DNA from: an uncultured Chloroflexia bacterium
Lineage (GTDB): Bacteria; Chloroflexota; Limnocylindria; Limnocylindrales; CSP1-4
Length of the DNA: 64,000 bases
Direction of reading: 5' to 3'
Assembly: GCA_963813335.1 (NCBI GenBank)
Contig: CAWEYL010000001.1
Span: 512,001 to 576,000, forward strand
Part shown: in pieces, positions 1-64,000 of the stretch
How the letters are laid out: each line of letters begins with the position of its first letter
Numbering within the stretch: position 1 is the first letter of the stretch
The notes under the pieces: model-generated
Seen by the model: the letters and a program-made list of their open reading frames with translations, nothing else
Database searches by the model: none
What the model was told of the DNA's origin: nothing
Program-made: the position numbers and the translations under genes

Positions 1-1192
1 CGGATCGCCGAGATCGAGCGGACGACCGACCACGACGTCATCGCGTTCGTCAGCCAGGTCGCGGAGACGGTCGGGCCGGAGGGGCGCTTCCTCCACCTCG
101 GGCTGACCAGCAGCGACGTCGTCGACACCGGTCTCGCGCTCCAGCTCCGGGCCGCCGGCGAGCGGCTCCTCGACGATGCGGACCGGCTCACCGCCGCGAT
201 CATCGTTCGCGCCCGGGCCGAGGCCGAGACGGTGATGATGGGCCGCACCCACTCGGTCCACGCCGAGCCGACGACGCTCGGCTTCAAGCTCGCCGGCTGG
301 GCCTTCGAGGTGGAGCGCGGGCGCACGCGCCTCGCGGCGGCGGTCGACGAGATCGGGACCGGCAAGATCTCCGGCCCGGTCGGGACGTACAGCCACCTCG
401 GCCCGGACGTCGAGGCAGAGGTGCTGGCCTCGCTGGGCCTCCATGTCGACCCGGTCAGCACCCAGATCGTCCAGCGCGACCGGCATGCGGCCCTGCTCGC
501 CGCGATCGCGATCCTCGGCGGCTCGCTCGAGCGCTTCGCGACCGAGATCCGCAACCTCCAGCACACCGAGATCGGCGAGCTCCAGGAGCCGTTCGCGGTC
601 GGCCAGAAGGGCTCGAGCGCGATGCCGCACAAGCGCAACCCGATCCTGTCCGAGCGGATCGCCGGGCTGGCGCGGCTCCTGCGCGGCTATGCCGGCACCG
701 CGTTCGAGGACCAGCCGCTCTGGCACGAGCGCGACATCAGCCACTCGAGCGCCGAGCGGGTCGATCCTGCCCGACGCGACGATCGTCCTCGACTACATGC
801 TCGTGCGGATGACCGGGCTGGTCGACGGGCTGCTCGTCCGCTCCGAGCGGATGCGCGAGAACATCGCCCGCGGGCTCGGGCTGCACGCGTCGTCGAAGGT
901 GCTGGTCACGCTCGTCGAGAGCGGGGGCCTCGCCCGCGAGGAGGCCTACGCGATCGTCCAGCGGGCCGCGCTACGTGCCGCGGACGAGCGGGCGCCGCTG
1001 CGCGACCTGCTGGCGGTGGACCCGGCCGTGGCGCAGCGCTTGTCGCTCACCCAGCTCGACGCCTGCTTCGATGACGCCTCGTTCCTGCGTCACGTCCCGG
1101 AGGTCATCGCCCGGCTCGACGGCCTCGAGGCGGCCCTGGCGGCGAGACGCAGCGCTGCGCCGCACCCCGCGACGGTGTCCGATGCTGGCTGA
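1..1192 (+). CDS. purB: Adenylosuccinate lyase (5' end outside window; one +1 frameshift at ~763)
   Basis: Frame 1 from base 1 ([16 protein letters not shown]), GRTH and [11 protein letters not shown] signatures, [13 protein letters not shown]; continues in the 443..1192 frame ([13 protein letters not shown]...). Confidence 0.95.
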
Positions 1193-2248
1193 CACGTTCC
1201 TCCGCTCCGGCAAGGTCCGTGACCTGTATCGGCTCGACGATGGCCGCATCCTGCTGGTCGCCTCGGACCGGATCAGCGCCTTCGACGTCGTCCTGCCCTC
1301 GACGATCCCCGACAAGGGCCGCGTGCTGACGGGCCTCTCGCGCTTCTGGTTCGCCGAGACCGAGTCGCATCGTCGCGAACCATCTCCTTGACACCGATCC
1401 GGCGGTGCTCGTCGACACGATCGGTCCACGCGTGGCCGCCGCCGGCGGGATCCGGCCGACCTCGGATCGGTCGAGCGACCTCCGCGGCCGGATCATGATC
1501 TGTCGCCCGGCCGCGGTGGTCCCGGTCGAGGCCGTCGTGCGCGGCTACCTCGCGGGCTCGGGCTGGAAGGAGTACCAGGCGAGCGGGACCGTCTGCGGGA
1601 TCGCGCTGCCGCCCGGGCTCCGCGAGAGCGACCGACTGCCCGGAGCCGATCTTCACGCCGGCGACGAAGGCCGAGGACGGCGAGCACGACCAGAACATCA
1701 GCTTCGACGAGATGATCGACCACATCGCCATCGCGCCCGGCGATCCCGGCGCCGGGGAGCTCGCCGAACGGATCCGCGACGAGGCCATCCGGCTCTATCG
1801 ATACGGTGCGGCCGTGGCCGAACGGCGCGGGATCCTCCTGGCCGACACCAAGTTCGAGTTCGGGTTGGCTCTCAGCGGCGATCCCGACGAACCGGTCGGA
1901 CCGGTGGAGGAGCGGATCGAGCGCCCACGTCCAGCCGGCCGCCGGCCGGACGTCTTCCCGCCCGGGACTCGCGCCAGCCACCTGCTCCTCATCGACGAGG
2001 TCATGACCCCCGATTCGTCGCGGTTCTGGGACGCCGCGACCTACGAGCCCGGCCGCCCGCAGGCCAGCTTCGACAAGCAGTTCGTGCGCGACTGGCTCGA
2101 GGCGCAGCCCTGGGACAAGACCGCGCCCGGGCCGGCCCTGCCCGCCGAGGTCGTGGCCGGCACGCGGGCGCGCTACGTCGAGGCCTACGAACGCATCACC
2201 GGCGCCAGCTTCGAGCGCTACCTCCAGGAGGATGTCATCGCCCCATGA
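1182..2248 (+). CDS. purC: SAICAR synthetase (frameshifts ~1370 and ~1642)
   Basis: [70 protein letters not shown] spread over three frames. Confidence 0.95.
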
Positions 2249-2529
2249 CCAGCTTCCGGTTCGCCGTCAACGTCCTGCCGAAGCCCGGCATCCTCGACCC
2301 GCAGGGCCGGGCGGTCGAGGGCAGCCTCGGCCACCTCGGGATCGAGGGCGTCAGCGCCGTGCGCGTCGGCCGGCGCGTCGAGCTGACGGTCGAGGCCGCG
2401 GACGCGGATGCGGCCCGCGCCGTCGTCGAGCGGCTCGCCTCGGAGCTGCTCTCGAACCCGCTCATCGAGGCGTACGCGATCGAAGCCCTCGGGGCGACCT
2501 CGTCGCTCGCCACGGCCGGGCGGGGCTGA
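2245..2529 (+). CDS. purS: FGAM synthase subunit PurS
   Basis: [24 protein letters not shown]...LLSNPLIE; ATGA overlap with purC stop. Confidence 0.95.
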
Positions 2530-2532
2530 GCG

Positions 2533-3273
2533 ATGGGCGTGCGGGTCGGCGTCGTCGTCTTCCCGGGCAGCAACTGCGATCGCGACACCGTCCATGCGCT
2601 CGAGCTGGCCGGCGCCGAGCCGGTCGTGCTGTGGCACGAGCAGGCATCGCTCGACGGCGTCGCCGCGGTCGTCCTGCCGGGCGGCTTCGCCTACGGCGAT
2701 TACCTGCGCGCCGGCGTCATCGCCCGCTTCAGCCCGGTCATGCGGGCCGTGACCGCGTTCGCCGATGCCGGCGGGCTGGTCCTCGGGATCTGCAACGGGT
2801 TCCAGGTGCTCGCCGAGGCCGACCTCGTGCCCGGCGCGCTCCTGCGCAACGCCTCGCTCCGCTTCGCCGGCCAGGAGGTGCGCATCGCGGCGCAGCGCGT
2901 CGACACGCGGTTCACCCACGCGCTCGAGGTCGGCCGGCCGCTGCGGATGCCCGTCGCGCACGGCGAGGGCTGCTACTTCGCCGACGACGCGACGCTCGAC
3001 GCGCTCGAGGCCGCCGACGGCGTGCTCTTCCGCTACGTCGACGCCGCGGGGACCGTCGCCGGCCCCGAGGACCCGGCCAACCCCAACGGCTCGCTGCGGG
3101 CGATCGCCGGGGTCGTCAACGCGGCCGGCAACGTCGCCGGGCTGATGCCCCACCCGGAGCGCGCCGCCGAGGCGATCCTCGGCTCCGACGACGGGGCCGG
3201 GATCATCCGCTCGCTGGTCGAGAGCGCCGCGCTCGCGGCGAACGGCGACCTGGTCGCGGTCGGCGGGCGATGA
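2533..3273 (+). CDS. purQ: FGAM synthase glutaminase subunit PurQ
   Basis: [35 protein letters not shown] motifs. Confidence 0.97.
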
Positions 3274-5593
3274 CCGTCACGGAGCGCGCGGTCGAGCCGC
3301 TCCACCGGCGTCTCGGCGTGACCGACGAGGAGCTCGCCGCGATCCGCGACCGCCTCGGCGGGCGCGATCCCAACGACCTCGAGCTCGCGATGTTCAGCGT
3401 CATGTGGAGCGAGCACTGCTCGTACAAGAGCTCGAAGCCGCTCCTGCGGACGCTCCCGACCGCGGGTGAGGGCGTCGTCGCCGGTCCGGGCGAGAACGCC
3501 GGCGTGATCTCGATCGGCGACGGGCTGGCCGTCGCGTTCAAGATCGAGTCGCACAACCATCCCAGCGCGGTCGAGCCGTACCAGGGCGCCGCGACCGGGG
3601 TCGGCGGCATCCTGCGCGACATCTTCACGATGGGCGCCCGGCCGATCGCGGTCCTCGACGCGCTCCGCTTCGGCGATCCGGCCGACGCCCGGACGCGGCA
3701 CCTCGTCGACGGCGTCGTGCGCGGCGTCGGCGGCTACGGCAACTGCGTCGGCGTGCCGACGGTCGGCGGCGAGCTGGTCTTCGACCCGACCTACGCCGGG
3801 AACCCGCTCGTCAACGTCATGGCCATCGGCCTGCTGGAGGAGCGGCTGCTGACGCTCGCGGCCGCGCCCGGCCCGGGCAACCTGGTCGTCCTGTTCGGGT
3901 CGGCGACCGGCCGCGACGGGATCGGCGGCGCGTCGGTCCTCGCCAGCGCCACGTTCACCGACGATGACCCGTCCAAGCGCCCCAGTCGGTCCAGGTCGGC
4001 GACCCGTTCGCCGAGAAGCTGCTGATCGAGGCCAGCCTCGAGCTCATCGAGCGCGGCCTCGTCGAGGGCCTCCAGGACCTCGGCGCCGGCGGCATCACCT
4101 GCGCCACCTCGGAGACCGCCGACCGCGGCGGGACCGGGATGCTCGTCGACCTCGACGCGATCCCGCGCCGGGAGCCCGGCCTCGAGCCGTTCGAGGTGAT
4201 GATCTCGGAGTCGCAGGAGCGGATGTGCGCGGCGGTCCTGCCCGCCAAGTGGGACGAGGTCCGCGAGGTCTGCACCCGCTGGGGCCTGCCGGTCGCGATC
4301 ATCGGGCGGGTGACCGCCGACGGCGACATCGCGATCGTCGAGGGCGGCCTGGACGCGGACGGCCGACCGAACCCGGGCGCCCGCGAGATCGCCCGCATCC
4401 CGGCCAGCGCCCTGACCAGCGACGCGATCGTCCACGAGCGCGTCGCGATGCGGCCGACCCACCAGCGGGCGGCCCCGGCACCCGGCGCGCCGATCGAGCC
4501 GGTCGACCGGCTGCCCGAGCGCGGCATGGACCCCGGCGCCGTGCTGCTGGCGCTGCTCGGGTCGGCCAACCTCGCGTCGCGCCACGCGGTCTTCCACCAG
4601 TACGACTCGACCGTCGGCGCGGACACCGTCGCGGGACCGGGCCGCGGCGCCGCGGTCCTGCGGGTCAAGGGGACGACCAAGGCGCTCGTCGCCACGACCG
4701 ACGGCAACCACGGCGTCGGTGTGGTCGATCCGTGGCTCGGCGCCGCGCTGTCCGTCGCCGAGGCGACCCGCAACGTCTCGATCACGGGCGCCCGCCCGCT
4801 CGGCGTCACGAACTGCCTCAACTACGGCGACCCGACCCGGCCGGAGGCCTTCTGGCAGCTGACCGAGGGCGTCCGCGGCGCTCGGCGACGCCTGCCGCGC
4901 GCTCGGCCTGCCGGTCACCGGCGGCAACGTCTCGCTCTACAACGAATCGCCGACCGGCTCCATCGCGCCGACGCCCGAGATCGGGGTCGTCGGGCTGCTC
5001 GACGACGTCGCCTCGCTCGTCGGGCCGGCCTTCGCGAAGGCGCACGACGCGATCCTCCTCGTCGGCGAGGCGACCCGGGCCTGGCCGGCTCCGCGTACGC
5101 CTCCTCGCGGGCGCCGCCGAGGACGACCCGCCGGCCCTCGACCTCGGCCGCGAGGCGGCGCTCCAGGCGTTCATCCGCGAGGCGATCGCGCGCGGCCTCG
5201 TCGCCTCGGCCCAGGACGTCTCCGGCGGCGGCCTCGCCGTCGCGCTCGCCGAGGGCGCGATCTGGGGCGGCCTCGGCGCGGCGACCCGCGTCGCGGTCGC
5301 GCACTCGCCGGCGGTCGACCTCTTCGGCGAGAGCCCGTCGCGCCTCGTCGTCACCTGCCGCCCCCGGTTCGCGCCGGCGCTCGAGCTGCTCGCCCGCCAG
5401 CACGGCCTCCCGGTCGAGATCGATCGGGACGGTCGGCGGCGACCGGCTCGTCATCGAGCTCGCCGGGACCGGCGCCACCGGCGCGGCCGAGGAGCGCGGC
5501 AGCCGGGTCGCCGATGCGCTGGAGGTCCCGCTCGCCGACCTCCGTCATGCCTGGGAGCACGGCCTCGCCCGCGCCCTCGGCTGGGAGGGCTGA
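3270..5593 (+). CDS. purL: FGAM synthase large subunit PurL (several frameshifts ~3985, 4880, 5075-5105, 5420)
   Basis: [71 protein letters not shown] motifs. Confidence 0.95.
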
Positions 5594-5597
5594 CCCG

Positions 5598-7069
5598 ATG
5601 TGCGGCGTGTTCGGGGCGGTCGTGCCGCGCGATGCCGAGCCGACCGATGCGGCCGCGATCGCGACGCTCGGGCTGTTCGCGCTCCAGCACCGCGGCCAGG
5701 AGTCGGCCGGCATCGCGGTCAGCGACGGCGACCAGCTGATGCTCTACAAGGACCTCGGGATGATCAGCACGGTGCTCGACGAGCGCCGGCTGCCGAGCCT
5801 GCGCGGCGGCCTCGCGATCGCCCACTGCCGCTACTCGACGACCGGCTCGACGATCTGGGAGAACGCCCAGCCCACCTACCGACGCGGGCCCGCGGCGGGC
5901 GATCGCCATCGGCCACAACGGGAACCTCGTCAACACCCGCGACCTGCTCGACCCAGCTCGAGGGCGGCCGCGCCCGGCTCCCCGCCTCGACCGACACGGA
6001 GCTGCTGACGGCGCTGCTCGCCGACGAGCCCGCCGCGGACACGGTCGAGGCGCTGGTCCAGGTCCTGCCGCGGGTCCGCGGCGCCTTCAGCCTCGTCGTC
6101 CTCGACGAGCGGCGGGTCATCGGCGTGCGCGACCCGCACGGGTTCCGGCCGCTCGTCCTCGGCAAGCTGCCGCGGCCGCCGCGCCCGGGCGGTCCGGACG
6201 ACGGCCTGTGGAGCGACGACGACGCGTCGGCCGGCTGGTGCCTCTCGTCGGAGACGGCCGCACTCGACATCGTCGGTGCCGAGTACGTCCGCGACGTGGA
6301 GCCCGGCGAGATCGTCGATCCTCGAGCCGGGGCACGCCCCGCGCTCGGTCCGCTACGCCGCGGCGACGCCGACGCTGTGCGTGTTCGAGCTCATCTACTT
6401 CGCCCGCCCGGATTCGTACATGGAGGGCCGCAACCTGTACGAGGTCCGCCGGCGGATGGGCGATGCAGCTGGCCATCGAGCACCCGGTCGAGGCGGACCT
6501 GGTCATGCCGGTCCCCGACACCGGCGCCCCGGCCGCCGCCGGGTTCGCGGAGGCGTCCGGGCAGCCGTACCGCGAGGGGATGTACCGGAACCGGTACGCC
6601 GGGCGGACCTTCATCCAGCCGTCGCAGGGGCTGCGCCACCGCGGCGTGACGATCAAGCTCAACCCGCTCCGCGAGGTCGTCAACGGGAAGCGGCTGATCG
6701 TGGTCGACGACTCGATCGTGCGCGGGACGACCACCAAGCGGATCGTCGAGCTGCTGCGCAAGGCGGGCGCGACCGAGGTCCACGTCCGCATCAGCGCGCC
6801 GCCGATCTACCACCCGTGCTTCTACGGCATCGACACCTCCATCGAGACCGAGCTCATCGCGGCGACCCACGACGAGGGCCAGATCCGCGAGTTCATCGGC
6901 GCCGATTCGCTGGGCTACCTCTCGATCCGCGGCGTCCTCGCGGCGCTCGACCTGCCCGTACGAGCGGTTCTGCTTCGCCTGCTTCGACGGCAACTACCCC
7001 GAGCCCGTGCCGTACGACGCCGCGAGCCGCAAGTTCATGCTCGAGGAGCCCGTGATCGCCGGTGGGTAG
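5598..7069 (+). CDS. purF: Amidophosphoribosyltransferase (frameshifts ~5883, 5952, 6317, 6462, 6958)
   Basis: N-terminal [63 protein letters not shown]. Confidence 0.95.
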
Positions 7070-8219
7070 CGATAAGGGCGGCGCGGGGGCGCGCGCCGCG
7101 TACCGCGCGGCCGGCGTCGACGTCGCCGGCGGCGAGCGGGCGGTCGAGCTCATGCGCGCCCACGTCGAATCGACGCGGCGGCCGGAGGTCGTCGGCGGCC
7201 TCGGCGGGTTCGGCGGCGCCTTCTCGATCCCGCCGGGCTACCGCGAGCCGCTGCTCATCGCCTCGACGGACGGCGTCGGGACCAAGACCGCGATCGCGAC
7301 GGCCGTCGGCCGGTTCGACACCATCGGCATCGACCTCGTGGCGATGTGCGCCGACGACGTCGTGTGCACGGGCGCCGAGCCGCTGGCGTTCCTCGACTAC
7401 GTGGCCGTCGGGCAGCTCGACCCAGTCGCCGTGGCGGAGCTGGTCGGCGGCGTGGCCGCCGGCTGCCGCGACGCCGGCTGCGCGCTGGTCGGCGGCGAGA
7501 CCGCGGAGCACCCGGGGCTGTTGCCGGCAGACGCGTTCGACCTGGCCGCCACCTGCATCGGGGTCGTGGAGCGCTCGCGCGTGATCGACGGCTCGGCGGC
7601 GAGGGTCGGCGACGTCATCCTGGGCCTGGCGGCTTCCGGGCTCCATTCGAACGGCTATTCGCTGGTCCGGGCACTCGTGGCCCAATGGGGCCTCGACCTC
7701 GGCGCGCCCTACCAGGCGCGCCTGCGCCGGACGCTCGGCGATGCCCCGGCGGAGGCGGCGATCGCCGCCGCGCCGCACGAAGCGATGGCGACCCTCGGCG
7801 AAGTGCTGCTGACCCCGACGCGGATCTACGCGCGGGCCGTGCTCGCGGCCCGCGAGGCGCTCGTCGCGGACGGCGCCGACATCCACGGTCTCGCCCACGT
7901 CACCGGCGGCGGCCTGCCCGGGAATGTGCCGCGCGCGCTGGCGATCGGGCTGGCCGCCCGACTGGATCCGTCCCGCTGGGCGACGCCCTCGGTCATGCGG
8001 CTGTTCGCGGCGCTGGGCGGGCTCGACGACGACGAGCTCCGGGCGACCTTCAACGGCGGCCTCGGCATGGTCATGGTCGTGCCGCCGGCGGCGGCGGCCG
8101 CAGCCATCGCCGCCCTGGCGGGACAGGGGATCCCGGCCAGCGTCGTCGGCGAGGTCGTGGACGCGGCGTCGACCGGCGGCGCGCGCTACGTCGAAGGGCC
8201 CCTGGAGGCGCTCGGGTGA
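7062..8219 (+). CDS. purM: AIR synthetase
   Basis: [40 protein letters not shown] motifs. Confidence 0.96.
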
Positions 8220-10460
8220 GCGGCCGGATCGCCGTCGGCGTGTCGGGTGCCGGCTCGAACCTGCGCGCGCTCCACGCCGCCGCGACCCGCGGCGAGCTCG
8301 GCGGTGACATCGTGCTCGTGTTCGCCGACCGCGCCTGCCCGGCCCTCGACTGGGCGGCGGAGCAGGGGATCGAGACTGCGCTCGTGCCCGGGGGCGACGA
8401 CGCGACGCTCGCCGCGACCCTCGCCGATGCGGCGCCGGACGTCGTGGTCCTCGCCGGGTACATGCGCATCGTCGGCCCCGCCGTGCTGGCGGCCTTCGCG
8501 GGCCGGATCCTCAACACGCACCCGAGCCTGCTGCCGGCGTTCCCCGGCGCCCACGCGGTCCGCGACGCGCTGGCCTACGGCGTGACGATGACGGGCTCCA
8601 CGGTCCACCTCGTCGACGAGACCCTCGACGGCGGCCCGGTGGTCGCCCAGGACGCGGTCGCGGTGCTGCCCGGCGACGACGCCGAGAGCCTCCACGCCCG
8701 GATCCGCGCGGCGGAGCATCGCTTGCTGCCGCGCGCGGTGGCGCTGCTCCTGGCCGACGCGCTCAGCGTCGACGCCGACGGCCGCCATGTCCGCCTCGAC
8801 CTCGAGCGTGCCGACGCCGCCGTCCCGGTGCCGCGCCGCGCGCTCCTGTCGGTCTACGACAAGACCGGCCTCGTCGACCTCGGCCGCGGCCTCGTCGCCC
8901 GCGGATTCGAGCTCGTCTCCACCGGCGGCACGGCACGGACACTCCGCGACGCCGGGCTGCCCGTCTCCGACGTCGGCGCGGTCACCGGCTTCCCCGAGAT
9001 GCTCGACGGCCGGGTCAAGACGCTCCACCCGCGGGTCCACGGCGGGCTGCTCGCCGACCGGCGGCTGGCCGACCACCGCCGGCAGATCCTCGCCGCGGCG
9101 ATCGCCCCGTTCGACCTGGTCGTCTCGAACCTCTATCCGTTCGCCGCCGCGCTCGAGCGGCCGGGGATCACCATCGACGGGCTGATCGAGGAGATCGACA
9201 TCGGCGGGCCGTCGATGGTGCGGGCCGCGGCCAAGAACCACGCCAGCGTCGCGATCGTCACCGATCCCGCGCGCTACGACGCGATCCTCGCCGCCCTCGA
9301 CACGCCCGAGGGCATCGATGCCGCCCTGCGGCGCGCGCTCGCGCTCGAGGCGTTCGCCCACACCGCGGCCTACGACGCCCGCATCGCCGCCGAGTTGCCC
9401 GGTCGCATGGCGGCCGCCGGCCTCGCGCTGCCCGACGAGCCGGGCCTGCCGGGCGCCAGCGACCCGTACCCCGCGCGGCTGACCGTGCCGCTCGAGAAGG
9501 TCGAGACGCTCCGCTACGGCGAGAACCCGCACCAGCCCGCGGCGCGGTACCGGCGTCCCGGCACGACGGCCGCGGACGGCCCGTTCGGCGAGGAGCGCGC
9601 GCCGCTGCAGGGCAAGACCCTCTCGTACAACAACGTGCTGGACGCGGCTGCGGCGGCCGCCCTCGGGCGGGCGCTGCGCGGCCCGGGCGTGGTCATCGTC
9701 AAGCACACCAACCCGTGCGGCGCTGCCGAGCGGGCGACGCTCCTCGAGGCGTGGGAGGCCGCCCTCGAGGCCGACCCGGTCAGCGCGTTCGGTGGGGTCG
9801 TCGCCCTGACCCGCCCGGTCGAGCGGGCCGTCGCCGAGCGGCTCGTCTCGATCTTCCTCGAGATCGTGGTCGCGCCGGCCTTCGACACCGCCGCCCTCGA
9901 GGTGCTGGCCACCAAGCCGAACCTGCGCGTGCTCCTCGACCCGGCCCTCGCCTCGGACGAGCCCGTGCCGGCCGAGGCCGCCACGCCGACCGGCTCGATC
10001 CGGACGGCGGGCGGCGCGGTCCTCGTCACCGCGCCCGACATCGTCAGCGACCTCCCGGGCGTGTGGACCTGCGCGACCCGGCGTGACCCCGACCGATGCC
10101 GAGCAGCTCGACCTCGACCTCGCCTGGCGGCTGGTCCGTGGCGTGACCTCGAACGCGATCGCGCTGGTGAAGGACCGCCGGCTGGTGGGGATGGGGAGCG
10201 GCCAGACCTCGCGCGTCGACGCGGCACGGCAGGCCGTGGCCAAGGCCCAGGCGATGCTCGGCCCGGAGTCGACGGTCGGCGCGGCCTGCGGCTCGGACGC
10301 GTTCTTCCCGTTCCCGGACGCCGTCGAGGCCTGTCTCGCCGCCGGGGTGACGGCCTTCGCCCAGCCCGGCGGCTCGATGCGCGACGCCGAGGCGGTCGCC
10401 GTGGTCGATGCCGCCGGGGGCACGATGCTGCTCACCGGCACGCGCCACTTCCGGCACTGA
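8216..10460 (+). CDS. purH: Fused GAR transformylase (PurN) + IMP cyclohydrolase/AICAR transformylase (PurH); one frameshift ~10085
   Basis: GTGA-overlap start; SGAGSNL, LAGYMRI, NTHPSLLP, LDGGP (PurN) run in frame into RALLSVYDKTG, GRVKTLHP, IDIGGPSM, LRYGENPHQ, KHTNPCG, SDAFFPF, GTRHFRH (PurH). Confidence 0.92.
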
Positions 10461-10520
10461 CGAAGGGCTTGTGAGGGCGGTCCGGCCGCACTACGATCGG
10501 TCGACCTAGCGGAGGTCACG

Positions 10521-10967
10521 GTGGACCGGTCCAACGAGGAGGTCGTGCGCGAGTACGCCGCGGCGGCGGCCGCCAACGACCTGGCGACCCTGACGCGTCT
10601 CCGCCATCCCGAGTGGATGACCACGTGGCCGCAGTCCGGCGAGCGGGTCGTCGGCAGCGACGCCTTCGCCGCGGTCGTCGCCGGGTATCCGGGCGGCAAG
10701 CCGACGACGGTCGTGGACCGCGTCGTCGGGGCAGAGGACCGCTGGGTCGTCACGCCCGGCAACACCGTCGTGCGCGTCTCGGGCAGCGGCGACCACTGGT
10801 GGGGCGCCTGGGTGATGACCTACCCGGACGGCGTCGTCTACCACTGCATCGACCTGATCGAGCTGCGCGATGGCCTGGTCCGGCGGGAGACCGTCTTCTG
10901 GGCGCCGCCGTTCGAGGCCCCCGACTGGCGGGCACCGTTCGTCGAACGGAGCGATGTGGGCGCCTGA
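10521..10967 (+). CDS. SnoaL/NTF2-like family protein
   Basis: GGAGG SD before GTG; WPQSGER motif and IELRDGLVRRETVFWAPPF typical of SnoaL-like proteins. Confidence 0.75.
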   Translation: MDRSNEEVVREYAAAAAANDLATLTRLRHPEWMTTWPQSGERVVGSDAFAAVVAGYPGGKPTTVVDRVVGAEDRWVVTPGNTVVRVSGSGDHWWGAWVMTYPDGVVYHCIDLIELRDGLVRRETVFWAPPFEAPDWRAPFVERSDVGA

Positions 10968-10984
10968 ACGGTCCCGGTAGACAC

Positions 10985-11036
10985 CAAAGATTATTTTGCA
11001 AAGGTACTTGTGCAAAGAAGTCTTTGCTGTTAGGAT
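10985..11036 (+). promoter_or_regulatory. Three tandem 14-bp CAAAG-N4-CTTTG operator palindromes plus TAGGAT -10 of the leaderless ArsR-family gene
   Basis: caaagattattttg (10985), caaaggtacttgtg (10999), caaagaagtctttg (11013); TAGGAT 11031-11036, ATG 6 nt later. Confidence 0.75.
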
Positions 11037-11042
11037 GCGCCC

Positions 11043-11627
11043 ATGGACGCATGGGATCGCACCAGGGTCACCGAGGTCGAGGCGCTGCGCGCCATCGCCC
11101 ACCCGCTCCGGGCGCGGCTGCTCGGGGCGCTGCGCCACGACGGCCCGGCGACGGCGACCGAGCTCGCCGGGCGCTTCGGCGAATCGAGCGGCTCGACGAG
11201 CTACCACCTGCGCCAGCTCGAGCGCTACGGCTTTATCGTGGAGGACGAGGAGCAGCGCTCGAAGCGCGAGCGCCGCTGGCGGGCCGCGGCCAAGTTCACC
11301 TCCTGGGACGACGCCGACTTCGTGGACCAGCCGGAGGGCCGCGAGGCGTCGGACGCGATGCACGACCTGCAGGTCCACTGGCAGCTCCGCCGCGACCAGC
11401 AGTGGCGCTCGCGCCGTCTCGACTGGGACCGCGCGTGGCTCGGGGCCGCCGGGACCAGTGATGTCGAAGTCCGGCTGACGCCCGAGGCGACCCGCCGCTT
11501 CTTCGAGCGGTTCCTCGAGCTGGCGCGTGAGGCCGAGGCAGAGACCGAGGCGCAGGGCGACGAAGGCGCCGCGATCGTGTCGATCACCTTGCAGGCCGTG
11601 CCCGTCCACCCGGACGACCTCGTCTGA
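11043..11627 (+). CDS. ArsR-like winged-helix transcriptional regulator
   Basis: ALRAIAHPLRARLL...GPATATELA...STSYHLRQLERYGFI. Confidence 0.88.
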   Translation: MDAWDRTRVTEVEALRAIAHPLRARLLGALRHDGPATATELAGRFGESSGSTSYHLRQLERYGFIVEDEEQRSKRERRWRAAAKFTSWDDADFVDQPEGREASDAMHDLQVHWQLRRDQQWRSRRLDWDRAWLGAAGTSDVEVRLTPEATRRFFERFLELAREAEAETEAQGDEGAAIVSITLQAVPVHPDDLV

Positions 11628-12916
11628 TGCCCGCGACCCCGACCGGCCTCGCCCGCCGGTACGCCTTCCTCACCGCGCTCCGCTGGCTCCCGGTCGGGCT
11701 GACGATCCCGGTCAACGTCCTGCTGATGCAGGCGCGCGGCCTGGACCTTGCGGCGATCGGCGGTCTCTACGCCGTCTACGGCATCGTGACGGTCGCCCTC
11801 GAGCTGCCGACCGGCGGTCTCGCCGACGTCATCGGCCGGCGTGTGGTCCTGGTCGCCGCCGCGCTCGCGACCACCGTGTCGATGGCCGTCGCAGCGTTCG
11901 CGCAGGACGTGCCGTGGTTCCTGCTCGTCATGGTCCTCGGCGCGACCGGCCGCGCGCTCGGCTCCGGACCGCTCGACGCCTGGTACGTCGATGCGACCCA
12001 TGCGCTCGATCCCGACGGGCCGGTGCGCCGCGGCATCGCCCGCGCGCAGAGCGCGGAGGCCCTGGCGCTCGGCATCGGCGCCGTGATCGGCGGCCTGCTG
12101 CCGACGCTGGCCAGCACGCTCTGGCCGACGCTCACCTCGGGCGCGCTGATCGCCCTGTCCATCCCCGTGCTGGCGGCCGCCGCCCTGATGTTCGCGAACG
12201 CCGTCGCCATCGTCCTCCTGGTCCGCGAGGAGCGGCCCGCCTGGACGGGCGTCCGGGCGATCGTCGGCGGGGTCCCGAGCACCGTCCGCGACGGCCTCCG
12301 ACTCGGCGCCGGCGACTCCGTGCTGCGCCGGCTCATGGTCCGGGCGGGCCTCCTTGGCGTGGTGCTCGCCGGCATCGAGCTGCTCGCCCCGGGCACCTTC
12401 GCCGCGCTGCTCGGCGGCGAGGCCCAGGCCAGCCGGGCCTACGGGGTCTTCGCCGCCGCGGCGTTCGGGGCCAGTGCCGCCGGTGCCGCCCTCGCACCGG
12501 CCGTGGCGACGCGGCTCGGCGGCGGCGCGCGGGCCGCTGCGGTGGCCTCGTTCGCGGCCGGGTTCTCCGTCCTGCTCGTCGGCGCGCCGTTCCTCGCCGC
12601 GGTCGGGACCGGATACATCGGCGTCTACCTCCTGCTCGGGATCACCGGGCCGCTCACCTCGGAGCTGCTCCACGCCCGCGTCTCCGCGGCGCAGCGGACG
12701 ACGCTCCTGTCGGTCGAATCGCTCGCACTCCAGGTCGGCGGCGTGGTCGCGAACCTGAGCCTCGGCGCGATCGTCGTCGCGACCTCGCTCGGCTGGGGGT
12801 TCGCGCTCATCGCGATCGCGCTGTTCGCCTCCGCGGCGTTGCTCGTCGGTCGGCCGTTCCGCGAACCGGCGGCGGGCGACGTCCCGCGGCCGGCTGCCGC
12901 CCCCGAGGCCGGCTGA
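11627..12916 (+). CDS. MFS transporter
   Basis: About 12 hydrophobic segments, ELPTGGLADVIGRR motif A; start overlaps the regulator stop codon. Confidence 0.88.
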   Translation: MPATPTGLARRYAFLTALRWLPVGLTIPVNVLLMQARGLDLAAIGGLYAVYGIVTVALELPTGGLADVIGRRVVLVAAALATTVSMAVAAFAQDVPWFLLVMVLGATGRALGSGPLDAWYVDATHALDPDGPVRRGIARAQSAEALALGIGAVIGGLLPTLASTLWPTLTSGALIALSIPVLAAAALMFANAVAIVLLVREERPAWTGVRAIVGGVPSTVRDGLRLGAGDSVLRRLMVRAGLLGVVLAGIELLAPGTFAALLGGEAQASRAYGVFAAAAFGASAAGAALAPAVATRLGGGARAAAVASFAAGFSVLLVGAPFLAAVGTGYIGVYLLLGITGPLTSELLHARVSAAQRTTLLSVESLALQVGGVVANLSLGAIVVATSLGWGFALIAIALFASAALLVGRPFREPAAGDVPRPAAAPEAG

Positions 12917-12946
12917 GCCCCGCCTGACTGCTACCATCGCGCTCCC

Positions 12947-14596
12947 ATGAGCGACCGGCCCCGTTTCTACCTGACCACCTCGATCGCGTACGCGAACAAC
13001 AAGCCGGGCATCCACACGCTCTACGAGGTGATCGGCGCCGACGCGATCGCCCGCTGGCACCGGATGCTCGGTCACGACACGCGCTTCCTGACCGGCACCG
13101 ACGAGCACTCGATCAACATCGCGCAGGCCGCCGTGGACGAGGGACGGCCAACCCGCGAGTTCGTCGACGAGAAGGTGGCGCTCTTCCACGCGTCCGAGGC
13201 CGCCCTCGGCATCGCCCCGGACCGCTTCATCCGGACGACGGATCCTGACCACGTCCGAGCGGCACAGGAGATGGTCCGCCGGGCCTACGCCAACGGCGAC
13301 ATCTACCCCGGCACGTACGAGGGCTGGTACTGCCCCAACGAGGGCTTCCGCAACGCCACCGACGTCATCGAGACCGCCCAGGGGACCATCTGCCCGAACC
13401 ACCCCGGCGTCCCGCTCCAGTGGCTGACCGAGCGGAACTGGTTCTTCCGGTTGTCCGCCTACCAGGAGCGCCTCGAGCGGCACTTCGCGGAGCACGACGA
13501 CTTCGTCATGCCGACGTTCCGGCGCAACGAGATGCTCGGGTTCATCCGCAGCGGCCTCGAGGACTTCTCGATCAGCCGCGAGCGGACGCCAGGGGATTGG
13601 GGGATCCCGTTCCCGATCCGCGAAGACGGCTCGCCGTCGCAGCTGCCCGACGGGACGTGGGACCCGGCCGCCGGCAAGATCTACGTCTGGTACGACGCGC
13701 TGATCAACTACATCACGGGCGCCGGCTTCCCCGACGACCCGGCGGCGTTCGCGCGCTGGTGGCCGGCCGACCTGCACGTCATCGGCAAGGACATCGCCCG
13801 GTTCCACTCGATCTTCTGGCCGGCGATGCTGTGGAGCGCCGGCCTCGAGGCGCCTCGCCAGGTGTGGGTGCATGGCTGGCTGCTGGCGGCCGGCGGCGAG
13901 CGGATGAGCAAGAGCCGCGGCAACTTCCTCGACCCCGACGACTTCGTGGCCGCCTTCGGCCAGGACGGCGCGCGCTACGTCGCGCTCCGCGAGGTGCCCT
14001 TCGACCGAGATGCCGAGGTCTCGTGGGACTCGTTCGTGCGCCGCTACAACGCCGACCTCGCCAACGACTTCGGCAACCTCGTCAATCGCACGGTCAGCAT
14101 GGTCAACCGCTACCTCGACGGCGAGCGGCCCGATCCCGTGCCGCCGACCGACGGCCGGCTGTCCTTCGACTGGGTCGCCATCCCTGGGATCTACGGCGCC
14201 GAGATCGAGAGCTGCCTGCTCCACGACGCGCTCAGCCTGCTGATCGAGACCTTCGTGCCCGCGGCGAACCGCATGGTCGACGCCGAGCGGCCGTGGGACC
14301 TGGCCAAGGCCTGGAAGGCGGGCGACGAGGGGGCGGGCGAACGCCTCCGCGGCGTCCTCGGCGACCTCGTGGAGGCCTGTCGGCTCGTCGGCCTGGCAGT
14401 CACGCCGTTCATGCCCGCGACCGGTCCGCGGGTCCTCGCCCAGCTCGGCTACGACTTCCCGTACAGCCCGGACGGTAACGGCGGGCCGCCCATCCTCGAC
14501 GAGCTGGCCTGGGGCCGCCACGCCGGCGAGCCCGGGCGGGTGACCGCCCCCGAGCCGCTCTTCCCGCGGCTCGACGCGGAGCCCGGGCCGGGCTGA
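12947..14596 (+). CDS. metG: Methionyl-tRNA synthetase (short form, no C-terminal Trbp domain; altered HIGH motif GIHT)
   Basis: FYLTTSIAYAN, FLTGTDEH, FIRTTD, YVWYDALINY, IGKDIARFHSIFWPAML, VHGWL, RMSKSRGN, YNADLANDFGNLVNR. Confidence 0.95.
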   Translation: MSDRPRFYLTTSIAYANNKPGIHTLYEVIGADAIARWHRMLGHDTRFLTGTDEHSINIAQAAVDEGRPTREFVDEKVALFHASEAALGIAPDRFIRTTDPDHVRAAQEMVRRAYANGDIYPGTYEGWYCPNEGFRNATDVIETAQGTICPNHPGVPLQWLTERNWFFRLSAYQERLERHFAEHDDFVMPTFRRNEMLGFIRSGLEDFSISRERTPGDWGIPFPIREDGSPSQLPDGTWDPAAGKIYVWYDALINYITGAGFPDDPAAFARWWPADLHVIGKDIARFHSIFWPAMLWSAGLEAPRQVWVHGWLLAAGGERMSKSRGNFLDPDDFVAAFGQDGARYVALREVPFDRDAEVSWDSFVRRYNADLANDFGNLVNRTVSMVNRYLDGERPDPVPPTDGRLSFDWVAIPGIYGAEIESCLLHDALSLLIETFVPAANRMVDAERPWDLAKAWKAGDEGAGERLRGVLGDLVEACRLVGLAVTPFMPATGPRVLAQLGYDFPYSPDGNGGPPILDELAWGRHAGEPGRVTAPEPLFPRLDAEPGPG

Positions 14597-14603
14597 CCGC
14601 GGG

Positions 14604-15434
14604 ATGCGCCTGGTCGACAGCCACTGCCACCTCAACGCCGACCGCTTCGAGGGCGATGCCGACCTCGTGATCGGCGGCGCCCGGCTGGCTGGCGTCGAGC
14701 GGATCCTGGTCCCCGGCTGGAACGTCGCCTCGTGCGAGCGCGCCCTCGCGCTCGTCGACCGCTTCCCGTGGCTCGACGCGGCGGTGGGGGTCCATCCCCA
14801 CGATGCCGCGAAGGTCGACGACGCCGCCTGGGCGGGTATCGCTGCCCTCGCCACGGACGACCGCGTGGTCGCGATCGGCGAGACCGGCCTCGACTACGAC
14901 CGGGTCTTCAGCCCCATCGACGACCAGCTCGGCAACCTGCGCCGGAACCTGGCGCTCGCGCTCGAGACGAGCAAGCCGGCCATCCTGCACTGCCGCTCCG
15001 GCGACGGCCGGCGGGACGCCCAGGACGCCCTCCTCGACGAGCTCCGCGCGGCCGGCGTCGGCGACGCCCGCTGGGCCGCGGCCTTCGGCGAGCGACCGCC
15101 GGCGGTCATCCACTCATATTCGGGCCCGCTCGACTACGCCCGGCAGGTGATCGACCTGGGGCTCGCGGTCAGTTTCTCGGGGCTCGTCTTCCGGGCGGGG
15201 GAGGAGGCGTCGGCGGCCGTCGCCGCGCTGGTGCCCCTCGACCGGCTGCTGACCGAGACCGATTCGCCGTTCCTGGCACCACCCGGCGCACCACGGTCGC
15301 GCAACGAACCCGAGTGGGTTCACGTCACATCGTCGTGGCTTGCTGACCAACGGCAGGTCACGATAGAGGAACTCGGCCCGTCACTCGTCGCCGCATATGA
15401 TCGACTCTTCCCGAGTCGTCGGAGGACACCGTGA
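14604..15434 (+). CDS. tatD: TatD family DNase
   Basis: DSHCHL, GVHPH, IGETGLD, ETDSPFLAP, NEP; conserved metG-tatD linkage. Confidence 0.93.
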   Translation: MRLVDSHCHLNADRFEGDADLVIGGARLAGVERILVPGWNVASCERALALVDRFPWLDAAVGVHPHDAAKVDDAAWAGIAALATDDRVVAIGETGLDYDRVFSPIDDQLGNLRRNLALALETSKPAILHCRSGDGRRDAQDALLDELRAAGVGDARWAAAFGERPPAVIHSYSGPLDYARQVIDLGLAVSFSGLVFRAGEEASAAVAALVPLDRLLTETDSPFLAPPGAPRSRNEPEWVHVTSSWLADQRQVTIEELGPSLVAAYDRLFPSRRRTP

Positions 15435-16105
15435 ACCCCACCACGCGCCGCCCCGCCTCTCGGATCGCCGGCGGCCTGCTCACCGCCCTGGTGCTCGTCG
15501 TCAGCGCCTGCACCCAGGTCGCGCCGGCCTCGCCCTCGGCATCGCCGTCGGCGTCCCCGTCGGCATCCCCGTCGGCCTCGACCGCCGTGGTGAGCCCGTC
15601 GCCTGTGGCGACGGCGACGGCGACCGTCATCCCCTCGGCATCCCCGTCCGCCACGCCCGTCCCCACGACCTGCCCGATCGCCGAGCAGCAAGGCAACCTG
15701 CCCTCAGACCGTCTGATCGACATGAAGGTCGCCACGTCCGATAGCGCCGACACGCTCACGTTCGTCTTCGGCAATCTCTCGCTGCCGGGTCCCGGCGGCC
15801 AGCCGGTCGGCGACCTGACGGTCGCGACCAAGCCGTATACCCAGAGTGGGAGCGGCCAGCGGATCGTCATGGACGGCGACCGGGTGATCCAGGTCCGGTT
15901 CATGAACCTGTCCCTGGCGGCCGACACCGGCGAGACCGTGTACCAGGGCCCGGACTCGGTCAAGCCCCGCCTGCCGGCCCTCCGCCAGGCCACCGTGTAC
16001 GACGCGTTCGAAGGGCAGATGGGCTACTACATCGGCTTCGACGGACCGGGCTGCGTCACGCTCGAGCGGGTCGGCCAGAACGTCGTCCTGACCTTCGCCC
16101 ACTAG
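15431..16105 (+). CDS. Lipoprotein with Ser/Pro/Ala linker and AMIN-like C-terminal domain
   Basis: Signal peptide with VVSAC lipobox, SPSA repeats, C-terminal FEG motif as in actinobacterial AMIN-like lipoproteins. Confidence 0.65.
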   Translation: MNPTTRRPASRIAGGLLTALVLVVSACTQVAPASPSASPSASPSASPSASTAVVSPSPVATATATVIPSASPSATPVPTTCPIAEQQGNLPSDRLIDMKVATSDSADTLTFVFGNLSLPGPGGQPVGDLTVATKPYTQSGSGQRIVMDGDRVIQVRFMNLSLAADTGETVYQGPDSVKPRLPALRQATVYDAFEGQMGYYIGFDGPGCVTLERVGQNVVLTFAH

Positions 16106-16129
16106 CCCGCCGACCATCTCGGCCGCCCA

Positions 16130-16160
16130 CGACCGCCCGGAGCACCGACCCGGGCGGTCG
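16130..16160 (+). terminator. GC-rich hairpin after the metG-tatD-lipoprotein unit
   Basis: cgaccgcccgg (16130-16140) pairs with ccgggcggtcg (16150-16160). Confidence 0.55.
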
Positions 16161-16166
16161 TTCAGG

Positions 16167-16196
16167 TTGACAGCCGGGGCCCGCGTTCGGTAGTCT
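16167..16196 (+). promoter_or_regulatory. Sigma70-type promoter of groESL
   Basis: TTGACA 16167-16172, 18-nt spacer, TAGTCT 16191-16196. Confidence 0.75.
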
Positions 16197-16200
16197 CCAT

Positions 16201-16227
16201 TTGGCACTCTCCATGCGAGAGTGCCAA
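16201..16227. promoter_or_regulatory. CIRCE element (HrcA operator)
   Basis: TTGGCACTC-N9-GAGTGCCAA perfect inverted repeat matching the TTAGCACTC-N9-GAGTGCTAA consensus, upstream of groES. Confidence 0.95.
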
Positions 16228-16423
16228 GCATCGCTGGACCGTCATCGCACGGTCGTCCGCACAGGCCGCCGGCATGGACCGGCGGGAGGAGCGGGACCGA
16301 GCGCGGCAGGATGCCTCAGATGCGTTCACGGGCTGTCCGATCCGACCCCGTTCCCGGCCGGGTCCGCCGCCCGCCAGTCATGCCCGACGGCCGTCCGCCG
16401 GCCGCCACAGGAGGAATTGCACG

Positions 16424-18432
<2,009 letters not shown>

Positions 18433-18457
18433 TCCGGACCGTTCCTCTCGAACACAT

Positions 18458-18486
18458 CGAAGCCCCCGGCGTCGCCGGGGGCTTCG
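18458..18486. terminator. Hairpin terminator between convergent groEL and the downstream gene
   Basis: cgaagcccccggc-gtc-gccgggggcttcg, 13-bp perfect stem. Confidence 0.75.
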
Positions 18487-18511
18487 GGATTCCGGGCGGC
18501 GATCGAGGCGC

Positions 18512-18856
18512 TCAGTAGGAGGCCTTGCCCTCGACATTGCCCGATGGCGTGATCACGAGCCGGAAGGTCTTCGCGATCGTGCCGTCGAAGTCGGAGTACC
18601 AGTAGATCCCGCTTCCATCGCCCGACGCGATCTCGACGGCCTTGTCGGGCGCCGGGAACGGATACGCGCAGTGGAAAGTCTCCTTGCGCATGTTCTTGTT
18701 GATGACCTGGTTCTCGTCGCAGGTCATCGGGCGGACCGTGTTGGTCGCCGGGTCCCACCAGCCGGACGCCATGTCCTTCGTGCTGGCGGCGGAGGCCGAG
18801 CCGACCGCGGTCAGCATCAGCGCGAGCAGGACGGGGATACCGATCAGTCGTCGCAT
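18512..18856 (-). CDS. Small secreted protein of unknown function
   Basis: Sec signal MRRLIGIPVLLALMLTAVGSASA, GGAGG SD, biased codon usage, two Cys. Confidence 0.75.
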   Translation of the reverse strand: MRRLIGIPVLLALMLTAVGSASAASTKDMASGWWDPATNTVRPMTCDENQVINKNMRKETFHCAYPFPAPDKAVEIASGDGSGIYWYSDFDGTIAKTFRLVITPSGNVEGKASY

Positions 18857-18987
18857 GAGGCGTCCTCCGGAGGTCCGGTCGACCGGTCGGTCGACGTCTG
18901 ACGCCGATGGTCGGCGTCACCCTGGAGCCGGTCATCGGTCGAACGACCTAGGGGCCTCCGGAACCACGACCGATGCGCGGACCCCGG

Positions 18988-19737
18988 CTAGCGCCTGACG
19001 TGACGAGGCTTGAACCGCTTGTCCAGCCGCCAGTGGCCCTGGGCGACGCGCGCCCGGGCAAGCTCGAGGTCGTCGGCACCGGGCGTCGGCGCCAGCGCGA
19101 GGACGAACGTCTCGGCGATCCTCGACGGGAGCGCGGCGCCGTCCAGGTCCCCGACGGCCACCGGGCGCGGGTCCTCGCCGATCTCGGCGTAGCGGACGAC
19201 GACCGACAGGCTCGAGCCGCCAGCCGGCAGCGTCAACGTCTGGCGGTCGGGGATGGCGATCTCCTCGCCCCGGGCGTCGAACGCGAGGCCAGGCTCGACA
19301 TGGAGCCGGTCGCCGCCTGCGGCGCCCGAACGGTCGATCGAGACCTCGAGGCCGGTGACGACCCCGGCGCCGTGCAGCGCCCGGTTCCGGCGGCCCAGGC
19401 GCGCCCGGAAGTACGACTGCTCGTCCGCGAGATCGTCGGCGGTGAGGAGCTGTCCCTCGTAGAAGTTCGGTCGGCGGAGGGCGTGCTCCGTTTCGAGCGG
19501 CCCGAACGCGGAGAGCGCACCGGCGGCGCGTGCCAGGCGCTCCGCAGCGGTGATGCCGCGCTCGCCGAGCGGCTCCGGCCGCTGCTGCAGGTCCTCGGTC
19601 AGGAAGGCGAACAGCTGGAGCAGGGCGATCCCCGGATCGGACTCGTTGGTGTCGGTCCACGACGGCGCGTAGACAGCGACCTCGCGCCACAGGGCGGTCG
19701 CGAGTCGCGGCCACTGCTGCTCGTCGATCACGGGCAT
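18988..19737 (-). CDS. Orphan CIS-related protein: baseplate-J-like N-terminus fused to a fibre-attachment-like domain
   Basis: GGGAGGAG SD; YAPSWTDTNESDPGIALLQLFAFLTE and RPNFYEGQLLTADDLADEQSY...NRALHGAGVVTGLEV...VEPGLAFDARGEEI motifs. Confidence 0.72.
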   Translation of the reverse strand: MPVIDEQQWPRLATALWREVAVYAPSWTDTNESDPGIALLQLFAFLTEDLQQRPEPLGERGITAAERLARAAGALSAFGPLETEHALRRPNFYEGQLLTADDLADEQSYFRARLGRRNRALHGAGVVTGLEVSIDRSGAAGGDRLHVEPGLAFDARGEEIAIPDRQTLTLPAGGSSLSVVVRYAEIGEDPRPVAVGDLDGAALPSRIAETFVLALAPTPGADDLELARARVAQGHWRLDKRFKPRHVRR

Positions 19738-20191
19738 GCTGCTCCTCCCCTGGGTTCGTGCCCGGGCCGGGCTGCCACGCAGTCTCTCACCGAGTGGGCG
19801 GCGGATCACGGGATTTCCGGCTGCTCGCATCGGGACCATCGGCCACTCGGGGCACGGGCGCCGACCCGGCAGGATCCTCGCCGACGGAACGCTATGGCCG
19901 AACCCATGCCCGTCTCGGCTGATTTGGCCCGTCACGACGTTCCGTTCGTGCGTGGATGCGGTCGGAAGATGTCGTCGGCCCATCGATTCGGGCCATCTTC
20001 TGGCCGTTACGTTCCGCTGGTGGTCGTTGTGCCGGGTACGCAGGTTCGGTGGCGATCTTGGCGACTTGGCCGGGCAACCGTTCGAACGTCCGGCAAGCGG
20101 CCGTCGGACCACCGGGACCATCGGGCGTTTGACAGGATCGGCCGCCGCGCCGAGGCTGTCCGCTGTCATCTGTGCTCATCGAAGGAGACCC

Positions 20192-20968
20192 ATGTCCCGC
20201 CGACTCCCCGCCGTGTTCGCGCTCGTCGCGGGCGCCGCGATCGCCCTCACCGCCTGCAGCGGCACGCCCGCCGCCCCGGCCCTGTCCACGCCGGACGAGA
20301 TCATCACCGCCGCCCTCAAGTCCACCGAGACCGCCAAGAGCTTCCACGCCGACGTCACCGTCGACGGCAAGATCTCGGGCGACGTCATGGGGACCGGCGC
20401 CGCCCAGTCGTTCGACCTTGCGGGCACCACCGCCTCGGCCGACGTCGACATCGCCAACAAGGCCGTCCATGCCTCCTTCGCCGTCCCGGCGCTGCTGGGC
20501 CTCTCGGGCGACGTGATCGCCGTGGCCGGGAAGACGTACGTGAAGACCTCCCTGACCGGGCCCCTGTACACGGTCAGCGACACCAAGGACACGGCCGGCG
20601 TCGACCCGTCCGACACGGGCAAGACCATCGACAACGTGGGCGACCTTCTGAAGCAGCCAGGGATCGAACCGACCAAGGGTGACGACGTCGCCTGCGGTTC
20701 CAAGCAGTGCTACACCGTCAACGTCGACCTGACCGCCGACGAGCTGACCAAGATCGCTGGTGCGCAGGCCAGCAGCCTCCCGGTGAAGACCGACGGCACG
20801 CTCAAGGTCCAGATCCGCGTCGAGAAGGACACGAACCACCTGGCCGGGGCGACCGTCGAGGTCGCGTCGCCGTCCCAGGGCAACCTGAAGGTCGACATCG
20901 TCATCTCGAAGTGGGACGAGCCGGTCACGATCTCGGCCCCGCCGGCCGACCAGATCAAGGCCGCCTGA
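20192..20968 (+). CDS. LppX/LprAFG-like lipoprotein
   Basis: GAAGGAG SD, LTAC lipobox, KSFH at start of beta-rich domain, C-terminal SKWDEPVTISAPP. Confidence 0.7.
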   Translation: MSRRLPAVFALVAGAAIALTACSGTPAAPALSTPDEIITAALKSTETAKSFHADVTVDGKISGDVMGTGAAQSFDLAGTTASADVDIANKAVHASFAVPALLGLSGDVIAVAGKTYVKTSLTGPLYTVSDTKDTAGVDPSDTGKTIDNVGDLLKQPGIEPTKGDDVACGSKQCYTVNVDLTADELTKIAGAQASSLPVKTDGTLKVQIRVEKDTNHLAGATVEVASPSQGNLKVDIVISKWDEPVTISAPPADQIKAA

Positions 20969-21048
20969 CCCGCCGCTGACGCACGACGGCGGGCCGCCGG
21001 GCCTGTCGCCGTGCGGGCGCGCAAAGCCGCGCCACCTACAATGGCCGG

Positions 21049-23737
21049 GTGAGCCCCACCCGTCGCCGACGCCCGGCCGACACCGCCACTGACGAGGCCG
21101 CCGCGGCCACCGCGGAAGCGGTCGGCACGGCCTTCGCCGCGCTCGACGACGCCGCCGCCACGCCCGACGAGCCCGCCTGGCTGCGGGACGCTCCCGGCCC
21201 GGGCGACGACCCGGCGGGCAGGGCGCCGGCCGCCGATCCGGCCGCTATCGCCGCGCGCCGCGCCGCGCGCATCGAGGAGATCGTCCGGGCCCTCAACCCG
21301 GAGCAGGCGCGGGCCGTCACGACGACCGAAGGGCCCCTCCTGATCCTTGCCGGAGCCGGGTCGGGCAAGACGCGCGTGCTCGCCCACCGGATCGCCTACC
21401 TCGTGGGGGTCAACGGGGTGGCGCCCTGGCGGATCCTCGCGGTCACGTTCACCAACCGCGCGGCCGCCGAGCTCCGCGAGCGGATCATCAGCCTCGTCGG
21501 CGAGCCGGGCCGCGACGTCCAGGCCGGCACGTTCCATGCGTTGTGCGCGCGGGTCCTCCGCCAGGACGGCGAGGCCATCGGGGTCGACCGCCGCTTCGTG
21601 ATCTACGACACCGACGACCAGCAGTCGCTGATGAAGCAGATCCTCAAGGAAGAGGACATGCCGCTGACCGGCGAGTTCCGGCCGAGCGCGGTCCTCGGCG
21701 CGATCAGCCGCGCCAAGAACGAGATGCTGGACCCCACGTTCCTGTCCGAGAACGCCGCGAACCACCGGGAGCGGACGATCGCGCGGCTGGCGTCCCGCTA
21801 CCAGGCCCGCCTCCGGCAGTCGAAGGCGCTCGACTTCGACGACCTGTTGCTCGAGGCCGTCCGCCTCTTCGACGAGGCCCCCGACGTGCTCGCCAAGTAC
21901 CAGGAGAAGTGGCGCTACCTCCACGTCGACGAATACCAGGACACCAACCGGCGCGCAGTACCTGTGGGTCAAGTCCCTGGCCGCCGCGCACCGCAACCTG
22001 TGCGTCGTCGGCGACGACGACCAGTCGATCTACAGCTGGCGTGGGGCGGACCTGCGCAACATCCTCGACTTCGAGCGCGACTGGCCGGACGCGACGGTCG
22101 TCAAGCTCGAGCAGAACTACCGCTCGACGCAGCTGATCCTCGACGCCGCCCACGCCGTGGTCTCGCGCAACAGCGCCCGCAAGGACAAGAAGCTCTGGAC
22201 GGAGAACCAGGGCGGCCTCCGGATCCAGCGCTTCGAGGCCTACAACGAGGACGAGGAGGCGGAGTGGATCGCCCGCCAGGTCGAGAGCCTCGTCGGGGGA
22301 CGGGGGAGCGCGCTGACCCGGCGCGCCGACGACGACGAGGCGGACCAGCGCTTCCGGGCGCGCGACATCGCCGTGATGTACCGGATGAACGCCCAGTCCC
22401 GCGCGATCGAGGAATCGTTCCTGCGCTACGGGATCCGCTACCAGCTGGTCGGGGGCACGCGCTTCTACGCCCGGCGCGAGGTCAAGGACGCGCTGGCCTA
22501 CCTGCGGATCCTCCGCTCCGACACCGACAGCGTCAGCTTCGAGCGGATCATCAACGTCCCGGCGCGCGGCATCGGCGACAAGACCATCGAGGTCCTGCGC
22601 GCGGCCGCCGCTCGCGAGGACGGCACGACCTGGGGCGCGATCGAGGCCGCCGCGAACGGCACGCTCGAGGGGCTCGCGCCACGCACCCGCAACGCGCTGG
22701 CCGAGTTCGCCGCGCTGGTCCGCCGGCTCCGGGCGCGGATCGGCGTGCTGGCCCTCCCCGAGCTGCTCGACGAGGCGCTGGAGGCGTCGGGCTATCGGGC
22801 GATGCTCGCGGACGGCTCCGAGGAGGGCGAGGAGCGCTGGGCCAACCTGCTCGAGCTGCGCCTCGTCACCACCCGTTACGACGACCTCGCGCCGGACGAC
22901 GCGCTCGACCGGCTGCTCGAGGAGACCGCCCTCGTGGCCGATCAGGACTCGTACGAGGGCGATGCCGACGCGGTGACGCTGATCACGCTCCACGCCGCCA
23001 AGGGCCTGGAGTTCCCGGTGGTCTTCATCGCCGGCCTCGAGGAGGGGCTCTTCCCGCACAGCCGGGCCCTCGACGACGAGAAGGAGCTCGAGGAGGAGCG
23101 CCGCCTCGCGTACGTGGGCATCACCCGCGCGAAGCGGCGGCTGTACCTGTCGCACGCGTGGCGCCGCGCGACCTGGGGGATGGGCCAGGCCGCGGTCCCG
23201 TCGCGGTTCCTGCTCGAGATCCCGGCCGAGCTGATGGTCGGCCCGCGGCTCGACGGCGACGACGACCGCGAGCTGGACCTCGACCTCGTCTTCGGGGCGC
23301 GGCGGACCAGCCGCTTCAACACGCCGACGCGGGGGAGCGGCGGGCGCGGGGCGTTCCGCGAGGGCAGCGGCCGGCCCGGCGCACCGGTCGCCGGTGAGCC
23401 GTTCCGCCCGAGCCGCGACCTCGCCGCGAAGCGCGAGGCGTTCGCCGCCGGGGCGCAGTCCGGCTCGCTGCGCCGTCCGGTCCGGGCCTGGGACGACGAC
23501 CTCGAGACGCCGGCCGCGGCTCGGCCCGCGGCCCCGGCCGCCCCGCGTCCGGTCATCCCGGGCGAACGCCGGTTCCGCGACGGCGACCGGGTGCGCCACG
23601 GCCGCTGGGGCGATGGCATCGTGGTGACCTCGAAGCTCACGCGCAGCGATGAGGAGGTCACGGTCGCGTTCAAGGACCCCGCGGTCGGGCGCAAGCAGAT
23701 GCTGGCGAGCCTCGCCAACCTCGAGATCGTCGGGTGA
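21049..23737 (+). CDS. pcrA: UvrD/PcrA DNA helicase (frameshift ~21952)
   Basis: LNPEQ, AGAGSGKT, TFTNRAA, VDEYQDTN, VGDDDQSIY, LEQNYRST, TLHAAKGLEF, EERRLAYVGITRA, C-terminal Tudor-like GDRVRH. Confidence 0.95.
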
Positions 23738-24825
23738 GCGACGGGAACACGGGCCTCGAGGGGGTGGTGACCCTGCGCGATTTCGAGCCGCTCGCCCGGG
23801 CCGCCATGGACCCGGCCGCCTTCGGCTACGTCGCCGGCGGGTCGTGGGACGAGGTCACCCTCGCCGAGAACGAGGCGGCCTGGCGCCGCCGCCGCTTCCG
23901 GCCGCGCGTGCTCGTCGACGTCTCGGCCATCGACCCGTCGACGACGATGCTGGGCGTCCCGGTCGCCATGCCGGTCGCCGTCGCGCCGATGGCGGTCCAG
24001 GGCCTGGCCCATCCCGACGGAGAGCTGGCGGCCGTGCGCGGCGCCGCGGCGTCCGGCGTGCCGTACATCCTCTCGACGACCTCGTCGCGCTCCATCGAGG
24101 AGGTCGCCGCCGCGGCCCCCGACGCGACGCGCTGGTTCCAGCTCTACGTCCAGTCGGACGTCGCCCGGACACGCCCCTTGGTGGAGCGCGCCGCGGCGTC
24201 CGGCTACGGGGCGATCGTCCTGACGGTCGACCTCCCGGTACTCGGCTATCGCGACCGCGATCGGCGCTCCGGGTTCGCGCTGCCGCCGCTCGGCAACTTC
24301 CGCGAGGTCGGTGCCACGCACGGCGGCCACGCCGACGGCGAGCCGGAGTTGCAGCACGAGACGGCGCTGACGTGGGCGGACCTGGCCGAGATCCGGAGCT
24401 GGTCGAACCTGCCGCTCGTGCTGAAGGGGATCCTCACCGCCGAGGATGCCCGGATCGCCGTCGAGCACGGCGTCGACGCGATCATCGTCAGCAACCACGG
24501 CGCCCGGCAGCTCGATCGTGTCCAGCCGGGGATCGACGCCCTGGCGGAGGTGGTGGCGGCGGCCGGCGGCCGGACGGAGGTCTGGGTCGACGGCGGCGTC
24601 CGCCGCGGCCTCGATATCGCGATCGCCCTCGCCCTCGGCGCTTGCGGCGTCCTCGTCGGCCGGCCGGTCTACTGGGCGCTGGCGGCCGGCGGGCAGGCCG
24701 GCGTCGAGCGCGCGTTCGCGATCTTGCGCGACGAATTCGAGATCGCGCTCGCCCTGCTTGGCGCCCGGACGCCCGCCGAGGTCCGCCCCGAACACCTCGT
24801 CGATCAGGGGACGACGCCCGCCTGA
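23734..24825 (+). CDS. FMN-dependent alpha-hydroxy acid oxidase/dehydrogenase
   Basis: WFQLY, LTVD, LKGI, SNHGARQLD, DGGVRRG motifs. Confidence 0.92.
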   Translation: MSDGNTGLEGVVTLRDFEPLARAAMDPAAFGYVAGGSWDEVTLAENEAAWRRRRFRPRVLVDVSAIDPSTTMLGVPVAMPVAVAPMAVQGLAHPDGELAAVRGAAASGVPYILSTTSSRSIEEVAAAAPDATRWFQLYVQSDVARTRPLVERAAASGYGAIVLTVDLPVLGYRDRDRRSGFALPPLGNFREVGATHGGHADGEPELQHETALTWADLAEIRSWSNLPLVLKGILTAEDARIAVEHGVDAIIVSNHGARQLDRVQPGIDALAEVVAAAGGRTEVWVDGGVRRGLDIAIALALGACGVLVGRPVYWALAAGGQAGVERAFAILRDEFEIALALLGARTPAEVRPEHLVDQGTTPA

Positions 24826-24969
24826 GCGATCCCGAAGCGCGACCCCGTCGTCACCGCGCCGGCATCGTCCGCCGGAGCCGTTCCGTGGCAGGGTGGAGGT
24901 CGAGTGGTCCGCTTCGCGGGTCCCGGTGACCGCTCCTTCCTCCCCTTGACGACCCTTCGAGGCTTTCCC

Positions 24970-25197
24970 ATGTCCGAACACGCCCGGATGCTCGACCTGA
25001 TCGAGCGTACCGTCGATCTCGACCCTGCCTGCCCCGCCTGCGGCGCCCCGACCACGGTCGCCGAGCGGGGTGGCCATCTCTTCCTCGTCTGCACGGCGGC
25101 CGAGGCCGCCGACGGCCTGGTCGCCCGGATCGAGGCGGTATTCACGCCACACGTCCGACGCGAGATCGTCGACCTCGCGGAGGCCCTCGCCGCCTGA
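24970..25197 (+). CDS. Small putative Zn-binding protein
   Basis: 75 aa, CPAC...C...H, GC3-biased codons. Confidence 0.6.
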   Translation: MSEHARMLDLIERTVDLDPACPACGAPTTVAERGGHLFLVCTAAEAADGLVARIEAVFTPHVRREIVDLAEALAA

Positions 25198-27827
<2,630 letters not shown>

Positions 27828-27837
27828 GGAGGATCCG

Positions 27838-28359
27838 ATGACCAGCCCCGACCCGATCCGCGACGCGGCTGCCTACCAGCAGAGCCTGCTGGCCGCGCTC
27901 GGCGGCGACGACCCCGCGGAGGTCCAGGCGGCGACGCCCGCGGTGATCCGCGCCCTCGTGGCGGAGGCGGGGCCGGACCTGCGCACGCGGCCCGAGCCGG
28001 GCGAGTGGTCGGTGCTGGGGTGCCTCACCCACATCGCCGACGCCGAGCTGGTCATGGCCGGCCGCTACCGCTGGGTGGTGGCCCACGACGAGCCCGAGAT
28101 CATCGGCTACGACCAGGACCTGTGGGTCGCGCGCCTCCACGAGGGCGACGACCCGGCGGCGATGCTCGCGCTGTTCGAGGCGCTCCGGGCGGCGAACCTG
28201 GCCCTCTGGGCGAGGACGTCTCCCGCCGACCACGAGCGGATCGGCCGGCACCGCGAGCGCGGCGCGGAGAGCTTCGACCTGATGTTCCGGATGATCGGCG
28301 GCCACGACCGGGTCCACCTCGCCCAGGCCCGGCGGGCGCTCGCGCAGGTCCGCGGCTAG
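27838..28359 (+). CDS. DinB family protein
   Basis: RPEPGEWSVLGCLTHIADAE, YDQD, GHDRVHLAQ. Confidence 0.85.
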   Translation: MTSPDPIRDAAAYQQSLLAALGGDDPAEVQAATPAVIRALVAEAGPDLRTRPEPGEWSVLGCLTHIADAELVMAGRYRWVVAHDEPEIIGYDQDLWVARLHEGDDPAAMLALFEALRAANLALWARTSPADHERIGRHRERGAESFDLMFRMIGGHDRVHLAQARRALAQVRG

Positions 28360-28372
28360 GGCCGCGGCTCGG

Positions 28373-28900
28373 TCAGCGTCGCCGGACGGCGTAGCGCTCC
28401 ATGAGCTCGCTCACCGCGGCGCGGGCCGCCGCCCATTCGGGCTGATCGCCGAAGATCTCGCCGTCCGCCCCCCAGCGCCGGAGCTGGGTCATCGCGGTGA
28501 CGATCGCGTCATGGGCGATCTGGCGCTGCCGGCCCGCCTCGATCTGGCCGGTCACGAGGTAGCGGCGCACGACGTCGAACGGCGCCGTCCAGCGGCCCCA
28601 GCGGAGCCGGTCGCCCTCGCGCAGCGTCTCGAGCCACTCGTCGTCGCCGACGGGATGGCGGTCGTGCTCGGCGCGATGGTGGACGAGGTCCACCCGCAGC
28701 CCGGGGAGTGCCAGGCTCGGCAGGCGCCCGTCCTCGTCGACCGTGACGTAGCAGACGGGACAGACCGGGAGCTCGGCGTCCGCCCGCGGCGCGGCGCCGT
28801 ACGGGAGGCCGCAGCGCCGGCAGAACGTCACGTCCGCCCGGACCGCTGGCGTGCCGCACTGGAGGCAGACCGGGGTCGCGGCGGGGATGGTGGAGGTCAC
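28373..28900 (-). CDS. Multi-Zn-ribbon hypothetical protein
   Basis: CLQCG, FCRRCG, CPVC..HxxxH; leaderless CATCCT 6 nt before GTG. Confidence 0.7.
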   Translation of the reverse strand: MTSTIPAATPVCLQCGTPAVRADVTFCRRCGLPYGAAPRADAELPVCPVCYVTVDEDGRLPSLALPGLRVDLVHHRAEHDRHPVGDDEWLETLREGDRLRWGRWTAPFDVVRRYLVTGQIEAGRQRQIAHDAIVTAMTQLRRWGADGEIFGDQPEWAAARAAVSELMERYAVRRR

Positions 28901-28991
28901 CCGGGCAGGATGCGGGCGCGCGCCCGGGTCCTCCAATCACCCCATCGAGGGAGCGACGGTCAGCCAGGAGTCCGGTGCGTCGGCGCCACAC

Positions 28992-29852
28992 CTAGCCGAG
29001 GGCATGGTTGAACTGGCCCCAGATCGCCTCGGGCTGCCAGTCGAGCGGCTCGCCGCGGGCCAGTCGCGGCGCTCGCCAGGCCTCGGTCCAGCCGGCGGTG
29101 ACCAGGCGCTCGAGCCCCGCCGCGTTGTCGGCGAGGACGCCGGCCCGGACGTGGCGGTCCGGCCCGGTGCGGCGGCGCCGCGCTTCGAGGATGGCGAGCG
29201 CGACCTCGGGATCAGGGGCGATGGTGGCGCCGCCGCCCCACGGCGCCCGGACCACGAACCCGGCGAGCCCGTCGGCCGGGTCGTCGAGGACGGTGGCCGA
29301 GTCTGGCGTCGCGAACGCGCGCAGCAGGTGGGCGCGGTCCTCGCCCGTCGCGGCGCGGTCGAGGCGGGCCATCGCCCCGAGGTCGTCGGGGCGGAACGGA
29401 CGGACCCGGGGGTCGGGCGGGCCAGCGGCCATGCGACCGCTTGCGTCGGGGCCGGTCCCGGGCGCCTCCACGACGACGATCGAGGTCTGGAGCTCGAAGC
29501 CCAGCTTCTCGTAGAGGGGCCGGCCGACCTCCGTCGCGACGAGGACCGAGGTCCGGCAGCCGGCGTCGGCCGCCACGTCCATGACCGCGCCGGTGAGGCG
29601 CTCGCCGATGCCTTCGCGCCGCCGGTCGGGGACGACCCAGATCGTGCCGATCCAGGCGACCGGTCCGTTGACCGTGGCGACCGCGCTCCCGAGGCGCCGG
29701 CCATCCGCGTCGACCGCGACCACCGGCCGGCAGGCCGGGTGGGTCACGACGAACTCGAACCACGCCTGGCGGGCGCCCCAGTGGTCCGCGGCGATGGCGT
29801 CGGCGAGCGGGCCGCTGTCGTCCGCGGTCATCGGCCGGATCTCGATCCCCAT
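28992..29852 (-). CDS. GNAT family acetyltransferase (two-domain, YitH-like)
   Basis: VVPDRRREGIG, ATEVGRPLYEKLGF, DRAATGEDR. Confidence 0.88.
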   Translation of the reverse strand: MGIEIRPMTADDSGPLADAIAADHWGARQAWFEFVVTHPACRPVVAVDADGRRLGSAVATVNGPVAWIGTIWVVPDRRREGIGERLTGAVMDVAADAGCRTSVLVATEVGRPLYEKLGFELQTSIVVVEAPGTGPDASGRMAAGPPDPRVRPFRPDDLGAMARLDRAATGEDRAHLLRAFATPDSATVLDDPADGLAGFVVRAPWGGGATIAPDPEVALAILEARRRRTGPDRHVRAGVLADNAAGLERLVTAGWTEAWRAPRLARGEPLDWQPEAIWGQFNHALG

Positions 29853-29858
29853 GTCGGC

Positions 29859-29898
29859 ATCGTACCGAGCGCCTGCCCGGCCGGTGGCCCGGTATCAT
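29859..29898. promoter_or_regulatory. Back-to-back leaderless promoters (GNAT and gatC)
   Basis: Minus TACGAT 29864-29859 and plus TATCAT 29893-29898, each 6 nt from its ATG. Confidence 0.65.
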
Positions 29899-29904
29899 CG
29901 GGGC

Positions 29905-30201
29905 ATGGCCACCCTGACCCGCGCCGACGTCGAGCACGTCGCCCACCTCGCGCGCCTCGGGCTGACGGACGAGGAGCTCGGCCGTCTCGAGGGGCAGCTC
30001 AACCATATCCTCGACCAGTACGCGATCCTCGCCGAGGTCCCGACCGACCACATCGCCCCGACGGCGCAGACCATCGAGCTGGAGAACATCCTGCGCGACG
30101 ACGTCGTCGTGCCGTCGCTGCCGGTCGCGGACGTCGTCGGCAACGCCGCCGAGCACGAGGGCGACCTGATCGTGGTGCCCGCCATCCTGGGCGGCGACTG
30201 A
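29905..30201 (+). CDS. gatC: Asp/Glu-tRNA amidotransferase subunit C
   Basis: MATLTRADVEHVAHLARL...LRDD...VPAIL. Confidence 0.95.
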   Translation: MATLTRADVEHVAHLARLGLTDEELGRLEGQLNHILDQYAILAEVPTDHIAPTAQTIELENILRDDVVVPSLPVADVVGNAAEHEGDLIVVPAILGGD

Positions 30202-30206
30202 GCGCG

Positions 30207-31739
<1,533 letters not shown>

Positions 31740-31818
31740 TCCACCCGGCCGACATCGGGCCGAGCGGCACTTGGCGGGACTGCCGCCACGCGGCGCAGCA
31801 TCCTCGCGGAGGTGACAC

Positions 31819-32674
31819 ATGCGAGCCCGTTTGATGCTGGCCGGCGTGGCCGTCGGGCGTGGCGGCCGGGATGGCCGTCTCGCAAGCCCGCCAGTGGCGG
31901 CGGACCTGGGGGATCGATCCCGATGAGACCACCCGGGCGCTGCCCGGCGACGACGTGGTCACCGATCCCGTCGCGAGCGAGACCCGTGGGATCACCATCG
32001 CGGCGACCCCCGACCGCATCTGGCCGTGGCTCGTGCAGATGGGCTTCGGCAAGGCCGGCTGGTACAGCTACGACCAGCTCGACCAGCGCGGCGCGAGCTC
32101 GGACGAGATCGTCCCGGCGTGGGGCGAGCTCAAGCTCGGCGACATCATGCCGACCCATCCGGGCGGCGGGTTCGAGGTCGTGGAGTTCCAGCCCGACCGG
32201 GCGCTGGTCCTGCGCTCGGACACCGCCCTCGTGCAGGCGCAGGCCCAGGCCTGGGCGGCGCGGACCGGCAGCGAGCCGGTCGAGACGTCGACCCGGGGCG
32301 TCGCGGCCTCGGGCGCGATCCTGAACCAGACCCCCCAGCAGTTCTCGGCCAGCTGGGCGTTCGTCATCGAGCCGCTCGAGGGCGGGCGGTCGCGCCTGAT
32401 CGAGCGCTTCCGCGTCTGGTACGGCGAGTCGGGCATGGCGTCGCACGTGGTGATGCCGGTCGTCGGCTTCGGGGTCTTCGTGATGATGCAGCGTCAGATG
32501 ACCGGCATCCGCACCCGTGCGGAGCGCCTGGCCCGGACCCGCGTGACGCCGCCGGCGCCGATCCACCCAGAGATCCCGGCCGAGCCACGGCCGGCCGGGG
32601 AGCCGATGGCACCAGCGAAGCCGTCGGCCAAGGGTCCGAGCGGCCCCGAGCTTGTCACCGCGCCCGCCGACTGA
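31819..32674 (+). CDS. SRPBCC-like hypothetical protein (frameshift ~31858)
   Basis: GGAGGTG SD and ATG 31819; WG..E...LPGD, IWPWLVQMGFGKAGWYSYD, MMQRQMTGI motifs. Confidence 0.75.
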
Positions 32675-32761
32675 CGACGGGCGCCGATCGGGGAGCGCGC
32701 CGGCGGCCGCGAGCCGCCGGCGCGCGGTGGGGCGCCCGGATGCCGTAGGCTCAGGGGCGTC

Positions 32762-33958
32762 ATGACGACCGACCGCCTCGTGCCTCTTGCGGAGCGTGCG
32801 CTGGCCCAGCGCGTGCTGGACGTGCCGCCGTCCGGGATCCGCCGGTTCTTCGACATCCTCGCGACCATGGACGACGTCATCAGCCTCGGCGTCGGCGAGC
32901 CCGACTTCGACACGCCACGCGCGATCGTCGAGGCCGGCGTCGAGTCGCTCCGCGAGGGGCGCACGCACTACACCTCGAACTACGGCACCCTGGAGCTGCG
33001 GCGGGCGCTCTCCGAGCACCTCGAGCGGCGCTACGGCGTCCGCTACGACCCGGCGACGGAGATCCTCATCACGGTCGGGGCGTCGGAGGCGGTCGACCTC
33101 GCCCTGCGAGCGACGTGCGACCCGGGCGACGAGGTGATCCTCCACGAGCCCTCCTACGTGGCCTACGTCCCGGCGATCGTCTTCGCCGGCGGGACCGTCC
33201 GCCACGTGGCGACACGCTTCGAGGACGACTTCGCGCTGGACCCGGCGGCCGTCGAGGCCGCGATCACGCCGCGCACCAAGGCGCTCTTCCTCGGCTATCC
33301 GTGCAACCCGACCGGGGCCGTCCTGCCGCCGGCCATCCAGGACGCCCTGGCCGACATCGCGGTCCGTCACGACCTCCTCGTCTACAGCGACGAGATCTAC
33401 GACCGGCTGGCCTACGGGACCTACACCCATCGCGCGATGAGCGCGCTGCCGGGGATGCGCGAGCGGACGATCCTGATGGGCGGCTTCTCGAAGGCGTACG
33501 CGATGACCGGCTGGCGCGTCGGCTACGTGGCGGCGCCCGCGTCGATCCTCGAGGGCATCGTCAAGGTCCACCAGTACGGGATCATGTCGGCGCCGACGAT
33601 GGCCCAGGACGCCGCGCTGGTGGCCGTCATCGAGGGCGAGCCGGACGTCGAGCGGATGCGTGCCGAGTACGACCGCCGCCGCCGGCTGATCGTGGACGGG
33701 CTGAACGCGCTCGGCCTCGAGACGTTCGAGCCGCGCGGCGCCTTCTACGCGTTCCCGCGGATCACCTCGACCGGGCTGACCGACGAGGCCTTCACCGAGG
33801 GCCTTCTCACGCAGGAGCGCGTCGCGGTCGTGCCGGGCAGCGCCTTCGGGCCATCCGGGGCCGGCCACGTGCGCATGTGCTACGCGACGTCGTACGAGCG
33901 GCTCGAGGAGGCGCTCCGCCGGATCGGCCGGTTCGTCGAGCGGACGCGAGCCGCCTGA
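32762..33958 (+). CDS. PLP-dependent aminotransferase class I/II
   Basis: LGVGEPDF, NPTG, SDEIY, GFSKAYAMTGWRVG. Confidence 0.95.
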   Translation: MTTDRLVPLAERALAQRVLDVPPSGIRRFFDILATMDDVISLGVGEPDFDTPRAIVEAGVESLREGRTHYTSNYGTLELRRALSEHLERRYGVRYDPATEILITVGASEAVDLALRATCDPGDEVILHEPSYVAYVPAIVFAGGTVRHVATRFEDDFALDPAAVEAAITPRTKALFLGYPCNPTGAVLPPAIQDALADIAVRHDLLVYSDEIYDRLAYGTYTHRAMSALPGMRERTILMGGFSKAYAMTGWRVGYVAAPASILEGIVKVHQYGIMSAPTMAQDAALVAVIEGEPDVERMRAEYDRRRRLIVDGLNALGLETFEPRGAFYAFPRITSTGLTDEAFTEGLLTQERVAVVPGSAFGPSGAGHVRMCYATSYERLEEALRRIGRFVERTRAA

Positions 33959-33988
33959 CCCGAGGGCGGGCCGGACCGCCCGGACCGC

Positions 33989-35356
33989 TCAGGCCAGCGT
34001 TTCGTCGTAGTCGATCGCGCGGCTGCCGGGCGAGATCGCGCATCCACCACCCGCTGTCCTTGACGACCCGTCGGAGGTCGTCCTCGACGTCCACCCACGC
34101 GATCCCGAAGCGCTGCGTGTAGCCGGCCGCCCACTCGAAGTTGTCCAGCAGGGACCAGGCGAAGTAGCCGCGGACGTCGCAGCCGTCGTCGATCGCCCGG
34201 GCGAGCTGGCCGACGTGGCCGGCCAGGTAGTCGACGCGGTCGGCATCGTGCACGCGCCCGTCGGCGCCCGGGCCGGTCGGCTCCGCGCACCCGTTCTCGG
34301 TGATGTAGATCGGCTTGCCGTAGTCGCGGTGCATCCGCATGACGATGCGGTGGAGCGCCGCCGGCCAGACCTCCCAGTCCATGGTCGTGCGCGGCCCGGT
34401 GCCCGGGATCGCGCCGGAAGGCGGAAGGGCCGCCCTCCGGGTCGTGGGCGACGATGACACGGGAGTACATGTTGAGGCCGATGAAGTCGAGCTCGGTCGC
34501 CATGGCCGCCATGTCGCCGGGGCGGATGTCCATCGACTCGAGGGCCGCATCCTGGTCGACGAACGCGCCTGGGTACGAGCCCTTCAGGACGGGGTCAAGG
34601 AACCAGGCGTTGCGTTGCGCGTGGAAGCGCTCCCCGGCGGCCAGGTCGAGCGGGTCGCTTGAGGCCGGGTACACCGCCTCGACGTCGACCGCCGTCCCGA
34701 TCCGCGTGCCGCCCGGCGCCGCGGCGCGTGCCGCCCGGACGCCCTCCGCGAGGGCCAGGTTCGCGATATGGCTCGACCCGCATCGCGAGCGCCGGTTCAC
34801 GGAGCCCGGGCGCATGGGTGCCGAGCTGGTGGCCCAGGAACACGAAGATCCACGGTTCATTGAGCACCATCCAGGTTCGGACCCGGTCACCGAGCGCCCC
34901 GACGACCGTCTCCGCGTACCGCGCGAGCTCGCCGATGACCTGGCGGTCCCCCCAGCCGCCCCGATCCTGGATCCATGTCGGTAGGTCCCAGTGGTACAGG
35001 GTCGGATAGGGCTCGACGCCGTTCGCGAGCAACTCGTCGACGAGCCGCCGGTAGTAGTCGAGGCCGCGCTGGTTCACGGCGCCCCCGGGCTCCGGGAAGA
35101 TCCGCGGCCACGCGATGCTGAAGCGGTACCCGCTGAGGCCGAGCTCCCGCAGGATCGCCACGTCCTCGGGGTAGCGGTGGTACTGGTCGCACGCCACGTC
35201 GCCCGTGGACCCGTCGACGATGTTGCCGGCGGCGTGGGTGAACCGGTCCCAGATCGACTCGCCCTTCCCGTCGGCCTGCCAGGCGCCCTCGACCTGGTAG
35301 GCCGAGGTCGCCGCGCCCCAGACGAAGCCGGACGGGAACGTCCCCTGCCTCACCAT
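33989..35356 (-). CDS. GH1 beta-glucosidase (several frameshifts)
   Basis: FVWGAATSAYQVEG, YRFSIAWPRI, TLYHWDLP, LNEP, ITENG, WSLLDNFEWAAG. Confidence 0.93.
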
Positions 35357-36277
35357 GGCGCGGGCTCGTCGATCCGCCGTGACAGCGCCTCTCGCCAGCG
35401 CAGCGGGTCGTCCGAGGGGATGTCGCGGACCTCCCAGCGCTCGTCCAGGGTCGTCGAAGCGCCTGGCGCCAGGACGGCCAGCGGGCCGAGGACCTCCAGC
35501 TCGATGAAGCGCGAGCCGCAGTAGGTCTCCACGTTGCATCCGAGGTCCGGGTGCGGCGCACCCGGGACGGGCTCGAAGCGGCGCACGATGGCGACCCCGT
35601 CCCGGACGTAGGCGACCCAGCCGGAGTCGTCCAGGCAGCCCACCTTGAGGTCGGTCCCGGCGATGGCGTCCACGGTCACCAGCCCGTCGTGGATATGGAG
35701 GCGGGGGTCGTCCAACGACGAGTACGGCCACAGCACGAGGGCGCGGTTCGGCCGCGTCTCGTGCCCGGCGACCGCCCAGCGCAGCGGCAGCAGCGCCTCG
35801 CCCGCCGAGGGGCAGCTGCGTGATCGACCAGGGTGCCAGCTCGAGCGGGTGCGACCCGAGATTGTCGACCCGGTGGAGGATGGACAGCGACGGCAGGACC
35901 GGGTCGAGCCGAACCTCCATCGAGCGGACGCAGCCGGTCGGGGACTCCTCGGCCCCGGTCAGCCGCACGCCGTCGGCGAGGAGCTCGACCGCAAGCCCCT
36001 CGGAGTCCGGGACGGCCGCCCGCTCGGAGTCCTCGGGCGCCAGCCACAACCGGTGTCCGCCGAGGAGCTCGTAGCGCCCGAGCGCCGTCTCCCAGCCGAG
36101 GTCCGGCGTCTCGGCGAGGAGATTGGCCGGGGAGCCGTGGCGCCGCAGGCCGACGATCCGGGGCCCCGCGGCGGCGAGCATCTCGATGACGATCGCGCCG
36201 TTGGCGATGCGCAGGGTCGGGCGCCCGTGGAAGTCCCCGGGCGTGGTCCGGACGCCGATGTCGTCCGACTCGATCAT
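35350..36277 (-). CDS. Galactose-mutarotase-fold / DUF4380-like protein (frameshift ~35800)
   Basis: GPRIV, GGHRLWLAPE, APWSIT, VETYC, FIELEVLGPL motifs; coupled to both neighbours. Confidence 0.65.
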
Positions 36278-38775
36278 GTGACCAGGACCTCGACGCGGAC
36301 GCCGGGCGTGCCGGGTGCCGCGAGCGGGATCAGCGTGCCCTCGATCGGCCGCCCGTCGACGAGGACCGACACCTCGGCGGGAGGTTCAGCGGCGGGGCCG
36401 TCGGATCCCGCGGCGGGCAGCGCGCGGCGGTCCTGGCGCACGGCGATGTCGTAGGTCGTGCCGCGGAACCGCCGGCTCGCCCGGAACGACGTCCACGATC
36501 GGGGGATCACGGGCTCGATCCGCAGCCCGTGGTGCTCGGGCCGGATGCCCAGGATCCACTGGCTGATCGCGACCATGTTCCAGGCCGCCGTCCCGGTCAG
36601 CCACGAGTTCTTCGCCTCGCCCGTGCGTCGGCGGCGTCGCGCCCGGCGATCATCTGCGCGTAGACGTACGGCTCGCAGCGGTGCACGTCCGAGATCGCCT
36701 CGCGGGCCGACGGGTTGATGCGCAGGTAGTAGTCGAGCGCGCCGTCGCCGTTGCCCGTGATCGCCTCGGCGATCATCAGCCACGGGTTCGTGTGGCAGAA
36801 GACGCCGGCGTTCTCCTTGTAGCCCGGCGGGTACGACGAGATCTCGCCGAGCTCGAGGTGGTAGGTCGCGTAGGCCGGCTGCTGGAGCACGATCCCGTGG
36901 GGCGTCGCGAGCCGCTCGCGGACGGATGCGATCGCGGTCCGCGTGCGCCCGTCGTCGAGGCCGACACCCGCCATCGCCATCAGCCCCTGCGGCTCGATGA
37001 AGATCTGGCCCTCCTCGTTCTCGGCCGACCCCACCGACGTTCCCGACGTGGTCGTACGCCCGTCGGTACCAGGCCCCGTCCCAGCCGTACGCCTCGATCG
37101 ACGCGGTCATCGCCGCCGCCGCCGCGCCGCAGCGGGCCGCCTCGCGCCTCGTCGCCGCGCAGCCGGGCGATCGCCTCCGCCTCGCGCGCGGCGAGCACGA
37201 AGAGGCCGGCGATGAACACGGACTCGGCGACGCCGCCGGGCCGGTTCGGCGCCGTCTGGAAGGACTCGCCGGGTCGGTCGGAGAAGACGTTGAGGTTGAG
37301 GCAGTCGTTCCAGTCGGCCCGCCCGATGAGCGGCAGGCCGTGCGGCCCGAGCTCGCTCGAGCGTGAAGTCGATGCACCGCCGCAGGTGGTCGTGGAGCGG
37401 CGTCTCCGAGCCCTCCTGCGTTGTCCCACGGCACGGGCTCGTCGAGGATCGCCAGGTCGCCGGTCTCCTTGAGGTAGGCCGCGACGCCCAGCACGAGCCA
37501 CGCCGGGTCGTCGTTGAACCCGGAGCCGACGTCGTGGTTGCCGCGCTTCGTGAGCGGCTGGTACTGGTGGTAGGCGCCGCCGTCGGGCAGCTGGGTCGCG
37601 GCGATGTCCAGGATGCGCGCCCGGGCCCGCTCCGGGACCATGTGGACGAAGCCGAGCAGGTCCTGGTTGGAGTCCCGGAACCCCATGCCCCGCCCGATGC
37701 CCGACTCGAACATCGACGCCGAGCGCGACAGGTTGAACGTGACCATGCACTGGTAGGGGTTCCAGGTGTTGACCATGCGGTCGACGTGCGGGTCGCCGGT
37801 GGCCACCTGGAGGGCGCCGAGACGATCCGTCCAGGTCGCGCGCAGGCGCGGCGAGGTCGTCGTCGACCTGCCCCTCGCCGCCGGTAGCGGTCGATCACCG
37901 CCCGGGCCCGCGTCGTGTCCGGCCGGCCGGAGCCGGGCGGGTCGAACTTGGCCGTCGGCCGGGTTCTCCGTGTAGCCCAGCACGAAGGTCACGTCGCGCG
38001 ACTCACCCGGTTCGAGCACCAGCGTCGCCTGGAGCGCCCCGACCGGCTGCCAGCCGTGGGCGATCGAGCCGGCCATCGCGCCGCGTCTCCACGGCGACCG
38101 GCCGGTCCCAGCCCCGGTAGGCGCCGAGGAACGCCTCTCGCGACGTGTCGAACCCGGCCACCGGCGCCGAGCACGCGAACCAGGCGAAGTGGTCGCGGCG
38201 CTCGCGGTACTCGGTCACGTGGTAGACGACGCCGTCCTCGACGAGGACCTCGCCGGTGGACAGGTTGCGCTGGAAGTTCGTGGCGTCGTCCTGGGCGTCC
38301 CAGAGGCAGAACTCGACGGCGCCGAACGAGCGACAGCGCGCGCCGGCGTCCGGCCGCTCGTTGGTCACGCGCGTCCGCCAGACCTCGAGCGTCTCCCCGG
38401 GCGGCACGAGGTAGGTGGTCTCGGCGCGGATGCCGCCGCGCACGCCGGTGATGACCGTGTACCCGAGGCCGTGGCGGCAGGCTGTAGGCGTCGAGCTCGC
38501 GCTGCGTCGGCTGCCAGCCCGGGTTCCAGTAGTCGCCGGTGTCGTCGTCGCGCAGGTAGAGGAAGCGGCCGCCCACGTCGAGCGGGGCGTTGTTGTAGCG
38601 GTAGCGGATCAGCCGTCGCAGCCGTGCATCGCGGAAGAAGGAGTACCCGCCGGCGGTGTTGGAGACGAGCGCGAAGTAGTCCTCGCTGCCCGAGGTAGTT
38701 GATCCACGGCAGCGGCGTGTCCGGGCGGGTGATGACGTATTCCCGCCGCTCGTCGTCGAAGTGGCCGAAGCGCAA
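36274..38775 (-). CDS. GH94 cellobiose phosphorylase (many frameshifts)
   Basis: [94 protein letters not shown]. Confidence 0.9.
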
Positions 38776-38838
38776 CCGAGATCTCCTTCGTCCGGATGTC
38801 AGGGACCCGGTTCCGTGCTGGCGCTCGGCGGCCCGAGC

Positions 38839-39927
38839 CTACTTGTCGACGCCGGTGACGACGACGCCGCGCATGAACGCCCGCTGGGCGAGCAGGAAGA
38901 CCACGATCGGGACGACCATCGTCATGAACGCAGCCGCCTGGATCAGCGTGGGCTGCGTGGCGTACAGCGCGTTGTACTGCTGGATCCCGAGTCGACAGCG
39001 GCTGCAGGTCGGGCTTGCTGGCCAGATAGAGCAGCGGCACGAAGAAGTCGTTCCAGGCGAAGAAGAAGTGGAACAGGCAGACGGCGGTGATGGCCGCGAC
39101 GGACTGCGGGACGATGATCGAGCGCAGGATCCGGAACGGGCCGGCCCCGTCGATCATCGCGGCCTCGTCGAGCTCGCGCGGGATCGACATGAAGTACTGG
39201 CGCAGCAGGAAGACGTTGTAGGCGTTCGCGAAGAAGTGCGGGATGATCAGCGGGCAGCCACGTTCCGTTCCAGCCGAGCCAGGTGAAGATCACGTAGGTC
39301 GGCAGCAGCGTTACCTGGAACGGCAGGATGATCGTGGCGATCAGGATGATGAAGAAGGCGTTGCGCCCCGGGAACCGGAACCGGGCGAAGCCGTAGGCCA
39401 CCAGGATGGACGAGAAGATCGCGCCGATCGTGCTCAGGACGGCGATCCCGACGGTGTTCCGCAGCAGGAGCGGGAAGTTCATCTGGTTCCACGCCTGGGT
39501 GTAGTTCTCGACGAGCGGGTCGAACTTCCAGGCCTGCTCCAGGGTCCGCCAGCGGCCGACCCATTCGAATGCCGTCGCCGTCGGGTCGTTCGGGTCGACG
39601 ACGATGCTCGACTCGCGACCCTTCTCGACCAGCATGAGCTGTTTCGTGGTGCCGTCCGGGAGCGGGACCGCGTAGATCGGGAACTGCTCGCCCTGGTAGG
39701 TGCCGGTCAGGGGCGATGCCGGATAGATCGGCGCGCCCGGCGTGGCGACTCTGGCCCGGCTGCTGCAGCGAGGTCGTGAGCATGTACAGCATCGGCAGCA
39801 GGAGCGTCGAGATGATGAGCAGGGCGAACATCGTGATCGACGCCTTGCCCAGGAACTTGCGGTAGCTCTTGGCGACCGGGCTGCGGTCCGCGAAGGCTCG
39901 CTGCGGGAGCGCGGCGGTCTTGCTCAC
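38839..39927 (-). CDS. Carbohydrate ABC transporter permease (MalG-type; frameshifts)
   Basis: AYGFARFRFPGR, IPRELDEAAMIDGA, AWNDFFVPL, QRAFMRGVVVTGVDK. Confidence 0.9.
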
Positions 39928-40889
39928 CGCTCGCCCCCGGCGTAGTAGACGCGGTTCCGGGCGAACGCGAAGAGCAGCAGCGTCAGGCCCAGCACGATCA
40001 CGAAGAGCAGCCACGCGATCGCCGCGCCGTAGCCCATGTGGCCGAAGGCGAAGGCCTCGTTGTAGAGCAGCAGGTTCACGAACAGCGTGGCGTTGTTCGG
40101 GTCGCCCCGCCCGTTCGACAGCACGTAGATCTGGGTGAAGTACTGGAACGTGCCGATCATGCAGATCACGAGGTTGTAGAGCAGGACCGGCGACATCAGC
40201 GGGATCGTGATCCGGCGGAAGGAGGTCCAGAACCCGGCGCCATCCATGCGCGCCGCCTCATACAGCTCCGTCGGGACGGACTGGAGGCCGGCGATGTTGA
40301 TGAGCATGAAGTTGCCGATGCCCCACAGGCCGATGATCGACAGCGCTGGGTAGATCCAGACCTCGCTGTTGATCCAGTCGGGACCGGGGAGGCCGAACGC
40401 CTTGAGGATGGCGTTCATCCAGCCGGTGTCGGTGTTCAGGAAGCCGATCCAGACCAGGGTCGAGGCGACCAGCGGGATCATGATCGGCATGTACACGAGG
40501 GCCCGCATCGGGCCGCGCCACGCGAGTCTCGGGCTATTGAGCAGGAGGGCGAACCCGAGGCTCGCGATCATCGTCACCGGGATCGAGATCAGGGCGAACC
40601 GGAAGGTGGCGCCCAGCGACCGCGCGACCATCGGGTCGTCGAGCATCCGCGTGTAGTTGTCGATGCCGATGAACTTGGTCGACTCCGGGTGGACCAGGTC
40701 GAAGTTCGTGAACGACATGAGCAGCGAGGCGATCATCGGCCCCGCGGTGAAGAGCAGGAGCCCGAGGAGCCAGGGGCCGATGAAGACGTAGCCCCACATG
40801 GCCTCGCGGACCCTCGGCTGGCGGAACCAGCCTGAGAAGCCGGGTCGGAGCGGTGTCGTCACGGGCAGCGCCTGGGTGGACTCGGTCAT
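39924..40889 (-). CDS. Carbohydrate ABC transporter permease (MalF-type)
   Basis: ELYEAARMDGA EAA loop, GYGAAIAW. Confidence 0.94.
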   Translation of the reverse strand: MTESTQALPVTTPLRPGFSGWFRQPRVREAMWGYVFIGPWLLGLLLFTAGPMIASLLMSFTNFDLVHPESTKFIGIDNYTRMLDDPMVARSLGATFRFALISIPVTMIASLGFALLLNSPRLAWRGPMRALVYMPIMIPLVASTLVWIGFLNTDTGWMNAILKAFGLPGPDWINSEVWIYPALSIIGLWGIGNFMLINIAGLQSVPTELYEAARMDGAGFWTSFRRITIPLMSPVLLYNLVICMIGTFQYFTQIYVLSNGRGDPNNATLFVNLLLYNEAFAFGHMGYGAAIAWLLFVIVLGLTLLLFAFARNRVYYAGGER

Positions 40890-40941
40890 GACGTGTCCGG
40901 GCTCCGGTGGTGGTGGGGACCGATGGTACGGGAGTGGAACG

Positions 40942-40974
40942 CCTCCCGGGCGGGCGGGACACCCGCCCGGGAGG
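40942..40974 (-). terminator. Stem-loop after the solute-binding protein gene (partial terminator or mRNA stabiliser)
   Basis: cctcccgggcggg pairs with cccgcccgggagg, 13-bp stem. Confidence 0.6.
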
Positions 40975-40988
40975 GTGAGGAGGAGGAG

Positions 40989-42503
40989 CTACTGCGCCGC
41001 GTCGAAGATCCCCTGCAGGGTGGTCTTCAGGGTGTCGAGCTCAGCGTCGATATCGACCCCGGTCGACGTGCGGTACTTGTTCTGGAATGCCTGCCAGCGC
41101 CTTCTTGGACTTGGCATAGTCGGGCACCCAGGCCTGGTGGTTGGGAACGTCCGGATACGACAGCATCGCCTTCGGCACGTCCCAGTTGAGCGTGATGCCC
41201 GGGAACTGCTTGTTGATGGTGTCGATGAACGGCTGCTGCAGGGCCGGGTCCGCCGGCAGGGCGCCGTAGACGGCGAGCAGCTCAGGCGAGTTCACGAAGG
41301 CGGTCAGGGCCGCGAACGCCTCGTCCGGGTGCTTGGTGGTCTTGAGGATGCTGAACGTGTCGGCGTGCAGCTTGGCGGTGGTCTTCGCCGTTGTACGCCG
41401 GGGCGACGGCCCAACCGAAGTCCGTGACGATCGGCTTGGCAGGCGCGGCCGGGGCCGTGCAGCAGGTGAACCACGTGTGGGTCTCGTTCATCGCGAGGTT
41501 GCCGGAGGCGAACTCGCTGCCCTTGGCGAGCAGATCGCTGTTGATCTGGTTCGCGTTCGGGATGAAGTGATCCTTCCAGACGCCGTCGTTGAACCACTTC
41601 TCGCCCACGCGGACCGGATCGCCGATCTGCGCGGTCTTGCCGTCAGCCGCAACGAACGAGCTCGCCCCGAAGAGCGACGCCTCGGCCAGCGGGCTGTTGT
41701 CGGCGTACTGCATGTCGAAGCCCCACTGCTCGACGCTCGCGGGGTCGAACGAGGCGCTGGTGGCGTCGTTGCCGTTCTTGTCGACGGTGAGCTTCATGCC
41801 CAGGGTGCGGACCGCGTCCATGTCCCAGGGCTTGCCCTCGTACAGGTCGCCGACCTTGGTGGGCGGCAGCGGGAGCTTGGCTTCCTTGAACAGCCTTCGT
41901 GTTGTACCAGAGCATCGACGGGTAGGTCGCGAACGGCACACCGATGGTGGCGCCGCCCTCGCCCAGCTTGAAGAAGTCCACCAGCGCCGGGTCGTACTTG
42001 CTGGTGTCGAACCCGCTCTTGGTGATGAGCGGCGCCAGGTCGAGCAGCTGGTCGCGGAAGATGTTCAGGCCTTCCACGCCGACCGGCCCGATGATGTCGG
42101 GCGCGTTGCCGGCGGCGATCTGCGTCGCCAGCAGGCTGGCCGCGACGTTGTTGTTGTAGATCTCGAGCGAGATGTAGACCTTGTTCTTGGCTTCGGCCGA
42201 GTCGTTGAACTTCTGGACGAACGCCTGCTCGGCAGCGAACTGCTGCGGCTGGCCGCCCGCGCCGAGGCCGACGAACCAGCGGACGACGACGCCGCCGTTG
42301 GGACCGGGCTGATCGGCGGGGAGCGGGACCGGCGTGACCGCCGGGGGCGGGGTGGGGCTTGCGGTGGCCGCCGCGCTGGCCGCAGCCTGGCTGGCGGCAG
42401 TCGTGGCGGATGGCGACGTGCTCGCCGTGCCGCACGCGGTCGCCAGGATGGCGACGACGCCGGCGAAGGCGATCAGGGCGCGCGGGCCGGATCTGGTTCT
42501 CAT
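40989..42503 (-). CDS. Sugar ABC transporter solute-binding lipoprotein (frameshifts)
   Basis: AGGAGGAG SD, LATAC lipobox, IAAGNAPDIIGPVG, WYN, KLHADTF segments. Confidence 0.88.
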
Positions 42504-42614
42504 CGCGATCAACTCCTCCTTGCGAGATCCTGTTCGATCTCTACCTCGGATTGAGGCCGAAAGTGGGGTGGGCTCCGACCCGGGTGGGCCGGGGCACGCC
42601 GGTCGCCGGCCGGC

Positions 42615-43668
42615 TCAGGGCATGCGCCTCCCGGCGCTCGAGGCGCGACGAATGAGTTCGGTGGCCAGGATCACGCGCCGTGGCACGGGATCCGAACCCT
42701 CGATGAGGTCGATCAGCAGGCGGGCCGTTTCATGGCCCATCTCCTCGATCGGTTGGCGGACGCTCGTGAGCTGCGGGCGCACGGTCGTCGCGACGGGAGA
42801 GTCGTCATAGCCGACCACCGCGACGTCCTCGGGCACCCGGCGCCCGGCGGCGGCGAGGACCGCGATCGCGCCAGCGGCCATGAGGTCGGAGGCGACGAAG
42901 ACCGCGTCGATGTCGGGCCGGGCGGCAAGGAGCTGTTCCATCGCCGCGGCCCCGCCATCCTGGGTGAAATCGGCATTCGCCTGGAGGCTGGGGTCCGGCC
43001 CCAGGTCGGCCTCGGCGAGGGCGTCACGATAGCCCGAAAGGCGATCCAGTGCCGCCACCATGTCCGACGGCCCGGCGATCGTGGCGATCGTCCGCCGCCC
43101 GCCGGAGATCAGGTGGTCCGACGGCGCTGCGCGCGCCACCGCGGTTGTCCACGTCGACGTAGCTGGCGGCCGTGCCGCGCGGAGGCCGGCCGACCACGAC
43201 CATCGGGATGCCGGCCGCCGCGATCCGCCCGGGGAGGGGGTCGTCGCGATGGAGGCTGACCAGCAGCGCGCCGTCGACGTGGCCCGCGGTCAGGTAGTCC
43301 GCGGTCCGGTGGGCATCGCCGCTCGAGGCGGGCATCAGCAGGACGAGCTGGAGGTCGCGGGCCGAGAGCGACGCGCTGATGCCCCGGAGGAGGCGGGGGA
43401 AGAACGGGTCGGTGAACAGTCGGCCGGCCGGCTCGGTGATGACGACGCCGATGGAGCCGCTGCGGCGGGTGACCAGGCTCCGGGCGGCGCGGTTGGGGAC
43501 GTACCCGAGCTCGACGATCGCGGCCTCGACGCCGCGCCGGATCTCCGGGCTGACCTTGGGGGAGCCGTTGACGACACGCGAGACGGTGGCTCGAGAGACG
43601 CCCGCCCGGGAGGCGACCTCCTCGAGTGTCGTTCCGTTGCGGCGATCCCGAGTGATCGAGTTTGCCAC
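42615..43668 (-). CDS. LacI family repressor (CebR/CelR-like; frameshift ~43121)
   Basis: TLEEVASRAGVSRATVSRVVN, LGYVPNRAARSL, VPEDVAVVGYDD, LTSVRQP. Confidence 0.93.
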
Positions 43669-43685
43669 CGAAACTCCCTGGCTCT

Positions 43686-43744
43686 GTGAGAGCGCTCTCA
43701 CGCTCAGTACGCACCATATCACCCCCTGTCAAGAGAGCGCTCTC
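43686..43744. promoter_or_regulatory. Two LacI operators flanking a minus-strand TTGACA -35
   Basis: GTGAGAGCGCTCTCAC 43686-43701 and GAGAGCGCTCTC 43733-43744; variant of the CelR/CebR box TGGGAGCGCTCCCA; TTGACA at 43732-43727. Confidence 0.85.
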
Positions 43745-43831
43745 ACGCTGTTTCCGTATCGTCTCGGTACGGTTCGGTGACGAGCCGGCCGCCCCGTCCG
43801 GCGGTCCGCCGTCGTATGCGAAACTAGCCGC

Positions 43832-45325
<1,494 letters not shown>

Positions 45326-45330
45326 CCAGG

Positions 45331-45603
45331 ATGGGGCCGATCAACATCGTCCTGTGGGTGGGCGGGGTCGTCCTGATCGCCGTGGGCTATACGCGGGCGA
45401 AGGCCCCGTGGACGCGCTACCAGGCGCTCAAGGAGCAGGACGCCAACGTCGCGCGCTACGAGGCGTGGCGCGGCGGGGTGCGCGACGACGGCAAGACCGG
45501 CGCCTCGGTGGCGATGGCCGTCCTCCGCCGCCAGGCGCAGATGGGCGGGCTCATCGCGATCGCCGGCGTCGTGCTGCTGTTCTTCGGCTTCCTCATCAAG
45601 TAG
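45331..45603 (+). CDS. Small membrane protein (two TM segments)
   Basis: 90 aa, hydrophobic termini, directly after gatB, biased codons. Confidence 0.75.
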   Translation: MGPINIVLWVGGVVLIAVGYTRAKAPWTRYQALKEQDANVARYEAWRGGVRDDGKTGASVAMAVLRRQAQMGGLIAIAGVVLLFFGFLIK

Positions 45604-45656
45604 CAGCCACCCGGCTGACGCGGGCTGCACGGCGCCGGGGCGGTCCGTCGCGCCCG

Positions 45657-46179
45657 CTACGCCGGCAGCCGGGCCCACTCGATCGCGGTGCAGCGGTCCA
45701 TCACGACCGACAGGCCCGCCTCGTGCGCGATCCGCGCCGCCTCCCAGTCGACGACGCCCAGCTGCAGCCACAGGCAGCGTGCTCCGGCTGGCGACCGCCT
45801 CGCGAGCGTGCGGGACGCACAGCTCGGACCGGCGGAAGACGTCGACGATGTCGAACGGACCCGTCGCGTCCGCGGCGTCGGCTAGCGTCGCGAAGGCGGG
45901 CACGCCGTGGACCGCGGCCACGTTCGGGTTGATCGGCACGCAGTCGAGGCCGCGCGCCAGCAGCGTCCGCATGACCCCGAACGACGGCCGCCAGGGGTCG
46001 GCCGACGCCCCGATGATCGCGATCCGGCGGGTCGACGACAACAGCGCCGCGATCCCTTCATCGTCGAGGACCGGGACCGGCCCGCGGCCCTCGTCGAGGT
46101 CGATGATGGCCCGCGTGCGCTCGCGGTCGGCGCGGCGCTCCGCGGCCGCCCGGGCGGCGGCCTCGTCCTCGGCGGTCAG
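45657..46179 (-). CDS. CoA-binding protein (YccU-like), apparent CTG start, frameshift ~45787
   Basis: IAIIGAS, PINP, DIVDVFRRSE, LWLQLG, VVMDRC; AAGGAGG SD 7 nt before CTG. Confidence 0.82.
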
Positions 46180-47300
46180 CCGCGCGCCTCCTTGTCGTAC
46201 GGGATCCCGTCGGCGGCGGGCGGGATGGCGCGCCCCACGACGCCGGCTAGGACGACGATCGTGAAGATGTAGGGCAGCATCCCGAAGATCTGCGGTGGGA
46301 TGGTCGAGATCACTTGCCCGAGGTCGCCCGCGGGCGGTGAGATGCGGACCGCCAGCTGCATCGACTGGACGGTCCCGAACAGGAGCGCCGCGCCGTACGC
46401 GCCGAGCGGCGTCCAGCGGCCGAAGATCATCGCGGCCAGGCCGATGAAGCCGACACCGCCGGTCATGTTGTCCTGGAACGAGTTGAACTGCTCGAGGGTC
46501 AGGTAGGCGCCGGCCAGCCCGGCGAAGACGCCGCCGAGGATGACGCTCCGGTAGCGGGTCCGGATGACGTCGATGCCGACCGTGTCGGCGGCCTTGGGAT
46601 GCTCGCCGACGGCCCGCGTGCGCAGGCCCCAGCGCGACCGGAAGAGCAGGATCTGCAGGCCGATGACGAAGACGATCAGGCTCATCGCGATCGGGCCCTG
46701 GTTGAAGAGCCCATTGATGATCGGGCCGATCAGCGGGATGTGCGCGATCTCGTCGGGGACCGTGAACCGCGGCAGGGTGGCGGTGCCGGACAGCCCCGAG
46801 GTCGAGACCAGCAGCTGGTTGAAGTAGGCCGTGCCGCCGAGGGCCAGGATGTTGATGACCGTGCCGCTGATGATCTGGTCGGCCTTGATGGTGATCGATA
46901 GCCAGGCGTGGAGCAGCGACAGGAGCATCGCCGAGATGATCGCGATGCCGATGGCCAGGATCGCCGCGGTCGGCGCGCCCACGACCGGGTCGAGGTAGGC
47001 GCCGCTCAGGAACGCCACGAAGGCCGCCGTCAGGATCATGCCCTCGATACCGATGTTGGTGACCCCGGAGCGCTCGCACATGACGCCGCACAGGGCGCCG
47101 AAGGCGATCGGCACGGCGTACTGGACGATGAGGTAGCTCAGCGGCGGGACCCGGTTCACCAGCCAGTCGACGAAGCTGCCGAGGTAGGGGATGTCGAGGT
47201 AGAGGGCGAGGGCCGCGAGCAGGACGACCGCCAGGAAGCCGCCGATCCACATGACCCGGGGATCGCGGCGGGAGACGGGCGGGAGGGCGACGGCGGTCAT
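46176..47300 (-). CDS. Nucleoside/BMP-type ABC transporter permease
   Basis: ERSGVTNIGIEG, GLRTRAVGEHP, MLPYIFTIVVL. Confidence 0.93.
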   Translation of the reverse strand: MTAVALPPVSRRDPRVMWIGGFLAVVLLAALALYLDIPYLGSFVDWLVNRVPPLSYLIVQYAVPIAFGALCGVMCERSGVTNIGIEGMILTAAFVAFLSGAYLDPVVGAPTAAILAIGIAIISAMLLSLLHAWLSITIKADQIISGTVINILALGGTAYFNQLLVSTSGLSGTATLPRFTVPDEIAHIPLIGPIINGLFNQGPIAMSLIVFVIGLQILLFRSRWGLRTRAVGEHPKAADTVGIDVIRTRYRSVILGGVFAGLAGAYLTLEQFNSFQDNMTGGVGFIGLAAMIFGRWTPLGAYGAALLFGTVQSMQLAVRISPPAGDLGQVISTIPPQIFGMLPYIFTIVVLAGVVGRAIPPAADGIPYDKEARG

Positions 47301-47309
47301 CTCGTCCTC

Positions 47310-48467
47310 CTACGCCGCGACCGCAGCGGCCGGCTGCGCGGGGCGGCGGCGGGAGCGCCACCGCGGCAGGGCGTGGTCGATGACGACCTGGGCCGCCACG
47401 AAGAGCAGGATCATGCCCTGCACGATGCCGATGATGTCGACCGGGATCTCGGTCGCGCGCTGCATCGCGCCCGCGCCGGCGCGCATGATGCCGAAGAGGA
47501 GGGCGGCGCCGACGACGCCGAACGGGTGCGCCCGCCCGAGCAGGGCGACGGCGATGCCGTCGAAGCCGTAGTTGACGATGTACTCGGCCGGGTAGTTCTT
47601 GGTGATCCCCAGGATCTCGACGCTGCCGCCGAGGCCGGCCAGGCCGCCCGCGATGCTCATGGTCAGGATCGTGATGAACGCCGGCCGGATGCCGGCGTAG
47701 CGGGCGGCGCTCGAGTTCGAGCCGACCGTCCGGATCTCGAAGCCGAGCGTCGTCTTGTAGATCAGGAACCAGATGAAGACCGCGGTGAGCAGCGCGATGA
47801 CGATCCCGAGGTGCAGTCGGGTGTCCGCGAGGATGATCGGGAGGGCGGCCTCGGGCGTGATGTCCGGCGTCCGCGGGAACGTCGCGTTCGGGTCCTTGAA
47901 GATCGTGCTGGCCACGAGGTTCAGGAACAGGTAGGCGATGCTGTTGAGCATGATCGTGGTGACCACCTCGTGGGCACCGCGCCAGGCCTTGAGGGCACCC
48001 GGGATGAAGCCGTACGCGGCCCCGCCGAGCGCCCCGGCCGCGAGCGCCAGGATCATCGCGATCGGGAACGGGATGCCGGCGATGGTGCCGACGATCGCGG
48101 CGCAGAACCCGCCGATCAGCAGCTGGCCGTTGGCCCCGATATTGAACAGGCCGGCCTTGAAGCCGATCGCCACCGACAGGCCGGTGAAGATGAGCGGTGT
48201 CGCGGCATTCAGGGTGTTGGCGATCGCCTTGGGGCTGCCCAGGGCGCCTTCCAGCATCGCGCGGTAGGCGGTGAACGGCAGCGTCAGGTCGAGCGTGTGG
48301 CTGGGTCCGATGAGGCCCGAGATGACGATCAGGATCGCCCCGGCGAGCAGCCCGAGCAGGATGGCGATGACCGTCACCACCAGCTGGCGCCCCAGGGTGC
48401 CACCCTGGCCGAGGCTGGTCGGGTCGACGTTCATGCCGGTCGCCCCGGGGTTCACGGCCTCGGTCAT
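47310..48467 (-). CDS. Nucleoside/BMP-type ABC transporter permease
   Basis: GLFNIGANGQ, EVVTTIMLN, GFDGIAVALLG. Confidence 0.93.
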   Translation of the reverse strand: MTEAVNPGATGMNVDPTSLGQGGTLGRQLVVTVIAILLGLLAGAILIVISGLIGPSHTLDLTLPFTAYRAMLEGALGSPKAIANTLNAATPLIFTGLSVAIGFKAGLFNIGANGQLLIGGFCAAIVGTIAGIPFPIAMILALAAGALGGAAYGFIPGALKAWRGAHEVVTTIMLNSIAYLFLNLVASTIFKDPNATFPRTPDITPEAALPIILADTRLHLGIVIALLTAVFIWFLIYKTTLGFEIRTVGSNSSAARYAGIRPAFITILTMSIAGGLAGLGGSVEILGITKNYPAEYIVNYGFDGIAVALLGRAHPFGVVGAALLFGIMRAGAGAMQRATEIPVDIIGIVQGMILLFVAAQVVIDHALPRWRSRRRPAQPAAAVAA

Positions 48468-50149
48468 GCCGGCATCCCCGCGGGGCCTGCGGCATCCGCC
48501 GCGGCCGTGGGCTCCGCCTGGCCGGTGGCCATCATCAGGCCGACCTGCTCCTTGACGGCCGTCTCCCCGTCGAGGATCGCGACGAGCCGGCCGCGGTACA
48601 TCACGCCGATCCGGTCACTCAGCTCGAGGACCTCGTCGAGCTCGGCGGAGACCAGCAGGACGGCCGTGCCCGCGTCGCGCTTGGCGACGATCTGGTTGTG
48701 GATGAACTCGATCGACCCGACGTCGATCCCGCGGGTCGGCTGGTCGGCGATCAGCAGCGTGAGCGGGCGGCTGAACTCGCGTGCCACGATCAGCTTCTGC
48801 TGGTTGCCGCCGGACAGGGTGTTGGTCGGGACCGCACCGGACGGGGTGCGGATGTCGAACTCGGGGATGAGCTCGCCCGCGCGCTTGGTGATCGCGCCCT
48901 CGTTGATGACCCCGTAGCGCGAGTACGGCGCGTCGTGGAAATCGGTCAGGACGAGGTTGTCCTCGATCGGGAAGGCCAGGACCAGGCCGTAGCGGTGCCG
49001 GTCACCCGGGACATAGGCCACGCCGCGCCCGGACAGGTCGCGCGGGGAGTGGTTGATGACGTCCTCGCCGGCCAGCTTCACGACGCCGGACAACGCCTTG
49101 CGCAGGCCCATCAGGGCCTCGACGAGCTCGGCCTGTCCGTTGCCGGCGACACCGGCGATCCCGAAGATCTCGCCGGCACGCACCTCGAAGCTGAGGCCGT
49201 CGACGACGGTCGTGCCGCGGTCGTCCGCGACGGAGATGTCGGCGACGTCGAGCACGACCTCCCCGGGCGACGCCGGGCCTTTCTCGACGACCAGCGACAC
49301 CTCGCGCCCGACCATCATCTCCGCGAGGTCCTCCTCGGTCGCCGTCTTCGGGTCGGCCTGGCCGACCACCTTGCCGCGCCGGATGACGGTGATCGTGTCG
49401 GCGATCTCGAGCACCTCGTACAGCTTGTGGCTGATGAACACGATGCTGGTGCCCTCGGAGGCCAGCCGCCGGAAGACGAGGAAGATCTCGGCGGTCTCCT
49501 GCGGGGTCAGCACGGCCGTGGGCTCGTCGAGGATGAGGACCTTGGCCCCGCGATAGAGGGCCTTCAGGATCTCGATGCGCTGCTGGATGCCGACCGACAG
49601 GTCGCCGACCAGGGCGTTCGGGTCGATCTCGAACCCAAGCTGGTGCGCGAGGTCGCGGATACGGCCGTCCGCCTTCCGGGTGTCGAGGAAGACCGGGTTC
49701 GCCATGGTCTCGTTGCCGAGCACGATGTTCTCGGCCACGGTGAAGACCGGGACGAGCATGAAGTGCTGGTGGACCATGCCGATCCCGCGGGCGATGGCGT
49801 CGGACGGGCCGGCGATGGCCGTCGGCGCGCCGTCGAGCAGGATCTCGCCCGCGTCCGGGGTGAGCAGCCCGTACAGGATGTTCATCAGGGTGCTCTTGCC
49901 GGCGCCGTTCTCGCCGAGCAGGGCGTGGATCTCGCCGGGCTTGATCTGCAGGTCGATCCCGTCGTTGGCGACGACACCGGGGAAGCGCTTGGTGATGCCG
50001 CGCATCTCGAGGCTGGGTGCCGCGCCGGCCAGGACCTGCGGGTCGATGGTGATCCCGCCGCGCGCCCGCTCGGCGGCGACCTGGGCGGGGGTCGGCTCGG
50101 CTGCCGTGATCGAGCCTTCGGGGTGCGGGACGGGCGGGACCTCGGCCAC
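48464..50149 (-). CDS. ABC transporter ATP-binding protein (duplicated NBD, CUT2 type)
   Basis: GENGAGKST, LDEPTAVL, LSGGNQQK, DQPTRGID. Confidence 0.95.
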   Translation of the reverse strand: MAEVPPVPHPEGSITAAEPTPAQVAAERARGGITIDPQVLAGAAPSLEMRGITKRFPGVVANDGIDLQIKPGEIHALLGENGAGKSTLMNILYGLLTPDAGEILLDGAPTAIAGPSDAIARGIGMVHQHFMLVPVFTVAENIVLGNETMANPVFLDTRKADGRIRDLAHQLGFEIDPNALVGDLSVGIQQRIEILKALYRGAKVLILDEPTAVLTPQETAEIFLVFRRLASEGTSIVFISHKLYEVLEIADTITVIRRGKVVGQADPKTATEEDLAEMMVGREVSLVVEKGPASPGEVVLDVADISVADDRGTTVVDGLSFEVRAGEIFGIAGVAGNGQAELVEALMGLRKALSGVVKLAGEDVINHSPRDLSGRGVAYVPGDRHRYGLVLAFPIEDNLVLTDFHDAPYSRYGVINEGAITKRAGELIPEFDIRTPSGAVPTNTLSGGNQQKLIVAREFSRPLTLLIADQPTRGIDVGSIEFIHNQIVAKRDAGTAVLLVSAELDEVLELSDRIGVMYRGRLVAILDGETAVKEQVGLMMATGQAEPTAAADAAGPAGMPA

Positions 50150-50192
50150 AGGCGCCTCCAGACGATGCCTCGGTCAGCGAAGGATAACGAGA

Positions 50193-50220
50193 GCGGCGGG
50201 GCCCCGGAAGGCCCCGCCGC
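50193..50220 (-). terminator. Stem-loop after the BMP gene
   Basis: gcggcggggcc-ccggaa-ggccccgccgc, 11-bp stem. Confidence 0.6.
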
Positions 50221-50247
50221 GACGGTCGTGCGTGGTGCGACGACGAG

Positions 50248-51399
50248 TTACTTGGGCTGCTGGTCGACCACGACGTTGGTCTTGATGGACCCGTCGGCGA
50301 GGCCGGCATAGGTCTTGTCAAGCAGCGCCTGGATGTCCGGCGTGATGAGCGCCGCCTGGTCGTGGAACGGGGCGAGCTTGATGCCGCCGGTCGAGGCGTC
50401 ATCGGTGTGGAACCCGGCCTTGAACTGGCCGGCCGCGATGCGGATCAGCGAGGCCTGGACGGCGCCCAGGACGTTCTTGGTCGCGGAGCTGACGATGCAC
50501 TTGGAGACGCTCGGCAGGGTCAGGAACTGGTCGGTGTCGACACCGATCGCCCAGGTGCCGGGCTTCTTGCACGCCGCCTCGAGGGCGCCGTTGCCGGTCA
50601 GGCCGCCGGCGCCGAAGATGATATCGGCACCCTTGTCGATCATCTGCGTGGCCGCGTTGCTGCCCTGGGGCGGATCGGTGAACGACGTCGTGTAGACGTG
50701 GTCGACCGTGATGTCCGCCTTGACGGACTTCGCACCGGCCTCGTAGCCCTCGACGAACCGCTCGACCGGCGGGACGACCAGCAGGCCGCCGACGACGCCG
50801 ATGTGGTTCGACTTGGTGAGCGAGGCGGCGAGGACGCCGGCCATCCAGCCGGACTGGTCCTCGGCGAAGAACAGCGACTCGCCGTTCGTGGCCCAGCTCT
50901 CGTCGTGGCCCTTGCTGGGCACGCCGTCGACCGAGATGAACTTGACCTTCGGGTTGAGCTTCGCGGCGTCGCCCAGGGCGTCGCCGAGGAGGAACCCGAC
51001 GCCGATCACGATGTCCGAACCGGCATCTGTGAATTCGGCGATGTTCTTCGCATAGTCGCTCTGGCTCTGGGTCTCGATGTACTTCGTGTCGAAGCACGTC
51101 GGGGCCACGGCCAGGGCGGCCTGCATGCCCTCGTAGGCAGACTGGTTGAAGCCCTTGTCATTGATGCGGCCCACGTCGGTGACGAGGCCCACCTTCAGCT
51201 TGGTCGTGCAGGTCGCGGCCGCCGGCGATTCCGACGGGGCGACGCTGGCCGGCGCGCTCGCCGAGGGGGCGACCGATGCCGGCGCGCTCGCCGAGGGGGC
51301 GACCGATGCCGCCGGGCTCGCGGAGCTGCCGCCGCTGGAACACGCCGAGACGAAGATGGCGAGACCCGCGAACAGGGTCAAGCCGAGGCGCTTGTGCAT
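50248..51399 (-). CDS. BMP family nucleoside-binding lipoprotein
   Basis: GGAGGAGG SD, VSAC lipobox, DVGRINDKGFNQSAYEG, GVDTDQ. Confidence 0.93.
   Translation of the reverse strand: MHKRLGLTLFAGLAIFVSACSSGGSSASPAASVAPSASAPASVAPSASAPASVAPSESPAAATCTTKLKVGLVTDVGRINDKGFNQSAYEGMQAALAVAPTCFDTKYIETQSQSDYAKNIAEFTDAGSDIVIGVGFLLGDALGDAAKLNPKVKFISVDGVPSKGHDESWATNGESLFFAEDQSGWMAGVLAASLTKSNHIGVVGGLLVVPPVERFVEGYEAGAKSVKADITVDHVYTTSFTDPPQGSNAATQMIDKGADIIFGAGGLTGNGALEAACKKPGTWAIGVDTDQFLTLPSVSKCIVSSATKNVLGAVQASLIRIAAGQFKAGFHTDDASTGGIKLAPFHDQAALITPDIQALLDKTYAGLADGSIKTNVVVDQQPK
51234..51310 (-). repeat. 30-bp tandem repeat encoding the ASVAPSASAP linker
   Basis: gccggcgcgctcgccgagggggcgaccgat present twice plus a degenerate flank. 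Confidence 0.8.
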
Positions 51400-51535
51400 G
51401 TGTCCTCCTCCAGACCCTCGAGCCCCGGCCGAGTCGCGCCGGTGGCCGCGAGGGATTCCGAGCCGACCGCGAGTCCCGGGTCGGCGCCGATAGGCCATCC
51501 TACCGCACCGCAGGGGACTTGGGCATACTCCTTCG

Positions 51536-52498
51536 ATGACCGAACGGATCCCGTTCATCCTCGACTGCGATCCCGGGCACGACGACGCCCTGGCCATGAT
51601 CCTGGGGATCGCCCGTCCGGAGCTCGAGCTGCTGGCGGTCACGACCGTCGGCGGCAACGCCCCGCTGGCGGCCACCACCGACAACGCGCTGCGGGTCCTC
51701 ACGCTGGCCGGCCGGACCGACATCCCGGTCGCGGCCGGTGCCGCCGGTCCGCTCATGCGACCGCTCCACGTGGCGAGCGATGTCCACGGCGGATCCGGTC
51801 TCGGCGGCGCCGACCTGCCGGATCCGACGGTCGGCGTCCGCCCGGAAGGGGCGATCGAGCTGCTGCGGGCGACGCTCGAGCGGGCCGACCGGCCGGTCAC
51901 GATCGCCGCCGTCGGCCCACTCACGAACATCGCGCTGCTGCTGCGGACGCATCCGCACCTTGCGGAGCGCATCGCCAGCCTGCGGATCATGGGCGGCGCG
52001 ATCACCGAGGGGAACACCACGGCGTCCGCCGAGTTCAACATCTGGCAGGACCCGGAAGCGGCCAGGATCGTCTTCGAGTGCGGCCGGCCGATCACGATGA
52101 TGCCGCTCGATGTCACCCACCAGGCGCTCTTCACCGACGCCGATGTGGAACGCCTGCTCGCCGTCGGCACGCGGCCGGCGCGCATCTTCGCCGACCTGCT
52201 CCGGTTCTTCGCGCGGTTCCACCGTCAGCGCTACGGCTGGGACGGCTCGCCGATCCACGACGCGGTGACCGTCGGCCATCTCGCGGTGCCCGACCTCGTC
52301 GAGACCGTCGCCTACCGCGTGGACATCGAGACGGTCGGCGAGCTGACCCGCGGCCGCACCGTGGTCGACCTGCACGGCCTCACCGGCCGGCCGCCGAACG
52401 CCGAGGTCGGCGTCGCGATCGACCGACCCCGGTTCATCGACATGCTCATCGCGGCGGTCGCCTCGATCGAGGATCGAGCGGGGCCTGCAGGAACGTGA
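51536..52498 (+). CDS. Inosine/uridine-preferring nucleoside hydrolase
   Basis: LDCDPGHDD, GPLTNIA, AEFNIWQDPEAA, PIHD. Confidence 0.95.
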   Translation: MTERIPFILDCDPGHDDALAMILGIARPELELLAVTTVGGNAPLAATTDNALRVLTLAGRTDIPVAAGAAGPLMRPLHVASDVHGGSGLGGADLPDPTVGVRPEGAIELLRATLERADRPVTIAAVGPLTNIALLLRTHPHLAERIASLRIMGGAITEGNTTASAEFNIWQDPEAARIVFECGRPITMMPLDVTHQALFTDADVERLLAVGTRPARIFADLLRFFARFHRQRYGWDGSPIHDAVTVGHLAVPDLVETVAYRVDIETVGELTRGRTVVDLHGLTGRPPNAEVGVAIDRPRFIDMLIAAVASIEDRAGPAGT

Positions 52499-53121
52499 GC
52501 CGGCTGGCCGCCGACGGACGCGTGCTCCGCTACGTCGCGCTGGGCGACTCCTACACCATCGGCACCTCCGTGGCCGCCGACGAGCGCTGGCCCGACCAGC
52601 TGGTCGCCGCGCTCGGATCCGGCCGGCCCCGGCTCGACCTGGTCGCGAACCTCGGCGTGAACGGGTATACGTCCGCCGACGTGATCCGCGACGAACTGCC
52701 GCCCCTGGCCGGCCTGCGACCGGACCTCGTGAGCGTGCTGATCGGCGTCAACGACGTCGTCCAGGGCGTCCCGGCGGATGTGTACGAACGGAACGTCGTG
52801 CGGATCCTGGACGCGGTCCTGGAGCTCGTGCCGGCCCGCCGGATCCTGACCGTGGCGGTCCCCGACTACACCGTGACCCCGGCCGGTGCCGACTACGGCG
52901 AGCCGACCGCGCGGCGGGCCTCGATCGTCGAGCGCAACGCGACGATGGCGGTACTCGCCACCGGGCGGGGGATCGCCTTCGTCGACATCTTCGACCTGTC
53001 GTCGCGCGCCGCCGTGGACCGCTCGCTGGTCGCCGCGGACGGCCTCCATCCCTCGGCCGCCCAATACGCGCTCTGGGTCGAGCGGATCCGCCCGGTCGTC
53101 GAGGGCCTGCTGGCCAGCTAG
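52495..53121 (+). CDS. SGNH/GDSL hydrolase
   Basis: ALGDSYT, IGVND, DGLHPS. Confidence 0.92.
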   Translation: MSRLAADGRVLRYVALGDSYTIGTSVAADERWPDQLVAALGSGRPRLDLVANLGVNGYTSADVIRDELPPLAGLRPDLVSVLIGVNDVVQGVPADVYERNVVRILDAVLELVPARRILTVAVPDYTVTPAGADYGEPTARRASIVERNATMAVLATGRGIAFVDIFDLSSRAAVDRSLVAADGLHPSAAQYALWVERIRPVVEGLLAS

Positions 53122-53504
53122 CCCCGGCGCCCGTCCTGCAGCTCGTGGAGCCGTGCGTCGCTGATCCCGAAATGGTGGGCGATCTCGTGGTGGACGGTAT
53201 CGGTCACGCCGGCCGCGAGCGCGTCGGGCGTCCGGTACGCGCGCAGCAGGGGACCACGGAAGATCGTGATCTTGCTGGGGACGGCTACCTGGTCGGCGCC
53301 GTAGGCGGTCCGCGGGATGCCGTAGTACAGCCCGAAGAGCCCACGCGCCCCGACCGAGGCGAGCTGGTCGGCGGTCGGCTCCTCCTCGATGACGATCGCG
53401 ACGCTCCCGAGTCGCTCGGCGAACGCCGGCGGCAGCGCCTCGAGCGCGTCGATGACCAGTCCCTCGAGGTCGGGCTCGGGCTCGGGCGCCAGGTCGGATG
53501 TCAT
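53118..53504 (-). CDS. Zincin-like metallopeptidase family protein
   Basis: LFGLYYGIP, ITIFRGPL, HEIAHHFGISD. Confidence 0.9.
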   Translation of the reverse strand: MTSDLAPEPEPDLEGLVIDALEALPPAFAERLGSVAIVIEEEPTADQLASVGARGLFGLYYGIPRTAYGADQVAVPSKITIFRGPLLRAYRTPDALAAGVTDTVHHEIAHHFGISDARLHELQDGRRG

Positions 53505-53582
53505 GGTCGGCGCCATGGTACGGGCGATCCGCGACCCGGTCGTCGCACGCTGTCCAGGCCCGGGGCGGCCTGCTGGTCCGGT

Positions 53583-54494
53583 TCAGCTCGCGTCGAGGAT
53601 CTCCAGCACGGGCGCCATCGCCTCGAGCGCGGCCGGCGTCTGCGGCCAGAGCATGCACTCGACCCGGGTGAACCCGGCGGCATGGAACGTCAGGAGCGCG
53701 TCGGCGATCGCCTCGGCGCTCCCGTCGATGGCGCCGCTCGACGCGTCGGACCCGCCGCTGGCCACGAGCGGGGCGACCTCCACGCCGGCCGAACGACCGA
53801 TGGTCGCCGGGTCCCGCCCGACGTCCGCGCACGCGGCCAAGAGGGCCTGGAGCCGCGGGCCGAGTTCCGTGACATCGCTCTGACGCTCGGCGTAGCAGCT
53901 CCAGATGTCCGCCAGCAGGGCAGCATGGCGGACGCCCTTCGGCCCATGGCCGGCCAGCATGATCGGGATCCGGCCCGGGCGAGGCCCGACCGGACGTTGG
54001 TCGAGGTGGGCGGCGAAGTACGGACCGTCATGATCGGCGCGACCGCCGCGGAGCAGCGGCACGATGACCTGGAGCGATTCCTCGAACCGCTCGTAGACGT
54101 GGTCTTCGGGCAGCCCGAACGCGTGCGCCTGGCCGGGCCAGGCGTGTCCGGCCCCGAGACCGAAGATGAAGCGGCCCCCGCTGATCTCGTCCAGTGTCTC
54201 GACGGCCTTGGCCGTGATACCCGGATTGCGGTGCAGGGCGGCGGTCACCCAGGTCCCGACCTCGATCCGCGAGGTCACGGCCGCGACCGCGCCGGCCATC
54301 GCGACGCCTTCCCAGAAGCCCTGGGCCGGCTTGTCCTCGCGGAGCCACAGCAGCTCGTCGGGCGTCCAGACGGTGTCGAAGCCCATCGCCTCGGCACGAA
54401 GCGCGAGGTCGCGGATCTCGGCCCAGCGGGCGACCCGCCGCGGTTCGTCGATCTCGCCCGTGATGAGCGTGACGCCGACCTTGAACGGGCGCAT
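53583..54494 (-). CDS. LLM class flavin-dependent oxidoreductase
   Basis: AEAMGFDTVWTPD, TLDEISGGRFIFGLGAG. Confidence 0.9.
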   Translation of the reverse strand: MRPFKVGVTLITGEIDEPRRVARWAEIRDLALRAEAMGFDTVWTPDELLWLREDKPAQGFWEGVAMAGAVAAVTSRIEVGTWVTAALHRNPGITAKAVETLDEISGGRFIFGLGAGHAWPGQAHAFGLPEDHVYERFEESLQVIVPLLRGGRADHDGPYFAAHLDQRPVGPRPGRIPIMLAGHGPKGVRHAALLADIWSCYAERQSDVTELGPRLQALLAACADVGRDPATIGRSAGVEVAPLVASGGSDASSGAIDGSAEAIADALLTFHAAGFTRVECMLWPQTPAALEAMAPVLEILDAS

Positions 54495-54689
54495 GGGAAC
54501 CTCGGGTAACGAGACGGACGCGACGGAGTCTAGCGACCGGCCGGCTCACCGGGATGGTCGACACGCTTGCCGTCGTGCGATGAGCGCCGGCGGCTCGGTG
54601 TGAACAGGCGGCCAGGCCGCCCGGCCGAAGCCTGATGGGCCTGTAACAGCACCCCCGTCGATCGCGTCATCTGGTTGCGCGAGGTGACC

Positions 54690-55952
54690 ATGTCGCGACG
54701 ACGAGCGCGGAGCCTGATGACGCAGCTTCTGCTGCCGGTCGTCGCCATCGTGTCGATCGTCCTGACGGGGGCCGCCTGCGGAACGGCCACCTCCTCGGCC
54801 GTACCGTCACGATCGCCGGCCATCGAGCCCACGGCACAGCCATCGGCGGCCACGACGATCACGCCAGCACCGACGCTGGCTGACGACTGGCGGCCCGTCC
54901 CGGAGCAGGCGTCGGTCCAGGGTGTCCAGTTCCACCACGTCGTCTGGACGGGAACCAGGTTCGTCGCCACGGGTGGCGCCCTCGACGGTGACGGCGCGTT
55001 CCTCGACTCCGCCGATGGCCTCGTCTGGCATCGGCAGCCGGGTTCCACGGCGGCTGCATTCCCAGACGCGCTTGCGGTCGGGCCGACCGGCGTCGTCGCG
55101 GTGGGGACGATCGACGACCATCCGGCCAGCTGGTTCTCGCCCGACGGTCTGACCTGGAACGTCAAGGCGGATGCCTTCCCGATGCCTCACCTCGGCACCG
55201 ACACGGCGAGCGTGACCAGTGTCGCGTCAACCCCGGCAGGCTGGTTGGCGGTCGGGGTCCAGGATCCCATGTGTCACGTCAACTGCGGGCTGACGCCGGT
55301 CCGGGCGCTGGTCTGGACCTCGAGTGACGGACTCCAGTGGGTCCGGGTCGCGGACCAGGCATCGTTCGACGGAGCGGGCATGAGTTCGGTCGTCGAGGGG
55401 GGACCGGGGTTCGTGGCGGCTGGCTCCAGCGCCGGGCACGCCGCGATCTGGACGTCCGCGGACGGCTCGACGTGGTCTCGTGTCGCCGACGATCCGATGT
55501 TCCACGCGCGGCACGGCACGGACCCGTCGTACTCGACCGCCGTCAGCGGGCTGGCGACCGGCCACGGGTTGAACGTCGCGGTAGGCATGGACGCTGCCGC
55601 GGGTGGTGGCGAGGGCGGGGCGGTTCGCGCCTGGTGGTCCGCCGACGGACGGACGTGGGCGGAGGCGACCGGGGACCGCTTCCAGTCGGGTCAGGTGTTC
55701 AGCGTCGCGACGACGCCAGAGGGATTCCTGGCGACCGGTCCGTCGGGTGAGCAGAGTTGCCTTGGGGGCATCTGGGCCTCGAGCGACGGGCGCGATTGGT
55801 CGTGCGTGGCCTCAGACTCGATGTTCGCTGGCTTCGGTCCATATGCGGCGGCCGCATCGTCGTCGTGCGAGGTCGCGGTCGGCCTCGAGTCCCTGGCGGA
55901 TCCACCGCCGGCCGGACTGCCAGGTGCCGTCTGGCAGCGAACGCTCCCATGA
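54690..55952 (+). CDS. Secreted lipoprotein with repeated WxSxDG (Asp-box-like) beta-propeller
   Basis: GAGGTG SD, GAAC lipobox, about six SxDGxxW repeats. Confidence 0.75.
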   Translation: MSRRRARSLMTQLLLPVVAIVSIVLTGAACGTATSSAVPSRSPAIEPTAQPSAATTITPAPTLADDWRPVPEQASVQGVQFHHVVWTGTRFVATGGALDGDGAFLDSADGLVWHRQPGSTAAAFPDALAVGPTGVVAVGTIDDHPASWFSPDGLTWNVKADAFPMPHLGTDTASVTSVASTPAGWLAVGVQDPMCHVNCGLTPVRALVWTSSDGLQWVRVADQASFDGAGMSSVVEGGPGFVAAGSSAGHAAIWTSADGSTWSRVADDPMFHARHGTDPSYSTAVSGLATGHGLNVAVGMDAAAGGGEGGAVRAWWSADGRTWAEATGDRFQSGQVFSVATTPEGFLATGPSGEQSCLGGIWASSDGRDWSCVASDSMFAGFGPYAAAASSSCEVAVGLESLADPPPAGLPGAVWQRTLP

Positions 55953-56078
55953 CGCTCGGTGGGACCGCCCTGCCCGGCCACCGCTGAAAGCTCCCAGGCT
56001 CGAGGCTCACGCGTGGTCGTCGGGCCCTGCCGGCGGCTCTGGGGCTATCCTCAGTCGTCAGACCAGCTCGACGCGAAG

Positions 56079-57302
56079 ATGAGGCGAGCCATCGACAGGG
56101 GACCTTCGCTCCGGCAACGCCTCCAGATCGCCGTGACGCGGCTGATCTCGATCGCCGACCTGTCGACGGATGACGACGACGCTCGTCTCCGAAAGCGCGC
56201 CGGTGTGGTCGCCGGATACGCCACGATCGTCGCCCCGCTCGCCCTGCCGCTCGAAGGAGGGCTCGTCGGCATGGCGCTTGGCGTCGGGTTCTCGCTGTTC
56301 AGCGTCGGCAACCTGGTGGTCCTGGCCCGAACGAAGCGCTTCGATCGGTACGTCATCGCCTTCCTCGCACTCGGGCCGGCGTTCGTCCTGGCGGCGAACG
56401 TCCTCGCCGGCGGGGTCACGACGAACAGCGGCAGCCTCGTCTGGGCGTTCCTCGCGCCGGCCTACGCCCTGCTCGCACTCGGACCCCGACGCGCGAGGCC
56501 GTGGTTCGTCGTCTTCCTCGCAGCCCTGCTGGTCGCGGTCGTGACGGACCCGCTCGTCCGCGGTCTCTTCGCGCCACCGCCATACGTCATCCAGCTGATC
56601 TTCTACGCGCAGAACATCGGCGTCCCGCTGACGATCACCTTCCTCCTCCTGCTCTACACCGACCTGCGACGACGCGCGGCCGAGGCGCGCTCCGACGAGC
56701 TCCTGACGAACGCCATCCCGGCATCGATCGCGACCCGCCTCAAGCACGGCGAGGACAGCATCGCCGAGACCTACCCCGCGACGACCGTGGTCTTCACGGA
56801 TATCGTCGGCTTCACGCCATGGGCGCAGCGGACCGGCCCGGCGCGCATCGTGGCGCTCCTCGACGACCTCTTCAGCCGATTCGACACGGTCGCGGCCGAG
56901 CTCGGCATCGAGAAGATCAAGACCGTCGGCGACGCGTACATGGCCGCCGCCGGCGCCCCGCAGGCCCGCGCGGACCACGCACAGGCCGCGGTCGCCTTCG
57001 GGCGGGCGGTCCTCGCCGAGGTCGCCGCCTGGCGATCGGCCAATGACCTGGCGCTCGAGGTGCGGGTCGGCGTGGCCAGTGGCCCGGTCGTCGGCGGCGT
57101 CATCGGTCAGCGGCGGATCGTCTTCGACCTCTGGGGCGACACGGTGAACACGGCAGCGCGGATGGAGTCGTCGGGCGTCCCCGGGCGGATCCACCTCGCC
57201 GCCGCGACGCGGGATCTCCTGGGTGGCGACGGATTCGAAGCGCGACAGGTCGACGTCAAGGGCTTGGGGATGATGACGACCTACCTCGTGGCCGACGCGT
57301 AG
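56079..57302 (+). CDS. Membrane-bound class III adenylate cyclase
   Basis: About 6 TM segments, FTDIVGFT, EKIKTVGDAYM, FDLWGDTVNTAARME (K/D pair suggests ATP specificity). Confidence 0.92.
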   Translation: MRRAIDRGPSLRQRLQIAVTRLISIADLSTDDDDARLRKRAGVVAGYATIVAPLALPLEGGLVGMALGVGFSLFSVGNLVVLARTKRFDRYVIAFLALGPAFVLAANVLAGGVTTNSGSLVWAFLAPAYALLALGPRRARPWFVVFLAALLVAVVTDPLVRGLFAPPPYVIQLIFYAQNIGVPLTITFLLLLYTDLRRRAAEARSDELLTNAIPASIATRLKHGEDSIAETYPATTVVFTDIVGFTPWAQRTGPARIVALLDDLFSRFDTVAAELGIEKIKTVGDAYMAAAGAPQARADHAQAAVAFGRAVLAEVAAWRSANDLALEVRVGVASGPVVGGVIGQRRIVFDLWGDTVNTAARMESSGVPGRIHLAAATRDLLGGDGFEARQVDVKGLGMMTTYLVADA

Positions 57303-57323
57303 CGTTTCGCGTAGCGTTGCCGC

Positions 57324-57725
57324 ATGAGCCGGGAAGCCGAGGAGATGAACCGCCACCTCCTTCGCGCGCGCGACGCCATGGACCGCGCCTACGCCGAGCC
57401 GCTCGACGTCCGCGCCGTGGCCGCGGTGGCCTGCGTCTCCGAGGCCCATTTCAGCCGCAGCTTCCGGGCGGTGTTCGGCGAGACGCCGCACCGCTACCTC
57501 CAGCGGCGGCGGGTCGAGCGCTCGATGTTCCTGCTGCGCGAGACCGACCGGAGCGTCACCGACATCTGCCTCGACGTCGGCTTCACCAGCCTCGGGACGT
57601 TCAGCCGGACGTTCCACGAGATCGTCGGCGAGACGCCGTCCGGCTACCGGATGGGCCATGGCCCGATCGTCGCGCCCAACTGCGTCCAGCTGGCGGCCAT
57701 GCGACCGCAAGGCCGGTCGGGCTGA
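57324..57725 (+). CDS. AraC family regulator (DNA-binding domain only)
   Basis: LRARDAMDRAYAEPLD, HFSRSFR, VGFTSLGTFSR. Confidence 0.92.
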   Translation: MSREAEEMNRHLLRARDAMDRAYAEPLDVRAVAAVACVSEAHFSRSFRAVFGETPHRYLQRRRVERSMFLLRETDRSVTDICLDVGFTSLGTFSRTFHEIVGETPSGYRMGHGPIVAPNCVQLAAMRPQGRSG

Positions 57726-57819
57726 GGATGCGATCGAGCAGGTTCGGAGAAGCCGCGACCGAGGCGGCTGCCTAGGATCAGCGTCACGCCGATCGAATTC
57801 GCACCGGACAGGAGATGCC

Positions 57820-58251
57820 GTGATCACCAGGCTGAACGTCGCGTCGATCTACGTCCTCGACAAGGAGGAGGCGCTCGACTTCTACGTCAACAAGCTCGGA
57901 CTCGAGGTGGGCAACGACATCCGGCAGGGTGACTACCGCTGGCTGACGGTCCGCGTCCCCGGCGAGCGCGCGACCGAGATCTCCCTCGAACAACCAGGCC
58001 CGCCGCTGCACGACGAGGCGACCGGCGCGCAGCTCCGCGAGCTGATCACCAAGGGCGCCCTGGGTGGGCTCGTCTTCATCACGGACGACGCCCGAGGCCT
58101 GTACGAGACCCTCAAGGCACGCGGCGTCACCGACTTCACCCAGGAGCCCACCGAGCACTTCTACGGCACCGACATGGGCCTGCGCGATCCCTTCGGCAAC
58201 GCGATCCGAATCCTGCAGCAGGGGAAGGTCGCGCAGCGCACGACCGCCTGA
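57820..58251 (+). CDS. VOC/glyoxalase family protein
   Basis: ALDFYVNKLG, YRWLTV, RDPFGN; common AraC-VOC pair. Confidence 0.92.
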   Translation: MITRLNVASIYVLDKEEALDFYVNKLGLEVGNDIRQGDYRWLTVRVPGERATEISLEQPGPPLHDEATGAQLRELITKGALGGLVFITDDARGLYETLKARGVTDFTQEPTEHFYGTDMGLRDPFGNAIRILQQGKVAQRTTA

Positions 58252-58306
58252 CGGATCCCGGACAGGCGCCACGACAGACGGACGCGAGGCACCAGGTTCG
58301 AGTCCG

Positions 58307-59036
58307 TCACGGATCGCCTGGACCCACGGCGAGCTGCGCGAGATCGGGCGCCACCAAGGCCAGGAGCTCGATCGCATCCTGTCGGACGGCCTCGCGGATC
58401 TCGTCTGGTCGCTCGCAAGGGTCATTCGCGATGGTCGCGACCAGTGTCTGGATCGCCTTGCGGGTGGCCGGACCGTCGAGCACCAACAGGTCCTCGGTCG
58501 ACGACCATTCCTCGATCCAGCCGAGTGGATCGTCCTCAGACCGCACGGTCTTCAGCCGGACGCCGTCCGGGGTCCGCCACCAGGTTGCCGGTGACTGGAT
58601 CGGGCCGCGGACCACTCGCCCGAGGTCGAGCGCGAGGTCCTTCGGGGTCGGGGTGCGGCAGGTCTGCCGCCACCTGACGAGCCTGCTCCAGACCCCGACG
58701 CGTGTATGTATCGACGGCCTCCGCCATCCGCTCATCAAGGAGCCGGCGCGCAGCGGATGCCACCTCCTCGAGCGCCGCCGTCCCCTGGGGAGTGGGCCGG
58801 ACGACTCGGTCCTTGTCGATCGCGACGAGGGCAGACCCAGGGTAGTGCGGATCCTCTCCGAACCAGTCGCCGGTGTCCGGGTCCTCGAGGACCGAAACGC
58901 AGACCACCTCAGCGCCCTGAAGGGCCAGCTCCGGGACGAGCACGACGATGTCTCGGCGGACGAGCCCGTGGCCGGTGGGCTCGATCCGGATCGGCGGGCG
59001 TCGCCGGGGAGCGGGTAGGTCACCCCAGCTCTTCAT
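58307..59036 (-). CDS. Hypothetical protein (probable frameshift ~58645)
   Basis: Protein-like N-terminal part in the 58536..59036 frame joins a protein-like C-terminal part in the 58307..59023 frame; no recognised motif. Confidence 0.5.
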
Positions 59037-59070
59037 GCGCTCGACCGTCCTTTGCCCGTGCTACGCGGTG

Positions 59071-59541
59071 TCATCGATACGGCCGCGGCATCGGCGGGTC
59101 CTGCGCTCCATCGAAGAGGAGGCGGCCGCGCAGGGGAACGGCGAGGTAGACGTCGATCCACTCCACGTCGAAGGAGTAGCTCTGGAACCGGCTCGAGCTC
59201 GTTCCGGAGGCCGGCCAGCACCTGTCGCGGTCGAATGTCGGGCCGGCCGGGAGCGAGATGGTCACCGACGTCGGCGTGTCGATGACTTCGGGGGCGAGGT
59301 GCCAGACCCGGCTGTCCCAGTGGAACGAGCTCGTGCAGTAGGGCTCGCTGGCATAGATGCGGATGACCGACGCGGACGGGTCGGTGGGATGCTGGTCGTC
59401 GAGACCCCACATGATCAGGTGCGACCGATCCGTCGGCGTGATCGACCCTGGCGCGCTGGAGCCGAGTCGGCCAAGGAGCAGAACGCCAGCCAGGACCAAG
59501 AGCACGACGCCGGTCCCGATGAAGATGCGCGACTGCTGCAT
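59071..59541 (-). CDS. Hypothetical membrane-anchored or secreted protein
   Basis: N-terminal hydrophobic helix IFIGTGVVLLVLAGVLLL, two Cys, C-terminal PLRGRLLFDG. Confidence 0.6.
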   Translation of the reverse strand: MQQSRIFIGTGVVLLVLAGVLLLGRLGSSAPGSITPTDRSHLIMWGLDDQHPTDPSASVIRIYASEPYCTSSFHWDSRVWHLAPEVIDTPTSVTISLPAGPTFDRDRCWPASGTSSSRFQSYSFDVEWIDVYLAVPLRGRLLFDGAQDPPMPRPYR

Positions 59542-59664
59542 GCGCCATCGATCACACACGCATGGCCGCAGCGCAAGGACTCGAAGGTCGTGCACCAAGC
59601 GGAAGGTTGACCAGGCGCACCGGCGGCGTGTCGTCGTTTCGCTGACGTCGGACGGTTGGTCGGC

Positions 59665-60210
59665 TCAGTCGTCGGCTGGCTGACTAATCCCTTTGGCCGC
59701 GTGGACCGGATGGCCGGCGAGCCGGGCGCGGTACCGGGCGTCGTCGGCGACGATGGCGGCATCCATCGGATCGCCCGACACAGCGACGACGCAGATGCCG
59801 ATGGTCGAATCCACGGCTGGGAGGCCGTCGTCAAGTTCCCAAACGACGGCATCCAAGAGGGTCCGCTGCGCCTCCTCCCGCCCGACGTGCCCGGGTATCT
59901 CGATCGCGAACTCGTCGCCGCCGAACCGAAATACACGCCAGGGCGAGAGGACCTTGATGAGATGAGCGGCGCAGGCTCGGAGTACTTGATCGCCGATGTC
60001 ATGCCCGTGCAGCTCGTTGACTGCCCGGAAGTCGTTGAGATCGACCACCGCCACCAAGGATCCGGACTGGATGTGGCGGATCGAGTCGTGACTGAACGCC
60101 CCGGTGAGCGGATCCTTCGCGAGAGGGTGGTCAACGTGCATGTCTGATCCTGACGGGCTTCCCGGTTCAGGCGCAAGGCGGATGACGTGCTCGTTCGGGT
60201 CCGTGCTCAT
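59665..60210 (-). CDS. Stand-alone GGDEF diguanylate cyclase
   Basis: DPLTG, DLNDFRAVNELHGHDIGDQVL, RFGGDEF, ADDARYRAR; start could also be 60141. Confidence 0.85.
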   Translation of the reverse strand: MSTDPNEHVIRLAPEPGSPSGSDMHVDHPLAKDPLTGAFSHDSIRHIQSGSLVAVVDLNDFRAVNELHGHDIGDQVLRACAAHLIKVLSPWRVFRFGGDEFAIEIPGHVGREEAQRTLLDAVVWELDDGLPAVDSTIGICVVAVSGDPMDAAIVADDARYRARLAGHPVHAAKGISQPADD

Positions 60211-60851
60211 GGTGTCGGCAGTCCAAGCGAGGGACCGACCGGTGGTCGCGCCGGACGCACTGCTGGGAGCGCAGGACGCCTTGACCGTGGTTGATTTCCA
60301 CCGAATGGCCCTCACCAGACGCAGGCATCGAAGCCGACATGCGTCCCGAGGATCAGGTGCTCCGTCGGCGACCTCGGGCCACCCGTACGCGAAGAAGCCG
60401 TAGTCCCACGGGGCGCGGCGCAGATCCGCTGCTCCCGGCCGAAGACTCGACGACATCGCGGCCAGGGCCACCCGGCCGTGCTCGCACCCTCGAGGGAGGT
60501 ACCGGTACCGCGTTCACGGCGACGGGGTCGCCTCACATTTCGTGACGACCATCGCCCCGGACGACTTCACGCAGCGCGACCGTGATGGCCGGGCCGACCC
60601 TGAGCCGAGCGTAAGGCTGCGTCGACCTGACCAAGACGCTCGGCCGGGACCATCGTCGGATACACCGGTTGGGGACCGGAACCATACCCTTGGCGCATGC
60701 GCCCGCTGCCGCGAGGAGACCTCACTTGACCTGGGTCGGGACGAACCTGGAGGGTCTACCGGCCTGGCCGCGCCAAATCCCGCTATTCACTGGTGAAACG
60801 GAGCTCGCGGCTTATCGCACCGAGTGTGCGCGTGTCGGTGGCGTGTGGTTG

Positions 60852-62552
60852 ATGGACGTCACGGAGGTTCGAGTCCTCGGGCGTCCTGGCCTTCGTCTCG
60901 GCGTAAGGCCCAATGGAGGTCCGGTCGAGACCCTGTGGCTTGTCGCCAGCACCGTGGACGACCCATGTCGATCCGATCTCCGCCCGAGCTACCTGTTCAT
61001 GCGGGATCACGCCGATGCCGTGCTGCCCACGCGCTTCGCCCAGCGAACGGCCGTGGCGATGCGAATCGAAGACAGGCCAAATCAATACCGATCAGGAGAT
61101 CGACCCGACCGAGGCCGTCGCCTTACCGCGGAATACCGCTTCACGGACCCGTACAGACTCGCTGCCACCTACTGGTACCCGGTCGACGCATCCATCACCC
61201 GACTGACCAAGGATCATCCCTCAGGCCGAAGTCATACGACACCAAACCCGCCGGAGGAGATCCCGACAGTATTCGCCGAGCTCGTGCGACGGACAGGTGT
61301 GGGACACCTTGAGACGAGCGCTTGGGCGCACGGCCCGTTCCGCGGGGTTCGAGCACGGTTCCCGGTTCGCGGTGAGCTGTCCCAAGACCACCCTGCCGTC
61401 ACGGTTTGGGTGGGCTGGGCTCCCTCGGACCACGCGATGGTGACCTTCGACTGGGAGGACGGCGAATCACCCACGGCGTTCGCGTGGCGTCATGCGCAGA
61501 GCCGCACCTCGCACAAACAAACGTCGATCCTAGAACTCTGGAAGGACCTGGGTCCGATCGTGCAGGCGATCGCCCCACCCTGGGCGGACTGTGACACCGA
61601 GTGGCTGTTGGGCCAGCTCGGCGAGGCATCGCAGCCGGACGCGATTCGCCCGCTGCAATCGGAACTCGAGCGGCTCGGCTCAGATCGCCTGTTCGGCAGC
61701 TTGCGCACCTTGGCCCCCGTCGAGGAGCAGTGGATGTCGCTGCTGCACTCCTCTTACCGGCCGCCTGTTTACCGGCCGCCTGTTCCGATCGTCGCACTCT
61801 CTCATGGGCGTGGGGCTCTTGACCGACTGCGCGTTCCCCTTCTGCCTCGCCATACGCGTGACCTGATCGATCCTCGTGACCTGGTCGAGGAGCCGCTCCT
61901 GACCGAGCTCGCCCGCACCGCGCACGAGTCCGTTATCCGTGTGACGGGTTGTCGATCAATCTGGGGTCCCTCGGGGCGCCTCACGGCGCGGGTCATCGCC
62001 GGCTTTGTGGGCGCGCTTGTGCCTGCAGCCTCGCCGGGCGCGGATCTCTGGGCGGGGCTCGTTCGTGAAGCGGATCGGGCACCGAGCGGCGCCCGCGCCG
62101 ACCGGGCCTTTGATCGCGACGCCGTCTCCCGCGCCGTCGAGGCCTGGGCGAGCGACTCGCGGTGGCCATTGCCGTTGGGTCAGGAGGGGCGCGATCTGCT
62201 CGCGCGTGCCTACTCGGTCGACTTCCAGATGGCGGGCTGGCTCAATGAGGCGTTCGACGATACATACGATCTCGCCGGGCCCGAATCAGAGCTCCGTTAC
62301 GATGTCGCCGTCGAAATCGGTCTTGAGCCCGGCTCCTGGGGGAAGCCGATGCGCAAGGCGCTCGTAGCGCGGGACGGCTCCCGCACCGACCTGTGGGGAG
62401 TGCCGCACTGGGCACTTGAGAACGCGGTCGTAGCCACGATGCCGGGGCTCGATCCGGCGATCCGGGAGCGCCTGGCCAAGCCCTGGCGAACCTACGAGCG
62501 ATGGATCGGCATCTGGCGGCGGCGTGGTCCGGACTGGTACCGCCAGCCGTGA
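60852..62552 (+). CDS. Large hypothetical protein (ORFan)
   Basis: Open frame 60669..62552 with atypical, less GC3-biased codons; Trp-rich; start uncertain. Confidence 0.55.
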   Translation: MDVTEVRVLGRPGLRLGVRPNGGPVETLWLVASTVDDPCRSDLRPSYLFMRDHADAVLPTRFAQRTAVAMRIEDRPNQYRSGDRPDRGRRLTAEYRFTDPYRLAATYWYPVDASITRLTKDHPSGRSHTTPNPPEEIPTVFAELVRRTGVGHLETSAWAHGPFRGVRARFPVRGELSQDHPAVTVWVGWAPSDHAMVTFDWEDGESPTAFAWRHAQSRTSHKQTSILELWKDLGPIVQAIAPPWADCDTEWLLGQLGEASQPDAIRPLQSELERLGSDRLFGSLRTLAPVEEQWMSLLHSSYRPPVYRPPVPIVALSHGRGALDRLRVPLLPRHTRDLIDPRDLVEEPLLTELARTAHESVIRVTGCRSIWGPSGRLTARVIAGFVGALVPAASPGADLWAGLVREADRAPSGARADRAFDRDAVSRAVEAWASDSRWPLPLGQEGRDLLARAYSVDFQMAGWLNEAFDDTYDLAGPESELRYDVAVEIGLEPGSWGKPMRKALVARDGSRTDLWGVPHWALENAVVATMPGLDPAIRERLAKPWRTYERWIGIWRRRGPDWYRQP

Positions 62553-62735
62553 CGAGTTCGGGCGAACGCGTCGCGGCGTATCGAAGCTGGTCGTGACTGC
62601 GACCACGAAGGCGAGGTCATACGGGCCTTGGGACAAGATGACAGGTGATTCGCCGAACCACTTGACCACACGGGACCGCTACTCTTCGGATTCGGCGGTA
62701 CGCCTCGACTGGACGGCAGTCTCGAGGTTTCGGGG

Positions 62736-64000
62736 ATGAGCTTCCTGCGAAGGATCGCGGGTCGCGACGCTGATGGCGCTCCCGAGTGGTGCGCCCCGCT
62801 GGGCGGCGACGGATACCGGCTTATGGTCGAGATCGTCGCGCGCCAGCTCGGCAGCCGCGACATGCAGGGCACGCCCGCCGAAGTGTGGTGGCCGCGCGAG
62901 GCAGCGGAGACGCTCGCCTTGCCCAAGCTCGCTGCCGGGCTGGCGAGCCTGCCCCGGGCGCAGTGGGAGCCCGCGATCCGGGCGTTCTTCGGCCCGAGGG
63001 TGGCCCAGCGCGAGGCGGGCGACCGCGCCGAAGCTGCTGCGCGAACGCTCGACCTCGCCAGTCCCATGCTTCGGTTGATCATGATGCCTGACGCGTCCGC
63101 GCCCCCCGGCGACGTCCGGTTTCCCGGTCCGCTGCCCGGGACGGTCGTGGTGCTTGCCCTCGACGCGAAGACGTCAGACCGGTACGTCAGTGAACGGCTC
63201 GCTGTCAGTTGGGGCGAGTCGCTCGAGCGCATCCACGAGGTGGCAGAGGCCCAGGTGCTGGCATTGCCGATCGACGAGGCCGATCGCGCCCACGCCGGTC
63301 GGCCCGCGGTCCGCAGCTACTCCCTCGAGCGCCACGGCGCGTACATCGGGCCGGTGATCGGCCACCTCGCCGAGCGGCTGCCGGATGCCATGGGGCCGTT
63401 CGGGGCGTACGTGGGCGTGCCGACCCCAGGTGGGCTCATCGTCCGCCCGCTCGCCGAAGGGCTCGATCTGCGTGGCGACCTCGGCGAGGTGGCCCTCCTG
63501 TGTCAGACCGTGTGGGAGAAGGCGGCAACGCGCATCGAGCGGGTGCCGTTCTGGGTGCGGCCGGACGGCAAGATCGTGCCCGGGCCGCTGTCCTTCGACA
63601 GCGCCGGCGCGACCGGATCATCGATGCCCGGCCTCGCCGGCGTCCTGTCCGCTCTCGACCCCCGCGAGCTTCTGCCGGTCGCCGGTTGGGCACAGGGCAA
63701 GCTGACGCCGGATCAGTACGTCCGGTTCGCGGGGTGCGTCTCCGCCGAGCTCGGGTATGCGGCGCCTGAGGAGGTCGCGAAGCTCGGATCGGGGCTCGGC
63801 CTCGCCTCGCTCGCGGAGGCCTGCGGGTCGGCCCCGTTTTCGGCGTGGCTCGGCACGATCCGAGAGCACCTCCGCCGAGAGAAGGTCGGGGCCGCCGACG
63901 TGCGGGGACTGGCCACCGGCGAGGTCGATGACCGCGAGTCCGCCCTGGCCGCGCTCGTGACCTGGATCGACGCGCCGGCCGCAGACTCCACCGCCGAGGT
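62736..64000 (+). CDS. Hypothetical protein with internal domain duplication (runs off window)
   Basis: Hand-translated open frame MSFLRRIAGRDADGAPEW... to window end; absent from the ORF track because it has no stop. Confidence 0.7.
   Translation, partial: MSFLRRIAGRDADGAPEWCAPLGGDGYRLMVEIVARQLGSRDMQGTPAEVWWPREAAETLALPKLAAGLASLPRAQWEPAIRAFFGPRVAQREAGDRAEAAARTLDLASPMLRLIMMPDASAPPGDVRFPGPLPGTVVVLALDAKTSDRYVSERLAVSWGESLERIHEVAEAQVLALPIDEADRAHAGRPAVRSYSLERHGAYIGPVIGHLAERLPDAMGPFGAYVGVPTPGGLIVRPLAEGLDLRGDLGEVALLCQTVWEKAATRIERVPFWVRPDGKIVPGPLSFDSAGATGSSMPGLAGVLSALDPRELLPVAGWAQGKLTPDQYVRFAGCVSAELGYAAPEEVAKLGSGLGLASLAEACGSAPFSAWLGTIREHLRREKVGAADVRGLATGEVDDRESALAALVTWIDAPAADSTAE

What the first reader, a model, noticed from the sequence alone, without database searches (positions are those of the whole stretch)
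13004..13018. MetRS with an H/G-swapped class I signature (GIHT in place of HIGH/HIGT)
Seen: FYLTTSIAYANNKP-GIHT-LYEVIGADAIAR aligns without gaps to the usual ...YxNxxP-HIGH/HIGT-AYE. Positions 1 and 3 of the ATP-binding motif are exchanged, and KMSKS reads RMSKS. The rest of the enzyme is intact, free of frameshifts and in the housekeeping metG-tatD context. The swap needs several substitutions in two codons (ggc atc cac), so it is unlikely to be a base-calling slip. Known: the analogous HXGH to GXHH swap in some type-2 IleRS gives mupirocin hyper-resistance. Inference: an independent origin of the swapped motif in MetRS, possibly resistance to an unknown natural MetRS inhibitor. I do not know of a description of this in MetRS but cannot search.
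Basis: partly seen in the sequence, partly recalled or inferred. Interest (0 to 1): 0.85.

Follow-up and report, generated by a model that had tools for sequence, protein, structure and literature searches.

The report
MetRS with relocated signature histidine
The only methionyl-tRNA synthetase of this soil and wetland Chloroflexota bacterium has the key histidine of its ATP-binding signature moved two residues along, a change shared by its whole bacterial class and so far described only for isoleucyl-tRNA synthetase.

Summary
Window 13004-13018 encodes P-G-I-H-T where MetRS normally has P-H-x-G-x, inside an intact 549-aa metG (12947-14596) followed by a tatD-family gene.

It is not a private oddity or an error. 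I collected 160 distinct MetRS sequences from the same bacterial class (record titles: Candidatus Limnocylindria, Chloroflexota). All 160 have His at motif position 3 and none has His at position 1 (G 140, P 14, A 6). All 143 canonical relatives compared have H at position 1 and G at position 3.

The swapped enzymes are compatible with one clade: holding them together gave a better likelihood (AU p 0.84). The gene is the only metG found in this genome and in 5 of 5 high-quality relatives. It is under purifying selection (dN/dS 0.18-0.32). It keeps 16 of 21 Met-AMP-contacting residues of the M. tuberculosis enzyme.

Best reading: one ancient relocation of the catalytic histidine, parallel to the G/AXHH motif of IleRS2. 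The same genome's IleRS also carries that motif (GVHH).

The resistance idea has no support here. No natural MetRS inhibitor turned up, and REP8839 competes with methionine, not ATP. I found no prior description in MetRS. It is a new variant of a known kind.

The parts
12947..14596 (+). metG: methionyl-tRNA synthetase, 549 aa, the only MetRS found in the genome
   Evidence: ORF. TIGR00398 371.6 bits (cut-off 336.35) and PF09334 286.1 bits. Only match over the metG cut-off in G000. AF2 model pLDDT 95.1, pTM 0.94. Foldseek top hits are MetRS 2x1l and 6ax8, TM 0.92-0.93 normalised by target.
13004..13018 (+). P20-G21-I22-H23-T24: class I signature with His moved from position 1 to position 3
   Evidence: gapless alignment. 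Position 23 is H in 160 of 160 swapped sequences against G in 143 of 143 canonical. Position 21 is G140/P14/A6 against H in 143 of 143. The motif codons vary synonymously among relatives (GGC/GGT/GGG, CAC/CAT, ACG/ACC).
13274..13276 (+). V110 codon: the only other clade-defining column
   Evidence: V150/I9/L1 in 160 swapped sequences against F44/W37/L31/I14/V6 among 143 canonical. It lies in model helix 100-115. Contact with the motif was not established.
13901..13915 (+). RMSKS, the second class I signature (KMSKS)
   Evidence: R136/K24 in swapped sequences, K127/R13 in canonical. The second Lys is K in 146 of 160.
14604..15434 (+). tatD/ychF-family metal-dependent hydrolase, 8 bases downstream of metG (context)
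   Evidence: TIGR00010 E 4.5e-49, 167.2 bits, below the curated cut-off of 206.

Best explanation
This is the functional housekeeping methionyl-tRNA synthetase of a Limnocylindria (Chloroflexota) bacterium. In an ancestor of the class, the invariant first histidine of the H-x-G-x signature at the N-terminus of the first Rossmann helix was lost, and a histidine appeared at the normally glycine third position. That takes at least four nucleotide changes. I infer that His23 now supplies the imidazole that His1 normally provides to the adenine/ATP site, as crystal structures showed for the G/AXHH motif of IleRS2. The small residue at position 21 (G, A or P) and a local shift of the helix tip would make room for the adenine. 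Shown here: the motif, its class-wide conservation, compatibility with a single origin, sole-copy status, purifying selection, and conservation of the rest of the active site. Inferred: the catalytic role of His23 and any structural compensation, including V110.
For: (1) Motif and gapless alignment.

(2) Conservation. All 29 of 29 loci from same-genus and same-order genomes have G[ILV]HT, as do 26 of 26 further same-family loci. Twenty of 20 loci of family f4 have [AP]LHS, and 15 of 15 alignable f3/f5 loci have GLH[HYF]. All 119 of 119 stretches from a public-genome pattern scan are MetRS of this clade. Pooled, there are 160 distinct sequences, with His at position 3 in all 160 and His at position 1 in none.

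(3) Relatives outside the class. Of 40 Chloroflexota loci, 38 have H-x-G-x. Of 130 motif-covering proteins among the 150 best representatives of 1.84 billion, 121 have H-x-G-x, and the other 9 are close kin with G[LV]HT.

(4) Origin. With the motif columns removed, f1+f2, f4 and f3 are each supported at 100% SH-aLRT, and f4 joins f1+f2 at 99%. Holding all 41 swapped rows as one clade gave a log-likelihood 41.8 higher than the free quick tree, p-AU 0.839.

(5) Function. There is one metG in G000 and one in each of 5 high-quality relatives (93-99% complete). dN/dS is 0.18-0.32 against 13 relatives. Of the 21 M. tuberculosis MetRS residues within 3 A of Met-AMP, 16 are identical here, 2 are conservative, and the 3 that differ are the motif itself.

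(6) Mechanistic precedent. In IleRS2 GXHH structures the third His N-epsilon-2 sits where that of the first His does, and activity is only mildly reduced (PMC10485003, passages seen). In M. tuberculosis MetRS, His18 bonds adenine N7 and Gly20 lies within 3 A of adenine C6/N1 (PMC6038951, passages).

(7) Position 4 varies freely in canonical relatives while position 1 is invariant. So the function that had to be replaced is that of His1.
Against: There are no biochemical data, and no coordinates were available to me, so the geometry of His23 is not shown. The AF2 model used an alignment made mostly of canonical sequences.

G000 is only 81% complete, so a second metG in the missing part cannot be excluded for this genome itself.

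The free quick tree needed 2 changes of state, with canonical family f19 in an unresolved three-way fork (88% SH-aLRT) with the two swapped groups. A single origin is favoured and not rejected, but it is not proven.

In IleRS1 the same swap abolishes activity, so tolerance in a MetRS scaffold is not self-evident.

Nine sampled species of one genus in the class (g23) carry only a different MetRS that gives weak matches (E 1e-28 to 1e-33). In the three such loci I could read it has canonical HLGH, and a family search in two of those genomes found no other metG. So the swapped enzyme is replaceable.
Confidence: 0.8

Rival explanations
1. The swap is an adaptation that makes MetRS insensitive to a natural inhibitor binding the ATP/adenylate site, as GXHH does for mupirocin in IleRS2.
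For: The analogy with IleRS2: G/AXHH raises the Ki for mupirocin up to 1000-fold at little catalytic cost (PMC10485003, passages). A His at position 3 sits next to the adenine pocket. The organisms come from soil and wetland metagenomes, habitats rich in antibiotic producers (my general knowledge). An MFS transporter and an ArsR-type regulator lie just upstream, but nothing links them to metG.
Against: No natural MetRS inhibitor appeared in the review passages I read; only synthetic ones did, and REP8839 competes with methionine, not ATP. The trait is ancient, class-wide and in the sole copy, not a second resistant paralogue or a patchy acquisition. The GXHH IleRS is present in 29 of 29 published Chloroflexota loci, including families with canonical MetRS, so the two swaps do not track each other. 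Nothing here measures inhibitor sensitivity.
Confidence: 0.1
2. His23 does not replace His1. It takes over the alpha-phosphate contact of the fourth-position His, shifted by one residue, or it acts through a rearranged KMSKS loop, and the His1 function is simply lost or supplied elsewhere.
For: In this window position 4 is Thr, not His. In M. tuberculosis MetRS, His21 bonds the alpha-phosphate. R replaces K at the first KMSKS position in 136 of 160 swapped sequences, against 13 of 143 canonical.
Against: Position 4 is already non-His in 49 of 143 canonical relatives, which all keep His1. The f3 branch has His at both positions 3 and 4 (GLHH). The IleRS2 structures show the third His mimicking the first.
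Confidence: 0.12
3. It is an artefact or a decaying gene: an assembly or base-calling error, or an inactive MetRS-like paralogue.
For: The same window has an apparent frameshift in purH, so the assembly is not error-free. G000 is 81% complete. The NCBIfam full-length model NF008900 scores 489.7 bits, below its 598 cut-off.
Against: The motif is reproduced in 160 distinct sequences from independent assemblies and in contigs of 3 independent runs. The ORF is intact, dN/dS is 0.18-0.32, and the active-site residues are conserved. No other metG was found in 5 of 5 high-quality relatives.
Confidence: 0.01

Closest known systems
IleRS2 with the non-canonical G/AXHH signature (Brkic et al. 2023, Nat Commun 14:5498, PMC10485003)
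   Same: Both are class Ia synthetases. In both, the His of position 1 and the Gly of position 3 are exchanged, position 1 becomes Gly or sometimes Ala, the motif is fixed in whole clades, and the enzyme remains the working copy.
   Different: The enzyme is different (MetRS, a MetRS1-like scaffold). Position 4 is Thr here (T/S/H/Y/F across the class) instead of the conserved His. Pro also occurs at position 1. There is no known inhibitor and no resistance phenotype. Compensating structural shifts are unknown. In the passages I saw, that paper calls the exchange exclusive to IleRS2 as against IleRS1 and mentions MetRS only for a Gly-to-Pro mutant. I could not see its supplements.
Canonical MetRS of M. 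smegmatis and M. tuberculosis (PDB 2x1l, 5xet, 6ax8)
   Same: About 40% identity, E 1e-114 to 1e-116, TM 0.92-0.93. The domain order is the same, there is no C-terminal dimerisation domain, and 16 of 21 Met-AMP contact residues are identical.
   Different: H-[IV]-G-H against G-I-H-T. W107 (M. tuberculosis numbering, from my alignment) corresponds to V110. The connective-peptide region is longer here.
Canonical Chloroflexota MetRS of family f19 (loci L107-L109, HLG[FY])
   Same: These are the nearest canonical relatives in the tree (44-49% identity), in an unresolved fork with the swapped groups. They share a non-His position 4 with some swapped enzymes (GLHY, GLHF).
   Different: They keep His at position 1 and Gly at position 3.

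Membership tests
Methionyl-tRNA synthetase (TIGR00398 / PF09334) | Profile score over the curated cut-off | tested here: met
   TIGR00398 371.6 bits against 336.35; PF09334 286.1 against 20.1. The full-length equivalog NF008900 scores 489.7, below 598.
Methionyl-tRNA synthetase (TIGR00398 / PF09334) | Class I HIGH signature (H-x-G-H/x) at the N-terminus of the first Rossmann helix | tested here: not met
   G-I-H-T at aa 21-24. His is present but at position 3.
Methionyl-tRNA synthetase (TIGR00398 / PF09334) | KMSKS signature | tested here: met
   RMSKS at aa 319-323. R also occurs in 13 of 143 canonical relatives.
Methionyl-tRNA synthetase (TIGR00398 / PF09334) | Methionine and AMP pocket residues | tested here: met
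   Of 21 M. tuberculosis MetRS residues within 3 A of Met-AMP, 16 are identical, 2 are conservative, and 3 (the motif) differ.
Methionyl-tRNA synthetase (TIGR00398 / PF09334) | MetRS fold | tested here: met
   AF2 pLDDT 95.1, pTM 0.94. The Foldseek top 49 listed hits are all MetRS, with 2x1l_A at TM 0.92.
Methionyl-tRNA synthetase (TIGR00398 / PF09334) | Charges tRNA-Met with methionine | not testable with these tools
   Inferred from sole-copy status and purifying selection.
Non-canonical G/AXHH class I signature (described for IleRS2) | Gly or Ala at position 1 and His at position 3 | tested here: met
   G21 and H23. Across the class, position 1 is G140/P14/A6 and position 3 is H in 160 of 160.
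Non-canonical G/AXHH class I signature (described for IleRS2) | His retained at position 4 | tested here: not met
   T24 in the window. Across the class: T116/H21/S20/Y2/F1. Only the f3 branch has GLHH.
Non-canonical G/AXHH class I signature (described for IleRS2) | Raises resistance to an active-site inhibitor | not testable with these tools
Non-canonical G/AXHH class I signature (described for IleRS2) | Shift of the helix-alpha-1 tip that makes room for His at position 3 | not testable with these tools
I could only establish that helix 22-40 starts at I22.

The most novel reading that the evidence does not exclude
The relocation of the signature histidine in MetRS is adaptive. On this reading, Limnocylindria fixed it under pressure from a still unknown natural compound that occupies the adenine/ATP site of MetRS, which would make the whole class intrinsically insensitive. 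It would also mean that swapping His and Gly is a general, repeatedly used escape route for class Ia synthetases, since IleRS2 and MetRS both carry it in the same cell.
Probability: 0.1. Interest if true: 0.8.

Novelty: new variant of a known kind. Interest (0 to 1): 0.55.

Why it matters
The HIGH signature defines class I aminoacyl-tRNA synthetases. Its first His and third Gly are treated as near-immutable. The one described exception, G/AXHH in IleRS2, was presented as extraordinary, and it could not be engineered into IleRS1.

A second natural case, in a different enzyme and fixed in an entire abundant soil and freshwater bacterial class, has three consequences:
- The catalytic histidine can be relocated on more than one scaffold.
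- It provides a natural pair for dissecting what makes the swap tolerable: swapped Limnocylindria enzymes against their canonical f19-like sisters, with V110 as a candidate compensating change.
- It cautions annotation pipelines and motif-based filters. Some of these proteins are named only 'class I tRNA ligase family protein'.

Whether the swap changes inhibitor sensitivity is open.

Tried and rejected
(1) Looking for the swap outside the class was inconclusive.
It gave 119 stretches, all of this clade, so it says nothing about other phyla.
- A metagenome scan for the swapped form with the flanks of the common '...AYTT' MetRS subfamily (I-x-Y-x-N-x-x-P-[GA]-x-H-H-x-[YF]-T) gave 4 stretches. 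All are non-coding chance matches, with stops and no tblastn match to MetRS. This is a narrow negative only.
- The representatives search lists only the best 150 of 16,920 hits. The f4 and f3 variants did not appear there as separate representatives.

(2) Pseudogene or artefact: rejected (see rival explanations).

(3) RMSKS as part of the oddity: rejected.

(4) Linkage between the IleRS and MetRS swaps: rejected. The GXHH IleRS is widespread in Chloroflexota families with canonical MetRS.

From the order of secondary-structure elements I could not decide whether helix 100-115 touches the motif.

(7) Loose ends that read canonical motifs (P-H-I-G-H, P-H-V-G-T) belong to contigs that match the window only in the conserved part downstream. 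I read them as MetRS genes of other organisms in the same metagenomes.

(8) Schmitt et al. 1995 (PMC307466) is not held. I know it only as cited in the passages of PMC10485003.

(9) Supplements of papers were closed. The supplement of Brkic et al. might hold a survey of other synthetases that I could not see.

Full report
WHAT IS THERE. The window encodes an uninterrupted 549-aa protein at 12947..14596 on the + strand. Bases 13004-13018 read ccg ggc atc cac acg, which is P20-G21-I22-H23-T24. The protein scores 371.6 bits on the metG model TIGR00398 (cut-off 336.35) and 286.1 bits on Pfam PF09334. The full-length NCBIfam equivalog NF008900 scores 489.7 bits, below its 598-bit cut-off. That may be why some relatives are named only 'class I tRNA ligase family protein' in public records.

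The second class I signature reads RMSKS at aa 319-323. Eight bases downstream lies a TatD/YchF-family hydrolase gene (14604-15434; TIGR00010 E 4.5e-49, below its cut-off). Upstream are an MFS transporter (11627-12916) and an ArsR-type regulator (11043-11627).

THE ALIGNMENT IS SOUND. The closest solved structures are the MetRS of M. smegmatis (2x1l, E 1.8e-116) and M. tuberculosis (5xet, 5xgq, 6ax8, E about 1e-114). HMMER aligns residues 6 to beyond 100 without a gap, with the strongly conserved flanks (T-T-x-I-A-Y-x-N and Y-E-x-I-x-x-D-A-I-A-R) in register. G21, I22, H23 and T24 therefore fall on H, V/I, G and H of the signature.

An AlphaFold2 model (79-sequence alignment, pLDDT 95.1, pTM 0.94) starts the first Rossmann helix at residue 22. 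Foldseek finds only MetRS among the listed hits (2x1l_A TM 0.92, 6ax8 TM 0.93, normalised by target).

NOT AN ERROR, NOT PRIVATE.
- Same genus and same order: 29 of 29 loci show G[ILV]HT.
- Class sample: 151 genomes searched, 146 with a match (this tally includes 7 unpublished genomes from which I fetched nothing).
- Further same-family loci: 26 of 26 show G[ILV]HT.
- Family f4: 20 of 20 loci show [AP]LHS with KMSK[TS].
- Families f3 and f5: 15 of 15 alignable loci show GLH[HYF] with RLS[KR]S.
All 119 are MetRS of this clade (GLHT 95, GLHH 13, GVHT 7, GLHY 2, GIHT 1, GLHF 1). The 80 titles listed were Chloroflexota or Limnocylindria apart from one labelled only 'bacterium'.

After removing identical sequences, 160 distinct swapped enzymes remain. 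Position 1 is G 140, P 14, A 6. Position 3 is H in 160 of 160. Position 4 is T 116, H 21, S 20, Y 2, F 1.

Contigs of three independent wetland or soil runs cover the motif; a fourth run laid (X3) had no depth over the motif. They differ only by two synonymous changes and an Ile-to-Val change. Among 13 relatives the motif codons vary synonymously while the residues stay the same. Gene-wide dN/dS is 0.18-0.32 by NG86, with dS partly saturated.

THE CONTRAST GROUP.
- Outside the class, 38 of 40 fetched Chloroflexota MetRS loci have H-x-G-x. The other two (family f42) read S[TA]GS.
- Of the 150 best representatives from 1.84 billion proteins, 130 cover the motif. Of these, 121 have H-x-G-x and 9 have G[LV]HT; the 9 are close kin (at least 45% identical).
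- Pooled, there are 143 canonical sequences, with H at position 1 and G at position 3 in all 143. Position 4 is H 94, T 20, F 12, S 8, N 6 and others.

So the Thr at position 4 and the Arg of RMSKS (R in 13 of 143 canonical sequences) are ordinary variation. Only the positions 1 and 3 exchange is special. A scan for columns fixed in the swapped group and rare in the canonical group found just two: position 23 itself and position 110. Position 110 is V 150, I 9, L 1 in the swapped group and F 44, W 37, L 31, I 14, V 6 in the canonical group.

ONE ORIGIN? I built a tree of 105 MetRS sequences (IQ-TREE quick search, LG+G4, motif columns removed). It supports f1+f2 (100), f4 (100), f4 with f1+f2 (99) and f3 (100). 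It leaves f3, the f4/f1/f2 group and the canonical family f19 (HLG[FY]) in an unresolved fork (88). On that free tree the trait needs 2 changes.

Forcing all 41 swapped rows into one clade gave a log-likelihood 41.8 higher than the free quick search had found, with p-AU 0.839. A single origin at the base of the class is therefore the better-fitting hypothesis, but it is not proven. All other MetRS examined are canonical, so the swapped state is the derived one.

IS IT THE WORKING ENZYME? A protein search and a family search of the window's genome (2.54 Mb, 7 contigs, 81% complete) found one metG. The other matches are LeuRS, ValRS, IleRS and CysRS.

Five of 5 high-quality relatives from f1, f2 and f4 (93-99% complete) also have a single match over the metG cut-off.

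I mapped the M. tuberculosis Met-AMP contact list (Table 3 of PMC6038951, passages seen) through the alignment. Sixteen of 21 residues are identical in the window protein. Two are conservative (A9 to S12; F292 to W311, which is Trp in M. smegmatis too). The three that differ are H18, G20 and H21 themselves.

HOW IT LIKELY WORKS. In M. tuberculosis MetRS, His18 N-epsilon-2 bonds adenine N7, Gly20 lies within 3 A of adenine C6 and N1, and His21 bonds the alpha-phosphate.

For IleRS2, Brkic et al. (PMC10485003; passages) showed four things:
- G/AXHH enzymes are active.
- The N-epsilon-2 of the third His occupies the place of that of the first His.
- A 1.7 A shift of the helix tip makes room for a side chain at the Gly position.
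- IleRS1, which lacks that shift, is inactivated by the swap.

By analogy I infer that His23 replaces His1 in the Limnocylindria MetRS. The argument from this data set is that position 4 is dispensable in canonical relatives while position 1 never varies. The function that must be rescued is therefore that of His1. Whether V110, in place of a bulky W, F or L, is the room-making change could not be tested.

THE RESISTANCE IDEA. Nothing here supports it. The trait is ancient, class-wide and in the sole copy. The review passages I saw list only synthetic MetRS inhibitors, and REP8839 competes with methionine, not ATP. It remains possible at low probability.

The same genome's only IleRS carries the published non-canonical motif, GVHH. 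But that IleRS motif is found in 29 of 29 published Chloroflexota loci from many families, including families whose MetRS is canonical (one further locus from an unpublished genome agrees and is not counted). So the MetRS swap arose in a lineage that already had a swapped IleRS, but the two do not track each other.

NOVELTY. Full-text searches found 'GXHH' in the Brkic paper and in two papers whose titles are unrelated to tRNA synthetases; I did not open those two. No paper holds both 'Limnocylindria' and 'aminoacyl-tRNA synthetase'. A search for 'methionyl-tRNA synthetase', 'HIGH motif' and 'non-canonical' gave nothing relevant by title. Subscription journals and supplements were not searchable.

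I rate it a new variant of a known kind: a second enzyme family with the relocated signature histidine, here with a non-His position 4.

LIMITS.
- There is no biochemistry and there are no coordinates.
- The survey beyond Chloroflexota is incomplete.
- The tree came from a quick search.
- The window's genome is incomplete.

Noticed in passing
G000 contig C1 646549-650181 (+), outside the window; locus L280: The genome's only IleRS (TIGR00392, 636.7 bits summed) carries the published non-canonical signature: ...NNPM-GVHH-AWGR. The same [GA]-x-H-H is in 29 of 29 published Chloroflexota IleRS loci fetched, including families with canonical MetRS. LeuRS and ValRS of G000 have canonical HIGH, and CysRS has HIGN.
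   Followed up: partly
L141 (G273), L142 (G281), L279 (G297): MetRS of Chloroflexota family f42 has no His in the signature at all (S-T-G-S or S-A-G-S) and reads KGSKS with an insertion after it. It is the only metG found in G273 (87% complete) and G281 (90%). G297 (95% complete, 10% contamination) also has a 598-aa second MetRS.
   Followed up: partly
L096, L097, L103 (genus g23, family f3 of the same class): Nine sampled g23 species gave only weak matches (E 1e-28 to 1e-33) to the swapped MetRS. In the three of their loci I could read, the enzyme is a roughly 600-aa MetRS about 30% identical, with canonical HLGH and KFSTS. A fourth fetched locus, L104, gave no readable MetRS frame. A family search found no other metG in G086 and G055. 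Other g23 species have the GLHH enzyme. This looks like replacement by a different MetRS type.
   Followed up: partly
window 8186-10474 and 10083-10460 (+): purN (Formyl_trans_N) and purH (MGS plus AICARFT_IMPCHas, model positions 1-262) lie in one open frame without a stop between them. The last part of purH (model positions 259-311) is in another frame from 10083. This is an apparent frameshift near 10.08-10.1 kb, which could be real or an assembly indel.
   Followed up: no
window 11043-11627 and 11627-12916 (+): An ArsR/SmtB-type regulator and an MFS transporter (PF07690; weak likeness to TetA(P), E 2.5e-4) lie directly upstream of metG on the same strand. No link to metG was shown.
   Followed up: no
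L126 (G359), L145 (G415), L146 (G324): Genomes of Chloroflexota family f38 hold a second, divergent MetRS-like copy (36-41% identical to the window's, canonical H[VI]GH, KISKS) beside their main HIGT enzyme. L146 has an internal TAG.
   Followed up: no
P0098, P0110: Some close relatives are named only 'class I tRNA ligase family protein' in NCBI records. This is consistent with the full-length metG equivalog model scoring below its cut-off.
   Followed up: no
G046 contig C7 1599912-1601328: The metG of this 98%-complete f4 genome matches the family model in two adjacent pieces (model positions 2-406 and 412-505, open frames of 531 and 156 aa). It is possibly a frameshift or a split gene.
   Followed up: no

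Follow-up and report, generated by a model that had tools for sequence, protein, structure and literature searches.

What job can a protein made of CIS baseplate pieces have in a genome without a detectable CIS? CIS and T6SS baseplate parts are regarded as components of their machines. The window analysed here, the whole 64,000-nucleotide stretch of DNA, carries an intact gene that a preliminary description had called a chimera of CIS baseplate pieces, and both halves of its product did find matches of that kind (by NCBIfam, PDB profile search and Foldseek). We found that two, sometimes three or four, CIS/T6SS docking modules are welded into a protein of about 250 residues, and that the resulting family is spread through genomes of soil Chloroflexota, Pseudomonadota, Gemmatimonadota and Acidobacteriota that lack the machine, where it is kept under selection. 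Since soil bacteria without an injection machine keep the fusion, it must by now serve some purpose of its own. We conclude that this is a widespread, CIS-derived stand-alone family whose identity is well supported and whose mechanism we can only infer.

The gene and its locus

The gene (18988..19737, minus strand), a member of the stand-alone Cis11-N/Cis13-shoulder family, consists of 249 codons plus a stop and starts with an ATG at position 19737, 4 nt behind a Shine-Dalgarno sequence, GGAGGAG, read from the sequence (19742..19748, minus strand). The earlier account of an intact 249-aa gene with a strong Shine-Dalgarno sequence and an upstream region of about 450 bp was accurate; that region is a 454-bp divergent intergenic stretch (19738..20191) common to the gene and to an LppX_LprAFG-like lipoprotein gene (20192..20968, plus strand; Pfam score 23.7 bits, just below the cut-off of 24). 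On the other side, a 131-nt G+C-rich spacer with two G+C hairpins (18857..18987, minus strand) leads from the gene to a second one on the same strand (18512..18856, minus strand), whose 114-aa product is a secreted protein without a Pfam family and which converges on groEL (16801..18432, plus strand). The position between groEL and the lipoprotein gene that had been reported holds in that both flank the gene, but the secreted-protein gene intervenes before groEL. Likewise, the secreted-protein gene does read in the same direction, but the structured leader proposed in front of it shows no more than mild structure (z -2.1; 8 of 200 shuffles fold equally well). Excess structure was absent from the upstream 466 nt (z +0.99), and an Rfam scan of positions 18300-20400 returned just two sub-threshold chance matches. 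A scan around the gene for promoter and terminator consensus sequences found none, including no sigma-70 consensus in the 454-bp region.

Since the junction between groEL and the lipoprotein gene varies within the genus, the window's 1.76-kb insert, made up of the family gene and the secreted-protein gene, is species-specific cargo. Nine genomes of the genus show both flanking genes; the gap between them is 150-250 bp in three, and 1-3.5 kb of unrelated genes fill it in the other six. The cargo of these six relatives, named by eye, comprises protease inhibitor-like, subtilase-like and enolase-superfamily proteins, a cyclase and small membrane proteins. We also considered that the junction might be a defence hot spot, which this unrelated cargo did not bear out.

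Both halves resemble docking modules of CIS baseplate proteins

Residues 1-62 (19552..19737, minus strand) form a Cis11-type helix-turn-helix 'handle', delimited by the matches to TIGR02243 and PDB 9gtp_1K and by invariant columns of the family alignment. In NCBIfam, residues 7-51 match positions 5-49 of the 659 positions of TIGR02243, 'putative baseplate assembly protein' (E 2.8e-8); the score of 32.8 bits compares with a cut-off of 155.8 for membership of the whole protein, and six other intact full-length members and one frameshifted relative also score below that cut-off. A PDB sequence search, with a profile of 27 family members as the query, matched residues 7-66 of Cis11 of S. coelicolor (PDB 9gtp_1K; E 2.5e-12), and the W-T-D-x-N-x-x-D-P-G segment matched Cis12 of Anabaena, Salmonella, AlgoCIS, PVC and AFP (E 7e-6 to 7e-3). 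W27 and D34-P35-G36 of the handle are invariant in the 27-sequence family alignment. The handle is 52-56% identical to Cis11 of other phyla compared to 34-37% for the Cis11 of its own genus, and because it is closer to the former, there is no sign of local co-evolution. A Pfam scan of the 249-aa protein gave nothing significant (DUF4815, E 0.13) and no match to Baseplate_J (PF04865).

In the AF2 model, residues 63-86 (19480..19551, minus strand) are a third helix and a low-confidence linker. Residues 87-249 (18991..19479, minus strand) make up a Cis13-type docking domain with the TssK shoulder fold and a basic tail, as judged from CIS13_fam, Foldseek and the alignment. Residues 87-221 match positions 4-140 of the 392 positions of CIS13_fam (NF053767, E 3.2e-22), at 79.3 bits against a whole-protein cut-off of 370; the N-terminal baseplate-docking domain of that family is present, on the evidence of the profile match, the alignment with Cis13 from eCIS loci and the shoulder fold. 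The match to the TssK sequence family (TIGR03353) was 11.5 bits against a cut-off of 100 (E 0.12). In the PDB sequence search, positions 94-166 of the family profile matched residues 16-86 of Anabaena All3314 (E 2e-4). The docking domain is followed by a short conserved basic tail, G-x-W-x-x-D-x-x-F...R. True Cis13-type proteins in eCIS loci are 345-663 aa long, start directly with R-x-x-Y-F-x-G-x-L-L...E-Q-x-Y and then continue into variable domains; in the eCIS loci that we looked at, their genes follow those of the wedge.

Both NCBIfam matches were found in all seven full-length members scanned, one of which (P0005) is a frameshifted close relative. Thus, the product is very probably a cytoplasmic protein in which an N-terminal wedge handle of Cis11 is fused to a trimer-forming docking shoulder domain of Cis13/TssK type. 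The stand-alone architecture is best filed as new, built from known CIS modules and below the curated cut-offs of both parent families. A search of the full-text literature turned up no account of a Cis11-N/Cis13-shoulder protein that stands alone; supplementary tables, which lay outside the search, might list small orphan genes.

A trimer is predicted through the shoulder domain

The AF2 model (mean pLDDT 77.4) has three N-terminal helices, a weak linker at residues 80-96 (pLDDT below 50 in the monomer), a long helix and a beta sandwich. The best Foldseek matches were the N-terminal (shoulder) domains of TssK (6n38, 5y0e and 5mwn; E 1e-5 to 8e-5, probability 1.00), with modest TM-scores of 0.37-0.39. 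Chains of the phi812 baseplate, one chain of an Anabaena CIS baseplate, IglD and the receptor-binding protein of phage 1358 ranked next.

Prediction of a homotrimer from the family alignment gave a score of 0.87 (median of three runs), compared to 0.00 for the best of three controls, with contacts that agree to at least 75% and a partner pLDDT of at least 71. In the method's calibration, which was run with two copies and with alignments of its own, 20 of 30 solved homomers came up to the pass mark, as did 1 of 23 single chains. The confident interface (residues 85-128, 150-163, 187-210 and 248-249) is the shoulder domain and includes residues 85-96, which are of low confidence in the monomer; the N-terminal helices are outside the confident part of the interface. 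As structures of TssK trimers exist, the protein may have passed through likeness to them, with the model remembering these trimers. With that proviso, we predict a homotrimer that is held together by the shoulder domain.

The fusion belongs to a large family with a signature of purifying selection

The idea that the fusion might be unique and unconserved did not hold: it belongs to a large conserved family. A word-indexed search found 38 near-length relatives, about 30 of which align end to end at 36-89% identity, the closest being P0002 (89%) and P0003 (78%). Exhaustive profile search of 1.84 billion representatives yielded at least 339 cluster representatives at E<=1e-30, and 17,876 at E<=1e-3, the latter number including true Cis11 and Cis13 proteins. 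The best 150 of the 339 representatives are mostly 240-275 aa long and are matched over positions 1-248, and 25 columns are invariant in the alignment of 27 members. For every one of the 42 pairs (60-99% identity) whose dN/dS was defined, the ratio was 0.18-0.49 (NG86); one further pair had dS = 0. By these ratios, the family is under purifying selection.

In a FastTree of the shoulder domain, 135 family rows fall on one side of a branch and 20 N-domains of eCIS Cis13 on the other (SH-like 88), in a tree made by a quick method, with moderate support, from which 15 of the best 150 representatives were left out for short matches. This topology is consistent with a single origin of the family from a CIS baseplate.

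Several apparent subgroups were examined. A 'shoulder-only' class (24 of the 135 tree rows) was rejected, as many of these rows pair with full-length forms as short-branched sisters; they are probably 5'-truncated gene calls on short contigs. Two complete short forms carry a Cys-rich tail (G083 and G332), and a few copies are broken, one by a stop (L007) and two by frameshifts (L013 and P0005). We also rejected L063 and L073 as longer two-half proteins in eCIS loci, which their tblastn ranges had suggested; these are ordinary Cis11 proteins of 745-792 aa. Names were available for 21 of 56 members in 10 clusters, all of them 'hypothetical protein'. The nearest clusters in the ESM Atlas were likewise unnamed 'hypothetical protein' clusters; viral DUF4815/DUF6519 clusters scored just 0.79-0.81 there and are a lead only.

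Some members carry further CIS pieces at the N-terminus. One such piece is a 27-residue start, M-P-E-Y-L-x-P-G-V-Y-V-E-E...I-P-G-V-x-T-S, a motif that also opens a Pfam-confirmed sheath in Streptomyces eCIS locus L069 and a 715-residue ORF on contig L092. By crude motif counts among the best 150 representatives, the sheath N-terminus occurs in 20 and a Cis11 beta-barrel motif in 16, the latter forms being about 335-345 aa long; one representative has an AAA domain without the first ten profile positions. Twelve of the 15 rows with a sheath start lie in one clade of the shoulder tree, and the genome that carries one such variant (L011) lacks both a sheath and a Cis11 match.

Gene neighbourhoods and a possible host role

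We scanned 103 neighbouring proteins from 21 loci with flanks. The commonest Pfam families were WS/DGAT (5), SelR/MsrB (4) and 5'-3' exonuclease (3), and the 25 commonest included no CIS, phage or integrase family. A defence-island context was not seen either: no PADLOC family (PADLOC-DB 2.0) occurred in more than one of the 103 neighbours, and the matches were of kinase type. No gene neighbourhood is conserved across phyla, synteny being found within Burkholderiales-type contigs only. In 8 of 33 loci, the family gene follows msrB-msrA on the same strand and usually overlaps the end of msrA by about 14 nt; in these loci, MsrA is 80-95% identical while the family protein falls to 38-52%. Cold-shock-domain genes lie near the family gene in 3 loci, and PIN/VapC genes near some copies.

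We considered that a CIS-derived trimer might have been co-opted for a host role unrelated to contractile machines, for instance as a stress-linked scaffold or binding platform, with its conserved motifs kept for folding and oligomerisation and not for baseplate docking. This is quite possible, if short of probable. The retention of an msrB-msrA-X operon, long kept and with overlapping ends, suggests a host function more than it does a mobile defence gene, and the window's copy adjoins groES-groEL, though convergently. The nearby cold-shock-domain genes, the lack of a defence or mobile-element signature among the 103 neighbours and the absence of CIS from carriers (see below) point the same way. 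In contrast, co-option leaves unexplained why the N-terminal strand of a sheath is kept almost letter for letter in one clade, and why other CIS pieces (the beta-barrel, the AAA fragment) were appended. Nor does a rare and patchy distribution (2 of 25 genomes in the genus; in one order, 2 of 301, the centre genome among them) favour a host role, and in the msrBA clade itself dN/dS is fairly high (0.35-0.49), while some copies of the family are decaying.

Carrier genomes encode no detectable CIS

A scan of a genome collection found 11 loci with both halves, in beta-/gammaproteobacterial, Xanthobacteraceae, Gemmatimonadaceae and Terriglobales MAGs, and a metagenome scan found 18 more; the other 69 kept matches of the genome-collection scan had one half only, within Cis11 or Cis13 genes. 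None of 33 loci has a CIS-locus context, the family gene being the sole CIS-like match. When the complete ORF sets of 11 eCIS loci were compared by tblastn with the window and 31 family loci, CIS-like matches fell on the family gene only.

The preliminary description had found no CIS nearby and no sheath, tube or spike gene in the window, and this extends to the whole genome (2.54 Mb in 7 contigs, 81% complete), in which we detected no sheath, gp25, tube or spike (PF04984, PF04965, PF06841 and PF05954), and in which tblastn with the eCIS-locus ORFs found the family gene only. The genome's one Baseplate_J match (C1:934473-934802), 400 kb away, falls in a membrane-anchored protein whose gene is flanked by ruvX and alaS and has no tail gene next to it. 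Across 11 carrier genomes (this one and ten others, most of them MAGs), none has a full Cis11 over the TIGR02243 cut-off. All 11 have just one TIGR02243 match, which falls below the cut-off and comes from the family gene, as a comparison of coordinates with the loci showed for the ten others; a sheath (PF04984) is present in three of the ten.

Within the genus, a member was found in the window's genome and in 1 of 24 other species; this second member is 38% identical and lies on a different contig from its lipoprotein gene. ORFs of Cis11 length occur in two other species of the genus. Among 301 genomes of one proteobacterial order, the two with full-length members do not overlap with the approximately 17 that have eCIS-type clusters. 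From that background (~17/301), fewer than one would be expected among 13 carriers, so that the absence of CIS from carriers is no significant depletion. The family gene is a stand-alone accessory gene in genomes without a detectable CIS, within the limits of MAG completeness.

These results bear directly on the earlier proposal that the protein serves a distant eCIS of the same genome as an adaptor or regulator, or as an accessory subunit acting in trans. In favour of such a role, one could cite that both halves correspond to parts with which CIS baseplates dock, that the window's genome is just 81% complete and that two related species have ORFs of Cis11 length. Nonetheless, the proposal is largely refuted by the lack of a Cis11 over the cut-off in all 11 carriers, and it fares no better with sheaths (3 of 10 other carriers, none in the window's genome), with the eCIS-locus tblastn of the window's genome or with the separation of eCIS clusters from full-length members among the 301 genomes. 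We regard it as very improbable.

It is just as improbable that the gene belongs to a mobile element, as a prophage or satellite 'moron' that shuts out superinfecting phages, rather than to the host. A patchy distribution that crosses phyla, the insertion of the window's copy in a variable junction and the PIN/VapC genes near some copies would suit such an origin, but full-length members were found neither in IMG/VR nor in 50,697 phage genomes. In IMG/VR, none of 8 relatives had both halves, and five of the records lack an HK97 capsid match and may be CIS loci rather than phages; protein tblastn found no homologue in the 50,697 phage genomes. Moreover, no phage or integrase family is among the 25 commonest neighbour families, and the gene is stable in an msrBA operon in one lineage.

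Finally, that the fusion is a functionless in-frame deletion scar of a lost eCIS operon is barely credible. In its favour, the order of the pieces (sheath-N, Cis11-N, Cis13-N) is that of eCIS genes, as if from serial deletions, and a few copies are broken. Against it, there are hundreds of diverged full-length members in several phyla, all 42 pairs have a dN/dS below 0.5, and the motifs are invariant, the end point and tail conserved and the Shine-Dalgarno sequence of the window's copy strong. Operon collapse may account for the origin of the family, but not for its maintenance.

A possible baseplate mimic acting in trans

The reading that we put forward, tentatively, is that the protein is a baseplate mimic that acts on contractile assemblies supplied in trans. 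The trimer would still bind partners of baseplate type brought in by a foreign contractile tail or CIS element, and would there become a non-productive wedge or fibre piece, such that assembly is blocked. Because both docking surfaces are under selection without an encoded cognate partner, and because one clade has added a sheath strand, we infer that binding of baseplate-type partners in trans is the most likely activity of the trimer. The mechanism by itself is, like co-option for a host role, quite possible if short of probable; taken as a whole, identity and baseplate-mimic mechanism together are the best explanation of the data, at somewhat less than even confidence. Against the mechanism stand the ordinary neighbours of the gene, its long stay in the msrB-msrA operon, the lack of any sign of local co-evolution in the handle and the position of the N-terminal helices outside the confident trimer interface.

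Baseplate mimics of this kind might be a new class of immunity proteins without an effector, which poison the tails of invading myophages, tailocins or horizontally acquired CIS elements as a dead-end piece; we consider this unlikely, though not remote. Such mimics would collect N-terminal assembly handles, namely the sheath strand, the wedge helices of Cis11 and the docking trimer of Cis13/TssK. The kept docking motifs and the added N-strand of the sheath fit the reading of the protein as a decoy, whereas the lack of a defence-island context, of a phage homologue and of a viral-contig member in the searches described above speaks against it; the decoy idea of the preliminary description is no more than possible on this balance.

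If binding of baseplates in trans is true, the family would be a natural assembly inhibitor and a tool against CIS, T6SS and phage tails, and would represent a new defence logic. If another role is true, it would be a clear exaptation of a virus-derived docking domain. Either way, the protein offers a compact, soluble and probably trimeric handle with which to study the docking of wedge and fibre.

Comparison with known systems

Two systems are functional precedents only for a baseplate mimic. Tab, from a prophage of P. aeruginosa, is described as a blocker of tail assembly (PMC10884400) and works without an enzymatic effector; unlike the family gene, it is prophage-encoded, and it acts on the tape measure protein. 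A TssK-TssG biomimetic peptide is likewise described as blocking baseplate assembly (PMC8406304), again without such an effector, but it is synthetic.

The wedge of CIS-Sc is described as two Cis11 and one Cis12 (PMC12237407). Cis11, a wedge protein of gp6/TssF type, shares with the 249-aa protein its first 60 or so residues, which form a helix, a W-T-D-x-N-x-S-D-P-G turn and a second helix; the 249-aa protein differs in having no Baseplate_J body and in being encoded outside any CIS locus. In Anabaena, Cis13 (All3316) is described as a trimer whose N-terminal domains bind the baseplate (PMC8894136), whereas the Anabaena chain matched by the family profile is All3314. True Cis13 proteins and the 249-aa protein have the R-x-x-Y-F-x-G-x-L-L...E-Q-x-Y motif in common. 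Unlike Cis13, the 249-aa protein ends past the docking domain without a fibre, coiled coil or membrane helix, and the family has an N-terminal extension that true Cis13 proteins lack and occupies a separate clade of the shoulder tree. The middle and C-terminal domains of TssK are absent from the 249-aa protein, and no T6SS context was seen in the family loci. With TssK and the shoulders of siphophage receptor-binding proteins, the 249-aa protein shares the shoulder fold and a trimer that is predicted to form through this domain.

Genomic settings and broken copies of the family gene

The junction at which the family gene lies, between groEL and a gene for an LppX-type lipoprotein (window 18433-20191), was compared across loci L188-L197, and we found that the spacing between these two genes varies within the genus (nine genomes). 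The two are adjacent, 150-250 bp apart, in three of the nine genomes; in the other six, unrelated cargo of 1-3.5 kb parts them. The insert in the window that holds the family gene also carries, in the same direction, a gene for a 114-aa secreted protein with four cysteines (18512-18856, minus strand), for which no Pfam family was found.

At eight loci (L008, L102, L103, L107, L108, L110, L111 and L114) the family gene follows msrB and msrA as the third member of their operon, and in most of these it overlaps the msrA stop region by ~14 nt. In this setting the family gene diverges much faster than msrA does.

Some copies are broken: the reading frame of one (L007:10001-10741) is interrupted at codon 10 by an in-frame TAA, and frameshifts occur both in a second (L013:10001-10748) and in P0005, a protein closely related to that of the window. 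These lesions could be sequencing errors in the metagenome-assembled genomes.

Related domains outside the family

We found a match to Baseplate_J elsewhere in the window's own genome (Pfam, E 1.6e-8, 34.3 bits), in a membrane-anchored protein of ~620-730 aa with a Pro/Ala-rich linker and one transmembrane helix (G000:C1:~933900-935800, minus strand; locus L201). Its gene has a housekeeping setting, flanked by ruvX on one side and by an FtsA-like gene and alaS on the other, and no tail genes were seen beside it at the locus.

The Cis13 shoulder, a baseplate-docking domain, also occurs in a second kind of short stand-alone protein, which has a Cys-rich (G-C-G-C...) segment and lacks the Cis11 handle, the N-terminal wedge helices. 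Two such proteins, in genomes G083 and G332 (L198:4871-5449 and L199:4871-5428, both minus strand), stand outside CIS loci; P0036, P0038 and P0157 are of the same kind, one form of which is a 765-aa tandem. Finally, an eCIS locus of Streptoalloteichus (L052:9926-14490) has a run of four consecutive genes, encoding 345, 411, 325 and 428 aa, with the shoulder motif in the first, third and fourth. Its Cis13-type shoulder paralogues number at least three; docking domains of this type occur in multiple copies within real CIS loci.
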